In this document: in pieces, positions 1 to 52,087 of the stretch
Numbering within the stretch: position 1 is the first letter of the stretch
How the letters are laid out: the number at the start of each line of letters is the position of its first letter
Sequence record: MT446395.1
Length of the DNA: 52,087 nucleotides
Source of the DNA: Escherichia virus TH21
Strand: one strand, 5' to 3'
Position numbers and translations under genes: made by a program
The notes under the pieces: generated by a model
Databases searched by the model: none
Seen by the model: the letters and a program-made list of their open reading frames with translations, nothing else
Told to the model about the DNA's origin: nothing

Positions 1-1317
1 TATGCGGGTAATTATCACGTACGCGTAAGGAGCATATCAAGCGGTGGAAACACGTCTCCATGGTCTGATGTTGTCAGCGTTGGGTTGACTGGTAAGATTG
101 GGAAGCCAGATAAACCAACAGTAATAACCGCATCTAACGACCAGGTATTTGGGATACGGGTTAAATGGGGATTCCCTGAAGGTTCTGGCGACACTGCCTA
201 CACTGAGTTGCAGCAGATACCAGATAATGGCGCGGGAGGTCACACAGGAGAGGAGAACGCAAGCCTGTTAACAATGATCCCATACCCTCAGTACGAGTAC
301 TGGCACTCGACACTACCGGCAGGATATGTGAACTGGTACAGGGCAAGATTGGTAGACAGGATTGGTAACGCCTCTGACTGGTCTGACATTGTTCGCGGAA
401 TGGCAAGCGATGACGTTGAGTCAATAATTGGAGAAATAAAGGTTGATATCGAGAATTCCGAGGGGTTTAAGTACCTACAGCAGAACGCCATTGAGTCAAA
501 CGGAGCTATTCAGGCGCAGGCGGAATCAATTCTTGAAAACGCACTTGCAAACGACACGGACGTGCGACGAATGACCAAGGAAAACGGCAAGCGTAAGGCT
601 GAATACGTTCAGGCGGTGAATCTTATTGCTGATGAAACTCAGGCGCGCGTAGAGGCTCTCACTCAGCTTAAAGCGCAGATTGATGATGATGTCGTAGCCT
701 CCATAACTGAAGTTCAGACGGCACTAGCCACCGAAACGGAAGCAAGGACCACGGCGGATACAGCTCTGAGTTCTCAGCTTGGAGATACTCAGGCAGCGCT
801 GAATGAAAAACTTGATTCCTGGGTGGATGCAGAATCAGCTGGCGCCCAGTACGGCGTTAAGTTAGGTCTAAAATATAATGGGGTTGAATATAGCGCAGGG
901 ATGAGCATGGAACTTGTTGGCAGCGGTGCTGGTGTTAAGAGTCAGTTCATATTTGACGCTAACAGATTCGCGATCAGTAATGGGGTTGGTTCTGGTTCCG
1001 GCCAATGGTCTCTGCCTTTCGTTGTCGAGAATAGCCAAGTATTCATCCAAAGCGCGGTGATTAAGGACGGTTCAATCACTAACGCCAAGATTGGTGATGC
1101 TATACAATCCAACAACTACGTTTTCAATCAGAATGGATGGAGGATAGCGAAGGATGGTGGTGCCAACTTCAACAACGTTATAGTAAGGGGTGAGTTATAT
1201 GCTGCAGAGGGGAAATTCGCATTTAACGGAAATAATAACACGGTAGTTATTAACGGAAACGGAATTACCGTTAACTTACCTGGCGGAGGAAGGGTTGTAG
1301 TTGGAGTTTGGAGTTAA
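1..1317 (+). CDS. tail tip / host-specificity protein (lambda J-like), 3' part; same gene as 49149..52087 across the wrap-around
   Basis: ORF 85..1317 is in frame with the open frame starting at 49149 (1..872 identical to 51216..52087); beta-rich C-terminal region. Confidence 0.7.
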   Translation, partial: YAGNYHVRVRSISSGGNTSPWSDVVSVGLTGKIGKPDKPTVITASNDQVFGIRVKWGFPEGSGDTAYTELQQIPDNGAGGHTGEENASLLTMIPYPQYEYWHSTLPAGYVNWYRARLVDRIGNASDWSDIVRGMASDDVESIIGEIKVDIENSEGFKYLQQNAIESNGAIQAQAESILENALANDTDVRRMTKENGKRKAEYVQAVNLIADETQARVEALTQLKAQIDDDVVASITEVQTALATETEARTTADTALSSQLGDTQAALNEKLDSWVDAESAGAQYGVKLGLKYNGVEYSAGMSMELVGSGAGVKSQFIFDANRFAISNGVGSGSGQWSLPFVVENSQVFIQSAVIKDGSITNAKIGDAIQSNNYVFNQNGWRIAKDGGANFNNVIVRGELYAAEGKFAFNGNNNTVVINGNGITVNLPGGGRVVVGVWS

Positions 1318-1323
1318 AAATAT

Positions 1324-1346
1324 AGGCCCCTTACGGGGCCTTTTTT
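1324..1346. terminator. bidirectional intrinsic terminator between J (+) and the minus-strand gene ending at 1345
   Basis: hairpin aggcccc-ttac-ggggcct followed by T-run; A-run on other side. Confidence 0.65.
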
Positions 1347-2307
1347 AGTACATATTTGGTATATAAGGTAGCTGCATTGAGATGTTGGTGTTGAATGGGA
1401 ACTGCGCGCCAGACTGCGTTGAGTAGTTACCATAAACACTTCCTTTATGCGCCCTAACCTGACCATTTGACATTGCAACGCCCTTGTATCTAAGATTGTT
1501 GTATCCACCAGTAACCTCAACCATCGCGCCGCACCTTAGTATTGGGAAAAACCCATTACCTATTGATTGGTATGAGTTGGAAAGCTGGAGGAATCCACTT
1601 AGTACAAAAGGTCGCTTGACGCTGGAAAACACTATCTGGCCAGAGGCGTTTGACATTGTTAAACCAGGCCCTGCGGTTGGTGCTGTATTGTTGAATATAA
1701 CAAGATCGATAGTTACTGATGCTGAGACATTATCAATTCCTGTGTAGGTATTGTTTCTACATAGTATTCTTGCCCCGTCAAACTCAAGGGTGACATTTGG
1801 GTTATTCCACCTTCCAAACGGTATTCCAGTCACCGGGAGTGTATAGCTTCCATTCACAGTCACAGTTCCGACATACTGAGCAGTCAGGAGTCTACTGTTT
1901 GATGTTATTGCAGTGAAGTTAGTCGAATCACTGACAAATATCCCCTCACTGCCTAGTGATGCACCAAGAACCTCAAAACCTTGCGCACCAAATCCAATCA
2001 AATGTCCTGATGAGCCGTTAAAGTTACCTATACTTATCCTTCCAGTTGAGTTATTGACCCTGGAAAATCCATTCATGAAATAAACCTCAGGTATGAAGTC
2101 GAAGTCATAAACGTCAATAGCCTTTGTCGGCAATATGAAGGCCTCAGATCCTTGAGTCATTGTTAGTCCGAAGTCTCTAGTGCCATTGGCGGAATCAAAC
2201 GTGGAGTTACTGCTAAGGATTCCTGTTACTGCGGGCGCTCTTAAACCTGCAGTTATCTCCATTCTCGGTCTTCCGTCATTCAAGTCTATCAAGATACCCT
2301 GAGGCAT
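1345..2307 (-). CDS. hypothetical Asn/Ser/Thr/Gly-rich protein, possible receptor-binding / tail-fibre accessory protein
   Basis: ORF track 1345..2316 (GTG); ATG at 2307 has AAGGAG 9 nt upstream; TAATG overlap with upstream lipoprotein gene. Confidence 0.5.
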   Translation of the reverse strand: MPQGILIDLNDGRPRMEITAGLRAPAVTGILSSNSTFDSANGTRDFGLTMTQGSEAFILPTKAIDVYDFDFIPEVYFMNGFSRVNNSTGRISIGNFNGSSGHLIGFGAQGFEVLGASLGSEGIFVSDSTNFTAITSNSRLLTAQYVGTVTVNGSYTLPVTGIPFGRWNNPNVTLEFDGARILCRNNTYTGIDNVSASVTIDLVIFNNTAPTAGPGLTMSNASGQIVFSSVKRPFVLSGFLQLSNSYQSIGNGFFPILRCGAMVEVTGGYNNLRYKGVAMSNGQVRAHKGSVYGNYSTQSGAQFPFNTNISMQLPYIPNMY

Positions 2308-2537
2308 TATTTCCACTCCTTGGTGCCATGATCTTTAACTGATCCAGAGAAGTTTTTGATACCATCCCAGCGGATATCTGTTTCACCTGAAGCTACAACT
2401 ACACCTCCTTTCCATTTAGCAACACATGATCCGTTAACTTCAGTCGCGCACCAACCGTCAGGTCGTGGTCCGGAAGAACAACCTACAGTCATGATTACTG
2501 CTGCCGCGATTATTGCTGATTTGATGAAGTTAGTCAT
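2307..2537 (-). CDS. cor: small outer-membrane lipoprotein, Cor-like superinfection-exclusion candidate
   Basis: 76 aa; N-terminal signal peptide with lipobox (TVGC); sits beside tail genes on opposite strand as in T1/phi80-type phages. Confidence 0.5.
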
Positions 2538-2604
2538 TTTGTATTCCTTAGTGAGTGTGTTTCGTTTCGATGGAGTAACTATAGCAAAGGATGATTACGG
2601 AGTC

Positions 2605-2621
2605 TTTAGCAAATCGTGCCA
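2605..2621 (-). promoter_or_regulatory. palindromic operator-like element (variant TGGCAC-N3-TTGCTAAA) of the repeated cassette, upstream of cor
   Basis: plus strand tttagcaaatcgtgcca; followed on minus strand by TATAGT and leader ATCGAAACGAAAC then AAGGAA-ATG. Confidence 0.5.
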
Positions 2622-2995
2622 TTTGATATACATGTAACCGATGTAACTCGGTGTATACAATCTCGTCCGCGGAAAATGATATACGCGCAGTTACGCCTAG
2701 TTACGCGATAGTTACATTAAAATATCTATATATATCAACCTTCTACTATAATTATTATTATTATATATATTACTGTGTATATCGTGTAACTACTTCTATA
2801 GAGTGTTCCGCTTATAAATTTCTAATATGGTTATTTATACAGTATCTAATCACGCATACACTAATGCACCCTCCGCGAAAAATGATATACACGATATACA
2901 CGCTGTTTACATCAAGCTATGGCTGGGCCGGATAGCCATTTTATGTAACTAATGCCATTACATACACGCTATTACAAATATCTACATGTAACTAC

Positions 2996-3023
2996 TTGAC
3001 TGACGCAACCAAGCGCGTATAGT
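2996..3023 (+). promoter_or_regulatory. sigma70-type promoter (TTGACT-N16-TATAGT) for the recombination operon
   Basis: hexamers read directly at 2996..3001 and 3018..3023; ATG at 3057. Confidence 0.55.
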
Positions 3024-3056
3024 TACCCACATCAACAACGAACGAGGATTAAAGAG

Positions 3057-4097
3057 ATGACCAAGCCAATGTTTCAATACTTCACGTCAGAAGAAATGAG
3101 CAACGACTTTTACCACAGCAAAGATGAGTGGACCGCCGAGTATGTATCAGGCTCATCACTCAGCAAGATCCACAGTACTTGCCCTGCGGCGTGGAAGTTT
3201 GAAATGAACTCGACGACTAAGGCGCTGGTCTTCGGTACGCAGTCGCATACCAATTTCGAGAGTAAGGCTCTTTTTGAACGTCAATATCGCCGCGCACCGA
3301 AAGAAAGCGAGATTGAAAACGTAATCACTAGCCAGGCGACATTGGCAACGAAATTAAAATCATTTGGCCTGACTGGTACAAGCGGCAAGCAATATCCAGA
3401 GCTAATCAAAATGATGGTTGATTGTGGAGAAGATCTCAACGTCATGTGGCTGATTAATATGATCGCACAGTGTCAGGCGTGGGCCGATGGTGTGGAACTG
3501 GTTAAAGCGGAAGACTACGACGCTTGCGTAAGTATGCGACAGGTTCTTGAAATGATTCCTGAACATAATGCTTGCATGAACAGCGAAACGGCATTCCGTG
3601 AGTATTCTTTGTTCGGCGTAATTTGTGGCGTTAAAGTTAAGGTGCGACTTGACCATGTTGATATTGTTAAAGATCCAGAAGCTATCCGACGCATGGGTTA
3701 CGATCCTGAGATTCACCCTGAAATTGTCGTCATCACTGATTACAAAACGACAATGAGCGCCAACCCGACCGAGTTCCCTCGCCTGGCGTTCAACCTTGGC
3801 TATTACCTCAAGATGGCATTGCAGCGTGACCTGTTCGTTAAGTGCTTTGAAGAAACGCGACCTGTGGTTGTGCGATTGCTGGCCCAGGAGAAGAAGGAGC
3901 CTTACTTGCCTATGGCGTACCGGATGAGTAGCGATCAGCTTAAGATTGGTCGAGCGCAGTACATGAGCGTGATTCACACCTTCTCAATGTGCGAAGCCAA
4001 TGACGTATGGCCTTCATACAATAATGGCGAGCCGGAAGTAGAACTGGATACGCCTGATTGGGTAATGAAACAGTTCAATCATATCCTAGAAGCATAG
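3057..4097 (+). CDS. recombination exonuclease, PD-(D/E)xK-type
   Basis: 346 aa; D...(I)TDYK nuclease-like motif; first gene of exo-annealase-SSB triad. Confidence 0.55.
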   Translation: MTKPMFQYFTSEEMSNDFYHSKDEWTAEYVSGSSLSKIHSTCPAAWKFEMNSTTKALVFGTQSHTNFESKALFERQYRRAPKESEIENVITSQATLATKLKSFGLTGTSGKQYPELIKMMVDCGEDLNVMWLINMIAQCQAWADGVELVKAEDYDACVSMRQVLEMIPEHNACMNSETAFREYSLFGVICGVKVKVRLDHVDIVKDPEAIRRMGYDPEIHPEIVVITDYKTTMSANPTEFPRLAFNLGYYLKMALQRDLFVKCFEETRPVVVRLLAQEKKEPYLPMAYRMSSDQLKIGRAQYMSVIHTFSMCEANDVWPSYNNGEPEVELDTPDWVMKQFNHILEA

Positions 4098-4111
4098 CAC
4101 TTTTTGCTAAA
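4095..4111 (+). promoter_or_regulatory. cassette palindrome TAGCAC-TTT-TTGCTAAA overlapping the exonuclease stop codon
   Basis: TAG stop is the first 3 nt; TATAAT in hairpin ggtgat..atcacc at 4131..4136; leader ATCAAACGAAG. Confidence 0.5.
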
Positions 4112-4173
4112 CACGAACGCGGTGATTTGCTATAATCACCGTAAATCAAACGAAGTAAACAAAGGTATATATA

Positions 4174-4830
4174 ATGCGTACATCAGAGAAGTTTTCGAAT
4201 GTTTCAGCCGCTCTAATTGCAGCTAAAAAGCAGTTTGCTATCGCAAAAAAATCAGGCTTTAACACTCACCTGAAAAACCATTACTCAAACCTGACGGACG
4301 TTCTGGAGGCCGTTGAACCAGCGCTAAAAGAGCATGACCTTATGGTTATCCAGTCAAACCTGGACACGTCAACCGAAAAGGTAATGCACATTGAGACGCT
4401 CATCCTTCACAGTTCTGGCGAGTGGCTTGCGTTCCAGTACAATATGCCGATCGAGAAGATTAGCGCCCAGGCTTACGGCTCAACAACCTCATACGGTCGC
4501 CGTTACGCATTGTGCGCAGCGCTTGGAATCACTCAGAGCGATGACGACGCTGAAATCGCGAAGCGCACGGCAGCGGACTACAAAAAACTGATCACCAACT
4601 GTGAAAAACTGGAAGACCTCCAGGTGATCTATAAGAGCGCGAAAGGTTCGCTTGGCGCGGCGGAATGGAAGATTGCAGAAGACCACTTGCAGAAGCGCAA
4701 GGCTGAACTGAGTATCGGTAACGCTCGCGGTTTCCAGCCAGCGAAAAAGGCAGATACTCAAAAGGTTGAAGACAAGGTTGCAAACGCACATTCTGAACCT
4801 GTACAATCTGAATCCATCGAACAATTCTAA
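4174..4830 (+). CDS. single-strand annealing protein, Erf-like
   Basis: 218 aa; N-terminal AAKKQF...HLKNHYSNLTDVLEAV and GRRYAL motif pattern typical of Erf-family proteins. Confidence 0.55.
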   Translation: MRTSEKFSNVSAALIAAKKQFAIAKKSGFNTHLKNHYSNLTDVLEAVEPALKEHDLMVIQSNLDTSTEKVMHIETLILHSSGEWLAFQYNMPIEKISAQAYGSTTSYGRRYALCAALGITQSDDDAEIAKRTAADYKKLITNCEKLEDLQVIYKSAKGSLGAAEWKIAEDHLQKRKAELSIGNARGFQPAKKADTQKVEDKVANAHSEPVQSESIEQF

Positions 4831-4870
4831 TCAACGGGGCTTCTGCCCCAACAAAAAAAAGGAAAACACA

Positions 4871-5314
4871 ATGCCACACGTAATCACTGGTCAGATCCGT
4901 AAATCACCATTCACTAAAGAAGGAAGCAACAACAACGGACGTTGGAAAATGTACGCCGTCGAACTTTCTGAGCGCATGAAGATTCGAAATCAGAATGGCG
5001 AGGATGAGACGGTTTATAGCAACTACCGCGCTACATTCTTCGCAAAAGAAAACGTTATGCAGTGGTATGATGAAGCGTTCCAGGAGGGCAAGGTTGTTTC
5101 AATTTCTGCCGATAACCTTCATCTATCGTCTCGACAGGGTAATGATGGCACTGTTTACGTCACCGCTGAAATGATCCGTCCTCAGTTACAATTCAGCCAG
5201 CGCGATCCAGCACAACAGCATGGTCAAGGTCAGCATCAACAACAGAAACAACAACCGCAGCAACCGCAGCAACCGCAGCAGCAAAGCCAATTCGACGACG
5301 ATATTCCTTTTTGA
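4871..5314 (+). CDS. ssb: single-stranded DNA-binding protein
   Basis: 147 aa from ATG 4871 (ORF track 4766 is an upstream extension); Q/P-rich linker and C-terminal DDDIPF tip. Confidence 0.8.
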   Translation: MPHVITGQIRKSPFTKEGSNNNGRWKMYAVELSERMKIRNQNGEDETVYSNYRATFFAKENVMQWYDEAFQEGKVVSISADNLHLSSRQGNDGTVYVTAEMIRPQLQFSQRDPAQQHGQGQHQQQKQQPQQPQQPQQQSQFDDDIPF

Positions 5315-5324
5315 TAAAAGATAA

Positions 5325-5346
5325 AGCCCCTTTCGGGGCTTTTTTA
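5325..5346. terminator. bidirectional intrinsic terminator (SSB operon / tail-fibre gene)
   Basis: hairpin agcccc-tttc-ggggct with T-run on both strands. Confidence 0.7.
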
Positions 5347-8058
5347 TTGAATCCTACCACCACTATCACCAATCACACCAGTAAATCCAAGCAATGGCGA
5401 CGATAATCCTATTGGTGTTTGACCATTATCAAATGTGCATCCAATCATACTATCCATTATCGTTACGTTTGGTGATACCCCAGTATCCACAAAGCGACAA
5501 CCATTCCACGAAGCCCTTGGCAGGTTGCTAACTGAGCTTGATGCTGAGTTTGGAAGGGGGTAAACCCTTGTTCCGTTGAAGTTAATCCAGCAATTTTCGT
5601 TTCTACCTCCACTCGAATCCCCTAATCCAAGAAGTGTTCCACCATTAACCTCTATTGTGCAAGGTATAGATGCCCTTGCTGCGATTCCAGTGACGTTATC
5701 AAGCTTAAACCTTGGAACTACGCTTGATGAAGGGAAGGCCGCAACCTCAGTTTGAGTGTAAAGCAAATCAAAAGTTAAAGTACCTTCCCCTCCGCTCATT
5801 ATCGCCCTACCTGGTGTAAAGCCGCTGTTTATGTTTGAGATGGAGACCTCGCAGTTAAAGCCCCTGTTCTTGTTCGCTGAAGCAACTAGAGATGTGCTGT
5901 ATGATAGGTTTGTCATAACAACTGGCTCAACTTTGTTATAGCTTGTAGCATGACTAAAATTCAAGTTATCTACATTTACAACTGATGCTGGCATCGTTGA
6001 TGGGGCAACCCATAGCTTTCTGTAGTTTAACCCAGCAAGTGAGATCCAGGATTTCCTTTGTGCCGGATTGTGCAAGTGCAAAGTAACATCTCGAATAGTA
6101 ACGCTATTTGCCCATGGAACAGCAGACGTATACCCAAAGTCTGCATAGCTCTGGTCTAAAGAGCTTCCTTTAGGTATTCCAGAGTTAAAGCTAACAACAC
6201 TAATCACTGCTGGCAAAGCCTCTGTAGCGAGAGAGAATATGTTGTTTGTTGCAAGTTCAATATGTATATTGCTAACAAAAATAACTCCATCAAAGTAGTT
6301 TCCGTAATCGCCTCTGAAGTAAATAACGGAAAGCATATATATCAATGGGTTGGTTCTATCATACTGATAAAAGTCAGATAGGTAAGGTATAATCCTTGAG
6401 CAGTTAGTTACAGAGAGCCTTCCGCCACCAGTGCCCATAGTTACTCCAAATTCACTTAAAATGCAATTATCTATAGATATGTTGTATCCGTGATAGTGAA
6501 CGTCAACCCTGTTTAAAGTTGAGTTTGTAACATTTAAACCCTGTATTACATTAAATGAAATAGAACCCCACCCTTGAACGGAGTTGATGCAATCAAACTT
6601 AACATCACAGTTACCCCTACCTGAGAATACATATGTGCCATTAATAGTCTCCTGTGAGCTATTCGCCTCGGCAAAAATTCTATTGAAGTAAACCTGACTA
6701 ACGCATAAATCAAGGTAATAAACCTGCCTGATGTTAGCTAACCTTTGGTTTTGAAAATCCCTTAATGTGTGATCATTAAATACAACCTGTGACCTTGAGC
6801 ACTTGAATACAACCCCAGTAACAAACCTAGATGTGTCTATAGTTGCGTTACTTACATTTAAAATGAATGACTCGTCATCTCTTACCCTGGTACTGACATA
6901 ATTGTCATTGTTGAATGAGTGCTCAAGTGGGTATCTAAGTTCACCAAACTTCTCAATCCTGTTTATGCTTGTTTTATATTCAGTGCCTGAAGGAACTCCA
7001 CCTGAAGAACCAAGACTTGATCTGTAGCAAAAGTATTGAGATGATCCAACGGTAACTGTTTTTCTTGATAGAGATGAAAGTGAATCTATATATGTAGTCC
7101 CCTTCGTGTAATTAGCCTTATTTATCATGTTAGTAACATCAACAAGTGGATTTCCAGTGATGTTAAATGTAGGTGTGGTTAAGTATCCAGGTTCAGCGGT
7201 TGATACAGGTTTTATTACACATCCATTAAAATCAACAGATGTCTTAACCTCTATGTTTGCGTCAGCTAGCAACTGGACTTCACTAACGTTGTATAAAACA
7301 GATAGCTTGTTATCATTAGCGAATGAGTGTAAAGATCTTACCTTTTCAGTCTCATCGCCGCTACCTGTAATTCCAAAGTGTGATGAAGGAACACGCCCAT
7401 TGTTAATGTAGTTCTCAACCTCTGAAACAACACCAAGATTTTTCCTTGCTAAATCTTTATCTTGCAAGTCAGAGAAATTAAGGTCTTTACGCAGAAGATT
7501 TGATGAATCAAGTGACGCTGCGTAATCTGCTGCTTCCTGTGCTGAAGCCGCTGCTGCGTTTTTGTCTGATGATGCACTGGCTGCGCTTGCCGCTGCCGCA
7601 TTCTTATCAGCAGTTACCTGGGCTGAATCCGCTGACACTTGAGCCCCAATGGTGATAATTTCTCCATGCTGCGTGTTAATTTGGTTAACGTCATTTGAGA
7701 ATTTATCCTGATCAAAATCTTTAAAAATATCAACAGCTGTTGCAACTTCTGTTTCACGCGACTGATAGTAACGCAGAGTTTCGGCAACATCCTGAGCTAA
7801 ACCCTGAACGGTAATCCCATCGTGAGCAAGAATCGCGTAACCAGTTCCGGAAGGAACAGTTTCAGAATTAGGGTTGTAAACATTAATCTGAGTGTCGCTT
7901 ATGATTTCAGAGATGGTGTAAATCTGCACTGGCTCAGTTTTAAATACAATGGTTGCACCTACGCGAATCAGTGTAAGCGGTGCCTTCCACGTTGTCCCTA
8001 CACCAGTAACCTCGCCATTTGCGGCTAGCGACGCCGTTCCTAAGTCATAAATTGCCAT
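5344..8058 (-). CDS. tail fibre / tailspike-like protein with beta-helix-like body
   Basis: 904 aa from ATG 8058 (AGGAG 9 nt upstream); Asn/Ser/Thr/Val-rich repeats; internal DKNAAAASA duplication. Confidence 0.65.
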   Translation of the reverse strand: MAIYDLGTASLAANGEVTGVGTTWKAPLTLIRVGATIVFKTEPVQIYTISEIISDTQINVYNPNSETVPSGTGYAILAHDGITVQGLAQDVAETLRYYQSRETEVATAVDIFKDFDQDKFSNDVNQINTQHGEIITIGAQVSADSAQVTADKNAAAASAASASSDKNAAAASAQEAADYAASLDSSNLLRKDLNFSDLQDKDLARKNLGVVSEVENYINNGRVPSSHFGITGSGDETEKVRSLHSFANDNKLSVLYNVSEVQLLADANIEVKTSVDFNGCVIKPVSTAEPGYLTTPTFNITGNPLVDVTNMINKANYTKGTTYIDSLSSLSRKTVTVGSSQYFCYRSSLGSSGGVPSGTEYKTSINRIEKFGELRYPLEHSFNNDNYVSTRVRDDESFILNVSNATIDTSRFVTGVVFKCSRSQVVFNDHTLRDFQNQRLANIRQVYYLDLCVSQVYFNRIFAEANSSQETINGTYVFSGRGNCDVKFDCINSVQGWGSISFNVIQGLNVTNSTLNRVDVHYHGYNISIDNCILSEFGVTMGTGGGRLSVTNCSRIIPYLSDFYQYDRTNPLIYMLSVIYFRGDYGNYFDGVIFVSNIHIELATNNIFSLATEALPAVISVVSFNSGIPKGSSLDQSYADFGYTSAVPWANSVTIRDVTLHLHNPAQRKSWISLAGLNYRKLWVAPSTMPASVVNVDNLNFSHATSYNKVEPVVMTNLSYSTSLVASANKNRGFNCEVSISNINSGFTPGRAIMSGGEGTLTFDLLYTQTEVAAFPSSSVVPRFKLDNVTGIAARASIPCTIEVNGGTLLGLGDSSGGRNENCWINFNGTRVYPLPNSASSSVSNLPRASWNGCRFVDTGVSPNVTIMDSMIGCTFDNGQTPIGLSSPLLGFTGVIGDSGGRIQ

Positions 8059-8081
8059 AATAATCAACTCCTATATTTTTG

Positions 8082-8100
8082 TTTAGCACGAATTGCTAAA
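8082..8100 (-). promoter_or_regulatory. perfect 19-bp palindrome TTTAGCA-CGAAT-TGCTAAA between a TATAAT box and the tail-fibre RBS
   Basis: on minus strand: TATAAT (8110..8105), palindrome, AGGAG (8072..8068), ATG 8058. Confidence 0.5.
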
Positions 8101-8125
8101 GTGCATTATAGCATTACGTCAGGCA

Positions 8126-8148
8126 TAAAAAAACCCGCCGTAGCGGGT
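8126..8148 (-). terminator. intrinsic terminator after primase gene
   Basis: minus-strand hairpin acccgc-tacg-gcgggt followed by T7. Confidence 0.6.
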
Positions 8149-8153
8149 AATTG

Positions 8154-9095
8154 TTATGAATACTTATCTATCAGATCCTGCGGCGTATATAACTTTCGCT
8201 CAAGGCCCATTTTGAAGTTTCCGCCGTTCGGCACTACAACTTTTAAATCACGTTCATCTGCCATGTAAAGCGTTCGCAAATCATCAGCTGGACACGCTAC
8301 GCGCAATTCACGATCGCCACGATACCGATAAGCAACAATCTCAAGATTCTCAGGGGAGAAAGTCACCCACACTTCCTGACTGGTCGCCATCTTCACACGA
8401 TAACCATCAATCAGATCGCTTGTCATATATATAGCTGCATCATCCTCGCCACTCCCCAGCTTAACCACTGAGCCGCGAGAATAATCACGCGCAAGGAAAG
8501 TGTATTCGCCATTATCATAAGCAAACATGACGTTGCACATATCCTCATCAATTCCGTCAGGGTGGACCATGTAGCACGGAAGTGCGTGTATTAGCTCCTC
8601 AGTGCCATTCTGGCGCATTTTTACGCCAACGTCATATGAATCTTCGGTTAAGCACTCATACACGCTTAAATCGGTGTTCTCGCGCTTTTCTGTGCGCTCC
8701 ATTACCGCTACGCACGACTCATGATCCGCCATCTTGCCAAGTCCTTTTTCCGGTACGCGCGACGCCCTGCGGTAAGCTTTAGCTTTGTAATCCTGAGGAA
8801 CTTTGCCAAGGAATCGACCAAGGATGTTAATCACTTCACTGTAAGGCTCACCAGTCAGCTTCATCATCCAGCCAACGCCCTTGTCGTTACCACAGCCGTT
8901 ACAGATTGCGCCGCCGTCACCAGGGGAATCCAATTCATCAGTCCACCGGAATCGGTCCTTGCCGCCACAGTAAGGGCAAGGCTGGTGCTTCTTATTGAAC
9001 ACGCCGGGCTGCAATCCACAAATGGATTGTAACGCCTCACGCCATAATCCTTTCATATATGGCAGGACTTCTTCTTTCTGGAACATCTCGTTCAC
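8154..9095 (-). CDS. DNA primase (zinc-ribbon type)
   Basis: 313 aa; CPYCGG...CNGCG zinc-binding motif; GTG start with GGAG 8 nt upstream. Confidence 0.6.
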   Translation of the reverse strand: MNEMFQKEEVLPYMKGLWREALQSICGLQPGVFNKKHQPCPYCGGKDRFRWTDELDSPGDGGAICNGCGNDKGVGWMMKLTGEPYSEVINILGRFLGKVPQDYKAKAYRRASRVPEKGLGKMADHESCVAVMERTEKRENTDLSVYECLTEDSYDVGVKMRQNGTEELIHALPCYMVHPDGIDEDMCNVMFAYDNGEYTFLARDYSRGSVVKLGSGEDDAAIYMTSDLIDGYRVKMATSQEVWVTFSPENLEIVAYRYRGDRELRVACPADDLRTLYMADERDLKVVVPNGGNFKMGLERKLYTPQDLIDKYS

Positions 9096-9105
9096 TGTGT
9101 TTACT

Positions 9106-9140
9106 CCAATAAAAAAGGTTGCACCAATTATGGCACAACC
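9106..9140 (-). terminator. possible terminator after HTH gene
   Basis: imperfect hairpin ggttg..caacc then T-run on minus strand. Confidence 0.35.
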
Positions 9141-9147
9141 TTGATTG

Positions 9148-9627
9148 TTATTCTTTAGCTTTCCGTGCTGCTTCGTTTGCTGCTTTAATTTTTCGCCATG
9201 AGCGACATTCAGGCTTAGTGGCTAGTTCAGCCTCGGTGACGACGCGCAACATGTGACGCTTTTTGCAACGCAGCGTTAGCGGCTTACCGTTCCCGTCGAA
9301 TTGCAAGTCTGGTCGGCAGAATGTAGCGCGGAACCCTTCGCCAGTTCGCTTATATCGGTTGTGCGCCAGTTGAGCACCGCGCGCCGACATCATCCCACGC
9401 TTAAACCATTCCTCAACTGCCTGTCGAGTAACTTTTAATTGCTTCGCCATGTTCGCCTTGCTGCCGTAGAACTCAAACACAATATCAAGTCGCGCTCTTA
9501 ATCCGGCCTTTACTTCATCCTTGAGAACATAGTAACCTGACGGTCGTTTGCGCTGCTTCTTATCTTCCGTGCGGATAGTTCCGTTGTTACCGTTAAGAGT
9601 ACGCTTATCATTTGCATTCATTTTCAT
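9148..9627 (-). CDS. helix-turn-helix DNA-binding protein (putative transcriptional regulator)
   Basis: 159 aa, basic; HTH-like segment MAKQLKVTRQAVEEWFKRG. Confidence 0.4.
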   Translation of the reverse strand: MKMNANDKRTLNGNNGTIRTEDKKQRKRPSGYYVLKDEVKAGLRARLDIVFEFYGSKANMAKQLKVTRQAVEEWFKRGMMSARGAQLAHNRYKRTGEGFRATFCRPDLQFDGNGKPLTLRCKKRHMLRVVTEAELATKPECRSWRKIKAANEAARKAKE

Positions 9628-9635
9628 CACCTCAA

Positions 9636-9652
9636 TAGCACTTTTTGTTAAA
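9636..9652 (+). promoter_or_regulatory. cassette palindrome (TAGCAC-TTT-TTGTTAAA) upstream of helicase
   Basis: followed by TATTATAAC and leader ATCGAACGAAC; ATG 9715. Confidence 0.45.
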
Positions 9653-9714
9653 CATTGGTTTCGATGGTTGTTATTATAACGTCAATCGAACGAACATGAA
9701 AGGCATTTAATACT

Positions 9715-11817
9715 ATGGCTATGCGCATTAAATCCATTAAAAAACAGATAGAAGAACTTGGCCCGCAAAAGATTAAAGAGATTCAGGATAAATTCACATT
9801 TGGCGACATGGTTCCTTATGAGTATCAGTGCGTAATGTATGACGAGATCGGCAAGCGCATTGCTCGCTATAAGCATCCATTCATCGTTAAAGCGTCAGTG
9901 TCGGCAGGTAAGACGATCGGCTTTGCCATGATTGCATCGCGCGTAAAAGAAATGGGCTTGTCTATGATGATACTGGCGCGTCAGGGCGATATAGTCGCTC
10001 AGGATAGTGAGGAGATCTCAAACTTCGGCGTTCCTAACTCAGTTTACTGTGCTGGCCTGAACACAAAATCAGCTTACTTCCCAATCGTTGTCGGTTCGGA
10101 AGGATCGGTTGCAAACGGTCTGTTTAAGGCGCTTGGTGATTTTACACCTATGGTGCTGGGTATTGATGAATGTCACCAGGTGGATTGGGAAGACCTTGCC
10201 GCCGCCATCGACAACGAAGAGACGATTGAAATGATGCTCACTGAAAAGGATGAGCGTGTATTCGTTGACTACCCGAAAAACAGCGAAGGTTATGTCAATG
10301 GATACCTTGATGGCGTAGAGGTTGGCGTTCAGGTGATGGATAAGCAATTGCTGATAAGCCGGAAGACTGGCGAGCCTGTTCTTGGAACAAAACGAAGCCA
10401 GTACACGATCATAATCACTGAATTGATGCGCCGCTGCAAAGAGAAGAACGGGAAGGAATTACGCATCTTCGGCATGACTGGTTCGGAGTTCAGAGGAACA
10501 GCGCCAATTGTTGTCGATAACCCTAAGCTGCCAGGATTCTGGCGTGAGCAGGTTACTAACATCGACACCAGCTACCTGATTGAGTTCGGCTCTGTTGTTC
10601 CAACAATCTTCGGAAGTGTCGGTGACGCTGGATATGATCTGGATGAGTTTAAGGCGTCCAGTCAGGATGGAACGGCTGACTTTGGTCAGAAAGAAATGAA
10701 GGCGATGGAGAAGAAAATCCATGATAACGCCAGCATGACCAAGCGAATAATGGGAATGGTAGTCGAAGAGGCGAAGAAGCGAAACGGTGTACTGATTACG
10801 TGTTCAGGCCAGCGCCATTGCAAAGAGGCGGCGAGCTATCTGCCACCTGACGCTACCTATGAGATCATCACGGAGAAGACGAACACCAAAAAACGACAAG
10901 CGATACTGGAGGCGGCGAACCGTGGCGAGATCAAATACATATTCCAGGTGGTAGCGCTAACCACTGGCGTTAACGTTCCGTTTTGGGATTTTTCGGTAAT
11001 CCTGCGCAAGATCGGCTCACTTACCCTGCTAATACAGTTACTTGGTCGAGGTATGCGATTGCTTAAGCCGTGGCAAAAAGCGATGGGAATGGTGAAAGAA
11101 GATCACCTGGTATGGGATTTCGCTGGCACGATGGATGAGCTTGGTCAGCTTTACTTCGATCCGATTCTTGAAGAGGCTCAGTACCAGCGCCGCTTTGATG
11201 GTAAGAAAGAGCCGAAAAAATGTGAACTGTGCGGAACCGAGAACAGCTTTTACGCCCGCCGCTGCATTCACAGAGACGAAAACGGCAATCGTTGTGAGTA
11301 TTTCTGGAAATCTCGAATCTGTGAAGACCAGATTGATGATCGCACTGGTGAGGTGATTGTTAAGGGATGTGGCGCTGAGAATGACGTAGTGGCGAGAATA
11401 TGCCGTTGCTGTGATGTGAGCCTGAAAGATCCCAATGATAATCTGACTGGTAAGGCTTACACCAAAAACGACTGGTGCACAGTGAATAGTTTTGAAGTAA
11501 CGCTGACACGCAATCAGACTGGTATTCTTTATCGTTACGATCTGACAGATTCAGTTGGAGTTAATTTCATCGCGTATGAAAAGTTCTTCCCGCAGTCAAC
11601 GGCACAGGTATGTCACACGATATGGAAACAGAAAGGGGTGCTGCCTCATGTGCATGACAGTAAGATCGCAAAGTTAATGGCAGCTTACAGAAGTGCTAAA
11701 ATGATTTTAAACAACGCTCACCACATAGCGCATCCAGTGCGGGTAACTCACCGCAAGAATGCAAAAGGTGAGGACATCATTTCACGTAAGGATTTTGGAT
11801 TGGACGGTAACTTATGA
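9715..11817 (+). CDS. ATP-dependent helicase, superfamily 2
   Basis: 700 aa; Walker A SAGKT; DECH box (GIDECHQV). Confidence 0.75.
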   Translation: MAMRIKSIKKQIEELGPQKIKEIQDKFTFGDMVPYEYQCVMYDEIGKRIARYKHPFIVKASVSAGKTIGFAMIASRVKEMGLSMMILARQGDIVAQDSEEISNFGVPNSVYCAGLNTKSAYFPIVVGSEGSVANGLFKALGDFTPMVLGIDECHQVDWEDLAAAIDNEETIEMMLTEKDERVFVDYPKNSEGYVNGYLDGVEVGVQVMDKQLLISRKTGEPVLGTKRSQYTIIITELMRRCKEKNGKELRIFGMTGSEFRGTAPIVVDNPKLPGFWREQVTNIDTSYLIEFGSVVPTIFGSVGDAGYDLDEFKASSQDGTADFGQKEMKAMEKKIHDNASMTKRIMGMVVEEAKKRNGVLITCSGQRHCKEAASYLPPDATYEIITEKTNTKKRQAILEAANRGEIKYIFQVVALTTGVNVPFWDFSVILRKIGSLTLLIQLLGRGMRLLKPWQKAMGMVKEDHLVWDFAGTMDELGQLYFDPILEEAQYQRRFDGKKEPKKCELCGTENSFYARRCIHRDENGNRCEYFWKSRICEDQIDDRTGEVIVKGCGAENDVVARICRCCDVSLKDPNDNLTGKAYTKNDWCTVNSFEVTLTRNQTGILYRYDLTDSVGVNFIAYEKFFPQSTAQVCHTIWKQKGVLPHVHDSKIAKLMAAYRSAKMILNNAHHIAHPVRVTHRKNAKGEDIISRKDFGLDGNL

Positions 11818-12242
11818 TTACAGATAAAGGCGACTACCTGGAATATTACACTCCAGACAAATCGGATACATGGACCGAAAGCAAACACCAGATCGATTGC
11901 GTGACCTGGACTAAAGTTAGGCATGGCGACCTATTATTCTGGCACACCGTTAATGAGGGCGAGAAGACGATGCATTCAGCCCTTGTTGACGGTCAGAGCG
12001 GGTTATTGAAGGGGGTTAGTGACTTTGTATTCCTTCTCGGCCTGTTCGGTAAATATCCGTTCGGGGCCATAGAATTGAAGCGAGTAAATAAAAGCGGGAA
12101 AGGCAAGGCATCACCAGTCAGCAAGAAGCAGAAAGATTTCCTCCGGCGTGTCCGTGAGCGTGGAGGATTCGCGGCGGTGGCGTACGGCCAGGAGGAATAC
12201 AAGAAAGCTGTTGCTGATATGCTGAATAGCACGAATTGCTAA
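11814..12242 (+). CDS. VRR-NUC-type nuclease
   Basis: 142 aa; D...ELK PD-(D/E)xK core (GVSDFVF...GAIELKR); ATGA overlap with helicase. Confidence 0.55.
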   Translation: MITDKGDYLEYYTPDKSDTWTESKHQIDCVTWTKVRHGDLLFWHTVNEGEKTMHSALVDGQSGLLKGVSDFVFLLGLFGKYPFGAIELKRVNKSGKGKASPVSKKQKDFLRRVRERGGFAAVAYGQEEYKKAVADMLNSTNC

Positions 12243-12243
12243 A
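12227..12243 (+). promoter_or_regulatory. cassette palindrome TAGCACGAATTGCTAAA overlapping the end of the VRR-NUC gene
   Basis: encodes ..STNC*; hairpin ggtgaggtg..cacctcatc with TATTAT; leader ATCGAAACGAAG. Confidence 0.5.
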
Positions 12244-12308
12244 GACGAATCGGTGAGGTGGTGTATTATCACCTCATCGAAACGAAGTAACCAACCAAGG
12301 AAATTAAA

Positions 12309-12581
12309 ATGAAAAAGTCAATCATCGCTCTACTGGCAGTTGTGGCAATGGCAGGTTGTGCAGAAGATACCAAGTTTTACGATTGTGGCAATGAATCCTT
12401 CACAGTAACCAAGTCGCAGATTGTTTCAGATAAGGGCGTTGTTATTGAGCGTGAAGGCGATCACTACGAAATGCAAACTTTCTTAGGGAAGGCGGTTTAC
12501 AACGTGACTGAAAGTCAGGTTAAAGTTAGCGTCGGCGGGTTCGTCGCTGTGAATAACTGCAAAGTGACTGAGGTTAAGTAA
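12309..12581 (+). CDS. small lipoprotein
   Basis: 90 aa; signal peptide with lipobox MAGC. Confidence 0.55.
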   Translation: MKKSIIALLAVVAMAGCAEDTKFYDCGNESFTVTKSQIVSDKGVVIEREGDHYEMQTFLGKAVYNVTESQVKVSVGGFVAVNNCKVTEVK

Positions 12582-12582
12582 G

Positions 12583-13311
12583 ATGATTGATTCAAACGAT
12601 AAAGACACTCATGACGCTTTCGTTAGCTTTGAGCAGATCGAGCGAGAAAACTTTATTACCAATGCGCTAGTTCCTGGTAACGGTCATTATCAAGCGGTTA
12701 AGCAGGACACCTTCTATCAGGTAACTGGAAACCGATACGCCGGAAGCAAGACTCCTGACGCAGTGCGTGACCTTTGGGCTACTGACAGAGAAGTGATCTC
12801 ATGGATGGAATCGCGTTATGGGAAGTATGACATTGACGCCGCCGCCAGCGATAATAATGCTGTTTGCGAGAAGTTCTACAGCGAGCAAGTGAACTGCCTC
12901 AAAATCTGGTGGGGTAGCAATAAGCACATCTGGCTTAATCCGCCGTACTCTCATCCAGATCCTTTTGTGAAGAAAGCGATTGAGCAAATGGAGCACAACA
13001 ATCAGATTGATATGTTGCTTCCTGGTGATAACTCAACGGCGTGGTTTGCCGAAGCCCGACGCAATTCGGCTGAAATAATCTGGATTGAGGCTGACATCAC
13101 AGAGATTGACAGTCAGGAATATTGCCGGACGGGGAGATTGGCCTTCATATCTGGACTGACCGGAAAGCCTGTCGATGGAAACAATAAAGGCAGCGTGATT
13201 TTTGTCATGCGAAAACTGCAAGAAGGCGAGACGCAGAAAACGACATACGTTAGCGTCTCTGATATTTGCCCTGGCGTAAGCCGTAAGAAACCACGTAAAC
13301 GGAGTGTTTAA
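12583..13311 (+). CDS. dam: DNA N6-adenine methyltransferase (Dam-like)
   Basis: 242 aa; NPPY catalytic motif (IWLNPPYS). Confidence 0.75.
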   Translation: MIDSNDKDTHDAFVSFEQIERENFITNALVPGNGHYQAVKQDTFYQVTGNRYAGSKTPDAVRDLWATDREVISWMESRYGKYDIDAAASDNNAVCEKFYSEQVNCLKIWWGSNKHIWLNPPYSHPDPFVKKAIEQMEHNNQIDMLLPGDNSTAWFAEARRNSAEIIWIEADITEIDSQEYCRTGRLAFISGLTGKPVDGNNKGSVIFVMRKLQEGETQKTTYVSVSDICPGVSRKKPRKRSV

Positions 13312-13312
13312 G

Positions 13313-13543
13313 ATGAGCAATGTACAAATTAATTTAACCGACAAAGGTCAGTATCTTTTATTCCGCGCCATCGTTTGTGAGGTGTTAACGAAAGCAGGAT
13401 TTAAGGGTGACGCTTGGGCGTTCTCGGATCTGGATATGTCATTCGAAGAAGTGCAGGATCAGCCGATTAACACATGGGCTAAAGCAATACGAAAGGATAT
13501 GGAAGACTATAAACGCGATTGCCCCGAAGATTTCGCAGAATAG
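13313..13543 (+). CDS. hypothetical protein
   Basis: 76 aa from ATG 13313 (GGAG 8 nt upstream); ORF track 13304 is a GTG extension. Confidence 0.45.
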   Translation: MSNVQINLTDKGQYLLFRAIVCEVLTKAGFKGDAWAFSDLDMSFEEVQDQPINTWAKAIRKDMEDYKRDCPEDFAE

Positions 13544-13557
13544 CACTAATTGCTAAA
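13541..13557 (+). promoter_or_regulatory. cassette palindrome TAGCACTAATTGCTAAA
   Basis: TAG stop overlaps; GC hairpin tacccgccgccgcgcgggta; leader ACGAGACGAGGAA. Confidence 0.5.
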
Positions 13558-13613
13558 CATACCCGCCGCCGCGCGGGTATACTTCTTTCATACCAACGAG
13601 ACGAGGAATCACC

Positions 13614-13847
13614 ATGAAGAAGCAACCTTTTAGCACTTACAACCAGCAGGCATACCGTAAAAATATTTTACTGCCGCACCTGCTTCGCCTGGCTAATGAG
13701 TGCGCAAGTGAAGCGCTGTCGCTTGGTAAGGACGGTGGGCTTGACGAAGTGATTGCCGTGACGTATCTCAAGGGCGCTTATGGTCATTTGCCAGTGGCTG
13801 ACTATCAAGCCATGTCGGGGAGCTTTGACATTTATGGTAACTGTTGA
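13614..13847 (+). CDS. hypothetical protein
   Basis: 77 aa ORF downstream of cassette leader. Confidence 0.45.
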   Translation: MKKQPFSTYNQQAYRKNILLPHLLRLANECASEALSLGKDGGLDEVIAVTYLKGAYGHLPVADYQAMSGSFDIYGNC

Positions 13848-14079
13848 GGTAGGCCGTCAGGCTGTTTGGAATCACTGCAAGGAGGCTGGAATAAGTGATG
13901 ATATTGCGCTTATAGCCAAGTATTTCGACATTAAAGATATATGCGTCATATTCAACGGAAAGATGACGTATATACACGAAAGGCCGCGTAAGCTGATCAG
14001 AGTTCCGGCAACTCCGGTGAAGATTGACTACAAGGCCTGCATTCAAGCAACGAAAGACGCAGCGAGAAGGTACAAATGA
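13780..14079 (+). CDS. hypothetical protein (start uncertain, possibly 13834)
   Basis: 99 aa ORF overlapping previous gene by 68 nt. Confidence 0.3.
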   Translation: MVICQWLTIKPCRGALTFMVTVEVGRQAVWNHCKEAGISDDIALIAKYFDIKDICVIFNGKMTYIHERPRKLIRVPATPVKIDYKACIQATKDAARRYK

Positions 14080-14213
14080 AACCACATGAATTTAGTGTTT
14101 TGGTTAATGAAATAATGAGAACTGTCAATAAATATGGTGGAACTCAGCAGTTGCGTGAGCAGGTGGTTAAAACTCTTTCAAGAAATGGCATTAAGCCGGA
14201 GCACAAGAAATGA
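14076..14213 (+). CDS. hypothetical small protein (45 aa)
   Basis: not in ORF track; ATGA overlaps at both ends. Confidence 0.35.
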   Translation: MKPHEFSVLVNEIMRTVNKYGGTQQLREQVVKTLSRNGIKPEHKK

Positions 14214-14461
14214 ACTTACCAGGCCTTGATTTTGACGCTGACAAATATCCGACTTGCAGCAATAACAATGAGACGTTCGCAATCATCCCTTTTGCTGACT
14301 GGTTGCCTTCGGATTTCGAAGATGTGCCATGTTCGCGCGGTGGCGGCTATAGCCTGATGTATTTTAGCCCATCAACTGGTATGATGGTTCCCAGCGAATC
14401 AGAGAGTGCAGGCGAAGCGGTTGAGCCAAATACTTTAACAACATGGTTGAAAAAGATTTGA
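14210..14461 (+). CDS. hypothetical acidic protein
   Basis: 83 aa, Asp/Glu-rich. Confidence 0.45.
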   Translation: MNLPGLDFDADKYPTCSNNNETFAIIPFADWLPSDFEDVPCSRGGGYSLMYFSPSTGMMVPSESESAGEAVEPNTLTTWLKKI

Positions 14462-14544
14462 TGCGCTGCTTAATTCCTGTATTATTACCGCCGCTAATTT
14501 GTTTTATTATCATCTACTTACTAACACGATAAGGATTTACAAAA

Positions 14545-15687
14545 ATGGCTATTCAAAAAATCACTGACGAACAATTCATTGCTGAGCGCGAAGCTGGTAA
14601 AACACTGCGCCAAATCGCCCAGGAATACGGGATGAACATTCGAACCGTTGAGCAGCGATCAAGTCGCCTGGCAAAGCGAGGTGAGTTCCACGGCAATAAG
14701 CACGTAAGCGTACACGTACCGGAGGGTTTTCATGTTAAGGGCACATCGACTATGATTCGCGCTGACGGTTCTGAGGTCGTGCGCTGGGTTAAGACCGATC
14801 AGGACAAGGAAAAGTTAGCCGCCATGATGGATGCTGCAATTGAAGCATTCTGTGACGAACTCCCGCGCGCGGCGGCTCAGCCTATCCTTGGTGAGCCTCA
14901 CTATGATGAAAATCTCCTGGCGCTCTACCCTGTATTCGATCTTCACATCGGTGCTATGGCCCACAAGCATGAATGCGGTGAGAACTACAGTACAGACATC
15001 TCAGAGAAAGTGCTGAAAAACTTCTTTGATTATTCCGTAGGCGTATCACCGAAGGCAAAGAAAGCGGTTCTGTTAATCGGCGGTGACTTCCTTCACTCTG
15101 ATGGCCTGGATGCTGTAACGCCTGCAAGCGGTCACGTACTGGATCAGGATAGTAGATACGCTAAGCTCGTTCACGTTGCAATCCGTTCCGTCCGCCGCGC
15201 GGTGGCGCAAATGCTGGATAAGCACGAAGAGGTCGAAATTCAGATCATTGAAGGGAACCATGACCAGGCGGGTATGATTTGGCTCCGCGCTGCAATGGCT
15301 GCATACTTTGAAGATGAGGTGCGCGTAACGGTTGATGTTTCACCTATGATTCTTCACCGTACGAAGTGGGGTAAAACATTGCTGGGATACACTCATGGTC
15401 ACACCATGAAGAAAGCAGATACTCGACTGGCGGCAATGGCTACTGACTTCCGCGAAGAGTTCGGTACGAGCAAATATATTTACACTCACTCAGGTCACTG
15501 GCATCACCAGACGATCACGGAAGGCACGCTGGGTATTGATGAGGTTCACGGTCAGCTTGGCGCGAAAGATGCCTACGCGGCGCGCGGCGGTTGGCGCTCA
15601 TATCGCCAGGCAGCGGTAATTGTCTACTCCAAGGAGTTCGGCGAAGTAGGTCGCTTCGTTTACCGTCCTGAAATGAGCGACATCTAA
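14545..15687 (+). CDS. HTH domain fused to calcineurin-like metallophosphoesterase
   Basis: 380 aa; N-terminal HTH-like KTLRQIAQEYGMNIRTVEQ; GDFLHSDG, GNHD, GHTH, GHWHH metal-binding motifs. Confidence 0.55.
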   Translation: MAIQKITDEQFIAEREAGKTLRQIAQEYGMNIRTVEQRSSRLAKRGEFHGNKHVSVHVPEGFHVKGTSTMIRADGSEVVRWVKTDQDKEKLAAMMDAAIEAFCDELPRAAAQPILGEPHYDENLLALYPVFDLHIGAMAHKHECGENYSTDISEKVLKNFFDYSVGVSPKAKKAVLLIGGDFLHSDGLDAVTPASGHVLDQDSRYAKLVHVAIRSVRRAVAQMLDKHEEVEIQIIEGNHDQAGMIWLRAAMAAYFEDEVRVTVDVSPMILHRTKWGKTLLGYTHGHTMKKADTRLAAMATDFREEFGTSKYIYTHSGHWHHQTITEGTLGIDEVHGQLGAKDAYAARGGWRSYRQAAVIVYSKEFGEVGRFVYRPEMSDI

Positions 15688-15704
15688 TAGCACGAATTGC
15701 CTAA
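15688..15704 (+). promoter_or_regulatory. cassette palindrome (TAGCACGAATTGCCTAA)
   Basis: directly after TAA stop; hairpin tatagcgcc-ggaa-ggcgctata. Confidence 0.45.
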
Positions 15705-15758
15705 CACTATAGCGCCGGAAGGCGCTATATTCATATCTCACTTACAGAGGATTCAATC

Positions 15759-15932
15759 ATGGTTAAATTATTTTGCGTTAAGAACACATCTAAAACCCTG
15801 CCTTTCACTGTTAACAATCCGTACAGCGCCGAGTATCAAGGTGACGGTAACTACAAGATTTACGGCGACGATATGACGTGGATTTTTGCGCCGCTTGATG
15901 GTGCGCTGGTTGAATTTATTATCGCTGACTAG
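15759..15932 (+). CDS. hypothetical small protein (57 aa)
   Basis: not in ORF track; RBS AGAGGA; followed by strong terminator. Confidence 0.4.
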   Translation: MVKLFCVKNTSKTLPFTVNNPYSAEYQGDGNYKIYGDDMTWIFAPLDGALVEFIIAD

Positions 15933-15959
15933 CGCAATAAAAACATAACGTTACGCACG

Positions 15960-15984
15960 GGGAGCCTTTAGGCTCCCTTTTTTT
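15960..15984 (+). terminator. intrinsic terminator ending the plus-strand early block
   Basis: hairpin gggagcc-ttta-ggctccc plus T7. Confidence 0.7.
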
Positions 15985-16052
15985 GTGCTTCTTTTCTATA
16001 CCGTGCTAATGTATTATGTTTTTTACTAACTGAGATATTGACAATTGCATAA

Positions 16053-16280
16053 ATGGTGGATCACATGAAAGAGGTATTAAACACTGTAACGGCTGGCACT
16101 GGCGGGGCATCTTTCGCTGGCGCTGCAACGGGCCAACTGGCGATCGCAGGGGCTACTTTTATCCTGTTCGTTTGTTTTGGCATTTGGGGTGCTTACTGGA
16201 AATACCAGGATAGCAAAGCCATTCGTCAGGCACTTGATTCGGGAGACTTGCCGACGGCGCTTAAACTAAGGGGTAAATAA
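16053..16280 (+). CDS. holin candidate
   Basis: 75 aa with one hydrophobic segment and charged C-terminus; immediately upstream of endolysin; alternative start 16065. Confidence 0.5.
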
Positions 16281-16777
16281 TGATGAGCGTAAACAGGACG
16301 CTTGCAAGCATTTCTTTTGGTGTAGCTTTATCGCTAACGCCTTCACTTGTTGAGAAGATTGAAGGCGTTGAGTACAAGCCGTATAAGGATATTGCCGGAG
16401 TTTGGACGGTGTGCGCTGGCATCACTGGACCTGACGTTATTCTTGGCAAGACCTACACCAAAAGAGAATGCGACGCATTGCTATACAAGCATATTGACAT
16501 CGCCAAGCGTGAGGTTGATAAGCGGATTAATGTTGACGTGCCGGATCACTTCCGTGCGGCAATGTACAGCTTCACTTTCAACGTTGGTACTGGTGCTTAC
16601 CGTAATTCCACTATGCTGAGACTTACTAACCAGGGTAAACTACTTGAAGCTTGTGAACAGCTATGGGCCTGGACTTACTTTAAGAATCCGAAGACCGGAA
16701 AGAAAGAGCGGTCCAAGGGGCTTAAGAATCGTCGGGCATTCGAATATGAATATTGTGTTAAGGAGCTACAGAAATGA
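16280..16777 (+). CDS. endolysin, GH24 lysozyme-like with possible signal-anchor N-terminus
   Basis: 165 aa; E...D...T catalytic spacing ([16 protein letters not shown]); N-terminal hydrophobic stretch. Confidence 0.75.
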
Positions 16778-17184
16778 GTTGTCTAAATTTACAGCGCGCT
16801 TTGGTTATCGGCTTCGTAGTGTGGGCCTTGTTCGTGTTATCAGGTTGTTCGGCAACATCTGCGCTGACTGGTTTAATTGGCAGCAAGCCAGAAATTAGCG
16901 CGCAGGCTGGGGCCGAGAACGTGAAGCAAACGGTAGGCGTTACCGGAAAGGTGGATAAGTCAAACGACAACGACACCACTATCAAAGATTCAAAGGTAGG
17001 AAAGGTTGATACGTCAAACGGGAAGTCTGTCAGTACATCAAGCATCAAGGCTGACACTATCATCGCGGATAAGATTGAGATCAGGAATGACTCAAAAGGT
17101 AATCTGATTTCTGGACTGGTATTCCTGTTCATCGGTATTCTGATGGTGATTTTCTATCTATGGCTGGAACGACGCAAAAAATAA
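16774..17184 (+). CDS. unimolecular spanin-like protein
   Basis: 136 aa; N-terminal lipoprotein signal (LSGC) and C-terminal transmembrane helix, as in T1 gp11-type u-spanin. Confidence 0.65.
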
Positions 17185-17186
17185 AA

Positions 17187-17209
17187 GGAGCCGAAAGGCT
17201 CCTTTTTTT
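17187..17209. terminator. bidirectional terminator between lysis cassette and minus-strand accessory operon
   Basis: hairpin ggagcc-gaaa-ggctcc with T-run on both strands. Confidence 0.7.
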
Positions 17210-17346
17210 ATCCAAATCTTTGCACCAGAAGCAACAATTCGCCTTCATTATTGCATAGAGTATGCTCATCACGTCGTCCGGCGCGCATTGATGAATTTAG
17301 CATTGAAAGAAGGGCTTGGTTAAGCCCGTCCTCGCTAATGCCATTC

Positions 17347-17721
17347 TCAGAACTGCATCTGATTATCGCGTCGATTACGACCTGGCTTTCCGAATAACTC
17401 TTCATCGCTCATCTTCTCTATGTTCATCATCTCCCATGTATAGCGATCGTTCTCACCGCCATAGCACCTGAAATGAAATTCAAACGGCCTTTTTTGCGCC
17501 CCTTTGGACCAGTACCAGTTGTTCACGCCGTCAAGGTATCCTTCGCCCATGCATCTTGCGATGAACTCCTTTGATGCTGATGATGCGAAGTAGCGAGGCG
17601 TAACTCCGGCAGCCTTCGCCAGTCGCTCGCACTCCCTATGCTTGTATATGAATACCGCCAGGTGCTGACGGTTGAATTTTTCATAGCCTTCGCAAAAACG
17701 GTACAGATCCAGAAGAAACAT
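17347..17721 (-). CDS. hypothetical protein
   Basis: 124 aa, Trp/Tyr/Cys-rich; starts 3 nt after the stop of the P-loop gene. Confidence 0.5.
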   Translation of the reverse strand: MFLLDLYRFCEGYEKFNRQHLAVFIYKHRECERLAKAAGVTPRYFASSASKEFIARCMGEGYLDGVNNWYWSKGAQKRPFEFHFRCYGGENDRYTWEMMNIEKMSDEELFGKPGRNRRDNQMQF

Positions 17722-17724
17722 AAT

Positions 17725-19308
17725 TTACCCCAGCAGTCGCGGATTAATGTAAATTTTATCACCAATCAGGCACGTATAGTTTTTCTCATCCAGCATAGGG
17801 ATCAGATGGTCTTTGATGCGAGTCATTACACCAGCCTGGCCCTCGAATGGCTTAACCTTACGCGCCGCTTCATATAGGGATCGGACACCTACAACGCCTT
17901 TCCCGTTCTTGCCTTGCTTGATCAGGATGTCAATAAGCTTGTTCATCTCCGCATGGTCGCCAGCGTGACCAGCAGCGTTTGCAGATGACAGATAAGTTTT
18001 ACTCAGTTCCTGGAACATAATTACAGCTTCTTGCATTGTATCAAGCTCAATCTCTCTGGACTTCTGCGGACTTCCGCCATTGGGATTGAACCAGTTACGC
18101 ACAGTGTGAAGAACCGCCGCGATCCTGATGGCCTGCTTATCAAACTTACCAAGCGCGCCGCGAAGCATTGTGTGTGAATACTTCCCGCCGTCCGCAAGGT
18201 GAGGTTCCATATCCTGACGCGCACGGTTGAGATATTTCATCGCCGACGTGCTCACTGTCAGGTTGACTTCGTGTTCGCTCATGATCTCATGGACCAGACG
18301 GAAGTAGTCCGCCTTGAGTCCGCCATCAATCGGCTCATATGTTGATTCGCCTTTTTCGTCAACGAATACACGCTCGCCAAGGAATGACTTCTCACGCACA
18401 AGCAAGAAACGTTCTGACACACCGATACCACGCGCACCAGCATTCATGATCGCGTTGATTGTTTCATCCTGTGCAATTACAGAGATGCAACCCATAGCGA
18501 TAAAGCTCATGTTATTGTCTGCGTTCGCACGCGCGATAGATACGTTACCAGCATCCCATGCCTTAAGCACAAGTTCGCTGTTCGTTTTCTTTGAGCCGTC
18601 ACCATAGGTCATGCCTAACAGTGAGTTTACGCTCGTTGCTTCATCCGAGATCACAGAGAAGTTCCCCTGGCGGTTGTTGATTCGCGCCAGACCTTCCGGC
18701 GTGGTGTCGGATACGGGGAATACGATGTCACAAAGGCGTTCCAGTTTTTCTTCCAGTTCTTCTTTTTCCTCAAACAGTGCCGCCATGTCGGACGGTGATT
18801 TTTCCTGCTTCATCTCCTTGGATAGAGCAGATAGTTTAGCCATAATCTTCTTGCGGTCGCGCTTTCGGATCTCGTTGAGTCGTTCAGTCTCTGCGATCAT
18901 CGGGGCCAGCGAAAGTGAGTTAATGGCTGATTTACCTGTCGATGGTGGCTGACTGGTTACGACGTAAAGCGCGGTCGGCTGTTGTGTTCCGTGATACTCA
19001 ACCGTAAAGCGGCCCAGCATGGCGGCTGATATGCATCCGAGGAAATGCATGTAAGCGGACGACTCGGGGAACTGAACTGAACGAGCGGCATTGCTTGACA
19101 GCTTACCAACGACATCATAATCGTTACCAAGTGAGATAACCGGATATTTGTCACCGCCCGAGTCGATTTCTGTTGGTGCTTTCCAGAACGACTGGCTTTG
19201 CCTGTACCCGTTCGCATTGATGGCAACGCGCAGGGGCGGCAGGTTATCGGCGGCGGCCACAGCCATAACCTGATCGATAGACAATTTATCTTCGTTAAAA
19301 TCAAACAT
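17725..19308 (-). CDS. P-loop NTPase, possibly VirE/DUF3987-like primase-associated helicase
   Basis: 527 aa from ATG 19308 (AAGGAG 7 nt upstream); Walker A-like SQPPSTGKS; N- and C-terminal segments recur in 24573..25127. Confidence 0.45.
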   Translation of the reverse strand: MFDFNEDKLSIDQVMAVAAADNLPPLRVAINANGYRQSQSFWKAPTEIDSGGDKYPVISLGNDYDVVGKLSSNAARSVQFPESSAYMHFLGCISAAMLGRFTVEYHGTQQPTALYVVTSQPPSTGKSAINSLSLAPMIAETERLNEIRKRDRKKIMAKLSALSKEMKQEKSPSDMAALFEEKEELEEKLERLCDIVFPVSDTTPEGLARINNRQGNFSVISDEATSVNSLLGMTYGDGSKKTNSELVLKAWDAGNVSIARANADNNMSFIAMGCISVIAQDETINAIMNAGARGIGVSERFLLVREKSFLGERVFVDEKGESTYEPIDGGLKADYFRLVHEIMSEHEVNLTVSTSAMKYLNRARQDMEPHLADGGKYSHTMLRGALGKFDKQAIRIAAVLHTVRNWFNPNGGSPQKSREIELDTMQEAVIMFQELSKTYLSSANAAGHAGDHAEMNKLIDILIKQGKNGKGVVGVRSLYEAARKVKPFEGQAGVMTRIKDHLIPMLDEKNYTCLIGDKIYINPRLLG

Positions 19309-19378
19309 TAAAAAACTCCTTAGTTGGTGCGCTAATGTTAACGCACCTATGGTAAAACCGCTTGCCAAAAAATGCTAC

Positions 19379-19732
19379 TTATTTATACGCCGACTCAAAT
19401 CTGTAAGTGCCGCATACTGTTTCGAATCCGACATCATCCGAGCGGTACAATTGCCAGGCTACGCCGTCGTTGTCGAAGATGTAACCAGCGTTACTACCGA
19501 GTCCTGCGTGCATGTCAACCTGGTAACGTTTGCCTTGAGTGAAGTCTTTTTTAACGGCAGATTTATGATTTACCTTAGTAACGTAAATGGTTTTAGTCTT
19601 GATGTAACGGCCCTTGATATCAAGGTTAACCCACTTGCCATCAACCTTGATTTGCTCTACCTCATCTTTTACGCGAGCTTTCAGAAGGCGGTTGTCGGAG
19701 GTAACGAAGTTTTTGGTGATTGTGGTAGCCAT
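19379..19732 (-). CDS. hypothetical protein
   Basis: 117 aa from ATG 19732 preceded by AAGGAAA and the conserved leader. Confidence 0.45.
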   Translation of the reverse strand: MATTITKNFVTSDNRLLKARVKDEVEQIKVDGKWVNLDIKGRYIKTKTIYVTKVNHKSAVKKDFTQGKRYQVDMHAGLGSNAGYIFDNDGVAWQLYRSDDVGFETVCGTYRFESAYK

Positions 19733-19796
19733 GATTATTTTCCTTTGGTGTGTTTCGTTTCGATGAGATGAATATACAGGAAAAGCCCCGAAGGGC

Positions 19797-19813
19797 TTTA
19801 GCAATTCGTGCTA
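19797..19813 (-). promoter_or_regulatory. cassette palindrome TAGCACGAATTGCTAAA overlapping the stop of the methyltransferase-like gene
   Basis: followed on minus strand by hairpin agccc-ttcg-gggct plus T-run, TATATT, leader ATCGAAACGAAAC. Confidence 0.5.
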
Positions 19814-20494
19814 TTTGGTTAAATGATTTGCCAGGTATACGGCGCGCGCAAATCCACGAGGAGTCAGTGAGCGCAACTGCTTGGTTTTTGCAGACTTCCC
19901 GCCGAGGTACTTCCATCCCCAAAAGAATCCAATGTTAATCGGGCCAGGCTTCTTCACTGGCTCAACGAATCCGTTACCATGCCAGATGCAAGTTTTCTTC
20001 GTGTAGCCGTCGTATTTCGGCATTTTTTCGTGGTACGGAAGATCGTGAGCTTTCATGAGTCCGCCGTATTCATACGGATTGAAGTAGAAGTCAGGCTTAC
20101 GCCACAGGCTTGACAGCTTGCCTACCGGATTCTCGACCATCCAGGGTGCCTGGAAGTGATTTCCGACTTCCTCGACGAGCTTCGCATTAGCCAGGGCGTA
20201 CGCCAGTTCATCATCACTGCGCTCATGCTGTGATCCAGACTGAGAGAACAGCGTGCAATCAGGGAATCCGATAACCATCTGCGCCGGAGGAAGGCCGAGC
20301 AATTCACACTTGGTAATGAAATCCTTGTCAATCCACATGTTGACGTAGTGAATGTTCTCATGCTTCATCTTGATGTGATATTCGCCATGATTGCCGGAGT
20401 CCGCGTTGAAGCAGTAGACGGTGTGACCATCTTCCGCCCATGGGAGGCCAGCGATACCAGAACCGTCGAACAAGCAGTAAATTACCTTTTTCAT
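19811..20494 (-). CDS. C5-cytosine methyltransferase-like protein (short, orphan)
   Basis: 227 aa; motif I-like CLFDGSGIAG, motif IV-like GFPDCTLFSQSG, motif VI-like VENP, in canonical order. Confidence 0.4.
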   Translation of the reverse strand: MKKVIYCLFDGSGIAGLPWAEDGHTVYCFNADSGNHGEYHIKMKHENIHYVNMWIDKDFITKCELLGLPPAQMVIGFPDCTLFSQSGSQHERSDDELAYALANAKLVEEVGNHFQAPWMVENPVGKLSSLWRKPDFYFNPYEYGGLMKAHDLPYHEKMPKYDGYTKKTCIWHGNGFVEPVKKPGPINIGFFWGWKYLGGKSAKTKQLRSLTPRGFARAVYLANHLTK

Positions 20495-20649
20495 TTCTTC
20501 TTAGCCTTCTCAATTGCTTTCTGTGTGATTTCGTAACTGCTTTGCAAGTCTTCAACCTGAGCGCTGGTGCTCCATGGATGCCATCCTTGACCTGAGAGCT
20601 TCGCGATCGTGTCGTTGTCGTAGTAGTTCAAATCGGATGGCTTGAGCAT
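20491..20649 (-). CDS. hypothetical small protein (52 aa)
   Basis: not in ORF track; ATGA overlap with downstream gene and TAATG overlap with upstream gene. Confidence 0.35.
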   Translation of the reverse strand: MLKPSDLNYYDNDTIAKLSGQGWHPWSTSAQVEDLQSSYEITQKAIEKAKKK

Positions 20650-20888
20650 TATTTCACCTCATCAAACGTTGCGATACCAGGGATAAACATTCCGACCTTC
20701 CAGCCTGCGATAGCAATCCATCCAGAATCGTGCTTGTGCGGTCGCTCAGCGCCATTAATAACCCATTCGTTCGGGATTGTCTTACCGTTAATGATTAGCG
20801 CCTCAGCGTCGTATACAGAACCTTTTACGAACGGTGTCAAAACTTTCTTGTCGGTGCTGGTGATTACGTTAGTGCATTTTACTTTCAT
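20649..20888 (-). CDS. hypothetical protein
   Basis: 79 aa. Confidence 0.45.
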   Translation of the reverse strand: MKVKCTNVITSTDKKVLTPFVKGSVYDAEALIINGKTIPNEWVINGAERPHKHDSGWIAIAGWKVGMFIPGIATFDEVK

Positions 20889-20897
20889 GATCTCACC

Positions 20898-21113
20898 TTA
20901 GAACGGGATTCCGTCATCAAATTTTAAGCGGTAGTCGAAATCATCCCCGATTCCGTCTACTGACTGGTTGCTTTCGCTTTCCAGATCCATATCCATAACG
21001 CCCAATGCGTCATCGAGTTCGATGCATCCGTAAGCAACCTTGAGCGCCCACTCTTCATTGAGTCCGGCCTCAAGTGCCGCGCGGTGGCGGCTCCAGAAAT
21101 TATCTTGATGCAC
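20898..21113 (-). CDS. small acidic protein ending in an SSB-like C-terminal tip (KFDDGIPF)
   Basis: 71 aa; GTG start with GGAG 6 nt upstream; C-terminus resembles the DDDIPF tip of SSB. Confidence 0.5.
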   Translation of the reverse strand: MHQDNFWSRHRAALEAGLNEEWALKVAYGCIELDDALGVMDMDLESESNQSVDGIGDDFDYRLKFDDGIPF

Positions 21114-21115
21114 TG

Positions 21116-21340
21116 TTAGCTCCAGGAATTGATGTAAAGTGAGTTATCATTTAACAGGTTGACCATCTCAGCACGGGTAAGGCTACGGATGATTGATCCT
21201 GGATGAGTGCCAACAACGTAGCGGTCGAACTCACGGCGCGTAATAGTGATTTGGCTTACGCCTGCGGCGCGGTCCAGCTTGACGATTGCACGGCCTTTTG
21301 CTTCGATGTGTGCTACTACGTTCTGAGCTTTAACTGACAT
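21116..21340 (-). CDS. hypothetical protein
   Basis: 74 aa; RBS AGAGGAAG; downstream of cassette copy. Confidence 0.45.
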   Translation of the reverse strand: MSVKAQNVVAHIEAKGRAIVKLDRAAGVSQITITRREFDRYVVGTHPGSIIRSLTRAEMVNLLNDNSLYINSWS

Positions 21341-21404
21341 TTTTACTTCCTCTTTGTGTACTTCGTTTCGATGAAATGATTATGCCTCATTCCGTGAGGC
21401 TTCG

Positions 21405-21421
21405 TTTAGCAATTCGTGCTA
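21405..21421 (-). promoter_or_regulatory. cassette palindrome TAGCACGAATTGCTAAA
   Basis: preceded by TAA stop; hairpin gcctca..tgaggc, CATAAT, leader ATCGAAACGAAG. Confidence 0.5.
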
Positions 21422-21422
21422 T

Positions 21423-21854
21423 TTACGGTTTTTTCGGTGGGCGCTGCTTGTGCACGTAAAACGGCGTCGGCGTAATGCAAGGCTGATAACCAGTCAGGAT
21501 ACGATTGCTTGCTTCCGTAGCGTGCGCAACTGCCTCAACCTGTTGAGATGTCGCCACCTGGCTACGGCGCAACAACCGACTTTTGCTCATCCGCTGGTTA
21601 GTGCCGCTTAACTTCATATACTGATAATCCAACGGCTCGAACGCGACACGCTTCTCCATGAACACCTTGCGGCTACTGGCAACGAATACCTTACTGCCTT
21701 TGCGTCCAGCAATGCTGCGAATGGAAGTGTACATTGACTCATGAATTTGAGCCTTGAAGCGCCAGGCTCCGTACGCCCAAATATACATCCGGCCTGATGG
21801 CGTGATGAATCGCGTGGTGCCATCCGTCGCCTTAAAGATGATGCCGTGTCTCAT
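21423..21854 (-). CDS. hypothetical basic protein
   Basis: 143 aa, Arg/Lys-rich. Confidence 0.45.
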   Translation of the reverse strand: MRHGIIFKATDGTTRFITPSGRMYIWAYGAWRFKAQIHESMYTSIRSIAGRKGSKVFVASSRKVFMEKRVAFEPLDYQYMKLSGTNQRMSKSRLLRRSQVATSQQVEAVAHATEASNRILTGYQPCITPTPFYVHKQRPPKKP

Positions 21855-21864
21855 TTGCCTTTCC

Positions 21865-22074
21865 TCAGATTAGTGAAATTTCGACGGTGACTTTCGCCTG
21901 ACCAATTACCCGCGCACCGCCATACAACAACGCGCATTCAATGATGTGCTCATCCATCGCGGCTGTTTGTGATGGCAGACCATCCAACAGGCGGAAGATT
22001 TCGGACCGTGAGTTGTCGCAACTGATCAGATACTCGTTGCCGCTACCGATAAACTGCACAATGTCAAACATCAT
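21865..22074 (-). CDS. hypothetical protein
   Basis: 69 aa from ATG 22074 (GGAG 8 nt upstream); ORF track start 22140 is TTG. Confidence 0.4.
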   Translation of the reverse strand: MMFDIVQFIGSGNEYLISCDNSRSEIFRLLDGLPSQTAAMDEHIIECALLYGGARVIGQAKVTVEISLI

Positions 22075-22250
22075 TTCTGTAGCTCCGTTTCGTAGTAGTC
22101 GTAGGTATTGAACTGATCTCTTGCGTTCATCTTCTCGCAAACCTGCTTTGCCATCTGCTCACTTAGGCACACGCAGTGCACTTGAGTGTCATATTCCGGT
22201 TCGCGTGGCTCAGCCATCACAACGTAGCAATGCATTTTAACAGTGGTCAT
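22071..22250 (-). CDS. hypothetical Cys/His-rich small protein (59 aa), possible zinc binder
   Basis: not in ORF track; HC..HCVC..C pattern; ATGA overlap downstream. Confidence 0.35.
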   Translation of the reverse strand: MTTVKMHCYVVMAEPREPEYDTQVHCVCLSEQMAKQVCEKMNARDQFNTYDYYETELQK

Positions 22251-22252
22251 AA

Positions 22253-22537
22253 TTATTTCTTCCCGTCGAATGTTAAATAGTTCACATGGAATGCAACGAT
22301 TCCATCGTGAGCGATTGTCGTGTGCGGACGAACGATGATGATCACCTTATCCGTTTTCTTGTCACGAAGCACCGCGTCGCCGTGCTCAAACATGTAAACA
22401 GTGCGATCAGCCATCTGCCTCACGCTCTCATTTCTGCAACCGTAGAATCGCTGAACCGCACGAATTACCGCATCATTCTCTTTGGCCTGAACCTCGACCT
22501 GCATACGGTAGGCCATTTGCTGAATATCGTTTTTCAT
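22253..22537 (-). CDS. hypothetical protein
   Basis: 94 aa; preceded by cassette leader. Confidence 0.45.
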   Translation of the reverse strand: MKNDIQQMAYRMQVEVQAKENDAVIRAVQRFYGCRNESVRQMADRTVYMFEHGDAVLRDKKTDKVIIIVRPHTTIAHDGIVAFHVNYLTFDGKK

Positions 22538-22592
22538 CTCTATATCCTTCGTTTCGATGGAGTGAATCTTAGCAAATCACTCCTGATTGGTA

Positions 22593-22609
22593 ATTAGCAA
22601 ATCGTGCTA
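22593..22609 (-). promoter_or_regulatory. cassette palindrome TAGCACGATTTGCTAAT
   Basis: followed by 7-bp-stem hairpin ggagtga..tcactcc and leader ATCGAAACGAAGG. Confidence 0.45.
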
Positions 22610-22610
22610 T

Positions 22611-22937
22611 TTATGCGATGTCGAACTCCGCTGCGTACGCTTCTTTGATACCCGCTTCACGCATGGTGCGCTTGCTGATTTTTCGCGGGTGACGGTACTG
22701 AGCGTTAGGCTTAATCCACCAGAAGCAAGCAGTTTCACGAACGATTTCATAAGCGCTGTAACGAGTGAAAATATCGCGTTCTGCGTCCGGCTGGGATACA
22801 CAGGTCAGGCTCTTAACTTCCGGCTTGATTTCTTCCCAAACGAATGAATCCATACCGTTAACCTTGCAAGCTACCATCACATATTCAACACCGTTTTCGA
22901 TTTTGATGATGTGGTTACCGCGATTTTCGTATTTCAT
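22611..22937 (-). CDS. hypothetical protein
   Basis: 108 aa. Confidence 0.45.
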   Translation of the reverse strand: MKYENRGNHIIKIENGVEYVMVACKVNGMDSFVWEEIKPEVKSLTCVSQPDAERDIFTRYSAYEIVRETACFWWIKPNAQYRHPRKISKRTMREAGIKEAYAAEFDIA

Positions 22938-22997
22938 TTGCTTGCTCTCTGTGTCTCGTTTCGATGAAGTAATAATACCCCATCGTGAGATCTGGCG

Positions 22998-23014
22998 TTT
23001 AGCAATTCGTGCTA
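22998..23014 (-). promoter_or_regulatory. cassette palindrome TAGCACGAATTGCTAAA
   Basis: followed by TATTAT and leader ATCGAAACGAGAC. Confidence 0.5.
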
Positions 23015-23016
23015 TT

Positions 23017-23214
23017 TCAGAATTTAACTTCCTCGACTACCTGGACCATCTCGTATCCAAGGCGGTAACTGTCACCAAGGATTAATCGGCCCATGAACTG
23101 ATCGTTCGTGAAGCTCTCCTTACCCATGGTCCGAAGCGATCCGTGATGGATGATAGTGTCGCCAACCTTCACGTCGTTCTTGTGCGTCAAAACAATTTTG
23201 TTATCCATTATCAA
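23017..23214 (-). CDS. hypothetical protein
   Basis: 65 aa. Confidence 0.4.
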   Translation of the reverse strand: MIMDNKIVLTHKNDVKVGDTIIHHGSLRTMGKESFTNDQFMGRLILGDSYRLGYEMVQVVEEVKF

Positions 23215-23221
23215 GTGCTCC

Positions 23222-23404
23222 TTACATGTGTTTCAGGTAGAAAGCGATTTCACGGATGTTGTCTTCTGGATGAGCCTTCACGACTACCGCGAACATCTTC
23301 TCAACCAGCGCCTTGGTGCTCTCAGGGTTATAACCTTCCTGGACCAGCAGGGCAATAGTGTTTTCGATGGTAACTGGTGAGTTCTTGTTGATGCGCTTAG
23401 CCAT
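23222..23404 (-). CDS. hypothetical protein, first gene of minus-strand accessory operon
   Basis: 60 aa; RBS AAAGGAA; leader ATCGAAACGACAC. Confidence 0.4.
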   Translation of the reverse strand: MAKRINKNSPVTIENTIALLVQEGYNPESTKALVEKMFAVVVKAHPEDNIREIAFYLKHM

Positions 23405-23468
23405 GATGATTTCCTTTAGTGCGTGTCGTTTCGATTAGGTAATAATAGCGAATCACTCCTGATCGGTC

Positions 23469-23485
23469 ATTAGCAAAAAGTGCTA
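23469..23485 (-). promoter_or_regulatory. cassette palindrome TAGCACTTTTTGCTAAT at the head of the minus-strand operon
   Basis: followed by TATTAT and the conserved leader. Confidence 0.45.
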
Positions 23486-23499
23486 TTCGTTCGATTTAT

Positions 23500-23625
23500 G
23501 GATTGTTGCAGCTATTGCAATGATTCACTTCACTATTGCACATATAGCAATATTGCATCGTTTGCAATGATGTTTTCGATTGTTGCGAATTGAGCAATGA
23601 TTCATTGATGGGTGGAATGATGGGG
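23500..23625. repeat. iteron-like cluster of TTGCAATGAT / TTGCA repeats
   Basis: TTGCAATGAT at 23515 and 23562, GCAATGAT at 23594, GGAATGATG at 23614; inverted repeat TATTGC-N7-GCAATA near 23535. Confidence 0.45.
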
Positions 23626-23681
23626 TGAGATCTGATCCCCGATCGCCTGGTAGGATTTTCCCGCCACACGTTTCATCTATT

Positions 23682-23830
23682 TACACGTAACCGAAGTAGC
23701 ACGGTGTAAGCCACACCCATATCGTTACGCGGGTTACGCGCAGCTACGCCCTGACTTACGCCATAAGTCCTTAATATATATATATATCTTCTTTCTATTA
23801 TTATTATTATTATTAATATTATTGTATGTA
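23682..23830. repeat. AT-rich repeat segment paralogous to 2629..2790, with (AT)7 and (TTA)6 microsatellites
   Basis: tacacgtaaccgaagtagcacggtgta vs tacatgtaaccgatgtaactcggtgta; cgcgcagYtacgcc shared; microsatellites in both copies. Confidence 0.55.
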
Positions 23831-24033
23831 AGTCGTGTAACTGGGGTGCTGGAGTTATCTATATGTTTTTTCCTATCAGGGTATATATTTGCTATTTATG
23901 GACGCATTTCGCCAGTACGGGGCCATGACATCAATTTGCCTCGTTACAGCCACGACACCAAACTACATTGAGCTATAGCTGGGCTGTGATACCTTTTCGC
24001 GTAACCACCCCCGAAAGTTACCAAAAATTACAC

Positions 24034-24062
24034 TTGACTACATGTGTAAGTCGGGATACGAT
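24034..24062 (+). promoter_or_regulatory. sigma70-type promoter (TTGACT-N17-TACGAT) for the plus-strand accessory operon
   Basis: hexamers read directly; ATG at 24094 after GAGAGGAG. Confidence 0.5.
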
Positions 24063-24093
24063 TAGCTCAACTTAAACGAGAGGAGTTATAAAG

Positions 24094-24573
24094 ATGAAAG
24101 AGCAAGTAACACTAGGGCAGGTGATTCGTGAGATGGCAAAGGCAGCACTCAAGTCCGAGGATAAGCAATTCAGCGTGCCACTAAGTAAGATTGCAAGCAT
24201 TATCGGAGTCGATGGCGATAACATTCCAAAGCTAAAGAGTTCATACATCTACAACACGACAGCCCGCATGACTGAGCTAAGGGATGTTGGATTGAAAGCG
24301 ACTCACTCCTATGACGACGACGAGGGTGATAGCGAGTTCGGTGAATCAACCCTGGCAGGTGATAGAAGACTGGTTATCAAGCTGGTACCTGGCACGGCGA
24401 ACATTGGAATCAGAAAGAAGACCAATAACGCGATAAAGGAAGAGGCAATCACCGAGTTCAAGGCGAGAATTTCAAAGGTTATGCCAGACATTTCAGAGTA
24501 TGAAGGAGAGGCGCTTGCCGCTGCAATGAAGGCAATTAAAGATTACCGCTCAATCATTGAGGAGATTAAATAA
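24094..24573 (+). CDS. hypothetical protein, first gene of plus-strand accessory operon
   Basis: 159 aa; strong RBS. Confidence 0.5.
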   Translation: MKEQVTLGQVIREMAKAALKSEDKQFSVPLSKIASIIGVDGDNIPKLKSSYIYNTTARMTELRDVGLKATHSYDDDEGDSEFGESTLAGDRRLVIKLVPGTANIGIRKKTNNAIKEEAITEFKARISKVMPDISEYEGEALAAAMKAIKDYRSIIEEIK

Positions 24574-25127
24574 TGTTTGATTTCAACGAAGATAAGTTAA
24601 CTGATGACCAAGTGATGGAAGTCGCCAGGCAAGATAACCTTCTGCCATTGCGCGTGGCAATCAACGCAAACGGATACCGTCAAGCTTTCAAGTTCTGGTG
24701 CAGCGCAGAAGAGATGCTGCGCGTCAAACTGAGCCACAAACAAAGCGTCGTGGTTAAAAGGATTAGCCACCAGGGCCGCAACGGAAAGGGAGTGGTTGGC
24801 ATTAGATCTCTATACGAGGCAATCCGAAAGGTCCAGCCATTCGTCGGGCGCGAAGGGATTATGCATGACCTGACAAATAACATCATCCCAGCACTACAGG
24901 AGGCAGGAATTGTTTGCCTCATTGGCGATAAGATTTATGTGCATCCGGCCCTGGTGGGAATGGATGAACGAGACGTGTACACCTGGTGCAGTCAGCACCG
25001 ATCCGACGCGCGACGTTCTCACTACGTGCCACCGCAGACAACAATCCATGGCTATGATGCCGATGAGGTGGAGAAGGCCATCCAGTTCTACCGGAAAGCG
25101 AAATCTCTCCTGAACGGTGAATGCTAA
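24573..25127 (+). CDS. domain-deleted paralogue of the 17725..19308 P-loop protein (N- and C-terminal segments only)
   Basis: 184 aa; MFDFNEDKL..PLRVAINANGYRQ and GKGVVG.RSLYEA..K..PF...CLIGDKIY match both ends of the 527-aa protein; no Walker A. Confidence 0.5.
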   Translation: MFDFNEDKLTDDQVMEVARQDNLLPLRVAINANGYRQAFKFWCSAEEMLRVKLSHKQSVVVKRISHQGRNGKGVVGIRSLYEAIRKVQPFVGREGIMHDLTNNIIPALQEAGIVCLIGDKIYVHPALVGMDERDVYTWCSQHRSDARRSHYVPPQTTIHGYDADEVEKAIQFYRKAKSLLNGEC

Positions 25128-25342
25128 TGCTTATAAAATGTGTGTATGTAAGGCAAGCCAATCACCACAACCTTTCAGTTGTAAATGGCGGGATATACGT
25201 GGCTAAGCCAATACCTTGTTTTAATGGCTCATACTACATCAAGGTTGATGGCAATGAGTACATAGTGAAGACGATAGGTGAAGCTCTTATGATAAAGAGC
25301 CTTGGTGTTATAATGGCTAAATTCGAAATCGTTCGTGAATAG
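25127..25342 (+). CDS. hypothetical protein
   Basis: 71 aa from ATG 25127 (ORF track 25121). Confidence 0.4.
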   Translation: MLIKCVYVRQANHHNLSVVNGGIYVAKPIPCFNGSYYIKVDGNEYIVKTIGEALMIKSLGVIMAKFEIVRE

Positions 25343-25356
25343 CACAAATTGCTAAA
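25340..25356 (+). promoter_or_regulatory. cassette palindrome TAGCACAAATTGCTAAA
   Basis: TAG stop overlaps; hairpin gggtagtcagctatgattaccc; leader ACGAAGAGGAA. Confidence 0.5.
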
Positions 25357-25412
25357 CAACAAATCGGGTAGTCAGCTATGATTACCCTATCAACAACGAA
25401 GAGGAAATGATC

Positions 25413-25619
25413 ATGGAAACTGTACGTATTGACGATGTTCACTTTGACCAAGCTGAGGTCAGTGTCACGATGAGATCAGTTCGCGGCAATGTTGTCAACC
25501 TGGACTTCGATCCTGACGGTTACGCAGATTGCCAAACACTGATGCATTACTCACCTGACGCGGCTCGCAAATTAGCGGCGGCACTTATTCTGGCAGCGGA
25601 AGAGGCAGAAAAGCAATGA
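25413..25619 (+). CDS. small acidic protein, paralogue family member 1
   Basis: 68 aa; shares V.I.D..AEV....Y.PD.ARKLAAAL..AAEEAE pattern with 25616, 26394 and (more distantly) 26621. Confidence 0.5.
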   Translation: METVRIDDVHFDQAEVSVTMRSVRGNVVNLDFDPDGYADCQTLMHYSPDAARKLAAALILAAEEAEKQ

Positions 25620-25834
25620 TTGATATTCGAGTTAATTCAGCCTGGGATCAGGAGACGGAAATCTCAGTAATCAATGTTCCGTTTGGAAAGATGCGTAAGC
25701 GCGTGCACCTGGACCTTTCGCCGGATTCGCAAGTGGATGGCGCTGGCATGACATACACCGCAGAGCAGGCGCGCGAACTTGCTGCGGCGCTAATTAAGGC
25801 AGCTGAGGAAGTGGAGGCGGAAGTCGATGAGTAA
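25616..25834 (+). CDS. small acidic protein, paralogue family member 2
   Basis: 72 aa; ATGA overlap with member 1. Confidence 0.5.
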   Translation: MIDIRVNSAWDQETEISVINVPFGKMRKRVHLDLSPDSQVDGAGMTYTAEQARELAAALIKAAEEVEAEVDE

Positions 25835-26027
25835 ATTCAGGATCGCATTGATTGAAACAACAACCGCCTTCGGTCATCCGGTCAAGTGGTATGCCGTCCA
25901 AAAACGGGTGGCTTTGTTCTGGTGGGCTACAGTGGCCCATGCAAGCCAGCTTTCCCAGGCTCGCTACTGGCTGCATAAGTCCGGCGCACCGCATCGCAAA
26001 GAGAAAGTAGTGAGGATTATCGAATGA
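25827..26027 (+). CDS. hypothetical protein
   Basis: 66 aa, Trp-rich basic. Confidence 0.4.
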   Translation: MSKFRIALIETTTAFGHPVKWYAVQKRVALFWWATVAHASQLSQARYWLHKSGAPHRKEKVVRIIE

Positions 26028-26314
26028 AGAAACTAATTTTATTAGCAGCACTGGCTCTGGCTGGATGTGATTTCGGAAGCACCCGTGTAGATTCAGAGGC
26101 TCGGCAGAAGATGCCAGTGAATGTCAACGATCGCGTCCAGGTTGTGAAGATTCAGGAGTTCAGGGATGAACTGGCATATGAGAACGTCAGAGCGATATAC
26201 GTCATCACCGATAAGGACACTGGTCAGGAATACATCGGATTAAGCGGTGTCGGGATCGTGGAAGTTGGTCGCCATGGTTGCGGCAAGGGATGCTCCAGAG
26301 AAGATGAACGATAG
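26024..26314 (+). CDS. small lipoprotein
   Basis: 96 aa; signal peptide with lipobox LAGC. Confidence 0.55.
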   Translation: MKKLILLAALALAGCDFGSTRVDSEARQKMPVNVNDRVQVVKIQEFRDELAYENVRAIYVITDKDTGQEYIGLSGVGIVEVGRHGCGKGCSREDER

Positions 26315-26328
26315 CACTTTTTGTTAAA
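26312..26328 (+). promoter_or_regulatory. cassette palindrome TAGCACTTTTTGTTAAA
   Basis: TAG stop overlaps; hairpin gtgcatttgctatagtgcac. Confidence 0.45.
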
Positions 26329-26393
26329 ACTTCCGTGGGTGCATTTGCTATAGTGCACTCATTGAAGTGAAACAATCAACTAAGGGGTAATTT

Positions 26394-26624
26394 ATGAGCA
26401 CAACCGCCGTACGCATCGCTGACGACTCAGGCGAACAGGCCGAGGTAATGGTAAAGAAACTGCATAGCAGCGCCCAGGGCTTTGCATTCAAGGTGTGCGT
26501 TGACTTCAATCCTGAAGAGTATGTTGACGCATCAAGTTACATGGTGTACACACCAGACCAGGCGCGCAAACTGGCATGTCACCTGATGGAAGCGGCCTAC
26601 CGCGCTGAGAAGGGGGTTTTATGA
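26394..26624 (+). CDS. small acidic protein, paralogue family member 3
   Basis: 76 aa; YTPDQARKLACHLMEAAYRAEK tail. Confidence 0.5.
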   Translation: MSTTAVRIADDSGEQAEVMVKKLHSSAQGFAFKVCVDFNPEEYVDASSYMVYTPDQARKLACHLMEAAYRAEKGVL

Positions 26625-26827
26625 TTACAGATCGCAAGCGCTTCCAGGATATGGACGATGATGATTGCTGGATTGACACGATGACCAATAGCGATAACGT
26701 CACTGTAGAAATCGTTATTGACGACGACTCGGGCGCATTCCCGATGCAAGATCCGGCTACCGTACGCGCAATGGGTGAACACCTTATCAAAATGGCTGAC
26801 TACATGGAGCGCCACAATGAACAATGA
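26621..26827 (+). CDS. small acidic protein, probable paralogue family member 4
   Basis: 68 aa; ATGA overlap with member 3; DPATVRAMGEHLIKMADYME resembles family tail. Confidence 0.4.
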   Translation: MITDRKRFQDMDDDDCWIDTMTNSDNVTVEIVIDDDSGAFPMQDPATVRAMGEHLIKMADYMERHNEQ

Positions 26828-27035
26828 AGAAATGGTTAAGATCCGCATTATCAAGTCACCTTATGGCGGCGTAGATAAAAGCAAGCTGCCAGTGGTGGCG
26901 ATGGCCTGGAAATGGGAGGGCGATAACGGAGAGCCATTTTACATGGTTGACGCCGACTTCCTTCCGGCGCTCAGCAAAAAAGGTATGCTTCCTGGCGACT
27001 GGCCCTTTGCAGAAGATGAGGTTGAAGTGCTATGA
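26817..27035 (+). CDS. hypothetical protein
   Basis: 72 aa from ATG 26817 (GGAG 7 nt upstream). Confidence 0.4.
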   Translation: MNNEEMVKIRIIKSPYGGVDKSKLPVVAMAWKWEGDNGEPFYMVDADFLPALSKKGMLPGDWPFAEDEVEVL

Positions 27036-27130
27036 AGTTCAAATTAGTTGACGTGCTGCAATTGCTGTGTATCGGTTTATCGTGGGTGATGCTGTTCCTG
27101 GTGGTAATCTTCCTGGCTGTGGTGAAATAG
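27032..27130 (+). CDS. 32-aa hydrophobic membrane peptide
   Basis: not in ORF track; single predicted TM helix; ATGA overlap; stop TAG is part of the next cassette. Confidence 0.35.
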   Translation: MKFKLVDVLQLLCIGLSWVMLFLVVIFLAVVK

Positions 27131-27144
27131 CACGAATTGGTAAA
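27128..27144 (+). promoter_or_regulatory. cassette palindrome (TAGCACGAATTGGTAAA)
   Basis: followed by ctgactggTATACT. Confidence 0.45.
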
Positions 27145-27198
27145 ACGATATTCTCCCTGACTGGTATACTTCTTTCATACCAACAAGGGAGAAATGAA

Positions 27199-27387
27199 AT
27201 GACCACTTACACCACGATTTACACTCACTGCGGCAAGGCGTTCACGGCACTGGCTGAGGATATGGAATATCTGCCTTGGCACCAGGTGTGGAAGATGCAC
27301 AAAATCACTTCCACCGGAACGCAGGAGTGGTTCTTGAGAAAGATTTACGTGGCTGAGGTTATTCACCACAACGAAAAATTCGAATAG
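27199..27387 (+). CDS. hypothetical protein
   Basis: 62 aa from ATG 27199 (RBS AAGGGAGA). Confidence 0.4.
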   Translation: MTTYTTIYTHCGKAFTALAEDMEYLPWHQVWKMHKITSTGTQEWFLRKIYVAEVIHHNEKFE

Positions 27388-27401
27388 CACTTTTTGTTAA
27401 A
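27385..27401 (+). promoter_or_regulatory. cassette palindrome TAGCACTTTTTGTTAAA
   Basis: hairpin aaggccatttgatatagtggcctt. Confidence 0.45.
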
Positions 27402-27467
27402 CCTTCCGCAAGGCCATTTGATATAGTGGCCTTATTGAAGCAAAACAACCAATCAGAGGATTTGCAG

Positions 27468-27670
27468 ATGTTTACTGAAAAAGAGTTTGAGCAGTTTTCC
27501 GCCTGGTCAATATGTCAGGCAGCGCTGACCAGATGGATCGCATAAACAGCCGTCTTGAGATGCCAAAGTTCATCGAAGCGGTAGGCCGCAAGGCCTGCGA
27601 TCGCATGTGGCACTTAATCGAGCATTACGGCGTAACACCAGCAACACTTAAATCGGAGCACATGAAATGA
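27468..27670 (+). other. two overlapping small ORFs in different frames (27468..27545 and 27512..27670): possible frameshifted gene or overlapping micro-genes
   Basis: first ORF has RBS AGAGGA; second lacks an RBS and ends in ATGA overlap with the next gene. Confidence 0.3.
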
Positions 27671-28050
27671 AAGTACGTTTACTTAACCCTAGCATCTATG
27701 CCGATCCGAGCTATCGCAAGATTCATCCGAAAGAGACAAACCCGCGCGATCCTGGTTCTTACCCAATCGTTGTAGAGGGGTTCTTTGATGAGTGCAGCCT
27801 GATTATGAAGAAATATGGCTCTGAAATGAACTCAATCAAGGTTGGTGGTGATGAACTGGATCGCGTATTCAAAAGCTATTTCAGCGACGGTCGCCCGATG
27901 GACTCATGCTACGGCAGTGCGGAAGTTCTCGGTTGGTGGAATGAGCCAGGTAAACCGAAAGCATGGGAGCCAGTAGGACCGTTCGATTTCTGGAACAAAT
28001 TAAAGGCATCACGCGAAGTTGGCGAAACTGTAGGGAAGGGTTATTTATGA
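27667..28050 (+). CDS. hypothetical protein
   Basis: 127 aa. Confidence 0.45.
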   Translation: MKVRLLNPSIYADPSYRKIHPKETNPRDPGSYPIVVEGFFDECSLIMKKYGSEMNSIKVGGDELDRVFKSYFSDGRPMDSCYGSAEVLGWWNEPGKPKAWEPVGPFDFWNKLKASREVGETVGKGYL

Positions 28051-28226
28051 TTATTTTATGCATCGTGCTTTACATCCTGGGCGCACTTCCGGTTTATGCA
28101 ATTGCAAAAGACGTTAGAAATATCGATAACAAATGGTACGACATGGTAATCGTTGCTGCTATCTGGCCCCTACCCATTGCTCTAGGAGTGGTTAAGGGCG
28201 TCTACAAAAAGCTGAAGGAGCAATGA
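28047..28226 (+). CDS. small membrane protein (two predicted TM helices)
   Basis: 59 aa from ATG 28047 (ATGA overlap). Confidence 0.4.
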   Translation: MIILCIVLYILGALPVYAIAKDVRNIDNKWYDMVIVAAIWPLPIALGVVKGVYKKLKEQ

Positions 28227-28228
28227 TT

Positions 28229-28432
28229 ATGATTCCGTTGAAGCCAATAGTTTTTATGCGTAATGGGATATGGTTTGCCGTAGTTTGCGGTACTGGATAC
28301 ATCTATTCAAAAACCGCAGGTCGATGGTTTAAGGCTTTAAGCCAGGCGGCGTTATTTACTAATTTGGTTACAGCAGTTCGCACAAGAACGGCATATCAGG
28401 TTAAGGGGTTAAAAAATGCAAGTATACACTAA
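28229..28432 (+). CDS. hypothetical protein
   Basis: 67 aa from ATG 28229 (AAGGAG 8 nt upstream). Confidence 0.4.
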   Translation: MIPLKPIVFMRNGIWFAVVCGTGYIYSKTAGRWFKALSQAALFTNLVTAVRTRTAYQVKGLKNASIH

Positions 28433-28634
28433 CAGTAAAGGTATTGAATTTTGCGCGGTCGGAGGTGTGGTCCTGCGCACTGGTGGCGGGTACGGGATTA
28501 TTAACACCTCAGGCATCACACAGGATCAGTTGGTAAAGGGCATCCAGGCTGGAATCTTTACCTATCACTCATCGTTGACGGCTGATGATTACATCACACT
28601 TGATGCTGCGGTTCGCGTTGGGTTCATCGAATAG
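28416..28634 (+). CDS. hypothetical protein
   Basis: 72 aa. Confidence 0.4.
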   Translation: MQVYTNSKGIEFCAVGGVVLRTGGGYGIINTSGITQDQLVKGIQAGIFTYHSSLTADDYITLDAAVRVGFIE

Positions 28635-28648
28635 CACCTTTTGTTAAA
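28632..28648 (+). promoter_or_regulatory. cassette palindrome TAGCACCTTTTGTTAAA
   Basis: followed by hairpin with ctgactggTATAAT. Confidence 0.5.
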
Positions 28649-28706
28649 AGGGGATTCATCCTGACTGGTATAATCCCCACATCAACCACACGAAAGGAAG
28701 TTAAAA

Positions 28707-29246
28707 ATGAATCAGATGTACACCATGATTAAGCACGAATTGAATACCGCGGAAATCAATGCGCCAGTCTACGTGTTTGATTACGACGGTACGCTGTCGG
28801 ACGGATCGCATCGTTTGCATAAGTTGCCTACAAAGGATTTGCACCTTACTGAGTCATGGTCTGAGTTCAATCGATTGTCAGAGCGTGATGAGCCTATCGA
28901 ATCAACCATTCAGGTAATGAATAGCCTGTACTACTCCGGCGCGTTCATCATCATACTAACCGGGCGCTCAGATGAGGTGTGCGAGATTTCAACTAAATGG
29001 CTTCACGATGCTGGCGCTAAATACAACGTTCTGGTCATGCGCCAGGATGATGACAACCGCAAGGATACGATCATCAAGGAAGAATTTTTACGATACATTG
29101 GCTTGCACCGCATCACCGCAGCGTGGGATGATAGCGTGAGTGTTATAAAGCACTTCCGCAGCTTAGGTATTACCACCTATCAGGTTTGTGATTACGCCGA
29201 TAACAATCGAGAGGATTTAAAATCTCATGGGGTGCATAAGAAGTGA
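28707..29246 (+). CDS. HAD-superfamily phosphatase/nucleotidase-like protein
   Basis: 179 aa; motif I FDYDGTLSDG (DxDGT). Confidence 0.5.
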   Translation: MNQMYTMIKHELNTAEINAPVYVFDYDGTLSDGSHRLHKLPTKDLHLTESWSEFNRLSERDEPIESTIQVMNSLYYSGAFIIILTGRSDEVCEISTKWLHDAGAKYNVLVMRQDDDNRKDTIIKEEFLRYIGLHRITAAWDDSVSVIKHFRSLGITTYQVCDYADNNREDLKSHGVHKK

Positions 29247-29730
29247 TTCAGAGTACCTAAAATTCCTATTCAGTTACAATGACGGGGTGATAACTTGGCG
29301 AAACAAGTCATCACCTCAAAGTAGGATTGTTTTAGGTGAGCGAGCAGGAAGTTTTGATAAGGATGGATACCTGATCGTAAGGGTTAGAAATCAAACATCG
29401 TCGATACATAGGATCGTGTGGGTTTATCATAACGGAGAAATACCAGCCGGATTTGAAATTGACCATGTTGACGGCGATAAACTAAATAACAGGATTGAAA
29501 ACTTAAGACTCACAACAAGATCTGTTAATTGCAGTAATCAGAGAAAGAGAATTGATAACACCAGCGGTGTTTGTGGTGTAACATTCATGAAAGATAGGCT
29601 AAAATACAGGGCGCAAGTCAGAGGTGTAAGGCTTGGTCAATTCGATACTAAAGAAGAAGCCGCCGAGGCTGTTGCTAAGTACAGATCATATTCTGGCGGA
29701 TTCACTGAAAGACACGGTAAGGAGATTTAA
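29227..29730 (+). CDS. HNH homing endonuclease (HNH + AP2-like DNA-binding domain)
   Basis: 167 aa; HNH core IDHVDGDKLNNRIENLR; paralogous to 36891..37373. Confidence 0.65.
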   Translation: MGCIRSDSEYLKFLFSYNDGVITWRNKSSPQSRIVLGERAGSFDKDGYLIVRVRNQTSSIHRIVWVYHNGEIPAGFEIDHVDGDKLNNRIENLRLTTRSVNCSNQRKRIDNTSGVCGVTFMKDRLKYRAQVRGVRLGQFDTKEEAAEAVAKYRSYSGGFTERHGKEI

Positions 29731-29733
29731 AAA

Positions 29734-30354
29734 ATGTCAAAGATTATCATTCTCAACGGTCCAGCTTCGGTTGGTAAAGACACGATTGGCAACGCCCTAG
29801 CAGCAGATTACAACTGCATCCCGACCAGCTTCAAGCGTCCGATGTTTGAGATTGCAGCATCCATCCTTGGGGCCAGGGCTTTTTCAAAGTTCATCACAGC
29901 ATACGACGACCGCGATCAGAAAGAGATGCCTCAGAGCTTCCTTGGTGGCAAGACATGCCGCGAGTTCATGATCTGGATTAGCGAGTCTGTGGTAAAGCCG
30001 CTATTTGGCAACCAGCAATTCGGAAAGCTGATGAGCGAACATATCAAGCTGTGTGACGAAGGATTCTGTTTTGTGTGTACTGATGGCGGCTTCCCTGATG
30101 AAGTGATCAGGCTCGTTGAAGATGGTCACGATGTTACCCTGGTCCGCTTGTTCATGGATGGCAAGACTTTCGCGGGAGATAGCCGTGATTACATCCGCAT
30201 CAAGCAATCGCACTTCCCTGATTACAAGAAATATAACGAGCATGATGTGCATCTGGTAAATGGTGATGTTGATGATGGCGTCCTTAAAGTAGTTCGCGCT
30301 TGCTTGGTTAGTCCTTCAATGGATGATGATTGGGCAGACGATATTCCTTGGTAA
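29734..30354 (+). CDS. deoxynucleoside monophosphate kinase with acidic SSB-tip-like C-terminus
   Basis: 206 aa; P-loop GPASVGKDT; C-terminus DDDWADDIPW. Confidence 0.6.
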   Translation: MSKIIILNGPASVGKDTIGNALAADYNCIPTSFKRPMFEIAASILGARAFSKFITAYDDRDQKEMPQSFLGGKTCREFMIWISESVVKPLFGNQQFGKLMSEHIKLCDEGFCFVCTDGGFPDEVIRLVEDGHDVTLVRLFMDGKTFAGDSRDYIRIKQSHFPDYKKYNEHDVHLVNGDVDDGVLKVVRACLVSPSMDDDWADDIPW

Positions 30355-30355
30355 A

Positions 30356-30372
30356 TAGCACGAATTGCTAAA
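30356..30372 (+). promoter_or_regulatory. cassette palindrome TAGCACGAATTGCTAAA
   Basis: followed by terminator-like hairpin cccgc-tacg-gcggg plus TTTTGTT and TATAGT. Confidence 0.5.
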
Positions 30373-30427
30373 CCCGCTACGGCGGGTTTTGTTATAGTTA
30401 GTTCACACCAAACGAGAGGAAAGCAAA

Positions 30428-30586
30428 ATGATTACTATCAACCTGTCAGACAAGCAAGCTATCATCCTTAAGCAACTACTGGCGACTCAGACTATGCAGT
30501 GCACAGCCGATGAGTTCTCTGAGATGGTCAAAGAGGTCCGAACTCAGATCAATAATCAACAATTCGACGAAAACGAAGGGGAATAA
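30428..30586 (+). CDS. hypothetical small protein (52 aa)
   Basis: not in ORF track; RBS GAGAGGAAAG. Confidence 0.4.
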   Translation: MITINLSDKQAIILKQLLATQTMQCTADEFSEMVKEVRTQINNQQFDENEGE

Positions 30587-30588
30587 CC

Positions 30589-30987
30589 ATGAAATTACGT
30601 TGTGTTAAAATACATCCAGGGTTAGCGCTGCTGTTTAATGATTACTTTCACGTCGGTCAAGTATATGAGGCTAAGCGCCGACCGAACCGTTTCCTCAACG
30701 TGGCTGATGTCACTGATGGCTATAACGGTCTTTCATGGTACGCCGTCCAGAAAGGGAGCAAGTTCAACCTTAATCTGGCAAGCGGCCCAGCAGTCACTTT
30801 CGTGGTAGTAAAAGGTCCGCGCCGCCTTGTTGTAACTGAGAGGCGCGTAACTGGAGTCCTTAATGATAAGCGTAAGTTCCGCCGCATGTGCCGCCAGTAT
30901 GGAAAACTTCGATTCACCGAACCTGGAATGTTCTGCTTTATCGCCTTCGCGGCAATGAAAAAGAATGCACGAAATCACCAGCGATAG
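30589..30987 (+). CDS. hypothetical basic protein
   Basis: 132 aa, Arg/Lys-rich. Confidence 0.45.
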   Translation: MKLRCVKIHPGLALLFNDYFHVGQVYEAKRRPNRFLNVADVTDGYNGLSWYAVQKGSKFNLNLASGPAVTFVVVKGPRRLVVTERRVTGVLNDKRKFRRMCRQYGKLRFTEPGMFCFIAFAAMKKNARNHQR

Positions 30988-31001
30988 CACTTTTTGTTAA
31001 A
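30985..31001 (+). promoter_or_regulatory. cassette palindrome TAGCACTTTTTGTTAAA
   Basis: hairpin ggggtagctgtatagttacccc; leader ATCGAAACGAACGAGGAA. Confidence 0.5.
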
Positions 31002-31057
31002 ACTCATAATCGGGGTAGCTGTATAGTTACCCCATCGAAACGAACGAGGAAGCAGAA

Positions 31058-31270
31058 ATGAAAATTGAAATTATCGACGTTAACTATGTGACAGATGACG
31101 ATGCGCTCACCCTGGAAGAATGCGGCTTTAAAGTCGGTGACGTGGTAGAGACGTCCGGTCATTACATTGATGGCGACCTTTCAATCAGGACCATCCGTGA
31201 AACCGAGTTTGTCATCGTTGGCGATGAGATCAGCATTAGCGAAAATGAATATAAGGTGATCGAAGAATGA
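31058..31270 (+). CDS. hypothetical acidic protein
   Basis: 70 aa. Confidence 0.4.
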   Translation: MKIEIIDVNYVTDDDALTLEECGFKVGDVVETSGHYIDGDLSIRTIRETEFVIVGDEISISENEYKVIEE

Positions 31271-31593
31271 TTTACATTCACACATACGGAGTCGGCAAGT
31301 TCGGCAAAGAGATTCGCCGGACCGTTCACGAAACGAAGGAATCAGCCGAATCTGCACAAAAAGTTCTCGGCGGTGAGTTCAAGGCTTACCGCGACGCAGA
31401 AGACTCGGTTGAATGCTGGCAGATTGGGCACATGCGCAATGTGCTGGAAAGCGAAGTGTCGGAACTTATCGACAACATGACGTGTCACGGCCCTGGCGGA
31501 CCATGGGAAGAACCAGGCTCACCGGAATGGGATTGCGCCAAGGTTGACACCATGAACAAGATCAGCGAAATCATTGATGAGGTTTACGAATAA
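31267..31593 (+). CDS. hypothetical protein
   Basis: 108 aa. Confidence 0.45.
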   Translation: MIYIHTYGVGKFGKEIRRTVHETKESAESAQKVLGGEFKAYRDAEDSVECWQIGHMRNVLESEVSELIDNMTCHGPGGPWEEPGSPEWDCAKVDTMNKISEIIDEVYE

Positions 31594-31832
31594 TGTTTGG
31601 ATTAACCGATCCGCAGATGAACGCAGTAAAGGCCAAGGCCAAGCAATTAAACGCAGCGTATGCCACCCTAAGCAAGAAAGATCGCAAAGATGATAAGCTG
31701 GTTGCCTCAATTATTACCAAGCACCATGAGGCCGTAGCGACCATTATATCGCGTGACAGATTTGTGTGGATTGCTGGTTATCTTAAGGGTCTGGTTGGCA
31801 AACGTGAAAACGGAGAAAGTATCTATGAGTAA
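31593..31832 (+). CDS. hypothetical protein
   Basis: 79 aa. Confidence 0.4.
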   Translation: MFGLTDPQMNAVKAKAKQLNAAYATLSKKDRKDDKLVASIITKHHEAVATIISRDRFVWIAGYLKGLVGKRENGESIYE

Positions 31833-32019
31833 GATCAAGAAAGGTGACGTGATCAAGTGCATCGGCGCGCGCGGTTATGAGTTCTTTACTGGCTGCGAGT
31901 ACACAGTGGAAAAAGTTGATTCCCAGGGATTCGTTTACGTCTACAGTGACGAGGGGAACAAGGTAGCGATCGACTACCCTGCTTGCCCGACGTATGGAAC
32001 TTTTAAAAAAGTTGATTGA
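31825..32019 (+). CDS. hypothetical protein
   Basis: 64 aa from ATG 31825 (RBS GGAGAAAG). Confidence 0.4.
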   Translation: MSKIKKGDVIKCIGARGYEFFTGCEYTVEKVDSQGFVYVYSDEGNKVAIDYPACPTYGTFKKVD

Positions 32020-32023
32020 CAGC

Positions 32024-32052
32024 CATCTCACTGACTGGTATCTTTAATCTCG
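32024..32052 (+). promoter_or_regulatory. sigma70-type promoter (TTGACA-N17-TATCTT)
   Basis: consensus -35 read directly at 32024..32029. Confidence 0.45.
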
Positions 32053-32204
32053 TAAACAGACGAGGCCACCAAGTGGCAACGAGCGGTTCGTAAGCCGCAA
32101 ATTGAAATAGCGCATCGCCAAAAGCAAAGTGTAAGTCGCAAAAAAATCGGGGCATTGTGAAAGCCCGCCGGACTCCGTAACCGGACCTAACAATGAGGTT
32201 TGAT
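32053..32204 (+). ncRNA. long structured 5' leader or candidate small RNA
   Basis: about 150 nt without ORF; stem-loops gccac-caa-gtggc, gcgg-ttcgtaag-ccgc, cggggc..gcccg. Confidence 0.25.
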
Positions 32205-32390
32205 ATGTTTGAAGTCAAGCTAACTATTTTGCTAATGGGGCGCACATGCGCATCTTGTAAGCAAAACTTTGAAGCAAAGGTTGAGGCCAGTAGCGCCGAG
32301 GAAGCCGTTTCAAAGGTGAAGGAAATGAGCGGAGTCGATACAACGACTCATAAATTTTTAGTTAATTATGTAAGGGGTATTTCATGCTGA
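32205..32390 (+). CDS. hypothetical protein
   Basis: 61 aa from ATG 32205 (GAGG 6 nt upstream). Confidence 0.4.
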   Translation: MFEVKLTILLMGRTCASCKQNFEAKVEASSAEEAVSKVKEMSGVDTTTHKFLVNYVRGISC

Positions 32391-32605
32391 CGTTTATTTA
32401 TGGTTTTATTTTAGCTTCCGTCCTGATCATTTCGCTTTCCTGCGCATGGGTTACTAAGCTAATCAAGCGCGGACAATTCGCTCAAGCGCGATATGATGAG
32501 AAGAAAAAGCAATGGCGCGTATCCGGCAAGTTCATGGTTGTTGCTAATGAGCTTTGCGATATTCGATCGGGGCGGAAGCCTGGGGCCATCAAATACGTTG
32601 ATTGA
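32384..32605 (+). CDS. small membrane protein (N-terminal TM helix)
   Basis: 73 aa. Confidence 0.4.
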   Translation: MLTFIYGFILASVLIISLSCAWVTKLIKRGQFAQARYDEKKKQWRVSGKFMVVANELCDIRSGRKPGAIKYVD

Positions 32606-32613
32606 TTCATTTA

Positions 32614-32637
32614 AGCATCCTTCGGGGTGCTTTTTTT
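32614..32637 (+). terminator. intrinsic terminator ending the accessory operon
   Basis: hairpin agcatcc-ttcg-gggtgct plus T7. Confidence 0.65.
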
Positions 32638-32649
32638 ATGCCTGCAATC

Positions 32650-32658
32650 TGGTATAAT
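32650..32658 (+). promoter_or_regulatory. extended -10 promoter (TGGTATAAT) for the packaging/structural operon
   Basis: TGnTATAAT read directly about 30 nt upstream of the TerS start. Confidence 0.4.
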
Positions 32659-32687
32659 TCATTCCTATTCAACAAGGGGAAACAACT

Positions 32688-33224
32688 ATGAAAGACGAAA
32701 ACTTCACCAGTCACGCAAACGAGAAGGTTCGAATCGGTAACTTCAAAGAGCTATACAATAAAAAGTATGGCGACATTGCCAACCTGAACCATCGTCACCC
32801 AATGACGCCTGAGACTGTATTCAACCTTGCTGTTAAATATTTCTCATGGGCCGAGGACCAGGCAATTAAGGCAATCGAAACGGCGAGCTTCCAGGGCGTT
32901 GTCACTGAGAACCTAGTGCACAAGCCGCGAGTGTTCACGCTCAACGGCTTCCAGCTTTATTGCGGAGTTACCTCCGGTGCTATCCAAAGCTGGCGCGCGT
33001 CGCCTGGATTCTCTGAGGTAATGGAGTTCATCGACTCAGTAATCATTGAACAGAAATATCAGTTAGCTGCGTCCAACCTTATCAACGCCGGATTCGTAGG
33101 CAAAGACATTGGTATCGACAAGGCGGCAGAAGTGAACGTGCAGAACAACGTATCTGCTGGCGCGGTGTCCGTGACTACGGATGAATTTAAAGAAGCCGTT
33201 AAGGATATTTTGGGGGAATTATGA
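32688..33224 (+). CDS. terminase small subunit
   Basis: 178 aa; position immediately upstream of large terminase; ATGA overlap. Confidence 0.6.
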   Translation: MKDENFTSHANEKVRIGNFKELYNKKYGDIANLNHRHPMTPETVFNLAVKYFSWAEDQAIKAIETASFQGVVTENLVHKPRVFTLNGFQLYCGVTSGAIQSWRASPGFSEVMEFIDSVIIEQKYQLAASNLINAGFVGKDIGIDKAAEVNVQNNVSAGAVSVTTDEFKEAVKDILGEL

Positions 33225-34807
33225 TCCAGTGGGAAGATCTCGACCTTGCAAGAAAGCAGGCAATAAAGGCGCTCTCTGAGCAGTCATTCGAAAAGATGTT
33301 ACGAATCTGGTTCCAGATCGGGCAGGCTCAGAAGTTCCAAAGCAACTGGCACTTCACTTACCTTTGCTGGAAGGTTGAGCAGATCATCAAAGGCGAGGCG
33401 CAGAACGTGATATTCAACATCACGCCAGGCTCCGGCAAAACTGAGATCTTCTCCATCCACATGCCAGTGTACGGGATGTTAAAGAGTCCGAAGGTTCGAA
33501 ATTTGAACCTTTCGTTCTCTGACAGTCTGGTAAAGGATAACGGGATCAGGACGCGTGAGATTATCGGTTGCGATGAGTTCCAGGAGCTATGGCCTACCAA
33601 ACTGGCTAAGGCGTCCGGTGGCGATATTACCGCACTGAACGATAACGATAAGGCGTGGCTGACGTTAACATCACGTGCGATCGGCGGCCAGGTAACTGGT
33701 AAGCGTGGCGGGTACATGGAAGACCCCAGTAAACCCTGGAGATTTACCGGAATGTTAACGCTTGATGACCCCGACAAACCGAAAGACATGTATTCGTCCA
33801 TTAAGCGAAAGGCGGCTCATACACTGCTAAAAAACACCGTGCGATCACGTCGTATGACTGACAGAACGCCATGCGTTGTTGTGCAGCAGCGACTGCACGT
33901 TAACGACTCGACGTGGTTCCTGATGAATGGCGGTATGGGTGGCATGAAGTTTGAGCAGGTAATCATTCCGGCGCTGGTAACTGAGGAATACAGAGACACG
34001 CTTCCTGACTGGTTGAAAGAGGAATTTGATAAAGACGTGCTATCGTCCACGTCGGTAATGATTGACGGTGTTGAGCACTTCTCTTTCTGGCCTGCGAAGG
34101 AAAGCGCAGAAAGCCTACTGGCATTGCGCGAAGCTGACCTGTATACGTTTGAATCTCAGTATCAGCAGAAGCCCATCGCGCTTGGCGGCAACGCGTTTAA
34201 ATCGGACTGGTTCCAGTATTACGGAGACGGCGAAAAAGCCGACATGCCAAAACCGGATCGCTTCGAATACCTGTTCACCACTGCGGATACAGCGCAGAAA
34301 GCAGAGGAAATACACGACTACAGCGTCTTTGTTTTGTGGGGTAAGTATAAGGATCGCGTATATTTCATAGACGGCATTCGCGGTAAGTGGGAAGCGCCGG
34401 ACCTTGAAACGATGGCTCTCAACTTCTACGGCAACTGCTTTAAATGGGCGAAGGAGAACAAGACGTCACTACGCAAGGTTTATATTGAAGATAAGGCGAG
34501 CGGTACAGGACTGATTCAGTCAATCAACAAGAAGCTCCCGATTGACATCACGCCAGTACAGCGAGATACCGACAAGGTTACGCGCGCAATGGACGCAGCA
34601 CCAATCATGAAATCAGGGCGAATCGTGTTTCCTGAATCACACCCAATGCTTACTGAGATGGAGGCTGAACTGGTCGGCTTCACATTTGACGATAGCCATC
34701 CTCACGATGACATCGTGGATAACGTGGTTGATGCTGGTAACTTCGAGATGAACTTGCTTGATGATCCTGTAGCTCGAATGAAACGATTAGCGGGAATGCG
34801 CAAATAA
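33221..34807 (+). CDS. terminase large subunit
   Basis: 528 aa; Walker A (TPGSGKT); C-terminal nuclease-like acidic motifs. Confidence 0.8.
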   Translation: MIQWEDLDLARKQAIKALSEQSFEKMLRIWFQIGQAQKFQSNWHFTYLCWKVEQIIKGEAQNVIFNITPGSGKTEIFSIHMPVYGMLKSPKVRNLNLSFSDSLVKDNGIRTREIIGCDEFQELWPTKLAKASGGDITALNDNDKAWLTLTSRAIGGQVTGKRGGYMEDPSKPWRFTGMLTLDDPDKPKDMYSSIKRKAAHTLLKNTVRSRRMTDRTPCVVVQQRLHVNDSTWFLMNGGMGGMKFEQVIIPALVTEEYRDTLPDWLKEEFDKDVLSSTSVMIDGVEHFSFWPAKESAESLLALREADLYTFESQYQQKPIALGGNAFKSDWFQYYGDGEKADMPKPDRFEYLFTTADTAQKAEEIHDYSVFVLWGKYKDRVYFIDGIRGKWEAPDLETMALNFYGNCFKWAKENKTSLRKVYIEDKASGTGLIQSINKKLPIDITPVQRDTDKVTRAMDAAPIMKSGRIVFPESHPMLTEMEAELVGFTFDDSHPHDDIVDNVVDAGNFEMNLLDDPVARMKRLAGMRK

Positions 34808-34815
34808 TGTATAAT

Positions 34816-34842
34816 GGCTAGGCTAACAACCTAGCCTTTTTT
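34816..34842 (+). terminator. intrinsic terminator/attenuator after large terminase
   Basis: hairpin ggctagg..cctagcc plus T6. Confidence 0.55.
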
Positions 34843-34858
34843 ATTGGGAGAAAAACAG

Positions 34859-36121
34859 ATGAGTAAAAAAAGCGTTAAGACCGACTCTTACAACAAAACG
34901 TTTAAGGGTGAAGGTACGGCAGGCGGCGAGCTTGTATCGCTATATGATCAGATGTATGTGACTCAGTTTTACATTGATGATCCTATGGCTAAGAAAATTG
35001 TCGATGTGATTCCAGAAGAAATGGTTTTCCCTGGATTCGGCCTTGACGGCGTGAAGGATGAGAAGGCGTTCAAATCATTGTGGGATGGCATGAAGCTGAA
35101 TAAGCAGATCGTTGAGGCGTTCTCATGGGAGCGGCTTTATGGTGGCTCAGCCATCGTCGCCGTCGTACGCGATAACCGACTACTGACATCACCAATCAAG
35201 GAAGGTGCGCAGCTTGAATCAATCCGCGTCTACGAGAAAGAGCAGATCCGCATCAAGGACCGAGAGAAGAACGCGCGAAATCCTCGTTATGGTATGCCGA
35301 AGATTTACACCATTAACCCTGGCGGCAGCGTACCGGAATACGACGTTCACTACACGCGAATCTATGTTAACGGAGGCGAGCGTGTCCCTGGCTCACTTCG
35401 CGCGCAGAATAACGATTGGGGAGCATCTGTACTGAGCAAGGGCTTGATTGATGCCATTCTGGACTACAACTACTGTGAGGAACTGGCGACTCAGCTATTG
35501 CGCCGTAAGCAGCAAGGCGTATGGAAAGCTAAAGGTCTGGCGGATTTGTGCGACGATGACGAAGGTCGTTACGCGGCGCGACTGCGATTAGCGCAGGTTG
35601 ATGACAATGGCGGCGTAGGCCGGACGATCGGCATTGATGCAACCGACGAAGAATACGACGTTCTTAACTCTGACATTGACGGCGTTGATGCTTTCCTTGA
35701 TAAGAAGATGGACCGCATCGTGAACTACTCACAGATTCATGAGATTATCCTCAAGAATAAGAACGTAGGCGGCGTGTCAGCGAGCCAGAATACGGCGCTT
35801 GAGACTTTCTATAAGATGATTGATCGCAAGCGTAACGAGTATTACAGGCCTCTTCTGGAGTGGCTGGTTCCTATGATTATTCAGGAGGATGAATGGTCAA
35901 TCCGCTTTGAGCCGCTATCAATGCCAAGCGAGAAAGAACAATCCGAGACTTTGAAGAATAACGTTGAGTCGCTTTCGAAGCTGCTGGCTGAGCAGGTCAT
36001 TGACCGTGACGAAGCGCGTGATACACTTGAGGCAATCGCAGACTTTATCAAGATTCAAGGCCCAGCGCCGGAGATTGAAGAGATCGAGCCAACTAACCCG
36101 CAGGTGAACAACGAGGAATAA
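34859..36121 (+). CDS. portal protein
   Basis: 420 aa from ATG 34859; position after terminase. Confidence 0.7.
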   Translation: MSKKSVKTDSYNKTFKGEGTAGGELVSLYDQMYVTQFYIDDPMAKKIVDVIPEEMVFPGFGLDGVKDEKAFKSLWDGMKLNKQIVEAFSWERLYGGSAIVAVVRDNRLLTSPIKEGAQLESIRVYEKEQIRIKDREKNARNPRYGMPKIYTINPGGSVPEYDVHYTRIYVNGGERVPGSLRAQNNDWGASVLSKGLIDAILDYNYCEELATQLLRRKQQGVWKAKGLADLCDDDEGRYAARLRLAQVDDNGGVGRTIGIDATDEEYDVLNSDIDGVDAFLDKKMDRIVNYSQIHEIILKNKNVGGVSASQNTALETFYKMIDRKRNEYYRPLLEWLVPMIIQEDEWSIRFEPLSMPSEKEQSETLKNNVESLSKLLAEQVIDRDEARDTLEAIADFIKIQGPAPEIEEIEPTNPQVNNEE

Positions 36122-36123
36122 TC

Positions 36124-36888
36124 ATGAAGGTTAACGGCATTGTAAACCAATGGAGTTACCCCGAAGCAAGCGAGCGGCAGCTTAGCCGCTCATTGTCAAC
36201 ATTCGCAGGCGAGATGGCAAAGAAAGCCAGATCGCTTACTGGCGGAATGAGGTTTGACGCTTCGGACGAAGAAATCAATGATGCAGAAAGTGAGCTTGAG
36301 GAATACGCAGCAGGACTTATCGCGGCGATTGTTGCCACACTTCCGGCGCTGGCTCTGACTATCTACAAGTTTAACTCAAGGCAATTCCTCAACGTGGCGA
36401 AAAAGGCTGGTGGCGGAAAGAATCAATCTGTGATATTGCTTGGCGCACTTGGGGCGAATGCCAATGAGTCATGGTATCGCGAGAAGTCATCGCAATGGCG
36501 CGGTTCGGCTGAGGCGAGTATTCTAAAGCTATCGAACGACATCATCTCTGACTGGTCGCAAAACCTACGCGTCGAAAACGTGCGCAATAAAACCAGTCAG
36601 CAGATTGATGAAGTTTTAAAGCAGCGCTACAAGGTGTATACTGGCTGGACCGTGAATCGCTCCCGTGGAATTGTGTCCACCTGGAACAGCGTACTGATGC
36701 GCCAGCGCTTGGACGATGCTGGAGTAACTCACTATTTCTGGCATGGTAAACTGGACGAGCGCGAGCGATTGCAGCACGTAAAATGGGAAGGTAAACGTAT
36801 TGAGATCTCAAGTGACCATCCTTTCCCTGGAGAGCCTTACGGTTGCCGTTGTTGGGCAATTCCATCATTCGATAGCAATGGGAATTAA
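36124..36888 (+). CDS. head morphogenesis protein (Mu F / SPP1 gp7-like)
   Basis: 254 aa; position after portal. Confidence 0.55.
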   Translation: MKVNGIVNQWSYPEASERQLSRSLSTFAGEMAKKARSLTGGMRFDASDEEINDAESELEEYAAGLIAAIVATLPALALTIYKFNSRQFLNVAKKAGGGKNQSVILLGALGANANESWYREKSSQWRGSAEASILKLSNDIISDWSQNLRVENVRNKTSQQIDEVLKQRYKVYTGWTVNRSRGIVSTWNSVLMRQRLDDAGVTHYFWHGKLDERERLQHVKWEGKRIEISSDHPFPGEPYGCRCWAIPSFDSNGN

Positions 36889-36890
36889 CT

Positions 36891-37373
36891 ATGAATTTCA
36901 ATGATTATTTTTATCACACAGAGAAGGATCTCATCTGGAAAAATCCGACATCGAGAAGGGTTAAGGCTGGCGACGTTGCTGGTTGGATGGATGAAGATGG
37001 ATATATTTACGTTAGGATCATGGGGAGGCTAACTCCGGCACATAGGGTAATATGGGAGATGCATAACGGTGAAATACCCAAAGGAATTGAAATTAACCAT
37101 ATAAATCATATCAGAGATGATAACAGGATAGAGAACCTAAGACTCGTAACCAGGCAAGAGAATTGCAAAAGCGTATCCATAAGCAAGTCAAACAAGAGCG
37201 GAGTTGTCGGGGTTAGCTGGTGTAAGAGAACGGGGAAATGGTTTGCTTCAATAAGGGTGAACAAAAAGGAGAAATTCCTTGGTAGATACGATAGAAAAGA
37301 TGACGCAATATCTGCAAGAAAGGCTGCAGAGTCTGTATATGAATTTCATAAAAATCACGGGAGTAAAAAATGA
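36891..37373 (+). CDS. HNH homing endonuclease (HNH + AP2-like domain)
   Basis: 160 aa; INHINHIRDDNRIENLR; paralogous to 29227..29730. Confidence 0.65.
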   Translation: MNFNDYFYHTEKDLIWKNPTSRRVKAGDVAGWMDEDGYIYVRIMGRLTPAHRVIWEMHNGEIPKGIEINHINHIRDDNRIENLRLVTRQENCKSVSISKSNKSGVVGVSWCKRTGKWFASIRVNKKEKFLGRYDRKDDAISARKAAESVYEFHKNHGSKK

Positions 37374-38500
37374 CAACCAAGCAAAGATACGATAGCGTGC
37401 AACTGAAAGCGCGCTTTGACTCGAACGGATTCATGCATGATGAGCCAATCATTGCACGAATCGGCATTCAGGAATATATGCGTGCCGATGGAACAATGCA
37501 GCGTGAGTTCCGACCAGCCAACGAAGTGTTCAAGGCCGAGGCGATGGAACTGTTTCGCGGTATGCCGATCGTAGAGGGCCACCAGGAAGTAAGCACAAGC
37601 AACGCGCGAAAGATTGTTGTTGGCTCACTATCCGGTGCTGGTCGCCGTGACGGAATCGGCTTGAAGTGTCCGATCGTAATCCACGACAAGGAATCAATCG
37701 AATCAGCCAAGCGTGGCGACGCCGCAGAATTGTCGGTTGGTTACAAGACAAATGACATTCACCGCGAAGGGTGGGGAAACATCAATACTGGCGAGTATGT
37801 TTTCAAGGATGACGTGGAAGGGATGGAGGCGCAATTCCCTAAAGGAACTGCCATGACTGATGAATGGGAGGAGTTCGACGTTCTGCAAACGAACATCATC
37901 CCAAACCACGTTGCCAAGGTAAAGCACGGGCGCGCAGGTATTGCCAGATTAAACCTTGACGGCTCAGAAGAAATTAAATATGATGAGCATGTTCAATTAA
38001 ACAATGAGGAAAGTAACATGACCGTAAAAATCAAAATTGATTCCGCAGAAGTGGAAGTGACCAAAGACGTAGCTGATCACATCGGCAAACTACAAACCGC
38101 AGCAGAGCAAGCTGGTGCTAAAGCTGACGGCCTGCAAGCTGAGCGCGATGCGCTGAAAGAAAAGGTTGACGGCATTCCTGCTCAGATCGAAGCGGCTCTG
38201 GCGGAAGCAAAAGAAAAAGCTGACGCGCTGGGAGCTGTTCTCACTTTCGCTTCCGGCCTTGGTATCAAGTGCGACGGCCTGGATGAGAAGGCTATCAAAC
38301 TGGCAGTAATTGACGAAGTTCTCGGCATTGACGCGAAAGAAAAATCCGACGCATACATCAATCAGTCTTATGAAATCGCTCGCGATTCTGATAAGATGGC
38401 TGCTCAACGCATCAAAGTGCACGGCGATAAAGCTGACGGCGCTCAAGGCGACAAAGCTGATGACGCGATTCCTGATCCTCAGGCGCGCTTCCGTAAGTAA
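37370..38500 (+). CDS. scaffolding protein, possibly with prohead protease domain
   Basis: 376 aa; C-terminal Ala/Lys/Asp-rich coiled-coil-like region. Confidence 0.5.
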   Translation: MTTKQRYDSVQLKARFDSNGFMHDEPIIARIGIQEYMRADGTMQREFRPANEVFKAEAMELFRGMPIVEGHQEVSTSNARKIVVGSLSGAGRRDGIGLKCPIVIHDKESIESAKRGDAAELSVGYKTNDIHREGWGNINTGEYVFKDDVEGMEAQFPKGTAMTDEWEEFDVLQTNIIPNHVAKVKHGRAGIARLNLDGSEEIKYDEHVQLNNEESNMTVKIKIDSAEVEVTKDVADHIGKLQTAAEQAGAKADGLQAERDALKEKVDGIPAQIEAALAEAKEKADALGAVLTFASGLGIKCDGLDEKAIKLAVIDEVLGIDAKEKSDAYINQSYEIARDSDKMAAQRIKVHGDKADGAQGDKADDAIPDPQARFRK

Positions 38501-38553
38501 TAAAATGGCGGTCGAAAGGCCGCTTAATCTCTAAGTGAAAAAGGAAAAATATC

Positions 38554-39165
38554 ATGGCACTAATCAAAGCTTCTTACACCGTACATCGCGCTAAAGCGTA
38601 TGCTGGTCAAATCGCAGACACCTCCCTTTACAATGTTGACGGGGCTTGCGCGGCTGATGGTTCAATCCCTGTCGGGCGACTTCTCGCAGTGAGTGAAGTA
38701 CAAGCCGTTGACGGGCACAAAGTAGTCAAGGTTGCTACTGACAGTTCTCTACCATTGATTGGCGTTTCAGTTATGAGCCACGCATACTCTGCAAGTGGTG
38801 AATATGAAGACGGAATTGCTGTAAACGTTCTTACACATGGTCGCGTATGGGTTCCTGTCGTTAAGGCTGGTTTACTTGATGACGATTACTCTTACGGCAA
38901 GCAGGTATTGTTTAACTCAGATGGCGTAGTTGCTCGAGATGGCGGTATTGCAACTGGTTATAAATTTACTGGTCAGAAGTTATCATCTGATAATGCTACA
39001 TATGATCTCGTTCAGATTCAGTTGCTTCAATCTGCTGGTGCTCCCGTTGTTGGTCCTCAAGGTGCGAAAGGTGACACTGGTCCGCAAGGTCCGAAAGGCG
39101 ATAAAGGTGATACTGGTCCGCAAGGTCCAAAAGGTGACAAGGGCGACCCTGGCGCGGCGGCTTAA
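38554..39165 (+). CDS. head-associated structural protein with C-terminal collagen-like Gly-X-Y repeats (decoration/fibre candidate)
   Basis: 203 aa; GPQGAKGDTGPQGPKGDKGDTGPQGPKGDKGDPG. Confidence 0.45.
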   Translation: MALIKASYTVHRAKAYAGQIADTSLYNVDGACAADGSIPVGRLLAVSEVQAVDGHKVVKVATDSSLPLIGVSVMSHAYSASGEYEDGIAVNVLTHGRVWVPVVKAGLLDDDYSYGKQVLFNSDGVVARDGGIATGYKFTGQKLSSDNATYDLVQIQLLQSAGAPVVGPQGAKGDTGPQGPKGDKGDTGPQGPKGDKGDPGAAA

Positions 39166-39174
39166 TTAAAATAC

Positions 39175-39194
39175 GGGGCTTCGGCCCCTTTTTT
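39175..39194 (+). terminator. intrinsic terminator
   Basis: hairpin ggggc-ttcg-gcccc plus T6. Confidence 0.65.
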
Positions 39195-39288
39195 AATGCA
39201 TAAAAATCTGTTGCGCGCTTAACAGAAAGTGCTATTATAGAGCCGTGAACTTAATCACGGCTTTCTAACAAACAAAGGAAAACAAATT

Positions 39289-40242
39289 ATGACTATGAAA
39301 CTCGACGCTTTCGAACAGAACATGATCACTAATGGTATGCGCCAGCTTGGCGTAAGCGGCAACAAAGCCGACCAGCTTGGCATCTGGACTGTCAAACAGA
39401 TGACTCAGTTGCTTAAGCGCCAGTATGAAGCGGCTTACCCTGAAACCTCCGCGCTGGCTCTGTTCCCTGTCACTACTGAGATTAGCCCGACCGCTAACCT
39501 GTTCGAATATCTCAAGTTTGACGGCGTGACCATGGCGAATATTATCGCTGACTACACCGACGACCTGCCAACTGTTGACGCTACTCACAGCCTGGAATCT
39601 GGTCGAGTTCACCGCCTCGGTAACGCGTGGCTGATCTCTATCGACGAGATTAAAACTGGTGCGGCGCTTGGTTCAAGCTTGTCTGATCGTAAAGCGACTC
39701 TGGCACGCGAAGGTCACGAAACTCTTGTTAACCAGTTGGTTTTCAAAGGCTCCAAGCCTCACAAAATCATCTCTGTTTTCGACCATCCGAACATCACCCG
39801 CGTAACCTCCGCTACTGGCGCATGGGCTGACGCAGAGAAAGCAAGCGAAGAACTGACCGACCTGATCGAGAAGATGGAAACCCTGACCAATGGTCAGCAC
39901 AAGATCACCGACATCGTCATCCCGCCGTCCCAGCGTAAATTGCTCGCTAAGCGTATGCCGGAAACCACGATGAGTTATCTGGACTGGTTCAAGTCTCAGA
40001 ATGGTGGCATCACCATCTCTTCCATCTCCGAACTGGAAGACATCGACGGCGCAGGCACGAAAGCTGTACTGGCGTATGAGAAAGACCCGATGAACATGAG
40101 CATTGAGATTCCTGAGCCTTTCAACATGCTGCCGATGCAGGCGAAGGATTTGCACTTTAAAGTACCGTGCACTTCCAAGACAACTGGCCTGATCGTCTAC
40201 CGTCCTCTGACCATCATCATGCTGGTTGGCGTAGGTAAGTAA
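39289..40242 (+). CDS. major capsid protein
   Basis: 317 aa; position between scaffold/decoration and connector genes. Confidence 0.65.
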   Translation: MTMKLDAFEQNMITNGMRQLGVSGNKADQLGIWTVKQMTQLLKRQYEAAYPETSALALFPVTTEISPTANLFEYLKFDGVTMANIIADYTDDLPTVDATHSLESGRVHRLGNAWLISIDEIKTGAALGSSLSDRKATLAREGHETLVNQLVFKGSKPHKIISVFDHPNITRVTSATGAWADAEKASEELTDLIEKMETLTNGQHKITDIVIPPSQRKLLAKRMPETTMSYLDWFKSQNGGITISSISELEDIDGAGTKAVLAYEKDPMNMSIEIPEPFNMLPMQAKDLHFKVPCTSKTTGLIVYRPLTIIMLVGVGK

Positions 40243-40248
40243 GACAAA

Positions 40249-40277
40249 GCTCCTGATTAACGTCAGGGGCTTTTTTT
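40249..40277 (+). terminator. intrinsic terminator after capsid gene
   Basis: hairpin gctcctga..tcaggggc plus T7. Confidence 0.65.
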
Positions 40278-40354
40278 ATTGACATGCAACATCAAAACAA
40301 TTACATTGAACACCTAGGCAATACACTCGTTAAACTAATCAAAAGGAAATAAAC

Positions 40355-40627
40355 ATGGCTAAGAAAAACGTCATTAAGAACATCGGCGCTTGTCTGGTTC
40401 GTATCGAAAAGCAAGATATAAAACCTGATGACACTCTGGAAGTTACAGAGGAACAAATCAAATCCCAGGCGTTGAAATACCTGTTCTTGCGTAAAGACAT
40501 TGAATTTGAAGACGATCCGAAGCGCACGCGTGAATACATCGCCGAAATCAAAAAGGCCGCGAAGGTTAAGCCGGAAAAAGAAGTGAAAGACATCGAAGAT
40601 CTTGAAACTGGCAAGGAATACAAATAA
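40355..40627 (+). CDS. hypothetical Lys/Glu-rich protein
   Basis: 90 aa, flanked by terminators. Confidence 0.45.
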   Translation: MAKKNVIKNIGACLVRIEKQDIKPDDTLEVTEEQIKSQALKYLFLRKDIEFEDDPKRTREYIAEIKKAAKVKPEKEVKDIEDLETGKEYK

Positions 40628-40633
40628 CCTATA

Positions 40634-40659
40634 GGGGCGCTGATGCGTCCCTTTTTTTT
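40634..40659 (+). terminator. intrinsic terminator
   Basis: hairpin ggggcgc-tgat-gcgtccc plus T8. Confidence 0.6.
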
Positions 40660-40676
40660 AACAGGAGGAAGCTACT

Positions 40677-41090
40677 ATGAATGAAGATCAGATTAAGGCG
40701 TTCGAGTTTATGTGCCAGTTGGCACCAGCATTACGAAAGGTTGATAGCGTCACCTTCCTGGCTTGGGTGGTGCTGGCTGAATCGTTCGTGTGCAAGAATA
40801 AATTCGGTGCTGATTATTACAAAGCGCTGGCCCTGTACACCATGCACTTGATGTTTTTGGATGGTGCAATGAAGGGCGAGAACGAAAGCCTGGAGAACTA
40901 CTCACGGCGAGTAACGTCATTCTCCCTGAGCGGTGAATTTTCCACTGGCTACGGCTCTGTAACGCAGAATACTGACGGGCGTCAGATTACTCAAACACCA
41001 TGGGGTAAAATGTTCGACGTTCTCAACAAGAAGAAAGGCGGTGGCTTCGGCCTCATCTCTGGCATTCGGGCGCGGGGTTGTGTGCGATGA
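40677..41090 (+). CDS. head-tail connector/adaptor protein
   Basis: 137 aa; gene order. Confidence 0.45.
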   Translation: MNEDQIKAFEFMCQLAPALRKVDSVTFLAWVVLAESFVCKNKFGADYYKALALYTMHLMFLDGAMKGENESLENYSRRVTSFSLSGEFSTGYGSVTQNTDGRQITQTPWGKMFDVLNKKKGGGFGLISGIRARGCVR

Positions 41091-41467
41091 TTGATTATAA
41101 TGAAATCCAAAGGCTTACCAATCAGGGGATTAATGCTTTTTCTGGTAACGATGAGGTCGGATTCGACATTATCATCACTGGCGGCGGCGTCCAAATGGTT
41201 GACGGTGAAGAGGTGAAAGTACCGGAGGTTCGCGGAAAAGTTTTCGGCGCTGTACGAGCGATCAGCTATCACATGATTGATGGCGAATCTATCAAGCTGG
41301 GCGACAAACGTGCGTTCTTTTCTAACGTTACACCGATTGAGAATGGGATGATTATCATCCTTGAGGGCCAGCACTGGCGCGTCGTTGATAATCGACCAGT
41401 TAACCCGACTCAATCTCACGTTATCGCATACCGTCCGATCTTGCGTAAGGTGGCGGCGCATGGCTAA
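41087..41467 (+). CDS. head-tail joining protein
   Basis: 126 aa from ATG 41087 (ATGA overlap). Confidence 0.4.
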   Translation: MIDYNEIQRLTNQGINAFSGNDEVGFDIIITGGGVQMVDGEEVKVPEVRGKVFGAVRAISYHMIDGESIKLGDKRAFFSNVTPIENGMIIILEGQHWRVVDNRPVNPTQSHVIAYRPILRKVAAHG

Positions 41468-41903
41468 CTATATCGTCAGGAAGTTCCAGTGCGATATAGA
41501 GAAGTGGATTAAACAGGTAAAATCTGGCCTTGATGACGTTATTCGTGAGTTCGTCAAGGCTGTACACGCCGATTTAGTTAAAGGCTCACCAGTTGATACA
41601 GGTCGATTTAGAGCTAACTGGCAGATAACCTATAATCACATCCCAATGTACGCGCTGAATGAGTATGACAAATCCGGTAACGCCACCATCGCAGCAGGTA
41701 TACGAACAGCTAACGCATTGCCGTTAGGTCGTGGCGGGGCGGTAACTACCATCTATTTTTCTAACATGCTGATCTATGCAAATGCTCTGGAGTACGGACA
41801 TTCACAGCAAGCTCCCGCTGGCGTGCTTGGCCTGGTGGCTATCCGGTTGAGATCTTACATGGCAGAAGCAATTATTGAATCAAGGAATAAAAATGGTTTA
41901 TGA
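41461..41903 (+). CDS. HK97 gp10-like tail component
   Basis: 147 aa from ATG 41461; DTGRFRANW motif. Confidence 0.5.
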
Positions 41904-42294
41904 CGATTATGACCTGGCGGTCGCGGCGCGTAAGGCGCTTTATGGTGAGTTCGGGAATCGCTTTCCGATCATGAGTGAGAACGTGACATTCACTGAGCCT
42001 GACGATGGCTCTACGTGGTTGAAGTTCGATTACATTCCGGCAGAGAAGACGTATAAATCTTTGAGCAGGAAGTGTATCAGGATTCGTGGACTCGTACAGA
42101 TTGGCATTGTGTTCTCTCCTGATACTGGCATGGACGACGCGCGCAAACTGGCAAAAGAAATTGCTAATTTCTTCGAAGATGGTAAAATCCTTTCTGTAGG
42201 TTTTATTTTTGAAGGCGCGAGCCAAAAGCCCGTGCAGAAATCACAACGAGGCTGGTTAATTCCAATCCGCTTCACAGTACAATACGACGAATAA
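41893..42294 (+). CDS. tail terminator/neck protein candidate
   Basis: 133 aa from ATG 41893 (RBS AGGAA). Confidence 0.4.
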   Translation: MVYDDYDLAVAARKALYGEFGNRFPIMSENVTFTEPDDGSTWLKFDYIPAEKTYKSLSRKCIRIRGLVQIGIVFSPDTGMDDARKLAKEIANFFEDGKILSVGFIFEGASQKPVQKSQRGWLIPIRFTVQYDE

Positions 42295-42307
42295 AGGAGC
42301 ATTAATT

Positions 42308-42979
42308 ATGGCACTTCCTAACGGTTCCCAAATCTTTATTGAGCAGACCCGATCAGCGACCGAAATCGAAGCAACCGGAGTGAGCAACGCGGAGAATCCG
42401 GTGGCGACTGTTGCGTCAACCACTGGCATTGTGAAAGGCGATTACGTCCTGGTGCTGGAAAGCGTATGGGCTGCATTTAAAAATCGCGTAATGCGAGTGA
42501 AAGAAGTAACCCTGGACGCATCAATCACGCTTGAAGGCGACAAGAACACTTCCACGGCTGACCTTAACAAGTTCCCCGCTGGCGGCGCTTCCACCTTCGT
42601 TAAGATCGAAAGCTGGATTGAGATTCCATGCGTGAGCGACATTGCAAAATCTGGCGGCGAGCAGCAGTTCTATACCAAGCAGTGTCTTTCAGATGACCGA
42701 GAGAAGCAGATCCCGACCTTTAAATCTGCGACGTCCATCGCGTATACGTTCGACTTCGACTACTCCAACCCAATCACCCAGCTTCTGATTGGTTACGACG
42801 AAGACGGCAAGACGCGCGCCATGCGAATGTTCGTACCGAAGGCAAGCTATCCGATTCGCACCTTCTCTGGTACGCCATCTTTCGATGACATCCCTAACAC
42901 GGTGATGAACGAAGATGAAACGACCATCCTGACCATCTCACTTGATGGAAAATACACGCACATGAAAGAATCTGCGTAA
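42308..42979 (+). CDS. major tail protein
   Basis: 223 aa; position before chaperone and tape-measure genes. Confidence 0.6.
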   Translation: MALPNGSQIFIEQTRSATEIEATGVSNAENPVATVASTTGIVKGDYVLVLESVWAAFKNRVMRVKEVTLDASITLEGDKNTSTADLNKFPAGGASTFVKIESWIEIPCVSDIAKSGGEQQFYTKQCLSDDREKQIPTFKSATSIAYTFDFDYSNPITQLLIGYDEDGKTRAMRMFVPKASYPIRTFSGTPSFDDIPNTVMNEDETTILTISLDGKYTHMKESA

Positions 42980-42984
42980 TACAA

Positions 42985-43005
42985 GGGGGCTATTGCCCCC
43001 TTTTT
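42985..43005 (+). terminator. intrinsic terminator
   Basis: hairpin gggggc-tatt-gccccc plus T5. Confidence 0.6.
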
Positions 43006-43051
43006 CTATTTATGATTTAATATCACCAATTCAAACAAAGAGGAAAACAAC

Positions 43052-43369
43052 ATGAGCTTTAAAGTAACCCTATCTGAACGCCTGCCAGACTTCCAGCTTC
43101 CGGTTAAATTCGTATTGCCTAACGGAGTTGAAGCTACATTTGCATTCACTGTCAAGGCGCTGACGTCATCTGAGCTTAACGCCACGCTGAAAGAAGCCAG
43201 CAATCAGACTGGTGCTCAGTTTGTAAAATCCCTGGCTAGCGGGTGGGAGCTTGAGGATGAGTTCAACGATGAAAACATTAACAAGCTGGTTGATAGTTAC
43301 CCCGCCGTTGTTGGTGGCCTGATCTCAACCTACACTCAAGCGCTGGCTGGCTACCGAGTAAAAAACTAA
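43052..43369 (+). CDS. tail assembly chaperone (lambda G-like)
   Basis: 105 aa; precedes tape-measure gene; ends at slippery site. Confidence 0.6.
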   Translation: MSFKVTLSERLPDFQLPVKFVLPNGVEATFAFTVKALTSSELNATLKEASNQTGAQFVKSLASGWELEDEFNDENINKLVDSYPAVVGGLISTYTQALAGYRVKN

Positions 43370-43680
43370 AACGGGCGGTCGAGCTACTATTTAGACGAAC
43401 GCCCACAGATGCAGAATTAGAGGCATACGGATTAACCCGTGAAGACTACGAAAACGAAGATCCAGAGATATTGCAGTTCGACGAGGAAACTTACCAGTCA
43501 TGGGAAGTATTCACCGCAATGCAAACTCAATGGAGGTCTGCCGGAGCAGGTGCTTACGGGCTTGATTATAATGTCTTGCCTATGCTATTTCGAATCTATA
43601 AAATAGATTGTGAAGAAATGGCCTTAAATGATGTGCGCGTGATGGAAGCGGAAGCGCTTAAGCAAATGCACAAAAAATAA
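43360..43680 (+). CDS. -1 frameshift extension of the tail chaperone (lambda GT-like)
   Basis: slippery heptamer A-AAA-AAC at 43360..43366; the -1 frame is open from there to 43680. Confidence 0.55.
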   Translation, partial: KKLKRAVELLFRRTPTDAELEAYGLTREDYENEDPEILQFDEETYQSWEVFTAMQTQWRSAGAGAYGLDYNVLPMLFRIYKIDCEEMALNDVRVMEAEALKQMHKK

Positions 43681-43681
43681 T

Positions 43682-43703
43682 AGCGCCTACGGGCGCTTTT
43701 TTC
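43682..43703 (+). terminator. intrinsic terminator
   Basis: hairpin agcgcc-tac-gggcgct plus T6. Confidence 0.6.
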
Positions 43704-43716
43704 GTATGGGGGTTTT

Positions 43717-46623
43717 ATGACAGATAAATTTGCAGGGCTATCGCTTGGGGTTGACGTATCCCAGGTTGACGCGGCGGTTAAATCTCTGGATGACTTATCC
43801 AGGGCGAACGGCACAGCCGGAAAGAGCTTTGACAATTTCATTGATGCCGAGCAAGTCGCAAAGCAGAAGATGAAAGAGTTCAACAACGAGGTGAAGCGCC
43901 AGAAGAAGGAGTTCTCTGATGTAGAAAAGGTCATAGACCCTACAGCGAACAAGATGCGACAGTTGCAGCAAGCAAGTGTGGATCTGGATAAACTCTGGAG
44001 TAAGGGCATGGTCCCAGACAAGGAGTTTTTTAACCTTTCAAGCATGATTGAGACTCAGATTAACGCGCTTAATCGTTCGAAACTTGCCATGACAGAAGAA
44101 GGTCGGGCGGCGCTGGAGAACTCAAAGGCAAAGGCCGCAGCAAAGAACAGCGCTGATTCATTCCTTAAATCACTAAGGGATCAGGCGAACGCAGCTACCA
44201 TGACAAAGCAGGAGCTATTGGAGCTGAGAGCCGCAGAGCTTGGAGTGACAGCTCAGGCCGCTCCATTTATCGCCGCAATGAATAAGCAGGCAAAGGCTAC
44301 AAACGTCGCTGGGCTTTCTGTTGGTGAGTACAAAAACGCAATGCGTATGCTACCAGCTCAAATAACTGATGTGGTTACTTCCCTTGCGTCAGGGATGCCT
44401 GTGTGGTTGGTGGCTGTTCAGCAGGGCGGACAGATCAAGGACTCATTCGGCGGCGTAGGCAATACATTCAAGGTTCTGCTTTCATACCTGAATCCAGTGA
44501 CAGTTGGGATGACTGCGATGGGTATTGCGCTTGCTGGCCTGGCTAAAGCTGGTTACGACTCCTACCGCTCAATTACAGATATGAAAAATGCCTTGATTGA
44601 AACTGGCGGATTTGCAGCGGCGAGCGCGGCGGACCTTGATCAGATCGCAAACAAGATTGCAGATACCAGCAACGCGACTATCGGATCTGTTCGAGATATT
44701 GCAACTGAACTAGCAAAAAGCGGTAAGTACACTCAGGACCAAATCAGGAATATCACCCGCGCCACCGCTGAATGGTCAGCCGCAACGGGCCGAGCTACGA
44801 GCGACATTATAAGTGACTTTGGCAAGATTGCAGATGATCCGGTGAAAGGGCTTGCGAAGCTGAATGAGCAATACAACTTCCTGGAGAAAGGCCAACTGAC
44901 ATATATCAACGGGATTGTTAAAACCAAGGGCGAAACCGAAGCTGCGACGGAGGCGACCAAGCTGTTTGCTGACACCATGGAAGAACGCATGAGCAAGATT
45001 GCAGGCACTGCAACGCCGCTTGAAAAAATGTGGACTGACATTAAGAAATGGTCATCCGACGCTTGGGGTTGGGTTGGCGATCATACACTCGGCGCTCTAA
45101 ACCTCATCATTGATGTGGTTAGCGGTACGGTGATTCAGGTAAAAATGATTCTCGCCAAGGGTGACGAATACATTTCTAACTTTATCGCATCGGCAATAAA
45201 GGCAACGCAAAGCCTGCCTGGTATGAGTGATTTCGGTAAGGATATTCTCAACGAACAGCAGACTATCGTTAAGAACTCCAAAGACACCTATGACAGCCTC
45301 GCAAAAGATCTGGACGTGATTAACGCGCGAGTAGAAAAGGGCGAGATGGGTTACATCAATGCTCTAAAAGGACGTCGTGATCTGGAGAAGCAGTACAGCA
45401 AGGAGACTAAGGAGGCCGTAGAGAAGGAAGCTAAAGCGATTGAGGAGCAAAACAGGAAGAAAGCAAAAAGCAGCAGCGGAGTCACCAAGGGCGCTACAGA
45501 GCAGCTTGACAAAGAACTTTACATTCTCAAAGCTCAGCTAAAAGTACTCCAGGAACATAGCTCTATAAACGACAAGATCTCAAGTCAAAGGAAAGCTCTG
45601 TGGGCTACTGAGGCTCAGATTGCAATCCTCCAGGACGCGCAGAGTAAGCGCAAACTTACCAACGAGGAAAAGGCATTGCTCGCCAGTCAGCAAAAGGTGT
45701 TATCGCTATCGAAGGAGAAGGCCGAGTTAGGGGATCAGATTGTCCAGCAGGAGCGAATTAACAAGCTGAATGATGAGTCAATGAAGTTCATCATGCAGAT
45801 TGACGCAGCGAGTAAAAGCCTTAACGCCACGCGAGCTATGGGTACTCGCGAAGCTGAGCGGCAGATTCAGCTAGAGAAGATTAGGGCTGACTATATGTCA
45901 AAAGGTGGCGGCGCTGATGACTCTGCACTGTCGAACATGATTGATAAGCAGAAGGAGTATTACGCGGAAGAGGATCAGCTTCGTGGTGATTGGTTAGCTG
46001 GGGCGCAGCGTGCATTCGCCGATTACGGAGAGAGTGCAAACGACATGAATGCAAATGTATATGACGTCACAATGGCATCCCTTAACGGAATGAGCGATAT
46101 GATGACCGAGTTCTTGATGACTGGCCAGGCAAACTTTGCCGACTTTGCAAAGAGCATTATCAGCCAGATCATTAAGATGATCACGCAGATGGTAATCTTC
46201 AACTCACTATCTGGAATGGGAATAGGCAGCGGCAAGGGATTCTCTTTCGCTAACTCAGGGTGGTTCGCCACTGGCGGTTACACCGGAGATGGCGGCAAGT
46301 ATGAGCCAGCAGGCACGGTTCATAAAGGTGAGTTTGTCATGACCAAGGAAGCTACCAAGCGAATTGGCGTCGATAACCTTTATCGAATGATGCGCGGTTA
46401 TGCTAATGGCGGCGTGGTTGGTGGAACAACAATCGGTGGCGGCGGTAGTGCAATCATGGCTGGCGGCGTGACAATCGGAAGCATCCCTGTTAGCATAAAT
46501 AACGGTAGCGATCCGAAGGGCATGGAGCAGGGCGTGAAAATGATTTTCAAGCAAATGATTCAGGAATCATGTGCCCAGGGTGGCGAAGTTTACAATTACA
46601 TCAACGGAAAAGCAGGAGCGTAA
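43717..46623 (+). CDS. tape measure protein
   Basis: 968 aa; coiled-coil-rich; hydrophobic segments; follows chaperone. Confidence 0.8.
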
Positions 46624-46626
46624 TAA

Positions 46627-46974
46627 ATGGCACTAGACGTATTCAATTGGTGCGTACAGGTTCAGGATGGTGGCGGTGTGATGACCGTCACCAACAATGA
46701 CAGACAGGTGCAGTTTGGTAATGGATTCCGCCAGGTTGCATCGTCTGGCTACAACACTGAGCGACGAGAGTACGCAATCAGTTACGTTGGCAAGGACTGG
46801 AAAGAGGTGCGCGAATTTTTGCGATCGCACAGACTGAAAGCCTTTGCCTTTACCCCACCGGAGGACAAGATCGGCGTCTTCCTATTGAAGCCTGACACGC
46901 TTAATACTCAGCCAATCGGTCGAGGTCTTCTTGTCGTAAAATGCACCATTGTAGAAGCCTTCACAGCGGTGTAG
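46627..46974 (+). CDS. minor tail protein (lambda M-like)
   Basis: 115 aa; position after tape measure. Confidence 0.55.
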   Translation: MALDVFNWCVQVQDGGGVMTVTNNDRQVQFGNGFRQVASSGYNTERREYAISYVGKDWKEVREFLRSHRLKAFAFTPPEDKIGVFLLKPDTLNTQPIGRGLLVVKCTIVEAFTAV

Positions 46975-46980
46975 AATAAA

Positions 46981-47001
46981 GCCTCCTAACGGGGCTTTTT
47001 T
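46981..47001 (+). terminator. intrinsic terminator
   Basis: hairpin gcctc-ctaac-ggggc plus T6. Confidence 0.5.
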
Positions 47002-47016
47002 ATTGGAGGTAATCCC

Positions 47017-47763
47017 ATGACACCTAAGTTTGAAAACGTATTGCAGGGGCTATTCCCTGGTGAGATCATGACGCTAATCGACGTTGACGGAACTAAATTC
47101 GGAGCGCAGGTCTACCGATTCCACAACGAGAACATCCAGTTTACGCCGGAAGAGATTCTTGCAGCAACACAGCCAGGCGGGAGCCTTAAGCCAAAAACAA
47201 TCACCTTTCAGGGAAATGAATATGGCGCACGCCCCTTCGGCATCTCTGGCATTGACTTAAATGGTAATGGCAAGGCCGGAAAGCCTCAGCTATCACTATC
47301 TAACCTTGATAGCCGCGTGTCGGCGCTTATCCGGTCCTACAACGGCATGATGCAGGCCAAGGTGACTATCTGGATAACCTCACGCGAAATGCTAGGCAGT
47401 ACAGGCAACGTTGCGGCTGGCGACTTCCGAAAATACGTTTACTACGTTGAGCGACCGAACTTTGTGGATCAGAACCTTGCGCGATTCGACCTGACTTCAC
47501 CATATGATATGGACGGAATCATGATCCCGCCGCGAGTGACTCAGAGTGTTTGCTTTTGGGCGCAGCGTGGATGGTATCGAAGCGGACGCGGTTGCGGTTA
47601 CAATGGAAGCCGGATGTTTGACAAAGACAACAATCCAGTAACTGATCAGTCACAGGACGTATGCGCAGGAACTGTAACTGCCTGCAAATTACGATTTGGC
47701 GACAAAAACGAATTAGATTTCGGCGGCTGTGCGGTCGCATCACTTGACAGGAAAAACCAATGA
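47017..47763 (+). CDS. minor tail protein (lambda L-like), Cys-rich C-terminus
   Basis: 248 aa; C-terminal Cys cluster. Confidence 0.6.
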   Translation: MTPKFENVLQGLFPGEIMTLIDVDGTKFGAQVYRFHNENIQFTPEEILAATQPGGSLKPKTITFQGNEYGARPFGISGIDLNGNGKAGKPQLSLSNLDSRVSALIRSYNGMMQAKVTIWITSREMLGSTGNVAAGDFRKYVYYVERPNFVDQNLARFDLTSPYDMDGIMIPPRVTQSVCFWAQRGWYRSGRGCGYNGSRMFDKDNNPVTDQSQDVCAGTVTACKLRFGDKNELDFGGCAVASLDRKNQ

Positions 47764-48485
47764 TTAACGGCAAAATTAAGATGGCAATCTTCGAGCATGC
47801 AAAATCAGTTTACCCCAATGAATGCTGCGGTGTGGTTACTCAAAAAGGCCGAGTTCAAAAATACTGGCCTATTGACAACGTTCACTCGGAACCGGAAAAG
47901 GGTTTTCAGTTTCATTCTGTTCAGTACGCTTGCATTGAGGATGACGCCGAACTAACCACGATCGCGATCGTACATAGCCATACTGGCGACGGGGCAACCA
48001 CTTTACCAAGTGCTCACGACCTGTGCGTGTTGAATGAGATGGAATTGCCATGGGTGATTGTAAGTCTGCCGGAAGGTGACATGAGAATCGTTCATCCAGA
48101 ATCTATGCCGCTGATTGGTCGGCCCTGGTCGCTTGGCTCATTCGATTGTTGGGGGCTGGTTATGGCGTGGCACAAAGAGCAAGGTGTGATCCTGAATGAC
48201 TTCCGCAAACCTTACGAGTGGTGGAAGCCTGAGCATGGAGAGAATCTATACCAGGAAAACTACATAAAAGAGGGATTCGTTGAAACAGGAAGAAATCCTG
48301 AGCCTGGTGACATGGTAATCATGAAACTACAGGCCGAAGTGTGGAATCACGCGGGGATTTACCTTGGAAACAATCAACTTCTTCACCACGCCTTCGGTAA
48401 GCTGTCAAAAACGGATATTTACTCAGGCTGGTTACAGGAACATACAGTAATGGTTTGCAGACATAAGGACTTAGACAAATGTTAA
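47760..48485 (+). CDS. tail assembly protein (lambda K-like; JAB/MPN plus NlpC/P60-like)
   Basis: 241 aa; HSHTGDG..D JAMM-like motif; Cys/His C-terminal domain. Confidence 0.6.
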   Translation: MINGKIKMAIFEHAKSVYPNECCGVVTQKGRVQKYWPIDNVHSEPEKGFQFHSVQYACIEDDAELTTIAIVHSHTGDGATTLPSAHDLCVLNEMELPWVIVSLPEGDMRIVHPESMPLIGRPWSLGSFDCWGLVMAWHKEQGVILNDFRKPYEWWKPEHGENLYQENYIKEGFVETGRNPEPGDMVIMKLQAEVWNHAGIYLGNNQLLHHAFGKLSKTDIYSGWLQEHTVMVCRHKDLDKC

Positions 48486-49072
48486 AAACGATCAAGCTAT
48501 CCGGCTCGCTGGGCCGTCGATTCGGTGTTTTCCATAAGTTCGACGTTGACTCATACCCCGAAGCAATTCGGGCGTTATCATCCCAGGTGGAAGGGTTCAA
48601 GGAGTTCATGCAGAGTGAGATAGGATCACGTATGCACTTCGCAGTATTCGTTGACGGAAAGAATGTAGGCCAGCATGACGAGGCCGCATTCGTTTGTGCT
48701 AAAGAGGTTCGAATTATCCCGATCCCTACAGGCTCAAAGAACGGCGGCATGTTCCAGATTGTTGTTGGTGCTGTGATGATGGTCGCAGCATTCTACACTG
48801 GCGGCGCATCACTGGCGCTAATGGGTACGTTCGCAACGTCAGCATTTATGATGGGCGGCGCAATGGTGCTAGGTGGGGTAATGCAGATGATTTCACCGCA
48901 GCAGGGAGGCTCAAAGATGGAAGTTCAAAGCAGCAAGAACAAACCATCATACGCCTTCGGCGGCGCAGTAAACACGACAGCAGCAGGAAGCCCGATCCCC
49001 GTGCCATACGGGTATCGAACGGTAGGCGGAGCAACGTTCTCAGCCTACAGCGTTGCGGAAGATATGGCATAA
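48479..49072 (+). CDS. tail assembly protein (lambda I-like)
   Basis: 197 aa; hydrophobic Gly/Ala-rich C-terminal half. Confidence 0.55.
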   Translation: MLKTIKLSGSLGRRFGVFHKFDVDSYPEAIRALSSQVEGFKEFMQSEIGSRMHFAVFVDGKNVGQHDEAAFVCAKEVRIIPIPTGSKNGGMFQIVVGAVMMVAAFYTGGASLALMGTFATSAFMMGGAMVLGGVMQMISPQQGGSKMEVQSSKNKPSYAFGGAVNTTAAGSPIPVPYGYRTVGGATFSAYSVAEDMA

Positions 49073-49076
49073 GTCA

Positions 49077-49100
49077 AACCCGCCTTGCGCGGGTTTTTTT
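49077..49100 (+). terminator. intrinsic terminator/attenuator before J
   Basis: hairpin acccgc-cttgc-gcgggt plus T7. Confidence 0.6.
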
Positions 49101-49148
49101 GTGCCTGTATAATGAAACTTCGATAAATCGCACGAAAGGCTAAACATC

Positions 49149-52087
49149 ATGATTAAAAATAGTGTAGTGACGGGCCGAAAGGGTGGCAGCAGCAAGCCGC
49201 ATACCCCACAGGAGATGGAAGATAACCTGATCTCAATCAACAAGATTAAGGTTTTGCTCGCTGTTAGTGATGGCGAGGTTGACGCGAACTTCTCATTAAA
49301 GGACTTATATCTTAATGATGTTCCTGTAATTGCACCATCCGGCGAGGTTAACTATGAAGGCGTAACGGCTGAGTTTCGCCCTGGAACGCAGACTCAGGAT
49401 TACATCAAAGGCTTCAACGACACGGCGGCTGAGTTCACTGTAGGCCGTGAATTGAAAACAACGACGCCTTACGTGATCTCGGTAACGAATAAACAGCTAT
49501 CAGCCGTCCGCGTAAAAATCCTGATGCCTCGCGGCGTTACAACGAAAGAAAACGGCGATATGGTCGGCGTGGTCGTGAAGTGGGCAGTAGATATGGCGGT
49601 AGATGGCGGGAACTACCAGGAAGTTTTATCAGACGTCATCGACGGAAAGACCATTAGCGGATATGACAAAACAAAGCGAATCGACCTCCCAGCGTTCAAT
49701 AGTCAGGTTCTATTGCGTGTTCGACGCGTTACGGCTGATTCAACTGATGCGCGCATCGTTGATACGATAAACATCCAGTCTTATGCCGAAGTGGTTGATG
49801 CTAAATTCCGTTACCCTCTGACTGGTCTTGTTTACGTCGAGTTTAACAGCGAGCTATTCCCGCAGATCCCAAGTATTAGCACGAAAAAGAAATGGAAGCT
49901 CATTAACGTTCCGAGCAACTATAATCCAGAGCTTCGCGAGTATAACGGCACATGGGATGGCAGCTTCAAAAAAGCGTGGTCAAATAATCCGGCGTGGGTG
50001 CTTTATGATTTGATTACCAATCAGCGCTACGGACTCGACCAGCGGGAATTGGGAATCGCGGTTGATAAGTGGTCACTCTATGACGCTGGTCAATACTGCG
50101 ACCAAAAAGTGCCAGACGGTCACGGAGGAACGGAGCCTCGCTATCTTTGCGATGTGGTGATTCAGTCTCAGGTTGAAGCGTACAATCTTGTGCGAGACAT
50201 TTGCTCAATATTCCGAGGAATGAGCTTCTGGAACGGTGAGAGCCTTTCAATTGTCATCGACCGACCGAGAGAGGCGTCTTATATTTTCACTAACGATAAC
50301 GTCGTTGATGGCTCATTTGCCTATACGTTCGCAAGTGAAAAAAGCATGTACACAACCTGCAACGTCACGTTCGACGACGAGCAGAACATGTACAGCCAGG
50401 ACATTGAGGGCGTGTTCGACCTTAACGCTTCATTGCGCTTCGGCCATAACCCGACAAGCATCACGGCGATCGGATGCACTCGACGCAGTGAAGCGAATCG
50501 ACGGGGCCGCTGGGTTCTCAAAACAAACCTTCGCAGCACAACGGTGAGTTTTGCAACTGGCCTTGAGGGTATGATTCCGATGATTGGCGACGTGGTAGCA
50601 ATCGCTGATAACTTCTGGTCAAGCAATCTGACGCTTTCGTTATCAGGTCGTGTGATGGAAGTGTCAGGCCTGCAAGTGTTCACTCACTTCAAGGTTGATG
50701 CGCGCGCTGGTGATTTCATTATCGTGAACAAGGCTGACGGAAATCCGGTGCGCCGGACGATTTCAAAAGTGTCTGCGGACGGGAAAACCATTGAGCTTAA
50801 CGTTGGATTCGGCTTTGATGTTCAACCCAACACAGTGTTCGCAATCGACCGCACTGATGTGGCCTTGCAGCAATACGTTGTAACCGGAATCACGAAGGGA
50901 GACGGCGACGATGAGTTCACGTACAGCATTACGGCAGTTGAATACGATCCGAACAAATACGACGAGATTGACTACGGCGTAAATATTGATGACCGACCAA
51001 CCAGTATTGTAGATCCTGACAACATGCAGCCACCAAAAAACATTGTTGTTTCATCATACTCTCGAATTGTGCAGGGGATGAGCGTTGAGACAATGGTGAT
51101 AGGGTGGGATAAAGTTCAGTACGCGAGCAAGTACGACGTGCAGTGGAGAAAGGATAACGGTAACTGGATGAACGTACCGCGTACAGCAAGCTCAGAGGTT
51201 GAGGTTGAAGGGATTTATGCGGGTAATTATCACGTACGCGTAAGGAGCATATCAAGCGGTGGAAACACGTCTCCATGGTCTGATGTTGTCAGCGTTGGGT
51301 TGACTGGTAAGATTGGGAAGCCAGATAAACCAACAGTAATAACCGCATCTAACGACCAGGTATTTGGGATACGGGTTAAATGGGGATTCCCTGAAGGTTC
51401 TGGCGACACTGCCTACACTGAGTTGCAGCAGATACCAGATAATGGCGCGGGAGGTCACACAGGAGAGGAGAACGCAAGCCTGTTAACAATGATCCCATAC
51501 CCTCAGTACGAGTACTGGCACTCGACACTACCGGCAGGATATGTGAACTGGTACAGGGCAAGATTGGTAGACAGGATTGGTAACGCCTCTGACTGGTCTG
51601 ACATTGTTCGCGGAATGGCAAGCGATGACGTTGAGTCAATAATTGGAGAAATAAAGGTTGATATCGAGAATTCCGAGGGGTTTAAGTACCTACAGCAGAA
51701 CGCCATTGAGTCAAACGGAGCTATTCAGGCGCAGGCGGAATCAATTCTTGAAAACGCACTTGCAAACGACACGGACGTGCGACGAATGACCAAGGAAAAC
51801 GGCAAGCGTAAGGCTGAATACGTTCAGGCGGTGAATCTTATTGCTGATGAAACTCAGGCGCGCGTAGAGGCTCTCACTCAGCTTAAAGCGCAGATTGATG
51901 ATGATGTCGTAGCCTCCATAACTGAAGTTCAGACGGCACTAGCCACCGAAACGGAAGCAAGGACCACGGCGGATACAGCTCTGAGTTCTCAGCTTGGAGA
52001 TACTCAGGCAGCGCTGAATGAAAAACTTGATTCCTGGGTGGATGCAGAATCAGCTGGCGCCCAGTACGGCGTTAAGTTAGGTCTAAA
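49149..52087 (+). CDS. tail tip / host-specificity protein (lambda J-like), 5' part; runs off the window end and continues at 873..1317
   Basis: open frame from ATG 49149 with no stop to 52087; in frame with ORF 85..1317 through the 872-bp repeat; full length about 1127 aa. Confidence 0.75.
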   Translation, partial: MIKNSVVTGRKGGSSKPHTPQEMEDNLISINKIKVLLAVSDGEVDANFSLKDLYLNDVPVIAPSGEVNYEGVTAEFRPGTQTQDYIKGFNDTAAEFTVGRELKTTTPYVISVTNKQLSAVRVKILMPRGVTTKENGDMVGVVVKWAVDMAVDGGNYQEVLSDVIDGKTISGYDKTKRIDLPAFNSQVLLRVRRVTADSTDARIVDTINIQSYAEVVDAKFRYPLTGLVYVEFNSELFPQIPSISTKKKWKLINVPSNYNPELREYNGTWDGSFKKAWSNNPAWVLYDLITNQRYGLDQRELGIAVDKWSLYDAGQYCDQKVPDGHGGTEPRYLCDVVIQSQVEAYNLVRDICSIFRGMSFWNGESLSIVIDRPREASYIFTNDNVVDGSFAYTFASEKSMYTTCNVTFDDEQNMYSQDIEGVFDLNASLRFGHNPTSITAIGCTRRSEANRRGRWVLKTNLRSTTVSFATGLEGMIPMIGDVVAIADNFWSSNLTLSLSGRVMEVSGLQVFTHFKVDARAGDFIIVNKADGNPVRRTISKVSADGKTIELNVGFGFDVQPNTVFAIDRTDVALQQYVVTGITKGDGDDEFTYSITAVEYDPNKYDEIDYGVNIDDRPTSIVDPDNMQPPKNIVVSSYSRIVQGMSVETMVIGWDKVQYASKYDVQWRKDNGNWMNVPRTASSEVEVEGIYAGNYHVRVRSISSGGNTSPWSDVVSVGLTGKIGKPDKPTVITASNDQVFGIRVKWGFPEGSGDTAYTELQQIPDNGAGGHTGEENASLLTMIPYPQYEYWHSTLPAGYVNWYRARLVDRIGNASDWSDIVRGMASDDVESIIGEIKVDIENSEGFKYLQQNAIESNGAIQAQAESILENALANDTDVRRMTKENGKRKAEYVQAVNLIADETQARVEALTQLKAQIDDDVVASITEVQTALATETEARTTADTALSSQLGDTQAALNEKLDSWVDAESAGAQYGVKLGL

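Follow-up and report, generated by a model that had tools for sequence, protein, structure and literature searches.

A probable miniature cytosine-5 DNA methyltransferase of the PHROG 757 family encoded by Escherichia virus TH21

Genomic context of the methyltransferase gene

The window analyzed here is the whole 52,087-nt stretch of DNA from Escherichia virus TH21 (MT446395.1), in which the region of interest shares 84–93% nucleotide identity with T1-like Escherichia siphophages (Drexlerviridae). A minus-strand open reading frame with an ATG start (19811..20494) encodes a 227-aa protein of PHROG 757, annotated here as an orphan C5-methyltransferase gene, and the closest copy of the protein was that of phage TH30 (97.8%). 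Directly upstream lies a 52-aa ORF of phrog_4548, a family of unknown function (20491..20649, minus strand). As read from the DNA, the stop codon of this ORF overlaps the methyltransferase start codon in an ATGA sequence, an arrangement also found in ESCO41, which suggests that the methyltransferase is translationally coupled to the upstream ORF. Downstream lies a DNA helicase gene (17725..19368, minus strand) identified by DUF3987 domain and phrog_2373 matches, so that the methyltransferase gene sits in a minus-strand block of replication genes. The order methyltransferase, small ORFs, helicase is kept in haarsle and in ESCO41 (genus Nouzillyvirus); in the latter, further small ORFs precede the gene, which is labeled ‘DNA methyltransferase’. 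A second, Dam-like methyltransferase had been noted elsewhere in the genome by the initial annotation, and domain searches bore this out, with the plus-strand gene at 12583..13311 matching PF05869 (E=1.2e-59) and phrog_111, as expected of a T1-type Dam N6-adenine methyltransferase. This Dam gene is also present in ESCO41 and T1.

The C5-methyltransferase-like gene is accessory, being absent from T1 and from many loci whose helicases are 89–93% identical. In T1 (44517..47037), an HNH endonuclease is encoded directly upstream of the helicase, where the methyltransferase is missing. The locus thus behaves as a slot for variable accessory genes.

Sequence motifs and conserved residues

The motif I-, IV- and VI-like strings described in the initial annotation were all located in the 227-aa product, the FPDCT and ENP codons being checked in the DNA, with CLFDGSGIAG corresponding to residues 7–16, GFPDCTLFSQSG to residues 76–87 and VENP to residues 120–123. 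Conservation was counted in 78 diverse family members sharing 29–54% identity with the TH21 protein, among which C80, E121, P123, P140, Y164, K166, T168, W171 and P179 were invariant. Motif I, F9-D-G-S-G13 (20456..20470, minus strand), was assigned from family alignments as the AdoMet-binding loop; it fits the FxGxG pattern, of which the family consensus is a looser form ([F/Y/C]-D-x-[T/S]-G), and hhalign sets it on LFAGlGG of M.HhaI in an alignment below significance. Motif IV, F77-P-D-C80-T (20252..20266, minus strand; codons TTC CCT GAT TGC ACG), aligns to GFPCQ of E. coli Dcm, the segment beating 98.5% of shuffles in this comparison. Cys80 (codon 20255..20257), present in 78/78 diverse members and the counterpart of C82 in the Dcm of phage K42 (see below), is the predicted catalytic nucleophile; the Pro-Cys dipeptide itself is absent, as Asp79 precedes the Cys. 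Motif VI, E121-N-P (20126..20134, minus strand; codons GAG AAT CCG), is ENV-like and aligns to the ENV of Dcm and M.HhaI, with E121, N122 and P123 conserved in 78, 75 and 78 of the 78 members, respectively. Glu121 matches E128 of K42 Dcm and is predicted to protonate cytosine N3.

The C-terminal part of the protein departs further from the canonical pattern. The QxRxR form of motif VIII was not found, and local alignment to the motif VIII regions of Dcm and M.HhaI was no better than for shuffled sequences. In its place is a strand carrying Y164-T-K166-K167-T168 (19991..20005, minus strand), which we infer to be the motif VIII equivalent; Y164, K166, T168 and the nearby W171 are invariant, and the K166/K167 pair is equivalent to K175/K176 of K42 Dcm, which the K42 study treated as substrate-binding and mutated. 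A large target-recognition domain is absent, as only about 25–35 residues (~175–205) separate motif VIII from motif IX. This interval contains a variable loop (residues ~175–200; 19895..19972, minus strand) with the highest entropy and the largest indels of the family alignment, making it the candidate target-recognition region; it is conserved inside the TH21 clade, yet unlike that of haarsle and K42. Motif IX, R208-S-L-T-P-R-G-F-A-R217 (19844..19873, minus strand), is identical to Dcm RRLTPRECAR at 7/10 positions, a score equaled by 10 of 2000 shuffles (beating 99.5%), and its R208, S209, P212 and G214 are nearly invariant in the family. Only ~10 residues follow, without a clear GN motif X, of which A222-N223 (N in 61/78 members) is a possible remnant. 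At the end of strand 2, residue 30 (codon 20405..20407, minus strand), presumably the ribose-binding acidic position of motif II, is Asp in 74/78 diverse members and Asn in both the TH21 clade and the K42/haarsle type.

The Asp before the catalytic Cys had been described as an insertion into the usual Pro-Cys dipeptide. This description holds in comparison with E. coli Dcm and other GFPCQ-type enzymes, and only there does Asp79 look inserted. Within its own family, the majority motif IV is FPPCT, so that Asp79 replaces a Pro rather than being inserted. Specifically, the position before the catalytic Cys is Pro in 95/122 diverse representatives (78%), the others having E, V, D, S, T or L, and in the TH21 clade it is Asp in 95/118 sequences, the others having S or P. 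Judged from these alignments, Asp79 is a tolerated, clade-specific replacement for the second Pro in Pro-Pro-Cys and not a family-defining insertion.

Family membership, size and predicted fold

A profile search and structure prediction, both proposed as checks with the initial annotation, agreed with its methyltransferase assignment. phrog_757 (‘DNA methyltransferase’) matched residues 1–224 with E=9e-80, and the AlphaFold model (pLDDT 88.1, pTM 0.87) showed an intact AdoMet-binding fold of the AdoMet-dependent methyltransferase type, its best fold matches being C5-methyltransferases. Searches of the TH21 protein against Pfam and NCBIfam gave zero matches. For PF00145 (gathering score 22 bits), the TH21 protein remained unmatched even at E≤10, and only 1/78 family members matched at E<0.01. 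P0087, which is 60% identical to the TH21 protein and carries PPC, scored 27.3 bits against the threshold of 22, so that membership of PF00145 is reached transitively. Sequence searches against solved structures, run with the single protein and with two family-alignment profiles, found no methyltransferase. In hhalign comparisons with E. coli Dcm (E=0.48) and with a 108-sequence profile of the M.HhaI family (E=0.15 over 151 columns), motifs I, IV and VI fell in the right register in alignments that were not significant. Sequence statistics alone do not establish C5-METHYLTRANSFERASE identity.

The family is already known, widely annotated and partly characterized. Relatives were found by tblastn in 1,499 phage records, covering Drexlerviridae, Dhillonvirus, RB49-like, rV5-like and Vi1-like phages as well as phages of Vibrio, Campylobacter and Arthrobacter, under labels varying from DNA methyltransferase and cytosine methyltransferase to hypothetical. 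An exhaustive profile search gave 1,779 clusters at 50% identity, in which full-length members consistently had 200–260 aa. The initial annotation was right that the protein, at 227 aa, is much shorter than C5-methyltransferases usually are, and because full-length relatives are of similar size, the alignments indicate that shortness is a family trait and not a truncation. Some members (P0026, P0035 (328–329 aa), P0125, P0181, P0210 and P0223) carry N- or C-terminal extensions of ~100 residues, and a Pfam search of these extensions in five longer members gave no match. The domain is also found as part of very large phage proteins (BFVD A0A6J5SE15, 1397 aa; A0A6J5NPY6, 1126 aa), one of which is annotated with a helicase/UvrB N-terminal domain. 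The dN/dS of the methyltransferase gene was 0.03–0.11, showing that it is under strong purifying selection.

Relationship to the characterized K42-type Dcm

Experimental information on this family comes from phage K42 (95.4% identity to KarlJaspers/Bas06), whose mutants escaping retron Ec86 all carried mutations in a 711-bp dcm gene (10.1101/2023.08.16.553469). In that work, expression of K42 Dcm set off retron Ec86/Eco1, and LC-MS detected 5mC on msDNA with the wild-type enzyme and none with a C82A/E128A/K175A/K176A mutant (10.1101/2023.08.16.553469). Later papers accept a phage-encoded cytosine methyltransferase as the activator of retron Eco1. The haarsle gene is likewise 711 bp long, its DNA is 93% identical to the KarlJaspers ‘Dcm-like C5 cytosine methyltransferase’, and its product carries C82, E128, K175 and K176 exactly as published for K42. 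The TH21 protein aligns end-to-end with this haarsle ortholog (42% identity, E=2e-62), pairing C80 with C82, E121 with E128 and K166-K167 with K175-K176, and the K42 type, at this 42% identity, is the nearest experimentally tested protein to the TH21 clade. The two belong to one family and agree in architecture and size (227 vs 236 aa); both are orphans encoded upstream of the helicase, and both have Asn at the end of strand 2 and YxKKT. They differ in motif IV, which is FPDCT in TH21 and the canonical FPPCT in K42. The loop between motifs VIII and IX also differs in length and sequence, so that the target specificity of the TH21 enzyme may differ from that of K42.

The protein is thus highly likely to be an active, stand-alone SAM-dependent DNA cytosine-5 methyltransferase belonging to a miniature ‘phage Dcm-like’ family, PHROG 757. 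This identification rests on the fold, the conserved catalytic residues, the orphan context, purifying selection and homology to a characterized enzyme. The reading of the gene as an orphan C5-methyltransferase had been put forward in the initial annotation, and it is borne out by the fold, the invariant residues, the transitive Pfam membership and the 5mC data on the 42% homolog. By analogy with this homolog, the TH21 protein itself would in all likelihood be active. Set against this identification are sequence statistics that do not place the TH21 protein directly in PF00145, the Asp before the Cys, Asn30, YxKxT in place of QxRxR, the lack of a clear motif X and a recognition half that is a swapped cassette unlike that of K42.

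The deviations from canonical motifs, together with the lack of a Pfam match, could be taken to indicate a degenerate or repurposed methyltransferase-like protein, inefficient at DNA methylation and acting for example as a DNA-binding protein or decoy, since PDC breaks the Pro-Cys dipeptide, Asn replaces the strand-2 acidic residue and neither motif VIII nor motif X has its canonical form. However, Cys80 and Glu121 are invariant in both family and clade, the position before the Cys varies freely (P/D/S/E/V/T) among obvious relatives, and the AdoMet-binding fold is intact and modeled with confidence. The active K42-type enzyme also has the strand-2 Asn and YxKKT, so that Asn30 seems compatible with activity. 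Given the invariant catalytic residues and a dN/dS of 0.03–0.11, an inactive or repurposed protein appears unlikely.

A less probable reading still is that the enzyme makes a modification other than 5mC, either by transferring a non-methyl group (carboxymethyl from Cx-SAM, as CmoX does) or by acting on RNA, tRNA or ssDNA, for example, rather than on dsDNA; a different base modification had also been raised in the initial annotation. CmoX (PDB 8yf3) has 372 aa, uses Cx-SAM via Arg350 at the position of M.HhaI Asn304 and usually occurs with cmoA and a ligase (PMC12783734). E. coli supplies Cx-SAM. The homolog of the TH21 protein, however, produces 5mC, and Arg208 falls within motif IX. In the close relative ESCO41, which is fully annotated and has both Dam and the methyltransferase, the annotation lists neither cmoA nor a ligase, and no TET-like or restriction genes. 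These observations argue against another modification. That the gene is the methylase half of a phage-borne restriction-modification system, for which nothing speaks beyond the presence of a methyltransferase, was rejected as extremely improbable, since its neighbors, the DUF3987 helicase and small PHROG families without assigned function, showed no nuclease domain in Pfam and PHROG searches, and the same orphan arrangement recurs in haarsle and ESCO41.

C-terminal cassette and target specificity

An identity profile against ESCO41 revealed that nt 1–420 of the gene are 85–98% identical, nt 421–660 only 54–75% and the sequence just downstream 86–95%. The divergent segment (19835..20074, minus strand) covers motif VIII, the variable loop and motif IX, and this profile points to a sharply bounded C-terminal cassette exchanged by recombination between close relatives. 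Such a swap suggests that DNA recognition is modular. The TH21 clade is distinguished by F-P-D-C instead of F-P-P-C, together with its distinct, horizontally exchanged C-terminal cassette.

The target itself can be named only tentatively. For K42 Dcm, CCWGG was assumed by analogy with host Dcm and not measured; the one test was a mutation of CCTGG in msDNA, carried out in a dcm-plus host whose own Dcm evidently gave no equal methylation (10.1101/2023.08.16.553469). CCWGG is a possible target of the TH21 enzyme, at somewhat less than even chances, and a target different from, or looser than, the CCWGG assumed for K42 is rather doubtful for its clade. The window contains 140 CCWGG sites compared with about 64 expected (~2.2-fold over-represented) and 3 CCSGG (CCCGG/CCGGG) sites (1833, 9004 and 28960) compared with about 54 expected from dinucleotide shuffles. 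T1, without the methyltransferase, keeps CCSGG (65 sites). CCSGG was also depleted in 15 T1-like loci that lack a methyltransferase in the 11–21 kb examined (ratios 0.0–0.79), and most T1-like loci examined deplete CCSGG with or without the gene. These methyltransferase-free loci show that the loss of CCSGG does not depend on the gene, and two explanations were rejected on this ground, namely purging of CCSGG with CCWGG protected by the enzyme, and creation of McrA targets by CCNGG methylation. The pattern suggests a widespread CCNGG/CCSGG-type restriction pressure, from which Dcm-type methylation would shield the CCWGG subset. Several 6-bp palindromes are wholly absent from the window, including GTCGAC (10 expected), GCCGGC (8.5), GGATCC (7.2), CGGCCG (6.4) and GAGCTC (5.5). 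Such absences fit restriction-site avoidance and suggest that avoidance does much of the anti-restriction work.

Discussion

Compared with PF00145 enzymes such as M.HhaI, M.HaeIII and E. coli Dcm, the TH21 protein is about 100–250 residues shorter and lacks the large target-recognition domain; its YxKxT stands where these enzymes have QxRxR, a clear GN motif X is missing, and its similarity to them is below significance. E. coli Dcm is a protein of 472 aa with an N-terminal domain, and its gene overlaps vsr, whereas the TH21 gene has neither this domain nor vsr. Orthology to E. coli Dcm was considered and rejected, as there is no significant similarity, N-terminal domain, large target-recognition domain or adjacent vsr, and the name ‘Dcm-like’ expresses functional analogy, not orthology. 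The catalytic domains of DNMT3A and DNMT3B share only 13–18% identity with the protein, and DNMT3 enzymes are oligomers with regulatory domains; nothing here points to a specific evolutionary tie beyond the shared superfamily. A DISARM preprint that names T1 along with a cytosine methylase deals with the methylase belonging to the host system itself and has no bearing on this gene.

The mechanism would be the canonical one. Cys80 would attack C6 of a flipped-out cytosine while Glu121 of ENP protonates N3, the methyl group would move to C5 from AdoMet held at the FDGSG loop, and the enzyme would be freed by beta-elimination. With no large target-recognition domain, recognition would have to lie in the short variable loop (~175–200) together with motifs VIII and IX, which would read the DNA. 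The likely benefit to the phage would be progeny DNA methylated at the target site whatever the Dcm status of the host, blocking the cognate type II restriction, and an anti-restriction role of this kind is moderately likely. The initial annotation went further in expecting broad protection against restriction from two orphan methyltransferases. This is not supported by the BASEL study, in which most Drexlerviridae were very sensitive to restriction-modification and resistance followed no pattern with methyltransferase genes, nor by the absence of the gene from many close relatives. In a relative, the activity has a known cost, as it can methylate the msDNA of retron Eco1 (Ec86) and lead to abortive infection; that the TH21 enzyme could likewise trigger the retron is conceivable by analogy, with the odds slightly against it.

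The main value of the present analysis lies in annotation: the family as a whole escapes Pfam and NCBIfam, so that many phage records label the gene ‘hypothetical’. The enzyme can alter phage sensitivity to restriction and to methylation-dependent nucleases, and as the methyltransferase of a relative lets retron Eco1 detect infection, the presence of the gene helps to predict the host range of therapeutic T1-like phages. If the TH21 clade did recognize a different or looser target, these proteins of ~225 aa would rank among the smallest C5-methyltransferases that are self-contained and sequence-specific, with a DNA-reading loop of ~25 residues that phages would exchange as a module to change specificity.

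Follow-up and report, generated by a model that had tools for sequence, protein, structure and literature searches.

Six micro-ORFs within the window (the whole stretch of DNA that was analysed, 52,087 nt) are, by the sequence evidence, genuine and conserved protein-coding genes. The source genome is a T1-like coliphage of the Drexlerviridae, near Nouzillyvirus, with relatives of up to 93% identity. The micro-ORFs are very probably ordinary small coding genes from the non-structural (early/accessory) parts of such a phage, arranged in short polycistronic units (Table 1), and the end-to-end packing of genes through start/stop overlaps is ordinary phage organisation, a feature already known. The first-pass annotation, which read these ORFs as real genes in a tightly packed array, was therefore correct, but about a known and ordinary feature, and nearly all six are already catalogued as hypothetical proteins. 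All six were recovered with exactly the coordinates, lengths and sequences it had given, and they were missing from the ORF track because of a length cutoff only. Since all six are conserved in relatives, the objection that these small ORFs might lack conservation fails.

Table 1. Coordinates of the micro-genes, neighbouring genes and intergenic modules.
Feature	Position	Strand	Details
45-aa micro-gene	14076..14213	+	Gene call; ATGA junction at both ends
57-aa micro-gene	15759..15932	+	First gene past repeat module; overlaps neither neighbour
Module: 17-mer, terminator-like hairpin, TATATT, CATCGAAACGA leader	19733..19814	-	
DNA methyltransferase gene, 227 aa	19811..20494	-	phrog_757, E=9e-80; ATGA to 52-aa gene
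52-aa micro-gene	20491..20649	-	TAATG (1 base) with upstream stop; ATGA (4 bases) with downstream methyltransferase gene
Three genes (74, 71, 79 aa), unit of 52-aa gene	20649..21340	-	Gene call; 2-nt and 9-nt gaps
Module between unit of 59-aa gene and unit of 52-aa gene	21341..21422	-	
69-aa and 143-aa genes, downstream of 59-aa gene	21423..22074	-	ATGA junction, then 10-nt gap
59-aa Cys-containing micro-gene	22071..22250	-	2-nt gap upstream; ATGA downstream with 69-aa gene
94-aa gene	22253..22537	-	Between module leader and 59-aa gene; this phage, TH30 and TH27 only
Intergenic module	22538..22610	-	
First two units: 60-aa and 63-aa genes, then 108-aa gene	22611..23404	-	phrog_7717/DUF7421, phrog_3623, phrog_29431
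Intergenic module	22938..23015	-	
First module of minus-strand block	23405..23486	-	
32-aa hydrophobic single-helix peptide gene	27032..27130	+	ATGA upstream; TAG stop within next module's 17-mer
Extra 52-aa micro-gene, not in first-pass annotation	27512..27670	+	Gene call; ATGA downstream; dN/dS 0.09 vs TH27
Extra 59-aa micro-gene, not in first-pass annotation	28047..28226	+	Gene call; ATGA both sides; dN/dS 0.14-0.31
Second 52-aa micro-gene	30428..30586	+	Opens unit after repeat module; 2-nt gap to next gene

An independent codon-model gene call picks all six micro-ORFs, each with an SD-like motif, and the substitution patterns indicate that frame-specific purifying selection acts on five of them. 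In particular, dN/dS ratios are 0.04 to 0.46 in these five, and synonymous changes are in excess (p=0.003 to 3e-10) in the proposed frame and in neither of the other two; the proposed frames contain no stop-creating changes in four of five cases and a single one in the second 52-aa gene, and the other frames collect them. The selection test covers these five genes, as the 45-aa gene is without a close homolog usable for dN/dS; conservation of the latter is seen at the protein level, with homologs in 54 diverse phage records. Moreover, micro-ORF lengths and junctions are kept among relatives at 75-98% amino-acid identity, and every micro-ORF either has an annotated counterpart in one or more GenBank relatives or is assigned to a PHROG/Pfam family, with annotated homologous CDSs found in CJ19, RobRod40, ETEP102, PH1062, GaoY1-9D and ES. 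Five of the six exact protein sequences are already deposited in public collections, called on the same contig. The searchable literature yielded no direct expression data (Ribo-seq, proteomics or a TSS map) for any T1-like phage.

Three of the proteins have full-length, above-threshold matches to known families. The minus-strand 52-aa protein matches phrog_4548 over its full length (E=2e-25), the 57-aa protein matches PF23896 (DUF7244, 104.5 bits against a cutoff of 27) and phrog_4788 (E=1e-34), and the second 52-aa protein matches PF23805 (DUF7180, 46.2 bits against a cutoff of 27) and phrog_16063 (E=4e-24); for the 59-aa, 45-aa and 32-aa proteins, PHROG and Pfam gave weak matches or none. 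The minus-strand 52-aa protein has tblastn matches in 130 phage records, mostly labelled "hypothetical protein" (for example CJ19_069 and ETEP102_76), its exact sequence is present in public collections, and its gene has a dN/dS of 0.05-0.07 with a synonymous excess in this frame only (p=2e-7). The 57-aa gene is annotated as ETEP102_66 (dN/dS 0.04-0.10, p=3e-10), and the second 52-aa gene as ETEP102_15 and CJ19_046 (dN/dS 0.06-0.17, p=3e-5). Statistical support is weakest for the 32-aa peptide, with dN/dS up to 0.46, a coding score of 0.09 per codon and 17 synonymous, 16 non-synonymous and no stop-creating changes (p=0.003, this frame only), and it is the one of the six without a call on the source contig in a public collection. 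Annotated 32-aa homologs are found in PH1062, CJ19_052 and GaoY1-9D, with the ATGA overlap likewise, and every replacement is from one hydrophobic residue to another; our best guess is that its product would span the membrane once. As for function, the small proteins may be host-takeover or accessory factors.

That the micro-ORFs are chance, untranslated open frames in spacers is a reading with almost no probability left and already largely refuted, as their short lengths (32-59 aa), the low codon score and missing public call of the 32-aa ORF, and the P817 annotation that passes over the 59-aa ORF would suit it, but it conflicts with the frame-specific synonymous excess, the few stop-creating changes and the dN/dS ratios well under 1, with the three full-length families and the retained lengths and junctions, and with an ORF that bridges two real genes exactly, from TAATG to ATGA, for which a rough estimate of chance occurrence is ~1e-3 or less.

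The 45-aa gene is a scarless single-gene indel with respect to close relatives. It is not in the three nearest full genomes (TH30, TH27 and ETEP102), where the neighbours of the missing gene join by one ATGA (or GTGA), and a 7-nt direct repeat, aaATGAa, borders the insert on both sides. The ORF is in frame with P1 PmgU, aligning to residues ~15-58 of that 111-aa protein, and its other alignments cover positions 52-94 of phrog_12031 (99 positions in all) and 52-95 of phrog_21459 (150 positions). These partial alignments favour the view that some micro-ORFs, notably this one, derive from larger genes as decaying fragments (pseudogenes), as does the CJ19 variant of the 59-aa gene, which has lost its stop and ATGA junction and encodes 67 aa. 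Such decay is nevertheless very improbable: the family has stand-alone forms of 46-48 aa, namely phrog_38634 (46 positions) and a 48-aa homolog annotated at the equivalent locus of phage ES (WNO47623); an ATG of its own, an SD-like motif and an exact ATGA at either end mark the ORF; its upstream neighbour, an 81-aa gene, is a full-length phrog_2817 member; and the families matched by the remaining micro-ORFs are of corresponding size and covered in full.

Six phage records contain the 59-aa gene (CJ19 and RobRod40 annotate it, P817 does not), and its family forms 19 clusters at 90% identity and 4 at 50% among 1.84 billion representatives; dN/dS is 0.12-0.29, with a synonymous excess of p=1e-5. 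The Cys/His pattern for which the protein was singled out is present (H7-C8 ... H25-C26-V-C28 ... C38, with 4 Cys and 2 His among 59 residues), but zinc binding, as a zinc-finger or zinc-ribbon-like protein with HC...HCVC...C as ligands, is unsupported and looks quite unlikely. C26, C28 and C38 are kept throughout the four 50%-identity clusters, even where identity falls to 38%, and C8 and H25 are kept in most family members, which speaks for ligands; against them, most homologs have Tyr in place of H7, P0021 has Arg in place of H25, and the cysteines are replaced by Phe (C8 in P0011, C28 in P0008), Val (C8 in P0022) or Tyr (C26 in P0019). Because such hydrophobic replacements are typical of a core, the Cys positions are read as core rather than as ligands. 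Neither CxxC nor CxxH knuckles occur in the protein, and a match to DUF7336 falls under Pfam's cutoff. The AF2 model (pLDDT 79.5) predicts a beta-beta-alpha-beta fold (E6-15, E24-29, H31-44, E48-57), in which C26 and C28 would share a strand and C38 would sit on the helix that bears the conserved A34 and M41, an arrangement suggestive of core packing. Its nearest folds in BFVD are unrelated uncharacterized phage proteins of ~55 aa, and Foldseek found no PDB match at E<0.5 and no zinc or other metal-binding fold. Our best guess is a small soluble beta-beta-alpha-beta protein whose C26, C28 and C38 would pack between sheet and helix as part of the hydrophobic core. Compared to small zinc-ribbon and zinc-finger phage proteins, it is alike in its small size and several Cys/His residues, but it lacks CxxC pairs, its would-be ligand positions vary, and the predicted fold is no zinc ribbon.

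Across the whole window, terminase and tail genes included, ATGA occurs at 18 and TAATG at 4 of the 79 same-strand junctions (22/79), and 32/79 (41%) overlap in any way. These codon-sharing junctions are non-random: an A precedes the TGA stop in 20 of 30 cases (binomial p=1.2e-7, with the 21% third-position A frequency as the baseline), and at these 20 stops 18 of the ATGs open at least 30 codons, versus 43% of other ATGA tetramers. The ATGA/TAATG joining of micro-genes proposed by the first-pass annotation is accordingly real and beyond chance, but genome-wide rather than specific to accessory genes. Its statement that consecutive genes share codons throughout the minus-strand operon was overstated; between 19379 and 23404, this is the case at 3 of 12 junctions, all of which involve the two hidden ORFs (52 aa and 59 aa), and the others are five gaps of 2-13 nt and four of 73-82 nt with a repeat module. 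Both hidden ORFs had been said to fit the tiling exactly, which is true of the 52-aa gene, overlapping both its neighbours, but not of the 59-aa gene, where TAAttATG leaves the upstream gap and the ATGA is shared with the 69-aa gene, whose ATG begins at 22074. On the plus strand, the same pattern extends to the 45-aa and 32-aa genes, but not to the 57-aa and second 52-aa genes; each of the latter heads its unit behind a module and leader of 71-73 nt and has a separate Shine-Dalgarno sequence.

A unit opens with a module found across the phage family, consisting of the 17-mer ATAGCACGAATTGCTAA, a stem-loop, TATAnT and the CATCGAAACGA leader, followed by a Shine-Dalgarno sequence and ATG, and it extends as far as the following module. 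Genes inside a unit are connected by 4-nt (ATGA) or 1-nt (TAATG) overlaps or by 2-13-nt gaps, a packing so close that in the proposed mechanism a ribosome ending one gene could re-initiate on the next, coupling their translation by termination-reinitiation; most downstream genes retain an SD-like motif besides.

The minus-strand block 19379..23404 is divided by ATAGCAC...TTGCTAA / stem-loop / TATAnT / CATCGAAACGA modules into five short units; its description as one tiled operon (20491-23404) is not supported. The 17-mer is found in 15 copies versus 0.19 expected and the leader in 9 versus 1.3 expected, and 37 of 43 copies have 22-23 nt between TTGCTA and the -10-like TATAnT hexamer. A well-conserved TAnnnT hexamer with a conserved leader after it is present in every module; the spacer hairpins have z<-1.5 in 10 of 13 cases, with compensatory changes between orthologous modules. 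Modules are oriented with their genes, the repeat lying 68-85 nt (about 77) ahead of the start codon, and the last gene's stop is often in or against the 17-mer, whose TAG frequently supplies it. As the block shows no excess of canonical sigma-70 -35/-10 pairs (7 versus 8.0 expected), we infer promoter activity of the modules from their geometry alone; terminator activity would accompany it. It is unlikely, though with several observations on its side, that one promoter drives the whole block as a single operon, with the modules merely RNA-level processing or stability hairpins. The unenriched sigma-70-type pairs agree with it, as do the compensatory changes, which fit an RNA-level function, and the strong intrinsic-terminator look limited to some module hairpins, a strict terminator scan having found none on the minus strand. 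However, a TAnnnT at a fixed distance from TTGCTA with a conserved leader is an odd geometry for a pure RNA element, the modules always face the gene direction at a similar distance from the start codon, and transcription modules with terminators on their flanks have been described for T1/TLS (PMC11447400).

Gene content varies within the five units. P817 and TH27 lack the methyltransferase gene but retain the 52-aa family member, and in P817, CJ19, RobRod40 and ETEP102 the 59-aa gene directly follows the CATCGAAACGA leader, without the 94-aa gene. The 74-, 71- and 79-aa proteins match phrog_4344, phrog_9085 and phrog_4448, each at full length; PHROG and Pfam searches gave no family for the 69-aa and 143-aa proteins. 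Breakpoints fall within 10 nt of gene boundaries in 23 of 86 cases (p=5e-10) and inside modules in 8 of 86, a modest excess over the ~2.7 expected.

In Huber et al. (2019, PMC6728339), where overlaps of -4 and -1 are the classic classes of coupled genes, strict coupling was seen for 13 of the 14 pairs put to the test; overlapping same-strand pairs make up ~15% in most prokaryotic groups, the 4-nt class being the commonest. The junctions here are alike in their 4-nt/1-nt sharing, in an SD-like motif usually inside the upstream gene and in the predominance of the 4-nt class, whereas overlap is denser (41% versus about 15%), as expected because the phage genome is compact, and coupling itself would be the corresponding behaviour. 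The modules carry a repeat already known from T1-like phages, the 21-nt intergenic direct repeat aaATAGCACnnnTTGnTAAAA of TLS, found also in T1, Rtp and Rogue1, for which a stoperator, an enhancer site or an UP element are the functions considered (PMC11447400). Consensus and orientation with transcription are the same, the start-codon distance is 68-85 nt here and ~76 nt in TLS, and an intergenic location confined to the non-structural region is common to both; the fixed TATAnT spacing of 22-23 nt, the CATCGAAACGA leader, the conserved stem-loop and the use of TAG as a stop are additions to the TLS description. Further, PeSLs are composite terminator/promoter cassettes beside small ORFs in the hyperplastic regions of T4-type phages (PMC2839356, PMC4122927). 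Both systems have small-gene arrays punctuated by conserved promoter/stem-loop motifs, with gene content that varies among close relatives, but the sequence motif and phage family are unrelated, and the breakpoints here favour modules just modestly.

A search with 19300-24100 hits 95 phage records, nearly all of them Escherichia or Shigella siphoviruses of the Drexlerviridae (T1-like), with Escherichia virus TH30 (93% identity), vB_EcoM_50EP, GaoY1-9D, CJ19 and P817 as the top matches; several of the best-matching relatives are classified as Nouzillyvirus. In essence, then, the window is the genome of a single T1-like phage. Gene calling with a codon model built from its 22 longest ORFs, together with start-codon and RBS scores, yields 86 credible genes, among them all six micro-ORFs claimed by the first-pass annotation, each present exactly as described (see the table). 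In particular, 39 genes are shorter than 100 aa and 9 of the 86 do not exceed 60 aa, so that a 60-aa ORF-length cutoff conceals about a tenth of the phage's genes; the tiling of stop and start codons at gene junctions is a reliable cue for recovering them. The gene call also adds 27512..27670 (52 aa) and 28047..28226 (59 aa), which were missing from the first-pass list; both have ATGA junctions and dN/dS values of 0.09-0.31 versus relatives, and neither matches a PHROG or Pfam family. A further candidate, 23496..23669 on the minus strand, was rejected for its negative coding score and absent RBS. No Rfam families or tRNAs were found anywhere in the window.

Three of the six micro-proteins belong to clear families. 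The 52-aa protein of 20491..20649 matches phrog_4548 (E=2.2e-25, residues 1-52 on profile positions 1-50 of 53), the 57-aa protein of 15759..15932 matches PF23896 DUF7244 over its full length (104.5 bits vs a cutoff of 27) as well as phrog_4788, and the 52-aa protein of 30428..30586 matches PF23805 DUF7180 (46.2 bits vs a cutoff of 27) and phrog_16063. The 45-aa protein has several weak PHROG matches; the 59-aa Cys/His protein of 22071..22250 scores below the gathering cutoff for PF24024 DUF7336 (17.6 bits vs 25, E=0.0036) and is sub-threshold for phrog_26486 (E=8e-5); and the 32-aa peptide has no PHROG or Pfam match. Their distributions vary widely. With tblastn, the 52-aa protein of 20491..20649 is matched in 130 phage records at identities as low as 46%, and nearly all of these matches coincide with CDSs annotated 'hypothetical protein' (e.g. 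CJ19_069 and ETEP102_76). Homologs of the 45-aa protein are spread over 54 records of widely differing phages (those of Proteus, Erwinia and Cronobacter, and P1, where the match is in frame with pmgU); phage ES, also of the Drexlerviridae, carries an annotated 48-aa homolog in the corresponding position. Annotated counterparts of the 32-aa peptide, with an identical ATGA overlap, are found in PH1062, CJ19_052 and GaoY1-9D. The 59-aa protein is found in only 6 phage records and is annotated in RobRod40 and CJ19. P817 carries the 59-aa gene without annotation (3001-3177 of the fetched stretch), and CJ19 has a 67-aa read-through variant (3001-3204 of the fetched stretch), whose stop and ATGA junction have gone through a deletion into the next gene, and which bears the spurious name 'coiled-coil and C2 domain-containing protein 1-like isoform X2'. 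Five of the six micro-protein sequences are already present, identical, in public collections.

Selection acts on the proposed reading frames. Pairwise Nei-Gojobori comparisons with the fetched relatives give dN/dS values of 0.05-0.07 (20491..20649), 0.12-0.29 (22071..22250), 0.04-0.10 (15759..15932), 0.20-0.46 (27032..27130) and 0.06-0.17 (30428..30586). Further, when unique substitution events are counted against a random-mutation expectation, there is a synonymous excess in the proposed frame only (p=2e-7, 1e-5, 3e-10, 0.003 and 3e-5, in the same order). Stop-creating changes are absent from four of the five proposed frames, with one in the frame of 30428..30586; in the other two frames, the synonymous excess is absent and stop-creating changes accumulate. 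The explanation that these are chance ORFs is therefore rejected by the frame-specific synonymous excess, the low dN/dS values, and the homologs and families. Lack of conservation in relatives, named in the first-pass annotation as grounds for abandoning the small ORFs, is not what was found: relatives contain matches or annotated homologs instead. In the 32-aa peptide, MKFKLVDVLQLL is invariant and every replacement is hydrophobic to hydrophobic, as would suit a helix that crosses the membrane once.

Scanning nine micro-proteins against NCBIfam and PADLOC gave no meaningful match, and the DNA methyltransferase is the only product with an assignable function in the minus-strand block (19379..23404). 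An obligatory functional link between the methyltransferase and the 52-aa gene next to it was rejected, as P817 and TH27 have a 52-aa family member and no methylase. Within the same block, the codon score of the 143-aa gene (21423-21854) is unusually low (0.08 per codon) and no family was found for the gene; it diverges fast, with 55-70% identity among relatives that are over 90% identical in neighbouring genes, and in P817 its tblastn match breaks into two pieces in different frames, apparently owing to a frameshift. Overall, the micro-genes are candidates for host-takeover or anti-defence screens, like thousands of similar small phage genes (reviewed in PMC11323111).

Micro-ORFs, junctions, intergenic modules and units in the window
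Feature	Position	Strand	Junctions or content
52-aa gene	20491..20649	-	TAATG overlap with stop of 79-aa gene 20649..20888; ATGA onto methyltransferase start
DNA methyltransferase gene, 227 aa	19811..20494	-	start shares ATGA with 52-aa gene
59-aa Cys/His gene	22071..22250	-	2 nt past stop of 94-aa gene (TAAttATG); ATGA onto ATG of 69-aa gene (22074)
45-aa gene	14076..14213	+	ATGA at both ends
57-aa gene	15759..15932	+	no overlap; previous gene 71-73 nt away; repeat module and own Shine-Dalgarno in front
32-aa gene	27032..27130	+	ATGA upstream; TAG stop inside an intergenic repeat
52-aa gene	30428..30586	+	no overlap; previous gene 71-73 nt away; repeat module and own Shine-Dalgarno in front
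Module 17-mer starts	4094, 12226, 13540, 15687, 25339, 27127, 30355	+	
Module 17-mer starts	2606, 19798, 21406, 22594, 22999, 23470	-	
Module spacers (examples)	12243-12284, 13557-13598	+	
Module spacers (examples)	19756-19797, 21364-21405	-	
Unit 1		-	60 aa + 63 aa
Unit 2		-	108 aa
Unit 3		-	94 + 59 + 69 + 143 aa
Unit 4		-	74 + 71 + 79 + 52 aa + methyltransferase
Unit 5		-	117 aa

Overlaps of the -4 and -1 classes, in which the stop of one gene and the start of the next on the same strand have 4 nt (ATGA) or 1 nt (TAATG or TGATG) in common, occur on both sides of 20491..20649 and 14076..14213, downstream of 22071..22250 and upstream of 27032..27130, and are absent from 15759..15932 and 30428..30586. 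Across all 79 same-strand junctions, 18 have the 4-nt ATGA overlap, 4 the 1-nt TAATG overlap and 10 other overlaps; the gaps are 15 nt or less at 14 junctions, 16-60 nt at 7 and over 60 nt at 26. An A precedes the TGA stop in 20 of 30 cases (p=1.2e-7 versus a third-position A frequency of 21%), and 18 of the 20 ATGs at these A-TGA stops open at least 30 codons, versus 43% of other ATGA tetramers. The ATGA junction pattern is therefore real and selected. Moreover, TAATG occurs at 7 of 45 TAA stops (p=0.03), and shared-codon junctions are found genome-wide, including the terminase genes (32688/33221), the tail genes (47017/47760) and others.

The proposal that minus-strand genes share start and stop codons throughout holds for only 3 of the 12 junctions of the block; the other nine have gaps of 2-13 nt (five) or 73-82 nt (four). 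Likewise, the plus-strand ORFs were said to tile in the same way, which is borne out for 14076..14213 and 27032..27130 and not for 15759..15932 and 30428..30586, where there is no overlap. Shared-codon junctions are widely recognised as a mark of translational coupling: among prokaryotic overlaps, the -4 and -1 classes are the most frequent, about 15% of gene pairs overlap in most groups, and strict coupling was observed in 13 of 14 tested overlapping pairs (PMC6728339). From the established behaviour of such overlaps, a ribosome terminating on one gene would re-initiate on the next, leading to coordinated expression of each mini-operon. Hidden, coupled small genes are an ordinary feature, already catalogued in PHROGs, Pfam DUFs and GenBank annotations, and micro-genes with a coupling architecture are textbook phage genomics.

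The same intergenic module occurs five times on the minus strand of the block, which therefore consists of five short, module-bounded units and not of the single tiled operon initially proposed. The micro-ORFs are not only coding, conserved and tightly tiled, they are also grouped in module-bounded units. In each module, the upstream stop codon lies in or against a 17-mer, followed by a spacer, a TATAnT hexamer, a leader, the Shine-Dalgarno sequence and the ATG. The 17-mer, ATAGCACGAATTGCTAA, has 15 copies in the window versus 0.19 expected (at most 3 mismatches), always co-oriented with the genes, and 13 of them stand 68-85 nt before a gene start; the leader, CATCGAAACGA, has 9 copies versus 1.3 expected. 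The upstream gene uses the TAG of ATAGCAC as its stop codon in 5 of 13 copies. All module copies are confined to the non-structural half of the genome.

The window, TH30, TH27 and ETEP102 together provide 43 module copies; in 37 of them, TATAnT follows TTGCTA at 22 nt (29 copies) or 23 nt (8 copies). This spacing is too long for a sigma-70 -35/-10 pair (16-18 nt), and the 17-mer would occupy positions of about -50 to -34, which by analogy resembles a site for a class-II activator or of UP type. Canonical sigma-70 promoters are not enriched in the block (7 sites in a consensus scan versus 8.0 expected), nor are strict intrinsic terminators. The spacers fold into hairpins significantly more stable than shuffles in 10 of 13 modules (z<-1.5; mean z=-3.0), where the hairpin either precedes the hexamer, as a terminator would, or, in about half of the modules, encloses the -10-like hexamer. 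The hairpin sequences differ between modules, and their pairing is kept between orthologs, with 4 compensatory and 6 one-sided pair-preserving changes versus 3 breaking changes, and 32 in unpaired positions. Judging from this geometry, the modules may supply the end (hairpin) and the start (-10 and upstream element) of transcription units, although a simple terminator-then-promoter model leaves the hexamer-enclosing hairpins unexplained. The 17-mer could also be read as a palindromic site or RNA hairpin (TAGCA-N5-TGCTA), a weak candidate since changes in its arms are uncompensated (TTGGTAA, TAGCTAA, TTGTTAA) and the pairing C is unconserved in the TLS consensus. By inspection, a sigma-54 promoter (TGGCAC-N5-TTGC) is rejected: the 17-mer has N3 in place of N5 and, as a rule, AG in place of GG.

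One orphan, perfectly palindromic 17-mer (TTAGCACGAATTGCTAA) lies at 8083-8099 on the plus strand between two minus-strand genes, and is followed by a strong terminator-like hairpin (AAAAACCCGCcgtaGCGGGTAA) in place of the usual -10 and leader; it is kept in TH30, TH27 and ETEP102. Upstream of the first minus-strand module, the non-coding stretch 23423-23673 is 91-97% identical in TH30, ETEP102, CJ19 and P817, which is better conservation than that of the adjacent genes. Three degenerate direct repeats of 32 nt lie in it at 23496-23604 (TTGTTGC..TTGCAATGAT), and the stretch may be an operator or iteron region of a divergent early control region. The remainder of this 690-nt divergent intergenic region (23674-24093) is rich in A and T, has (TA)n runs and a (TAT)9 microsatellite (23796-23823), and does not align to TH30 or ETEP102.

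The 59-aa protein had been proposed to be a zinc-binding Cys-rich protein. To evaluate zinc binding, 19 close and 3 distant homologs were aligned, the fold was predicted, and PDB and BFVD were searched. The family is narrow, with 19 clusters at 90% identity and only 4 at 50% identity in a profile search of 1.84 billion representatives; the deep-homology search therefore yields no functional lead. In a seven-sequence alignment that includes distant members, C26, C28 and C38 are invariant; across all family sequences examined, C38 is the sole invariant Cys or His. In particular, H7 is mostly Tyr across close members, three of which replace C8 with Phe (P0011), C28 with Phe (P0008) and C26 with Tyr (P0019), and the distant homologs replace C8 with Val (P0022) and H25 with Arg (P0021). 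The protein has no CxxC knuckle and lacks the four invariant Cys/His ligands, typically in two CxxC/CxxH knuckles, by which a zinc site was to be recognised. AlphaFold2, using the 19-sequence alignment, predicts a compact beta(6-15)-beta(24-29)-alpha(31-44)-beta(48-57) fold (mean pLDDT 79.5), placing C26 and C28 on one strand and C38 on the helix face that bears the conserved A34 and M41. In this model, the cysteines would pack in the hydrophobic core. A Foldseek search of PDB found no zinc fold (best E=0.57), and the model resembles many uncharacterized phage proteins of about 55 aa in BFVD (TM ~0.7). Two distant homologs lie in tiled arrays: one, on a T1-like contig, again comes first after the divergent region and is joined through ATGA to the gene that follows, and the other adjoins an AAA_5 ATPase; these neighbours differ, and thus a conserved partner gene is absent. 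In view of the ligand replacements, predicted fold and structure searches, zinc binding was rejected as the main explanation of this protein, and it is quite improbable that the protein binds zinc at all. Overall, the first-pass annotation was broadly correct about hidden small genes and coupled tiling; its single operon and its zinc suggestion were not borne out.

Gene content between modules varies among relatives. For example, the 59-aa gene directly follows the leader in P817, CJ19, RobRod40 and ETEP102, and a 94-aa gene is inserted before it in the window, TH30 and TH27. The 45-aa gene is an indel of a single gene that leaves no scar: TH30, TH27 and ETEP102 lack it precisely, and its neighbours there share one ATGA (or GTGA) junction. 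At this locus, the TH30 sequence is ...gatataaATGAacttacc... and that of the window ...ggtacaaATGAaacc...[45-aa gene]...caagaaATGAacttacc..., where the gene is flanked by aaATGAa as a direct repeat of 7 nt. The 45-aa protein domain is spread over unrelated phages (P1 PmgU, Proteus phages and T4-like Erwinia phages). Across the three full genomes, 23 of 86 breakpoints lie within 10 nt of a gene start or stop versus 5.8% expected (p=5e-10), a pattern that is classical phage mosaicism at gene boundaries. Modules as the main breakpoints were rejected, since their enrichment is a modest excess (8 of 86 versus about 2.7 expected) and most breakpoints lie at ordinary gene boundaries. Elsewhere, a 167-aa HNH_3 endonuclease gene (29227-29730; 72.5 bits) lies between a PNKP-phosphatase-like gene (28707..29246), which it overlaps by 20 nt, and 29734..30354; it is missing from all three full-length relatives and so is probably a free-standing homing endonuclease insertion.

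It is conceivable, if on balance unlikely, that T1-like phages shuffle small accessory genes by using ATGA junctions and ATAGCAC modules as standardised connectors. The ATGA junction, often aaATGAa, may be a scarless plug-in and plug-out point for single genes, of which the 45-aa gene would be an example, and the ATAGCAC/stem-loop/TATAnT/CATCGAAACGA module may be a portable unit boundary that brings a stop codon, a terminator, a non-canonical (possibly activator-dependent) promoter and a leader. This connector reading is the only mildly novel point remaining; if true, it would offer a handle on the function of the 21-nt repeat described in TLS, and would be the T1-family counterpart of the PeSL system of T4.

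The TLS genome contains 18 intergenic copies of a 21-nt direct repeat, aaATAGCACnnnTTGnTAAAA, about 76 nt upstream of start codons; the repeat is also present in T1, Rtp and Rogue1, and its function was listed as an open question in 2024 (PMC11447400). The window 17-mer matches this repeat in its consensus, aaATAGCACnnnTTGnTAAAA, its intergenic location, its co-orientation with transcription and its distance from the start codon, to which the window adds a larger module of fixed geometry with TATAnT and the leader. A literature search turned up no other paper that refers to the motif and no map of transcription starts in T1-like phages. The ATAGCAC repeat module, known but unexplained, is a more interesting problem of this region than the micro-ORFs. 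Its closest described analogue is PeSL, a composite terminator/promoter cassette of T4-type phages (PMC2839356, PMC4122927). As in PeSL, a conserved composite motif, here of a putative promoter and a stem-loop, flanks small ORFs, a likeness of architecture by analogy only; with respect to the breakpoints associated with PeSL, 4 of 26, 3 of 22 and 1 of 38 breakpoints fall in the window modules, versus about 0.8, 0.7 and 1.2 expected.

Follow-up and report, generated by a model that had tools for sequence, protein, structure and literature searches.

A small protein of T1-like phages ends in an SSB-like C-terminal tip and is a candidate ligand of the bacterial SSB hub

Why does a phage protein of 71 aa that is not an SSB end like one? 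Genome maintenance in bacteria is organised around the C-terminal tip of SSB as its hub, and this tip is an antibiotic target for which IPF mimetics are being designed. The question is raised by a gene of Escherichia virus TH21 (MT446395.1), whose 52,087 nt sequence was analysed at its full length and is referred to here as the window. The window is from a T1-like siphovirus of the Drexlerviridae, and the closest records are those of the Escherichia phages TH30, ESCO41 and CJ19. It appears to represent a complete genome (approximately 52 kb) assembled in circularly permuted form. A divergent non-coding region at 23404-24094 lies between a minus-strand block of genes (to 17200) and a plus-strand block (from 24094); from its position, it may be the counterpart of the genome ends on the linear T1 map.

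The first-pass annotation placed the gene at 20898-21113. These coordinates are right; the strand needed correcting to minus, and a plus-strand reading of the interval is ruled out because it is full of stop codons. The true ORF on the minus strand has 71 codons and a GTG start. Its translation, MHQDNFWSRHRAALEAGLNEEWALKVAYGCIELDDALGVMDMDLESESNQSVDGIGDDFDYRLKFDDGIPF, confirms the description of an Asp/Glu-rich protein with the end FDDGIPF, preceded by a Lys (KFDDGIPF). There are 17 Asp/Glu (24%) versus 5 Lys/Arg, and the pI is approximately 4.05. The stop codon of the gene upstream is at 21116-21118, the GTG start follows 2 nt further on, and the two genes are in tight operon coupling. The features discussed below are listed in Table 1.

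Table 1. Position of the 71-aa gene, its parts and other relevant features of the window
Feature	Position	Strand	Remarks
CDS of the 71-aa protein	20898..21113	-	GTG start; stop codon 20898-20900; phrog_9085/9323; T1 ST6 ortholog
GGAG ribosome-binding site of the 71-aa gene	21120..21123	-	6 nt before GTG
Three-helix N-terminal domain with ALG.MD.D.E motif, residues 5-45	20979..21101	-	alignment, AlphaFold2
Variable acidic linker, predicted unstructured, residues 46-64	20922..20978	-	CxC...CxxC knuckle here in most relatives
SSB-Ct-like tip FDDGIPF, residues 65-71	20901..20921	-	IPF part kept family-wide as hydrophobic-Pro-Phe/Trp
DUF3987 helicase (phrog_2373)	17725..19368	-	last large gene of the block that holds the 71-aa gene
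Strong terminator-like hairpin, 10-bp stem and T run	17183..17206	-	closes the minus-strand block
Phage SSB (phrog_44)	4871..5314	+	tip FDDDIPF at 5291-5311, identical to the host-type SSB-Ct
dNMP kinase / P-loop NTPase	29734..30354	+	acidic tail MDDDWADDIPW at 30319-30351

The 71-aa gene is part of a single minus-strand block that runs from approximately 23404 to the terminator at 17206-17183 and is syntenic with ST1-ST10 of phage T1, which fits the earlier assignment to a presumably early accessory operon. In addition to approximately ten small genes of unknown function, the block encodes a DNA methyltransferase (phrog_757), located two genes downstream of the 71-aa gene, and the DUF3987 helicase. 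Members of the family are present in T1 (Tunavirinae), in Stevie_ev116 (Tlsvirus) and in the clade of the window. An unfiltered HMM search (--max) found no family member in Klebsiella phage KLPN1 (Webervirus). KLPN1 nevertheless shares the genes for replication and recombination, namely those of SSB, Erf, exonuclease, primase and DUF3987 helicase, which makes the 71-aa gene accessory rather than core.

The phage also has an SSB of its own. It was correctly described as ending in FDDDIPF: its sequence ends in ...QQQSQFDDDIPF (QFDDDIPF), it matches phrog_44 with E=3.8e-26, and its gene comes after those for a PDDEXK exonuclease and an Erf annealing protein. As replication genes, the examined part of the window showed those for helicase, primase, SSB, Erf and exonuclease; the annotation of T1 lists no DNA polymerase. 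The SSB ends in FDDDIPF in the window and in T1, in PPMDFDDDIPF in Stevie_ev116 and in GMDFDDDIPF in KLPN1. With this tip on the phage SSB in three genera, host-type tip readers are therefore in play during infection.

The 71-aa protein matches phrog_9085 over its full length (E=1.2e-35, residues 1-71 against profile positions 1-69 of 69) and phrog_9323 with E=5.1e-23. Neither has a functional annotation. The syntenic ortholog in T1 is ST6 (YP_003939.1), which is 55% identical and ends in DVDDYIPW. A tblastn search with the 71-aa protein gave matches in 455 phage records, T1 included; a separate search for related loci in viral contigs gave only 3. In the tblastn hits for this protein and for the dNMP kinase of the window, approximately 20-39 records (e.g. 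MG065680.1, A113, 49.9 kb) are named as Campylobacter phages and carry these T1-type genes at coliphage-level identity, and their host assignment or purity looks doubtful.

Searching Pfam with the 71-aa protein and 44 relatives gave only noise (E of 0.019 or worse), and PDB searches with the 71-aa protein, by sequence profile and by Foldseek, gave nothing below E=1. Foldseek matches in BFVD were uncharacterised relatives only. The three-helix domain has a UBA-like look, which was rejected as not significant (hHR23A chain at rank 16, E=5.8). None of the SSB families in Pfam and PHROGs was matched by the 71-aa protein, and its AlphaFold2 models consist of three short helices with no strands. Lacking an OB fold, it does not count as an SSB.

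How close, then, is the tip to that of a true SSB? The C-terminal octapeptide of E. coli SSB (SSB-Ct) has a proximal segment, DFDD, and a distal one, DIPF, of which IPF is required; the crystal structures with ExoI and RecO show order in IPF or DIPF only, and both segments add affinity, with an IC50 of approximately 4.5 uM for the octapeptide versus 45-100 uM for DIPF alone (PMC10143822). The SSB-Ct peptide binds ExoI with a Kd of 98 nM and Red-beta with a Kd of 10.6 uM, affinities of 6 uM and 2.7 uM are quoted for RecQ and Pol III, respectively, and the change F177A, in the terminal Phe, abolishes binding (PMC6393309).

The 71-aa protein has an acidic tail with a terminal aromatic residue (...DDFDYRLKFDDGIPF). 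Its KFDD-GIPF is identical to DFDD-DIPF at 6 of 8 positions, with both segments matched. At the extreme C-terminus, Phe is the last residue and is joined by Pro at -2 and Ile at -3; in this clade the three are preceded by Asp-Asp-Gly at -6 to -4 (two of three acids) and Phe at -7. In the 71-aa protein itself, as in bacterial SSBs, the tip follows a segment predicted to be unstructured. Unlike bacterial SSBs, the protein has neither an OB fold nor any domain for ssDNA binding, it carries Gly in place of the third Asp, and its linker spans no more than approximately 20 residues; in relatives, the acidic context gives way to a Cys4 knuckle or to RCFPF, and some end in Trp.

To judge chance, all six frames of the window were divided at their stops, which gave 926 segments of 30 aa or more. 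The pattern [ILVMF]P[FWY] closes only three of these, all of them real genes: the SSB, the 71-aa protein and a dNMP kinase, each with Asp-Asp directly ahead of the tip. A profile search of 1.84 billion representatives at 50% identity gave 38 proteins, 26 of them small and full-length. All 26 end in hydrophobic-Pro(Ser)-Phe/Trp, and so do 129 of the 132 full-length clusters at 90% identity: IPF in 71, FPF in 41, IPFW in seven, IPW in five, and LPF, VPF, EPF and ISF once each. The three tipless clusters end in ...CDCGYWEA/WDV/EVK. When 44 sequences with divergence down to approximately 31% identity were aligned, the mean frequency of the top residue was 0.86 in the last three columns, 0.65 over residues 5-45 and 0.33 in the linker. 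The tip is genuine and subject to strong purifying selection, and its conservation is the decisive evidence against an origin by chance.

The tip codons are TTT GAT GAC GGA ATC CCG TTC in the 71-aa gene versus TTC GAC GAC GAT ATT CCT TTT in the SSB gene. A recent DNA copy of the SSB tail is ruled out by these differences at synonymous sites, and the likeness is therefore maintained at the protein level. Co-variation between the two tips was uninformative, as the SSB tip is constant in T1, Stevie_ev116, KLPN1 and the window while that of the small protein varies. In the C-terminal peptide of FtsZ, DIPAF is internal and not terminal, and the beta-clamp motif is QL.LF. Mimicry of the FtsZ peptide, a beta-clamp motif and a degron are unlikely readings of the tip.

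It should be noted that the full F-D-D-x-I-P-F likeness is restricted to the clade of the window; what the family as a whole retains is the last two or three residues only. The segment between the N-terminal domain and the tip is of three kinds. The first is a Cys-free acidic tail, found in the clade of the 71-aa protein (...KFDDGIPF) and in T1 (...DDYIPW). The second is a Cys4 knuckle abutting the tip (DCGCRGS..C..CIPF), found in 16 of the 26 representatives. The third, of the tonnikala/tunus type, is DCGC.FDP.C[AKP]RCFPF, and is net positive beside the tip. Most family members have a CxC-x6-8-CxxC knuckle just before IPF or FPF, e.g. DCGCRGSAYCNECIPF (relatives P0039-P0058 and P0088-P0139), and this knuckle is presumably zinc-binding. 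The clade of the 71-aa protein and T1 appear to have swapped the knuckle for the Cys-free acidic tail and kept the tip. Since the tip outlasts full exchange of the segment before it, we argue that it has a function of its own.

That function may not involve SSB partners. A distinct, possibly phage-specific pocket might read the tip, or the tip might be a structural part of a Cys4 knuckle mini-domain, and the likeness of FDDGIPF to SSB-Ct would then be a secondary convergence without shared partners. Only x-P-[FW] is kept across the family, the ends RCFPF, CIPF and IPFW are not SSB-like in charge or context, and three clusters have swapped the tip for another end, all of which would agree with such a reading. 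However, in the 71-aa clade and in T1 an acidic, Cys-free tail fully takes the place of the knuckle and the tip survives, which makes it more than a piece of the knuckle fold. The net charge of the last 8 residues is negative in 23 of the 26 representatives (with Arg at -5, the FPF subfamily lacks an acid there), and the match to SSB-Ct in this clade reaches the proximal Phe and the two Asp. We consider this explanation quite improbable.

The rest of the protein also bears on what the tip may do. Two AlphaFold2 runs, on alignments with 14 and 44 relatives, both gave short helices at residues ~6-15, 20-28 and 33-44 with pLDDT of ~80, and unstructured residues 45-71 with pLDDT of ~45-56. The motif of the N-terminal domain is AGLN.EWA.KVA....L..ALG.MD.D.ES; G17, V26, A36, L37, G38, M40 and E45 are invariant in the alignment of 44 sequences. 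By profile search and by Foldseek against BFVD, the three-helix domain (AGLN.EWA.KVA...L..ALGDMDMD.E) was also found inside proteins of 143-309 aa from unrelated phages, without the tip. These tipless proteins are encoded by the Salmonella phages ViI and PhiSH19, Erwinia phage phiEa2809 and Pantoea phage LIET2, and further carriers are the relatives P0069, P0071, P0080, P0084, P0086 and P0087. A 69-kb viral contig (L005) encodes a 168-aa protein with the domain at 9827-10333 on the plus strand. Judging from these architectures, the N-terminal helical domain is an independent module.

The domain gene of contig L005 adjoins a probable DNA ligase gene and MazG-like genes, as read from the translations. 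Beside the ligase-like gene, at 6617-7495 on the plus strand, the contig encodes a 292-aa protein with an acidic tail and a terminal Phe (...DKPKEAEGF), which recalls the tails of gp2.5-type SSBs.

The first-pass annotation had taken the protein for one that has only the acidic tail, and had proposed that it acts as a decoy or as an adaptor. The first part is contradicted by the N-terminal domain (residues 5-45), which is the best-conserved part and occurs in tipless phage proteins as well. With this domain conserved, a bare decoy is therefore unlikely, and a two-part binder, either a specific inhibitor or an adaptor, fits better. Docking into an SSB-tip-reading pocket would be the most economical reading of the tip match and its conservation.

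Two explanations that need no such pocket were weighed. In one, the protein is an early-region product that mimics DNA generically by its acidity or counters restriction, following the logic of Ocr and ArdA. Its pI and Asp/Glu content are suggestive of this, as is its small gene in an accessory block, two genes upstream of a DNA methyltransferase. However, the acidic linker is the least conserved part of the protein, the helical domain and the tip being the conserved features. No similar family was found in Pfam or in PDB, the latter searched by sequence and by Foldseek. This is the least probable of the explanations considered here. In the other, the acidic tail with its aromatic end acts in trans on the ssDNA cleft of the phage or host SSB, and modulates the binding of SSB to DNA. 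There is a precedent in cis, the C-peptide of E. coli SSB being documented to bind intramolecularly to its own OB domain (PMC3936761). Contacts of this kind are weak, however, and neither the non-acidic nor the Zn-knuckle subfamily agrees with the model, which would also leave the conserved N-terminal domain without a role; we regard an action in trans as highly improbable.

Based on the tip and its conservation, we suggest that the 71-aa protein probably plugs into the SSB partner network. The explanation that we rank first, and favour only tentatively, is that it is a two-module ligand of the SSB hub that selectively and competitively blocks a harmful host SSB partner. In brief, the terminal Phe and its carboxylate would insert into the hydrophobic pocket and basic lip that read DDDIPF, and the N-terminal domain would provide a second contact that sets which partner is bound. 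A partner whose pocket is occupied by the 71-aa protein would be uncoupled from SSB-coated ssDNA, because the protein has no DNA-binding fold. The likeliest outcome would be that a host SSB partner harmful to the DNA intermediates of the phage is blocked. As a guess at this partner, ExoI (SbcB) would be the prime candidate: its affinity for the tip is exceptional, and it degrades the 3' ssDNA tails that the Exo/Erf/SSB module of the phage needs.

Several observations would agree with a two-module ligand. The tip is conserved down to approximately 31% identity while the linker varies freely, and KFDDGIPF matches both of the segments that contribute to the binding of ExoI and RecO. In the models, the N-terminal domain is predicted with a pLDDT of ~80 and the tail with one of only ~45-56. 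The gene is found among small accessory genes upstream of the helicase, and the family is missing in KLPN1. By analogy, a link between SbcB and a phage protein ending in FDDDIPF has been published for another system. This is the case of Bas52_0087, an SSB-like phage protein that ends in FDDDIPF and triggers DRT10, restrained by host SbcB/ExoI (bioRxiv 10.64898/2026.04.29.721553). It resembles the 71-aa protein in its host-type tip and in the functional link to SbcB/ExoI. Unlike the 71-aa protein, it has two OB folds, a true SSB-like architecture and more than 350 aa, and the two are unrelated in sequence.

Other observations are harder to reconcile with a ligand of the SSB hub. The [AKP]RCFPF subfamily is net positive by the tip, and a Cys4 knuckle abutting IPF is unlike the long disordered acidic tail of an SSB. 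T1 and some relatives end in IPW, and the IPFW end of seven clusters buries the Phe carboxylate. A single tail of micromolar affinity would compete poorly with tetrameric SSB, unless the N-terminal domain adds affinity or oligomerises. Finally, other tip-bearing proteins that are not SSBs, a kinase and helicases, look recruited, which speaks against an inhibitor and in favour of an adaptor.

The kinase is encoded in the window itself. This dNMP kinase ends in ...SPSMDDDWADDIPW, the third SSB-like tip in the window, and its homologs are annotated as deoxynucleoside monophosphate kinase in many records. The acidic tail was found in approximately 80 of the 120 kinase clusters listed (clustered at 90% identity), with ends such as ..DDIPW, ..DGLPW and ..DEIPW; the clusters with the tail span 52-100% identity. 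It is absent from T1 ST62 and from other homologs at approximately 50% identity. From the distribution of the tail, the kinase may be tethered to the readers of SSB tips, whatever these are.

Scanning viral contigs for exact matches to Asp-Asp-Ile-Pro-Trp followed by a stop gave at least 120 stretches (L008-L127), with at least 24 clusters of proteins that end in DDIPW in frame. Many are SSBs (bacterial-type, gp32-like and PHROG SSB families). Carriers that are not SSBs include a T7 gp4-like primase-helicase (DnaB_C and Toprim), an SF2 helicase (ResIII and Helicase_C), an AAA_5 ATPase, Drexlerviridae kinases and several families of unknown function (phrog_2402, 862, 3284 and 21342). Examples of DDIPW proteins are found in L060 (587 aa), L089 (573 aa), L105 (399 aa) and L010 (309 aa). 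With DDIPW on helicases, an ATPase and kinases, an SSB-like tip on DNA-metabolism proteins that are not SSBs is thus recurrent in phages, and from these sequences it looks like a portable tag.

These carriers lend weight to the explanation that we rank second, in which the 71-aa protein is a recruiting adaptor. The N-terminal domain would bind a phage or host factor, and the tip would tether this factor to a hub that reads DDxIP[FW]. The hub would be the same for the SSB and the dNMP kinase, and candidates are the phage helicase, primase or Erf, or the chi subunit of host Pol III. Three proteins of one genome carry the tip. A tail on an enzyme, as in approximately 80 of the kinase clusters listed, is sensible only as a recruitment tag, and DDIPW is found on the primase-helicase, the SF2 helicase and the AAA_5 ATPase of viral contigs. 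The operon of the 71-aa gene ends with the DUF3987 helicase, and the N-terminal domain is an independent module found in other proteins. In phage T7, moreover, the tail of the helicase (DTDF) and that of the gp2.5 SSB share the same docking site on the polymerase (PMC12339929). On the other hand, KLPN1 has no family member yet the same replication genes, so the protein is not a core part of the replisome; no cargo is known for the N-terminal domain; and T1 has the small protein together with a kinase that lacks the tip, so the two are uncoupled. On balance, we find the adaptor unlikely.

The parallel with T7 is only partial. Like T7 gp4, the 71-aa protein is a phage protein other than an SSB whose acidic, aromatic-ended tail is akin to that of the phage SSB. 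The T7 tails end in DF and bind the polymerase of the phage itself (gp5), whereas T1-type phages have no annotated DNA polymerase. Further, the T1-type tips copy the motif of the host SSB, and their carrier here, unlike gp4, has 71 aa and no enzymatic domains. Closer in logic to the two-module ligand are the synthetic SSB-Ct mimetics, soluble IPF ligands that compete for the pockets of ExoI, RecO, DnaG and PriA (PMC10143822, PMC5872125). They are man-made; the 71-aa protein would be natural and genetically encoded, with an added specificity domain.

Taken together with the kinase, the tip on the 71-aa protein can be read as part of a tip code of T1-like phages, by which the SSB, the dNMP kinase and the 71-aa protein would all be tagged with the host SSB docking peptide (a C-terminal hydrophobic-Pro-Phe/Trp). 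The 71-aa family would then be a natural SSB-Ct mimetic whose helical domain selects one arm of the SSB interactome, e.g. ExoI. We put this forward as a speculation that we ourselves find somewhat doubtful. In the literature, we found no description of the 71-aa family, of a phage decoy built on the SSB tip or of a stand-alone phage protein of this kind; the closest published case is the unrelated, SSB-like trigger of DRT10.

If the tip code is true, the 71-aa family would be the first viral protein to work as a stand-alone antagonist of the SSB hub or as an adaptor for it. A phage protein that uses the SSB peptide without DNA binding would show viral rewiring or disarming of this hub, and the family would supply a natural scaffold, a specificity domain with a tip, for selective inhibitors. 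Many phages have acidic ...DDIP[FW] tails on their kinases, primase-helicases, SF2 helicases or AAA ATPases, which suggests that tip-tagging may be a general, unremarked way to assemble replication factories. For the Drexlerviridae, a function would be assigned to an uncharacterised family present in hundreds of genomes, that of the classical phage T1 included.

Follow-up and report, generated by a model that had tools for sequence, protein, structure and literature searches.

A conserved four-site palindrome array in the T1-like phage TH21, a candidate operator for the phage's own Cro-fold protein

In lambdoid phages, the Cro and CI operators (lambda OR1-3, P22, N15 Cro) consist of adjacent dyad sites of 15–18 bp that lie between divergent promoters, and the allele of the binding protein changes together with the sequence of its sites. 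The pac sites of headful phages usually follow a design in which repeats flank the cut zone, as in SPP1 (pacL/pacC/pacR) and P1, with packaging proceeding in one direction; the P1 repeats are GATC-containing hexamers, and the pac site of P22 is located inside gene 3. At ori lambda, four dyad-symmetric iterons stand next to an AT-rich stretch. Among the T1-like phages, 21-nt "DR" repeats have been described for phage TLS, in a study that gave their function as an open question (PMC11447400). We compared with these systems a 690-bp intergenic region of Escherichia virus TH21, which separates a leftward operon (first gene start at 23404) from a rightward operon (first gene start at 24094) and contains a cluster of repeats that a first-pass annotation had proposed to be a replication origin, a packaging site, or a multi-site operator.

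The sequence analyzed (record MT446395.1, 52,087 nt; hereafter the window) is the complete genome of a T1-like siphovirus of the Drexlerviridae. Its nearest records are TH30, 50EP, CJ19, and P817, with TH30 and 50EP filed under Nouzillyvirus. Since bases 1–872 recur as an exact repeat at 51216–52087, the unit genome measures 51,215 bp, to which an assembly overlap is added. This 872-bp overlap should be treated as an assembly artefact and not as biological terminal redundancy, which by homology would be expected from near 23630 onward. Every ORF of the window was profiled for identity against six complete genomes (NBD2, DTL, Sd1, e4/1c, T1, and TLS). The backbone genes (large terminase, portal, capsid, tail, primase, and SF2 helicase) are closest to NBD2, a Vilniusvirus, at 65–87% identity, and share 40–58% with DTL, Sd1, and e4/1c, which carry the cluster. 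The genome as a whole is mosaic: its structural, terminase, primase, and SF2-helicase genes are nearest to NBD2, and islands at 85–1317, 9148–9630, 15759–15932, 19379–20888, and 23660–24573, together with the palindrome cluster, are nearest to Braunvirinae/Rogunavirinae. Apart from 23405–24093, reading the sequence revealed one other large gap, at about 2540–3056. A search of the window for an RNA element found neither an Rfam family nor a tRNA. A collagen-like Gly-X-Y coding repeat, with five overlapping 36-nt copies at spacings of 9 and 27 nt, occupies 39052–39159 inside gene 38554–39165 in the structural-gene stretch.

The cluster at 23500–23625 is real and lies far beyond chance. The four direct-repeat copies noticed in the first-pass annotation were borne out, with TGCAATGAT exact at 23516 and 23563 and carrying one mismatch at 23593 (AGCAATGAT) and 23613 (TGGAATGAT), and so was the inverted repeat TATTGC-N7-GCAATA, at 23534–23552. 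The term iteron-like direct repeats describes them only in part: GCAATGAT consists of the right arm of the palindromes extended by TGAT. Together the repeats make up four 15-bp palindromes of the form TTGCA-N5-TGCAA (TTGC-N7-GCAA; Table 1), whose half-site centers are 10 bp apart, or one helical turn. Genome-wide, the TGCAATGAT 9-mer with up to one mismatch was found 29 times against 21 expected, which is no enrichment and means that the signal of the cluster is local. Four of the seven TTGC-N7-GCAA sites in the whole genome fall within 92 bp; 300 genome-wide Markov simulations never placed more than two such sites in 100 nt, and none of 5000 simulations trained on the cluster region itself contained two or more. 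A one-strand run rich in TGAT/GATT also crosses the region, with six TGAT on the plus strand and none on the minus strand within 23496–23645; it ends in TGGAATGAT and is followed by three GATC sites at 23629–23644. Elsewhere in the window, a fifth site, TTGCACCAGAAGCAA, lies at 17220–17234 with a TTGCA half-site nearby, in a convergent intergenic region, between a terminator-like hairpin that it closely follows and the final gene of the leftward operon.

Table 1. Coordinates of the array, its neighboring elements, and related loci in the window
Feature	Position	Strand	Remarks
Leftward DR-type promoter	23442–23486	-	DR TAGCA-N5-TGCTA within 23470–23486; -10 TATTAT at 23442–23447
Site 1, TTGCAGCTATTGCAA	23506–23520	none	Perfect TTGCA-N5-TGCAA; kept in 15-sequence alignment
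Site 2, TTGCACATATAGCAA	23536–23550	none	One arm mismatch; core of TATTGC-N7-GCAATA; in 15-sequence alignment
Site 3, TTGCATCGTTTGCAA	23553–23567	none	Perfect; arms nearly invariant, 4–5 spacer positions vary among relatives
Site 4, TTGCGAATTGAGCAA	23583–23597	none	Weakest, two arm mismatches; right arm GAAA or GTAA in some relatives
TGGAATGAT	23613–23621	+	GAATGA core kept in all cluster-bearing lineages; part of TGAT/GATT-rich run
Putative pac cut zone	23629–23657	+	From aligned termini of relatives; GATC at 23629, 23634, 23641
Repeat units left of AT tract	23684–23762	none	GTAAC/GTAAG rightward (23687, 23706)
AT tract	23771–23830	none	92% A+T, least stable 60-mer of the genome; followed by GTAAG/GTAAC units, 23828–23841
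Rightward sigma-70-type promoter, TTGACT-17-TACGAT	24034–24062	+	Upstream of gene 24094–24573; EC3a annotates a promoter at the homologous place
Paralogue of 23660–24093	2623–3059	none	75% identical; without palindrome cluster
Cro-fold helix-turn-helix protein gene	9148–9630	-	Candidate binder of sites 1–4; 160 aa; annotated "transcriptional regulator"

Conservation across related phages, which the first-pass annotation had named as a check, was found for the core of the cluster (23492–23603), which is present at 80–99% identity in 128 phage records spanning Braunvirinae, Rogunavirinae, and the window's own group. Both flanks of this block are mosaic: lineages differ in the leftward gene and in what lies to the right of about 23620. 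Many relatives match from just beyond the start of the leftward gene, and the right end of the match falls near 23675 in the closest relatives and near 23620 in distant ones. An alignment of 15 sequences shows fixed palindrome arms and variable spacers, most clearly at site 3, and zero indels in the distance from the DR element of the leftward promoter to site 1. These patterns bear on the possibility that the cluster has no function and arose in a spacer by chance or by hitch-hiking. The lack of genome-wide enrichment of the 9-mer would suit such an origin, but simulations never reached the local clustering, the block is retained in several subfamilies while its flanks are replaced, and its arms are conserved over its spacers, all of which makes this explanation very improbable.

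The block is also non-coding, as had been proposed. The 57-aa minus-strand frame at 23496–23669 fails coding tests: its variable columns are distributed 18/18/17 over the three codon positions, with no bias, and the frame holds stops in SU57, MSK, and e4/1c. Some relatives in GenBank have a hypothetical or membrane protein annotated over the palindromes, and annotators should be warned that an ORF called across this block is not a gene. Searches beyond the phage records gave zero matches to the array in 20,395 records of E. coli chromosomes or satellites, and a scan of IMG/VR for the double palindrome returned 46 loci, 12 of them T1-like (11 distinct contigs), that added no diversity. Matches in Webervirus, considered as a homologous region, proved to be other DR promoters. 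At the position of the TTGCA array, the TLS junction contains AGACCGATTGGTCT twice; NBD2 (51169–51802) contains AGACCGATTGGTCT once, four ATTATTCCA repeats, and five GATC in 30 nt; and T1 contains two copies of TGGAATA along with two TTGCA-N5-TGCAA sites. Lineage-specific repeat sets occupy this slot upstream of the leftward promoter, with the one-strand TGAT/GATT-rich run common to all four lineages.

The geometry of 5-N5-5 palindromes with half-sites one helical turn apart is that recognized by dimeric helix-turn-helix proteins, and dimers with a Cro fold are the type of reader to be expected for them. Of the three functions first proposed for the cluster, the operator fits best, on account of the dyad sites and of the co-occurrence of the array with one allele of a Cro-fold protein. 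We give about an even chance to the interpretation that the cluster is a four-site operator-type array, most likely for the phage's own Cro-fold protein. Like the lambdoid operators, it places adjacent dyad sites of the expected size (four in 92 bp) between divergent promoters, its putative binder has an all-alpha Cro fold, and binder allele and site sequence appear to change together. It differs from them in that the four sites are situated upstream of a DR element and not over a -35 or -10, and in that the regulator has a basic arm at its N terminus and a further domain at its C terminus. On its upstream side, the DR element of the leftward promoter is separated from the array by 20 bp, and the site centers lie at about -78 to -155 from the predicted leftward start; no core promoter is overlapped, and no sigma-70-like promoter was found within the cluster. 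Because the sites lie outside the core promoter, simple Cro-like occlusion does not apply, and the array would work like a Cro/CI operator set that lacks overlap with the promoter, a defining feature of such sets. The gene annotations inspected showed neither an integrase nor a CI-type repressor, and no recognisable lysogeny genes.

The promoter next to the array is of the DR type. The DR copy ATAGCACnnnTTGnTAA at 23470–23486 (minus) is one of about 20 in the genome (e.g., at 4094, 9635, 12226, 19814(-), 21422(-), 23486(-), 25339, and 30355), and each copy is followed 21–23 nt downstream by a hexamer that resembles TATAAT and often has a TG extension, with no -35; a conserved leader, CATCGAAACGA, comes after the DR promoters. 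Centered at about -41, the DR is placed as a class II activator site would be. The leftward operon served by this promoter includes the gene for a DUF3987 helicase. DR elements and cluster sites share the same geometry and nearly the same half-site (TAGCA-N5-TGCTA versus TTGCA-N5-TGCAA, one position differing per half-site). The DR copies, each ahead of its -10-like hexamer, have one consensus across TLS, T1, and this phage; the TTGCA sites are lineage-specific and make up a single cluster. Given the fixed spacing to DR and the shared geometry, control of the leftward promoter is the favored role for the array.

We next considered which protein may read the sites. The Cro-fold regulator is encoded 14 kb from the array; Pfam matches it to YdaS and P22_Cro, both weakly, and its basic N-terminal arm is conserved. 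Its recognition helix, KVT(R/P)Q(A/T)VEEW, is common to close homologues (above about 85% identity) and is different in NBD2, T1, and TLS. The regulator reverses the pattern of the backbone, being 84–91% identical to its counterparts in DTL, Sd1, and e4/1c, 69% to that of NBD2, and about 50% to those of T1 and TLS, while the flanking primase and SF2 helicase genes stay NBD2-like. Its identity is 80% or more in 128 records and falls to 70% or less beyond them; the cluster core is likewise found in 128 records, a comparison made between totals. All ten listed records with a regulator above 83% come from cluster-bearing phages, nine by the same or a duplicate accession and the tenth (26047I) as judged by its sister isolate 26047II. 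Conversely, 0 of the 50 listed regulator records at 70% or less occur among the 60 listed cluster records. NBD2 serves as a control, with a helicase at 85%, a regulator at 69%, and zero TTGC-N7-GCAA sites. The regulator of ACG-M12, a phage of the genus that also contains the cluster-bearing EC3a, is 69.6% identical, and the DR of ACG-M12 is not followed by site 1, the absence of the cluster being seen over the 40 nt before the record ends; a search of IMG/VR and metagenomes for the other side of this junction found nothing.

Counting the Braunvirinae/Rogunavirinae group, the window's clade, and ACG-M12 versus EC3a, array and regulator allele changed together in only about three independent transitions, although such covariation can also stem from shared ancestry. 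Furthermore, TLS and NBD2 share the palindrome AGACCGATTGGTCT at the array position despite regulators that are 46% identical, so a rule by which the regulator allele goes with the local palindrome fails across the family as a whole. T1 keeps two good TTGCA-N5-TGCAA sites with a regulator that is 51% identical. Other candidate partners were examined and rejected. The DUF3987 helicase is 90–93% identical in phages with the cluster, yet still 85% in NBD2 and 80% in ACG-M12, both without the array, and it reaches at least 80% in 144 records versus 128 for the array; the array thus appears to track the helicase only loosely. The 79-aa (20649–20888) and 141-aa (19379–19804) proteins track the array in the six genomes, but ACG-M12, without site 1, still has both in the form typical of cluster-bearing phages.

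The first proposal of a packaging site was close in location: a packaging start does appear to fall within this intergenic region, immediately right of the cluster. Read-based termini of three relatives align to the window at 23632 (UDF157lw), 23639 (MSK), and 23657 (SU57), which is 35–60 bp right of site 4. The UDF157lw record was reorganized by PhageTerm, which called headful packaging with a pac site, MSK has a forward PhageTerm peak at 36,862, and for SU57 the record begins where read coverage changes abruptly. Position 1 of the T1 record falls within the homologous cluster, and a 2800-bp terminal repeat is annotated from there; the TLS record begins in the corresponding intergenic region, where pac was placed by restriction mapping of a submolar fragment. 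The three read-based termini agree closely with one another, and together with the T1 and TLS records they place the start of the packaging series just right of the cluster, with packaging running rightward. By homology with these relatives, packaging of the TH21 genome would begin adjacent to the right side of the cluster.

This proximity raises the question of whether the palindromes themselves form the recognition part of pac, with the small terminase (TerS) bound to the array and the large terminase cutting 10–60 bp to the right for rightward headful packaging. In addition to the termini of the relatives and the T1 and TLS mappings, such an arrangement would match the usual pac design of SPP1 and P1, in which repeats adjoin the cut zone and packaging has one direction. 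The GATC cluster at the cut zone recalls the hexamer repeats of P1, the TerS of the window (32688–33224) belongs to the P22 gp3 family, and the TGAT/GATT-rich run is the only feature here common to four lineages with otherwise different repeats. The small terminase, however, is the less likely binder of the array, its identity tracking neither the array nor the cut-zone sequence. NBD2 has no sites, yet its TerS is the closest to that of the window among the six genomes compared (66.5%), and Sd1 and DTL carry the array with TerS proteins that are 57–63% identical. As for the cut zone, Sd1 and e4/1c differ there with TerS proteins that are 97% identical, and DTL and Sd1 share its sequence with TerS proteins at 63%. 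The array is also far more tightly conserved than TerS. Moreover, the region differs from P22 pac in lying 9 kb upstream of the terminase genes and outside the TerS gene, and the GATC cluster is missing in Braunvirinae relatives, although termini were mapped there. We therefore judge it unlikely that the palindromes are the pac recognition element, and retain the operator for the Cro-fold protein as the preferred reading; as a neighbor of the cut zone, the array may still belong to a pac site in which repeats and cut zone are combined.

To the right of the cut zone lies a non-coding module of about 430 bp (23660–24093) that occurs twice in the genome, each copy upstream of a sigma-70-type promoter. 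The first-pass annotation had stated that the cluster is absent from the paralogous region, which proved correct: 2623–3059 matches 23660–24093 only. Within the repeat units left of the AT tract, four leftward units of the (G/C)TTACGC type start at 23724, 23733, 23743, and 23755. In both copies, GTAAC/GTAAG units face (G/C)TTACGC units around an AT tract of 60 nt. These tracts are the two least stable 60-mers of the genome, at -54 and -56 kcal/mol, where the mean is -83 (sd 5). The layout of the duplicated module is origin-like, or else that of an operator field for early promoters. The product of gene 24573–25127 (+), the second gene to the right of the region, is a protein of 184 aa in which copies of both termini of the DUF3987 helicase (17725–19368, -) are combined, with the ATPase core missing; the N-terminal part (aa 21–68) is 71% and the C-terminal part (aa 485–547) 60% identical. 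Such a protein could compete with or regulate the terminal domains of the helicase.

As for a replication origin, the most origin-like element of the region is a different one from the cluster: the AT tract at 23771–23830 with its opposed GTAAC/GTTACGC units is the better candidate, as judged from its sequence, and it is the element duplicated at 2623–3059. The array could nevertheless be the iteron set of an origin whose initiator, either the helix-turn-helix protein or the C-terminal domain of the DUF3987 helicase, binds there while the DNA opens at the AT tract 170 bp away. Four dyad repeats and a very unstable AT-rich tract in one intergenic region recall ori lambda, and the tract is the least stable DNA of the genome. 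The regulator gene sits within the replication module, between the primase and SF2 helicase genes, and the helicase is well conserved (90–93%) in all cluster-bearing phages examined. A gene adjoining the region copies both termini of that helicase, and the literature holds no known origin for the T1-like family. Unlike at ori lambda, however, repeats and AT tract are about 170 bp apart with the pac zone between them, the AT module with its own opposed units is self-contained and occurs once without the repeats, and the array lies outside any initiator gene. The helicase, moreover, remains at 85% in NBD2 and 80% in ACG-M12, which have no array, and a Cro fold is not usual for initiators. On balance, an iteron function for the array seems improbable to us, and we continue to favor an operator-type array read by the Cro-fold protein.

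If the Cro-fold protein does read sites 1–4, its dimers would coat about 90 bp of DNA, and the bound protein would set the activity of the leftward promoter. The array ends about 30 bp before the start of the packaging series in relatives, and the bound protein may also limit or position the access of terminase to the adjacent pac zone. A bolder and rather doubtful extension is that the Cro-like protein and its four-site array constitute a specificity module for the sites at which the genome is handled, acting not as a transcription switch but as a landing pad for terminase (pac) or the replisome (origin). If true, this would provide the first sequence-level definition of a T1-family pac site or origin, and it would explain why array and regulator move together between otherwise unrelated backbones.

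Phages of the T1 type are common contaminants in laboratories and industry; they also act as generalized transducers and are candidates for therapy. In the literature searched, we found no definition of a pac sequence or origin for the T1 family and no description of a role for its conserved regulator. A concrete candidate pair of protein and site, placed beside a packaging start mapped in relatives, would make the questions of pac, origin, and regulator in this family experimentally tractable.

Follow-up and report, generated by a model that had tools for sequence, protein, structure and literature searches.

Introduction

Papillomaviruses and HSV-1 make short forms of their replication initiators (E8^E2 and E2-TR in the former, OBPC, the C-terminal part of UL9, in the latter) that keep the binding domain and repress replication. 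All of them are N-terminal truncations produced from the same gene as the full-length protein, via internal promoters or splicing. In phage T7, two primase-helicase forms of 56 and 63 kDa, gp4A and gp4B, both carry the motor and are co-assembled in active hexamers. Replication of the T1-like phages is, to our knowledge, poorly understood, and neither a loader nor an origin nor a regulator is known to us for the MCM-like DUF3987 helicase of these phages.

According to Kazlauskas et al. (2016, PMC4889955), DUF3987 proteins are replicative SF6 helicases that are related to MCM and carry a winged HTH at the C-terminus. A PriCT-DUF3987 protein, AgaPH, has been demonstrated to be a 5'-3' helicase (PMC11724360). 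The C-terminal winged helices of MCM2-7 serve for docking to ORC/Cdc6 and Cdt1, and they are able to autoinhibit loading; termini of this type are thus known modules of interaction and regulation (PMC5538431).

Here, we describe a locus in Escherichia virus TH21 (MT446395.1). The window, by which we mean the whole stretch of 52,087 nucleotides analysed, is a complete T1-like (Drexlerviridae) genome with Escherichia virus TH30 and vB_EcoM_50EP (filed under Nouzillyvirus) as nearest records. Among its other products are the recombination proteins RecE and Erf, a DnaG-type primase, an SF2 helicase and methyltransferases, and it carries genes for lysis and for the tail. A previous sequence-only reading had drawn attention to a 184-aa product (the short protein) as a paralogue of a 527-aa P-loop protein. 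Compared with DUF3987/SF6 helicases, the short protein has the first 48 residues and the C-terminal winged helix in common with the T1-type member; the AAA+ core and the lid are absent from the short protein, and its 55-aa tail is absent from the helicase. We propose that it resembles E8^E2 and OBPC as a motor- or effector-less version from the same virus, able to compete for the same sites. Unlike them, it has a gene of its own, which goes back to an ancient duplication, has lost an internal part but neither end, and evolves independently. The T7 pair likewise represents two related helicase forms in one infection, but the short protein lacks the motor. Furthermore, the MCM2-7 regulators Cdt1 and geminin are unrelated to the helicase, whereas the candidate regulator described here is a copy of the helicase's own termini. 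The searchable literature yielded neither a description of the short paralogue nor one of a relation between its family phrog_7327 and the helicase termini.

Results

The short gene matches both ends of a replicative helicase

The 527-aa parent has an MCM-like AAA+ fold, with a Pfam DUF3987 match at residues 81-430 and invariant Walker A (G124-K125-S126) and Walker B (D221-E222) residues. Its designation as a helicase agrees with the published family assignment (PMC4889955) and with the activity demonstrated for AgaPH (PMC11724360). The length of 527 aa is counted from the ATG used by the helicase homologues. The frame stays open for 20 codons further upstream, to a TTG at 19368 (17725-19368, minus strand), and this extension is probably not translated, since both the homologues and the paralogue start at the MFDF methionine (19308).

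BLASTP of both products returned two matching blocks only, one at each end, both ungapped and neither of low complexity. At the N-terminus, 34 of 48 residues are identical (71%, E 3e-20, residues 1-48 of both proteins), and at the C-terminus 38 of 63 (60%, E 4e-25, residues 67-129 of the short protein on 465-527 of the helicase). Using hhalign, the first block was recovered as residues 1-51 of both proteins (probability 99.2%) and the second one was widened to residues 55-129 on helicase 453-527 (99.5%). The PHROG profiles of the two families cross-match at the same two ends. These alignments bear out the claim that the 184-aa product is a paralogue keeping only both ends of the larger protein, and the matching segments are not low-complexity.

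The centre of the parent, which had been described as missing together with Walker A, is indeed gone: helicase residues ~49-452 (~404 residues), holding DUF3987 and the GKS motif, correspond to ~6 residues in the short protein. Neither Walker A (GKS/T) nor Walker B (DE) is present in the short protein, the aligned blocks skipping residues 49-452, and a Pfam search with it matched neither DUF3987 nor any other family. As in E8^E2 and OBPC, the binding module of the parent is kept and the motor module is absent. Because this defining ATPase feature is absent, the short protein should not be called a helicase.

Behind the winged helix, the short protein carries an additional tail (residues 130-184). 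The earlier description of an unrelated tail of 60 residues holds with respect to its being unrelated (E 0.047 against the helicase profile) but not with respect to length, which is 55 aa. A derivation of the tail from the lid helices of the helicase was considered and rejected, as the best hhalign match (residues 401-441, probability 1%) is not significant. This alignment to helicase 401-441 (17986-18108, minus strand) places the invariant W138 opposite the near-invariant W405 and the tail helix opposite the lid helix, probably by chance.

At the DNA level, the two copies are 66% (N-terminal block) and 56% (C-terminal block) identical and synonymous sites are saturated, indicating that the duplication is old and that neither a recent repeat nor an assembly artefact accounts for the copies. 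We also rejected recent gene conversion between them within the window (longest identical run 11 nt, dS saturated). The two genes lie on opposite strands and flank one divergent intergenic region (Table 1), which agrees with the placement of the short paralogue in the operon opposite to the helicase.

Table 1. Positions in the window of the short gene, its parent and the neighbouring elements.
Feature	Position	Strand	Basis
Short paralogue gene, 184 aa + stop, phrog_7327	24573..25127	+	ORF, profile match
N-terminal helical mini-domain, codons 1-48 (= helicase 1-48)	24573..24716	+	BLASTP, hhalign, AF2
Junction, codons 49-54, in place of ~404 helicase residues	24717..24734	+	gap between aligned blocks
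Winged-helix domain, codons 55-129 (= helicase 453-527)	24735..24959	+	
Family-specific tail, codons 130-184, with C-terminal amphipathic helix (residues 163-180)	24960..25124	+	
Shine-Dalgarno GAGGAG, 8 nt before the short-gene ATG	24559..24564	+	read from sequence
Upstream gene, DUF7174 / phrog_4841, 159 aa, first of the rightward operon	24094..24573	+	Pfam PF23796, E 9e-50
Candidate sigma-70-like promoter TTGACT-17-TACGAT, before the DUF7174/short cassette	24034..24062	+	consensus match only
Parent gene, 527-aa DUF3987, MCM-like (SF6) replicative helicase	17725..19308	-	
Helicase codons 1-48, mini-domain kept in the short paralogue	19165..19308	-	
Helicase codons 49-452, linker + AAA+ core + lid, not in the short paralogue	17953..19164	-	
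Walker A GKS of the helicase	18931-18939	-	
Helicase codons 453-527, C-terminal winged helix kept in the short paralogue	17728..17952	-	
Cluster of TTGCAAT/GCAATGAT(T/G) repeats, 155 nt, divergent intergenic region	23466-23620		
(TA)n/(TTA)n AT-rich tract, after the repeat cluster	23773-23825		

The short gene is part of a conserved cassette and under purifying selection

The short protein belongs to phrog_7327, a family without annotated function (E 3e-92, residues 1-183 on profile positions 1-179 of 179). We collected 329 homologues at E <= 0.001, mostly 174-192 aa long. An exhaustive HMM search of 1.84 billion representatives yielded just 55 clusters, all of them members of the short family, fragments or T1-type helicases; the short family is thus of narrow range, though well populated. 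Even distant members with ~30% identity show the same N-terminal module, winged helix and amphipathic tail. In unsaturated pairs, dN/dS is 0.17-0.43 for the N-terminal plus winged-helix (N+WH) module and ~0.3-0.5 for the tail. The short gene is a real gene under purifying selection.

The ATG of the short gene overlaps the stop codon of the DUF7174 gene (TAATG), which has a strong Shine-Dalgarno sequence of its own. DUF7174 was found in 133 phage records and is located immediately 5' of the short gene wherever coordinates were compared. Together, the two genes are a conserved cassette heading the rightward operon of small early-region genes. The short gene is the second gene of this first rightward operon and lies among hypervariable small genes without assigned function; it is probably expressed early. 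Downstream of it, two genes of 70 and 72 aa (25407-25619 and 25616-25834, plus strand), both phrog_13316, are tandem duplicates with a 4-nt overlap and a common C-terminal helix '..A(A/E)(R/Q)(K/E)LAAALI.AAEE.E'.

A compact helical and winged-helix unit is predicted

The AlphaFold model of the short protein has a pLDDT of 85, with values >90 for residues 10-140. It starts with three to four short helices (11-49), and the AF2 helices 11-20, 25-33 and 36-41 (pLDDT ~94) are mirrored by helices 10-20, 24-32 and 35-40 in the helicase model. The following elements (H55-70, E74-76, H77-84, H96-110, E114-117, E120-123) have the H-E-H-H-E-E topology of a MarR or Orc1/Cdc6-type winged helix. In the C-terminal part, residues 146-153 are disordered and residues 163-180 form a helix. 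The structure predictions of both products thus agree with the alignments, the secondary-structure elements of the short protein mirroring both helicase termini. With high confidence, the short protein is predicted to be a single compact helical and winged-helix unit, from which we infer that residues 1-48 and 453-527 are packed together in the helicase itself. On an MCM-type motor, as in Mcm3 and Mcm6, the winged helix is a docking or autoinhibitory element (PMC5538431); the short protein has a predicted winged helix of its own.

The same residue is conserved in both families at 16 positions, including N33-G34-Y35, W42, K72-G73, R85 and P89-F90. G, P, W, F, C and L account for most of the residues that both families conserve, and these may simply be needed for the fold. 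Within the short family, 18 columns are invariant and a tail motif is conserved, with W138, Y161, E165, Y173 and R174 as invariant tail residues. Among the best structural matches, many are winged helices that bind proteins (ORC2, RPA32C, Scc1, Stn1, cullin). Searched by sequence against PDB chains, neither the short-family profile nor DUF7174 nor the helicase gave a usable match.

A winged helix could also bind DNA. According to this explanation, the winged helix, with or without the HTH-like N-terminal helices, would recognise phage DNA and make the short protein a regulator of early promoters or an origin marker for the helicase. The winged-helix segment is basic (pI 9.9), as would suit such a role, but the putative recognition helix 96-110 (IMHDLTNNIIPALQEAG) is acidic and hydrophobic and varies within the short family, and the protein-binding character of many structural matches points in the other direction.

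The divergent intergenic region contains a conserved repeat cluster

The genomic surroundings bear on the same question. Nearly all related phage loci, including those with differing flanks, share the repeat cluster of the divergent intergenic region with 82-96% conservation, and the cluster is followed by the AT-rich tract. We regard it as a candidate for an origin, a pac site or a regulatory site. Over the whole genome, the TTGCAATGAT motif shows no enrichment (8 matches vs 6.5 expected), and what stands out is the local cluster alone. Several public genome records are linearised within the repeat element, and a 57-aa ORF with a GTG start on the minus strand overlaps it. A stretch of ~60 nt at 23426-23487 (..TCGATTAGGTAATAATAGCGAATCACTCC..) is found at two or three other places in related genomes with 72-100% identity; examples are the copies at L004 7365-7386, at L013 5508-5593 and 1462-1526, and the two in L025 (handles of related loci). 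This stretch may be a repeated early promoter or regulatory box.

The position of the short gene near the repeat element and the AT-rich tract, as second gene of the first rightward operon, would suit a protein that binds to this region. However, the short proteins are just 43-50% identical between phages with a common intergenic element. In addition, the gene is disrupted in viable phages (see below), and the short protein therefore cannot be the sole initiator. Taking both sides together, we consider DNA binding as the function of the short protein rather unlikely.

The short gene points to a single old origin and evolves independently of the helicase

A tblastn match was obtained in 514 phage records, most of them via the helicase C-terminus alone, and a full-length short copy was present in 106. 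The proposed check of related phages thus places the short paralogue in a subset of the T1-like phages, with ~106-133 of the 514 records carrying the gene. Carriers are E. coli/Shigella phages of the Rogue1, Jk06, AHP42, DTL, IME253, SU57, ESCO41 and TH30 kinds, and the helicase is found without the short gene in tonn, tunzivis and Klebsiella T1-likes.

To place the short proteins among the helicases, we took the concatenated N+WH module of 53 short proteins and 60 helicases and calculated a neighbour-joining tree. The short proteins are monophyletic in 96 of 100 bootstraps and form a clade with close helicases in 86 of 100; these helicases come from the same phage subgroup that carries the short proteins. 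Distant helicases, down to 24% module identity, possess both termini. Because the short proteins nest among the helicases and the distant helicases have both termini, the helicase architecture is ancestral and the short form was derived once. For the same reasons, the opposite polarity, with the short form as ancestor and the helicase arising by insertion, was rejected. The sequence comparison suggests that an internal deletion gave rise to the short gene a single time, long ago, in the ancestor of one T1-like subgroup. In a metagenomic protein (P0284, 222 aa), an unrelated N-terminal P-loop segment (..VGRHGVGKTS..) precedes the lid and winged-helix end of a T1-type helicase; this protein represents either a further natural rearrangement involving the helicase C-terminus or a chimera from assembly.

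Across the phages that carry the short gene, identity to the window copy is 90-100% for the helicase and 43-87% for the short protein. The dN/dS values are 0.01-0.10 for the helicase (module and core) vs 0.17-0.43 for the short module, and non-synonymous change of the short module is ~5-10 times faster than that of the parent module. Between the window and phage 50EP, dS is 0.07-0.16 for the helicase and 1.9 for the short gene, and between the window and the locus L002 it is 1.5-1.7 for the helicase and 0.32 for the short gene. As these two comparisons run in opposite ways, the short gene and the helicase must have been subject to mosaic exchange. DUF7174 is strongly mosaic, too: the window copy shares 76-81% identity with those of Sf12, CEB_EC3a, BEK2 and TR3, the short paralogues of these phages share just 43-50% with that of the window, and in 50EP, which has a helicase identical to that of the window, DUF7174 is merely 32% identical. 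A recombination breakpoint must often fall between these two coupled genes.

In-frame stop codons interrupt the short gene in three phage lineages. In DTL (L008 8671-9192), a TAG replaces Glu after '..FKTYEG', and the frame beyond the stop is still conserved. In the 44,219-bp vB_EcoS group (L013 10001-10525), a TGA replaces Gly after '..FKVYE', one codon from the DTL site; here, the frame beyond the stop is decaying and the invariant R174 has become W. In a CEB_EC3a-like genome (L011 ~893-1411), a stop occurs at ~codon 38. These stops could represent recurrent tail truncation, or read-through or suppressor-dependent alleles. The Sf12-like phages have a short protein with a different tail, and the tail is replaced or truncated in some lineages; the constant core of the short gene is the N+WH module. 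Owing to the nonsense codons in three lineages, we regard the short gene as accessory and dispensable for plaques on laboratory hosts.

The nonsense codons and the decaying tail are what one would expect if the short gene were a passenger without function, left over from a rearranged helicase copy. This explanation is most improbable, as the frame is intact across hundreds of sequence clusters with identities down to ~30%, dN/dS is far below 1, the tail motif, the Shine-Dalgarno sequence and the coupling to the upstream gene are all kept, and a compact fold is confidently predicted.

The same pattern of rapid change could reflect a target in the host. In this case, an abundant early copy of the module would titrate a host factor or a helicase-sensing defence, or capture a replication protein, and thereby act as a decoy, an anti-defence factor or a takeover device. 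Such a role would fit the location among hypervariable small early genes, the higher omega (~0.2-0.4 vs 0.01-0.1 for the parent), the mosaic exchange apart from the helicase and even from DUF7174, and the patchy occurrence with recurrent nonsense alleles, which is typical for accessory genes under host-dependent selection. All of this is circumstantial, however. PADLOC returned no match for the short protein or DUF7174 at E values up to 1, we found no such link in the searchable literature, and a signature of positive selection is absent, with module omega <1 in all informative pairs. The helicase trigger of retron-Eco11 was rejected as a precedent, since it concerns the SF2 helicases UvsW and D10 and not DUF3987. 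A host-directed function of the short protein is therefore doubtful.

Discussion

A proposed competitor for the ligand of the helicase termini

Based on analogy with the systems described above, we propose that the short protein binds the ligand of the helicase termini and modulates recruitment or activation of the helicase, as a competitor from the opposite, probably early, operon. We assign this reading a probability of roughly 0.4. The helicase gene was duplicated once, long ago, and codons ~49-452 were lost. The product is a free-standing terminal module, in which the three-helix mini-domain is joined almost directly to the winged helix and an amphipathic helix is added, and it can neither bind ATP nor unwind DNA. 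It would be made from the first rightward operon with its translation coupled to that of DUF7174; the helicase gene lies at the far end of the leftward operon. The short protein may then occupy the ligand of the helicase termini, be it a phage or host replication partner, the helicase ring or DNA, and occupation of this ligand would tune the timing or the place of helicase recruitment or activation. It would thus act as an accessory, dispensable modulator rather than as a core replication factor.

A dominant-negative regulator or partner-binding decoy of the helicase, as suggested by the sequence-only reading, is plausible. A decoy role fits because the short protein is predicted to be a compact unit, the winged helices of MCM proteins are known docking modules, expression is probably early and the gene is dispensable. 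On the other hand, the decoupled histories of short gene and helicase and the ~5-10-fold faster change of the short module argue against a tightly co-adapted partner that poisons helicase subunits. If the short module imitated a highly conserved surface, one would expect it to have remained closer to the helicase. Furthermore, to compete as a monomer with a hexamer and its six docking modules, the short protein would need to be abundant.

A modified version of the competitor would accommodate rapid diversification. Here, the short protein would be a decoy made first together with DUF7174, which absorbs a host sensor or inhibitor of the helicase termini or captures a needed host factor. We regard this version as unlikely; if true, the phage would mimic a replication protein of its own in order to counter defence or to take over the host.

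Close to the decoy lies the variant of a self-derived, Cdt1-like loader for a bacterial-virus MCM: the short protein would bind the ATPase ring in trans, via the surfaces to which the termini bind in cis, and aid ring opening or hexamer assembly at the origin. The MCM-like nature of the parent is in line with this idea, as MCM loading needs contacts between winged helices (PMC5538431). However, the short gene is dispensable and missing from most T1-like phages that have the same helicase, and the fold matches are generic for winged helices, which makes a loader or assembly factor quite improbable. We prefer the competitor for the ligand of the helicase termini. The DNA-binding, host-directed and loader explanations likewise assume this module and this class of ligand, and they differ in the target.

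Implications for annotation and for the replication of T1-like phages

In the RefSeq record of Jk06, 'DNA helicase' is listed twice in the region of the short gene, and one of these labels is possibly the short gene. The family phrog_7327, and possibly the Jk06 label, could be re-annotated as "helicase N/C-terminal module paralogue, no ATPase". The conserved copy consisting of the termini only marks residues 1-48 and 453-527 of the helicase as one separable functional module, and the short protein is a ready probe, as pull-down bait or competitor, for the partners of this terminal module. The short gene is also a clean case of a protein born by internal deletion with both parental ends kept, which then evolved faster and moved independently. 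If the decoy or the loader proves true, the logic of E8^E2, OBPC or Cdt1 would be extended to bacteriophages.

Follow-up and report, generated by a model that had tools for sequence, protein, structure and literature searches.

A four-copy family of small acidic proteins in a T1-like coliphage

Two pairs of short, adjacent genes in Escherichia virus TH21 (MT446395.1) raise the question of whether their four products form one protein family, and of what such a family might do for the phage. The window, the whole stretch of 52,087 nucleotides that was analysed, is a complete Drexlerviridae genome, Nouzillyvirus-like, of a lytic T1-like coliphage. An earlier note, made from the letters alone, had described a family of small acidic proteins here and suggested host-takeover or anti-defence functions.

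Gene layout and promoter-type cassettes

All four open reading frames listed in that note, here A–D, were present on the plus strand with the positions and lengths it gave (Table 1), and their products are indeed small and acidic (pI 4.1-5.2, net charge -3 to -11). A–D lie promoter-proximal in two transcription units within the non-structural half of the genome, each gene having a Shine-Dalgarno site. For A, the program-made list of reading frames began at ATG 25407; ATG 25413 is the likelier start because the Shine-Dalgarno site GAGGAA lies 7 nt 5' of it. The second unit (C, D, orf72 and orf32) stops at the next cassette.

Table 1. Features of the two transcription units; positions are those of the window.
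Feature	Position	Strand	Details
Cassette before A	25339..25412	+	motif ATAGCACAAATTGCTAAA (25339-25356); hairpin GGGTA/TACCC (25366-25370 / 25383-25387) enclosing -10-like box TATGAT (25377-25382); Shine-Dalgarno site GAGGAA
Paralogue A	25413..25619	+	68 aa, pI 4.43, net charge -7, phrog_13316
Paralogue B	25616..25834	+	72 aa, pI 4.43, net charge -8, phrog_13316
orf66	25827-26027	+	basic 66-aa protein, phrog_2010; first unit, co-transcribed, context, not of the family
Lipoprotein gene	26024-26314	+	96 aa, lipobox LAGC; first unit, co-transcribed, context, not of the family
Cassette before C	26311..26393	+	motif ATAGCACTTTTTGTTAAA (26311-26328); hairpin GTGCA/TGCAC flanking extended -10 TGcTATAGT (-10 box 26349-26354); Shine-Dalgarno site AAGGGG
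Paralogue C	26394..26624	+	76 aa, pI 5.19, net charge -3, phrog_13316
Divergent member D	26621..26827	+	68 aa, pI 4.11, net charge -11, phrog_16871
orf72 and orf32	26817..27130	+	72 aa, acidic, and 32 aa, hydrophobic; second unit, co-transcribed, unrelated to A–D
Next cassette	27127-27144		end of second unit

Both pairs show the ATGA stop/start overlap that had been pointed out, but such overlaps are not special to the pairs, occurring in this operon also at B/orf66, orf66/lipoprotein, D/orf72 and orf72/orf32. That the two units arose by duplication of a whole unit was rejected, since orf66 is not related to orf72. In one metagenomic contig, D is fused to orf72.

A palindrome cassette does precede each pair, as described, but it is a genome-wide element rather than one specific to A–D. 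About 18 copies are spread across the non-structural half, with a -10 box following at constant spacing. In the cassette before A, 30 nt separate the motif centre from the downstream -10 box, and the same spacing was found in the ~18 cassettes. Transcription is predicted to start about 42 nt past the cassette centre. Before A, the motif overlaps the stop codon of the preceding gene. Rfam gave no match within 22.5-28.5 kb, and the literature search found no paper on the motif.

Relationships among the four proteins

Judged by sequence, the paralogy of A, B and C is clear, their similarity lying far above chance, and the multi-copy family is genuine. BLASTP aligned A with C at 2e-14 (47% identity over 68 aa), B with C at 5e-9 and A with B at 3e-7, and all three matched phrog_13316 (A 7.4e-13 over residues 1-68, B 2.2e-8, C 3.6e-6). 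The shared pattern reported earlier held at the C-terminus, where Y.PD.ARKLAA.L..AAEEAE is exact in A; the N-terminal spacing was slightly off, and reads V.I.D, five residues, then AEV.

D was correctly singled out as more divergent. It gave no BLASTP hit to C, lacks pairwise similarity to the family and falls in a PHROG family of its own (phrog_16871, E 3.1e-12). A first profile comparison of A–C with D, at 98% probability, was discarded as an artefact: in both families, the start of some database proteins is set further upstream, and these proteins share a translated promoter leader (MDRVVSYDYPIDN...). Once leader-carrying proteins were removed, narrow profiles of the A–C and D families (A5 versus A6) scored only 10.9%. 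These results, together with TM-scores of 0.46-0.48 between D and A-family models, would fit a D that is unrelated and has converged on a beta-rich-plus-helix architecture, the family then having three members here. We consider this quite unlikely in view of a broader profile, A7, which was derived from an exhaustive protein search and contains no D-type sequence. In hhalign, A7 aligned with the D family end to end (89%, E 2.1e-6, 62 columns), scoring 34.8 against a maximum of 14.7 among 100 column-shuffled controls, which are lenient because shuffling destroys secondary-structure periodicity. The A7 HMM matched 37 of 38 D-family proteins and found D in the window at E 6.4e-7 among 1341 ORFs, with nothing below 4.8e-3 outside the A–D and Gp4.5 families. 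D also agrees with A in length and in predicted strand order and topology (four strands and a helix), is adjacent to C and, in phage SU57, is placed after the same leader.

D would join the family only via this broader profile and the identical predicted topology. PHROGs keeps phrog_13316 and phrog_16871, of which A–D are direct members, as two unrelated families with no function assigned; here the two are linked by the broader profile and the shared predicted fold. A DUF600 (YezG-like) label on the D orthologues of CJ19 and 50EP was not reproduced, D having no Pfam match at E up to 1.

Selection, distribution and pairing

Compared with orthologues from six to eight related phages, A–D gave dN/dS values of 0.00-0.50 at dS 0.06-1.4 (A 0.10-0.20; C 0.16-0.50), and D stood at 0-0.09 against close orthologues at a dS of about 0.4. 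A–D are real coding genes under purifying selection. Their earlier description as rapidly diverging is unsupported, because the orthologues evolve under purifying selection with no sign that change has accelerated. Such selection without acceleration is not the classic arms-race signature, and was counted against a host-interference reading.

The family is accessory and variable in copy number. The surrounding 4 kb matched 303 records, whereas tblastn found an A-type copy in just 73 phage records. Most Drexlerviridae are without the family, and relatives carry from 1 to 5-6 copies per genome, the Vequintavirinae phage A73 having a single one. Paralogues recombine, swapping C-termini (chimeras P0013, P0018, P0063, P0076 and P0080). 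The four-copy array is an ordinary phage accessory-gene expansion, of a kind that occurs in most lytic phage genomes. IMG/VR yielded only 5 loci. The distant homologues P0207 and P0182 sit on short contigs among unannotated small overlapping genes, a context that is uninformative. Two long matches from the exhaustive search, P0178 (2650 aa) and P0186 (339 aa, with repeats), were set aside; they look like repeat or low-complexity matches.

The arrangement in pairs could mean that A–D serve the phage's own programme, as small regulators or as adaptor or chaperone subunits for neighbouring products, with the coupled A–B and C–D forming heterodimers. The ATGA coupling of both pairs is kept in 50EP, CJ19, TH30 and one IMG/VR locus (L003); ETEP102 retains the A–B pair, and P817 and TH27 the C–D pair. 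PUR repeats, whose fold A–D are predicted to resemble, pair into one domain, and the D–orf72 fusion would also suit such a role. However, the pairing can be broken: P817, TH27 and JulesPiccard have A but no B and BUCT-XGG-1 has C but no D, D stands before A in SU57, and A73 has its lone copy. Gene overlaps are moreover the rule across the operon and the family is absent from most Drexlerviridae, and we regard service in the phage's own programme as highly improbable.

Predicted fold and possible functions

In keeping with the earlier note, profile searches placed A–D in no known structural or housekeeping family. NCBIfam gave no match for A–D, and a PDB sequence search returned only non-significant YefM/RelJ antitoxin matches (E 0.3-0.8). 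Their relatives are all annotated 'hypothetical'. The literature search turned up no paper on the family, nor any dealing with small accessory proteins in Drexlerviridae, and neither experimental nor guilt-by-association support for a host-takeover or anti-defence activity was found. The C-terminal third of the Pfam model DUF6907, a domain of unknown function longer than A–D (116 positions), matches their beta4-helix module T-P-x-Q-A-R-x-L-A-x-x-L. These matches covered the C-terminal part only, at 12.7 bits for A and 15.7 bits for B (gathering threshold 26), and seven of 44 family representatives reached E below 0.01 (best 7e-4).

AF2 monomer models of A (pLDDT 79.3) and D (pLDDT 86.8) place four beta strands before a C-terminal helix in the same order, and have BFVD neighbours in common. 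A–D share a predicted PC4/PUR-repeat-like fold, in which some 60-70 residues make up four antiparallel strands and then a helix. This beta-beta-beta-beta-alpha fold is that of the PC4, Sub1, PUR-repeat and Whirly type, which includes the phage T5 PC4 homologue (PDB 4bg7). Identity of PC4/PUR structures to A–D is only 7-13%, and no relationship was detected at the sequence level. Known members of the type act as dimers and bind nucleic acids via basic and aromatic residues of the sheet. A–D could accordingly be imagined as dimers of this kind with a part in replication, recombination or transcription of the phage, played by binding ssDNA or RNA; a comparable role has reportedly been proposed for the T5 homologue. 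The acidic A–D do not present such a basic and aromatic surface, as judged by composition only (net charge and pI), and we think a nucleic-acid-binding role very unlikely. Known members of the fold bind nucleic acids, not proteins, which was counted against a reading as host-protein binders.

Acidity might instead be the working feature, if acidic dimers with a DNA-binding scaffold acted as nucleic-acid mimics, of which Ocr and phi29 p56 are examples, and filled the DNA or RNA site of a restriction enzyme, a RecBCD-type enzyme or some other defence nuclease of the host. The acidity is strong and clusters in the loops of the beta1-beta2 and beta3-beta4 hairpins (DDVHFDQAE and DFDPDGYAD in A, DMDDDD and IDDDSG in D), and the proteins are small, accessory and of a dimer-prone fold. 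Yet A–D matched no known DNA mimic (Ocr-like) in sequence or fold, and C is only mildly acidic. Mimicry, too, seems very improbable to us.

T7 Gp4.5, reported to inhibit Lon and to counter sanaTA (PMC11482910, PMC8230891), is the sole functionally characterised protein with detectable sequence similarity to A–D, and B is the type nearest to it. B matched the Pfam family PF17574 (TA_inhibitor) at E 0.0016 and 18.9 bits, below the gathering threshold of 27; A, C and D gave no match at E up to 1, and one of 44 family representatives fell below 0.01. Comparisons by hhalign with the Gp4.5 family gave 77% and 69% (E 2e-5 and 4.3e-5, 57-60 columns), with a score of 30.7 against a maximum of 15.5 for 100 equally lenient column-shuffled controls. 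In reciprocal searches, 23 B-type proteins were found with the Gp4.5 HMM, and 43 of 85 Gp4.5 proteins with the A7 HMM. The exhaustive search of 1.8 billion proteins did not recover the link, and none of the best 50 BFVD structural neighbours is named Gp4.5 or T7-like, many of those entries being nameless. The PDB holds no solved Gp4.5 relative.

Gp4.5 resembles A–D in being a small, non-essential phage protein whose aligned segments follow the same order, strand-rich then helix as read from its sequence. Gp4.5 (RMTLTDEQALRLVNALTKAA) and B (GMTYTAEQARELAAALIKAA) have a motif in common where beta4 meets the helix, and an N-terminal I-R-[LV]-x-[DS] strand is shared as well. In contrast, the Gp4.5 invariants V33-Y34-R35-W36, H45-T46-Q47-R48, T50, Q55 and L59 are not conserved in A–D, apart from the Q-A-x-x-L of the helix start; opposite YRW and HTQR, the alignment has V-x-L-D-F-D-P and residues of variable loops. 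Gp4.5 is also longer (89 aa, with an extra C-terminal segment, against 68-76 aa), is present in one copy in T7 against four family copies here, and has more K+R than D+E by residue count rather than computed pI, whereas A–D are acidic. The functional surfaces probably differ, because the invariants are unconserved and the charge is opposite.

We favour the reading that A–D are accessory host-protein binders or anti-defence proteins, a tentative one to which we attach a probability of roughly 0.45. The four would be paralogues that parted long ago within a single family of ~70-aa proteins confined to phages, encoded by non-essential accessory genes placed first after sigma-70-type promoters. 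Each copy, predicted to fold as an antiparallel sheet of four beta strands with an alanine-rich helix at the C-terminus, would be a small acidic inhibitor that binds host proteins stoichiometrically and blocks them. The conserved beta4/helix segment M-x-Y-T-P-x-Q-A-R-x-L-A-A-x-L-I-x-A-A may form the core or a dimer interface, and the variable, aspartate-rich hairpin loops the target-binding face, each paralogue perhaps having its own target or version of a target. With T7 Gp4.5 taken as a model, the one concrete candidate target would be Lon or another AAA+ ATPase, whose block could shield the phage from toxin-antitoxin abortive infection; that Lon specifically is the target strikes us as distinctly unlikely. 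What we infer for A–D comprises dimerisation, protein binding, when the genes are expressed, what the proteins target and any part in anti-defence.

A wider and unlikely proposal is that phrog_13316, phrog_16871, Gp4.5/PF17574 and the DUF6907 C-terminal module make up one hitherto unrecognised superfamily of phage beta4-alpha (PC4/PUR-like) mini-proteins that turned from binding nucleic acids to inhibiting proteins. Nouzillyvirus-type arrays would then be diversified sets of inhibitors, in which every member neutralises another defence or protease of the host (Lon/AAA+, toxin-antitoxin abortive infection).

The PC4/PUR-like placement makes dimerisation, binding of ssDNA versus protein, and stabilisation of Lon substrates cheaply testable. 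If A–D are inhibitors of host proteins, they would offer four natural variants of a single, very small scaffold, and up to six in relatives, for the comparison of target specificity, and the poorly understood counter-defence of the Gp4.5 type would reach beyond T7-like phages to T1-like and rV5-like ones.

Four small acidic genes and their paralogy

The ORF list bore out the earlier note's description of four small acidic genes in two pairs (A–B and C–D), with pI values of 4.11–5.19. The ATGA overlap described for them is present in both pairs; gene overlaps are common all along both transcription units, and those of A–D carry no specific meaning. A Shine-Dalgarno (SD) sequence precedes each gene, its spacing favouring ATG 25413 rather than 25407 as the probable start of A. 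Unit 1 comprises A, B, orf66 and a lipoprotein gene, and unit 2 comprises C, D, orf72 and orf32, with A–D promoter-proximal in their units. Because orf66 is not related to orf72, duplication of a whole unit was rejected. Comparison with orthologues from related phages gave dN/dS of 0.00–0.50 at dS 0.06–1.4, and the D protein is identical to its P817 orthologue despite a dS of 0.38. A, B, C and D are real genes under purifying selection, and these ratios contradict their earlier portrayal as rapidly diverging.

Coordinates of genes, non-coding features and related phage loci (window positions unless a locus is named)
Feature	Position	Product	pI, net charge	Family
A	25413-25619	68 aa	4.43, -7	phrog_13316
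B	25616-25834	72 aa	4.43, -8	phrog_13316
C	26394-26624	76 aa	5.19, -3	phrog_13316
D	26621-26827	68 aa	4.11, -11	phrog_16871
Lipoprotein gene	26024-26314	96 aa
184-aa protein gene	24573-25127	184 aa		phrog_7327 (E 3e-92)
Gene upstream of the 184-aa gene	24094-24573			DUF7174
ORF-poor region	23016-24093 (~1 kb)
32-nt repeat x3	23496-23604
Minus-strand cassette copy	23470-23487
Cassette sites (about 18, within 2605-30984)	e.g. 4094, 9635, 12226, 13540, 15687; 19814-, 21422-, 22610-, 23015-, 23486- (trailing '-' as listed); 25339, 26311, 27127, 27384, 28631, 30355, 30984
D orthologue, CJ19	L012 4920-5144
D orthologue, 50EP	L001 3629-3853
A-type copy, A73	L010 3501-3710
Other small family, related phages	L009 6829-7011; L004 3337-3516	~60 aa

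As proposed, A, B and C form one family of unambiguous paralogues (BLASTP: A–C, 2e-14; B–C, 5e-9; A–B, 3e-7), all matching phrog_13316. When all window ORFs of 35 aa or longer were scanned by HMM, no additional member emerged. D is indeed more divergent, with no pairwise BLASTP similarity and a PHROG family of its own. A first hhalign comparison of the A–C and D families (98%) was discarded: its score came from an N-terminal extension, a translated upstream leader, carried by certain database entries from each family. With the extended entries removed, the narrow profile scored 10.9% against the D family. Searched exhaustively by HMM with the A–C profile, 1.84 billion representatives yielded 54 proteins. 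Most are 58–97 aa long, and they share a strand-rich N-terminus and the motif M-x-Y-T-P-x-Q-A-R-x-L-A-A-x-L-I-x-A-A. The broad profile A7, built from 44 of the exhaustive-search sequences with no D-type sequence among them, aligned end to end with the D family (hhalign: 89%, E 2.1e-6, 62 columns). The score of 34.8 compares with a maximum of 14.7 in 100 column-shuffled controls and 9.6 for the reversed alignment. Run against 1341 ORFs, the plain A7 HMM matched window D at 6.4e-7; it also matched 37 of 38 D-family proteins. We put the probability that D is a divergent member of the A–C family at about 85%.

The AF2 models of A (E2-7, E13-22, E25-31, E44-46, H48-67; pLDDT 79.3) and D (E2-9, E15-23, E26-33, E36-41, H45-66; pLDDT 86.8) have the same order of elements. 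A-family models ranked 4 and 16 among the neighbours of the D model in BFVD (TM 0.46–0.48). A–D are shown to make up a genuine family of four acidic mini-proteins that share a predicted beta4-alpha fold.

Possible relationship to Gp4.5 and candidate action

All Pfam matches of A–D were sub-threshold. A and B matched DUF6907 below threshold, a family also touched by 7 of 44 relatives, and B matched PF17574 (TA_inhibitor, T7 Gp4.5) at E 0.0016, its 18.9 bits falling short of the 27-bit cut-off. Among D-type sequences only window D was scanned; it gave no Pfam match at E up to 1, and the label 'protein of unknown function DUF600' on its CJ19 and 50EP orthologues was not reproduced. In hhalign, A7 matched T7 Gp4.5 at 77% (E 2e-5) and a 39-sequence alignment of the Gp4.5 family at 69% (E 4.3e-5, 60 columns). 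The observed score of 30.7 compares with a maximum of 15.5 in 100 column-shuffled controls. The HMM matches ran in both directions, from Gp4.5 to 23 B-type proteins and from A7 to 43 of 85 Gp4.5 proteins. This consistent but weak signal tilts modestly towards common ancestry. Several results speak against membership in the Gp4.5 family: the Pfam cut-off was not reached, and the invariant YRW and HTQR residues of Gp4.5 are absent from the A–D family. D also showed no similarity to Gp4.5, and the top 50 BFVD neighbours, many of them nameless, included no entry labelled Gp4.5 or T7-like.

Published work reports that Gp4.5 inhibits Lon, thereby countering sanaTA, and that it is of conditional importance on CcdAB hosts and against a RADAR system (PMC11482910, PMC8230891, PMC11323111). 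By this weak analogy, Lon/AAA+ is the sole concrete candidate target. A–D would form dimers, as other proteins of this fold do, and would work through binding to host proteins; the conserved beta4/helix would supply a core or interface, and the hairpin loops rich in Asp a variable binding face. True binding of ssDNA or RNA would fit the fold but is contradicted by the charge of A–D; mimicry of nucleic acids is another rival reading. A–D are small accessory phage proteins on a predicted PC4/PUR-like scaffold, perhaps remotely related to Gp4.5, and the host-takeover or anti-defence role guessed in the earlier note is a reasonable but unproven candidate function.

Putative promoter cassettes and neighbouring genes

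The palindrome cassette noted before each pair is real ahead of A and C but general to the non-structural half, without specific meaning for A–D. Its motif ATAGCACGAATTGCTAAA occurs 13 times with ≤3 mismatches (0.05 expected) and about 18–20 times with ≤4. The form is ATAGCAC-N5-TTGCTAAA, containing the palindrome TAGCA-N5-TGCTA, and at most sites shares bases with the preceding gene's stop codon. Next come, in order, a variable hairpin, a hexamer resembling a -10 box (in many cases with TGn), the conserved CATCGAAACGAA leader, an SD site and ATG. The motif centre lies 29–31 nt from the -10 start in 18 sites, placing the palindrome at about -42 of the predicted start; TTGCTA within it, 22 nt from the -10 box, was rejected as a -35 element because it is too far away. 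All good copies lie at 2.6–31.0 kb and none in the 31–52 kb half, where the other long + strand ORFs are found; the cassettes before A and C are therefore part of a promoter/operator layout common to the non-structural half. Together the sites resemble a regulon, restricted to that half, of promoters dependent on an operator or activator. A literature search found no publication on the motif. The ORF-poor region, between divergently transcribed gene blocks and holding the repeats and a minus-strand cassette copy, is a possible origin, pac or early control region.

The lipoprotein (MKKLILLAALALAGC lipobox), co-transcribed with A and B, has weak PHROG matches including the Cor superinfection-exclusion family (phrog_1119, E 0.0018) and may be an exclusion or receptor-blocking lipoprotein. 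The 184-aa protein also matches the C-terminal end of the PHROG 'DNA helicase' phrog_2373 (E 1e-21, profile positions 444-514 of 515) and looks like a stand-alone helicase C-terminal domain.

Distribution and recombination

The 52,087-nt window is a complete phage genome. Megablast with 24.0–28.0 kb matched 303 phage records, almost all of them T1-like siphoviruses of Escherichia, Klebsiella or Shigella; the top match was Escherichia phage vB_EcoM_50EP (Drexlerviridae, Nouzillyvirus; 86% identity, 80% of query). A-type genes occur in 73 phage records (tblastn), mostly Drexlerviridae but with Vequintavirinae of about 140 kb, A73 among them. HMM mapping of loci from individual phages gave five family copies in TH30, five plus a truncated one in CJ19, four in 50EP, three in P817 and TH27, two in JulesPiccard and one in A73; SU57 carries D then A. 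A phage-internal role as coupled heterodimers is a further rival to host-protein binding; these copy numbers and arrangements indicate that the A–B and C–D pairs are not obligate. In the metagenomic 134-aa protein P0335, D is continuous with the 72-aa product of the gene downstream (cf. window 26621-27035). The fusion may be an artefact of sequencing or a frameshift, or else suggest that the two proteins work together. The ~60-aa family of related phages (…HLTEEQARELAYEILEQLNKI) matches the broad profile weakly (E 5e-3 to 9e-3) through a T-x-E-Q-A-R-E-L-A helix start, a motif that could be the signature of a broader group of phage mini-proteins.

In five database proteins related to the products of window 25413-26624 (P0013, P0018, P0063, P0076, P0080), an N-terminal sheet of A or B type is followed by a C-type C-terminal helix (QLACHLMEAAHRAEKGVL). 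These natural chimeras show that the paralogues recombine at the conserved QAR-LA junction. The single A-type copy of A73 (142 kb), in an unrelated large myovirus lineage, has about 54% identity and indicates horizontal transfer between phage families. The family is accessory, mobile, recombining and copy-number variable, each orthologue nonetheless being conserved.
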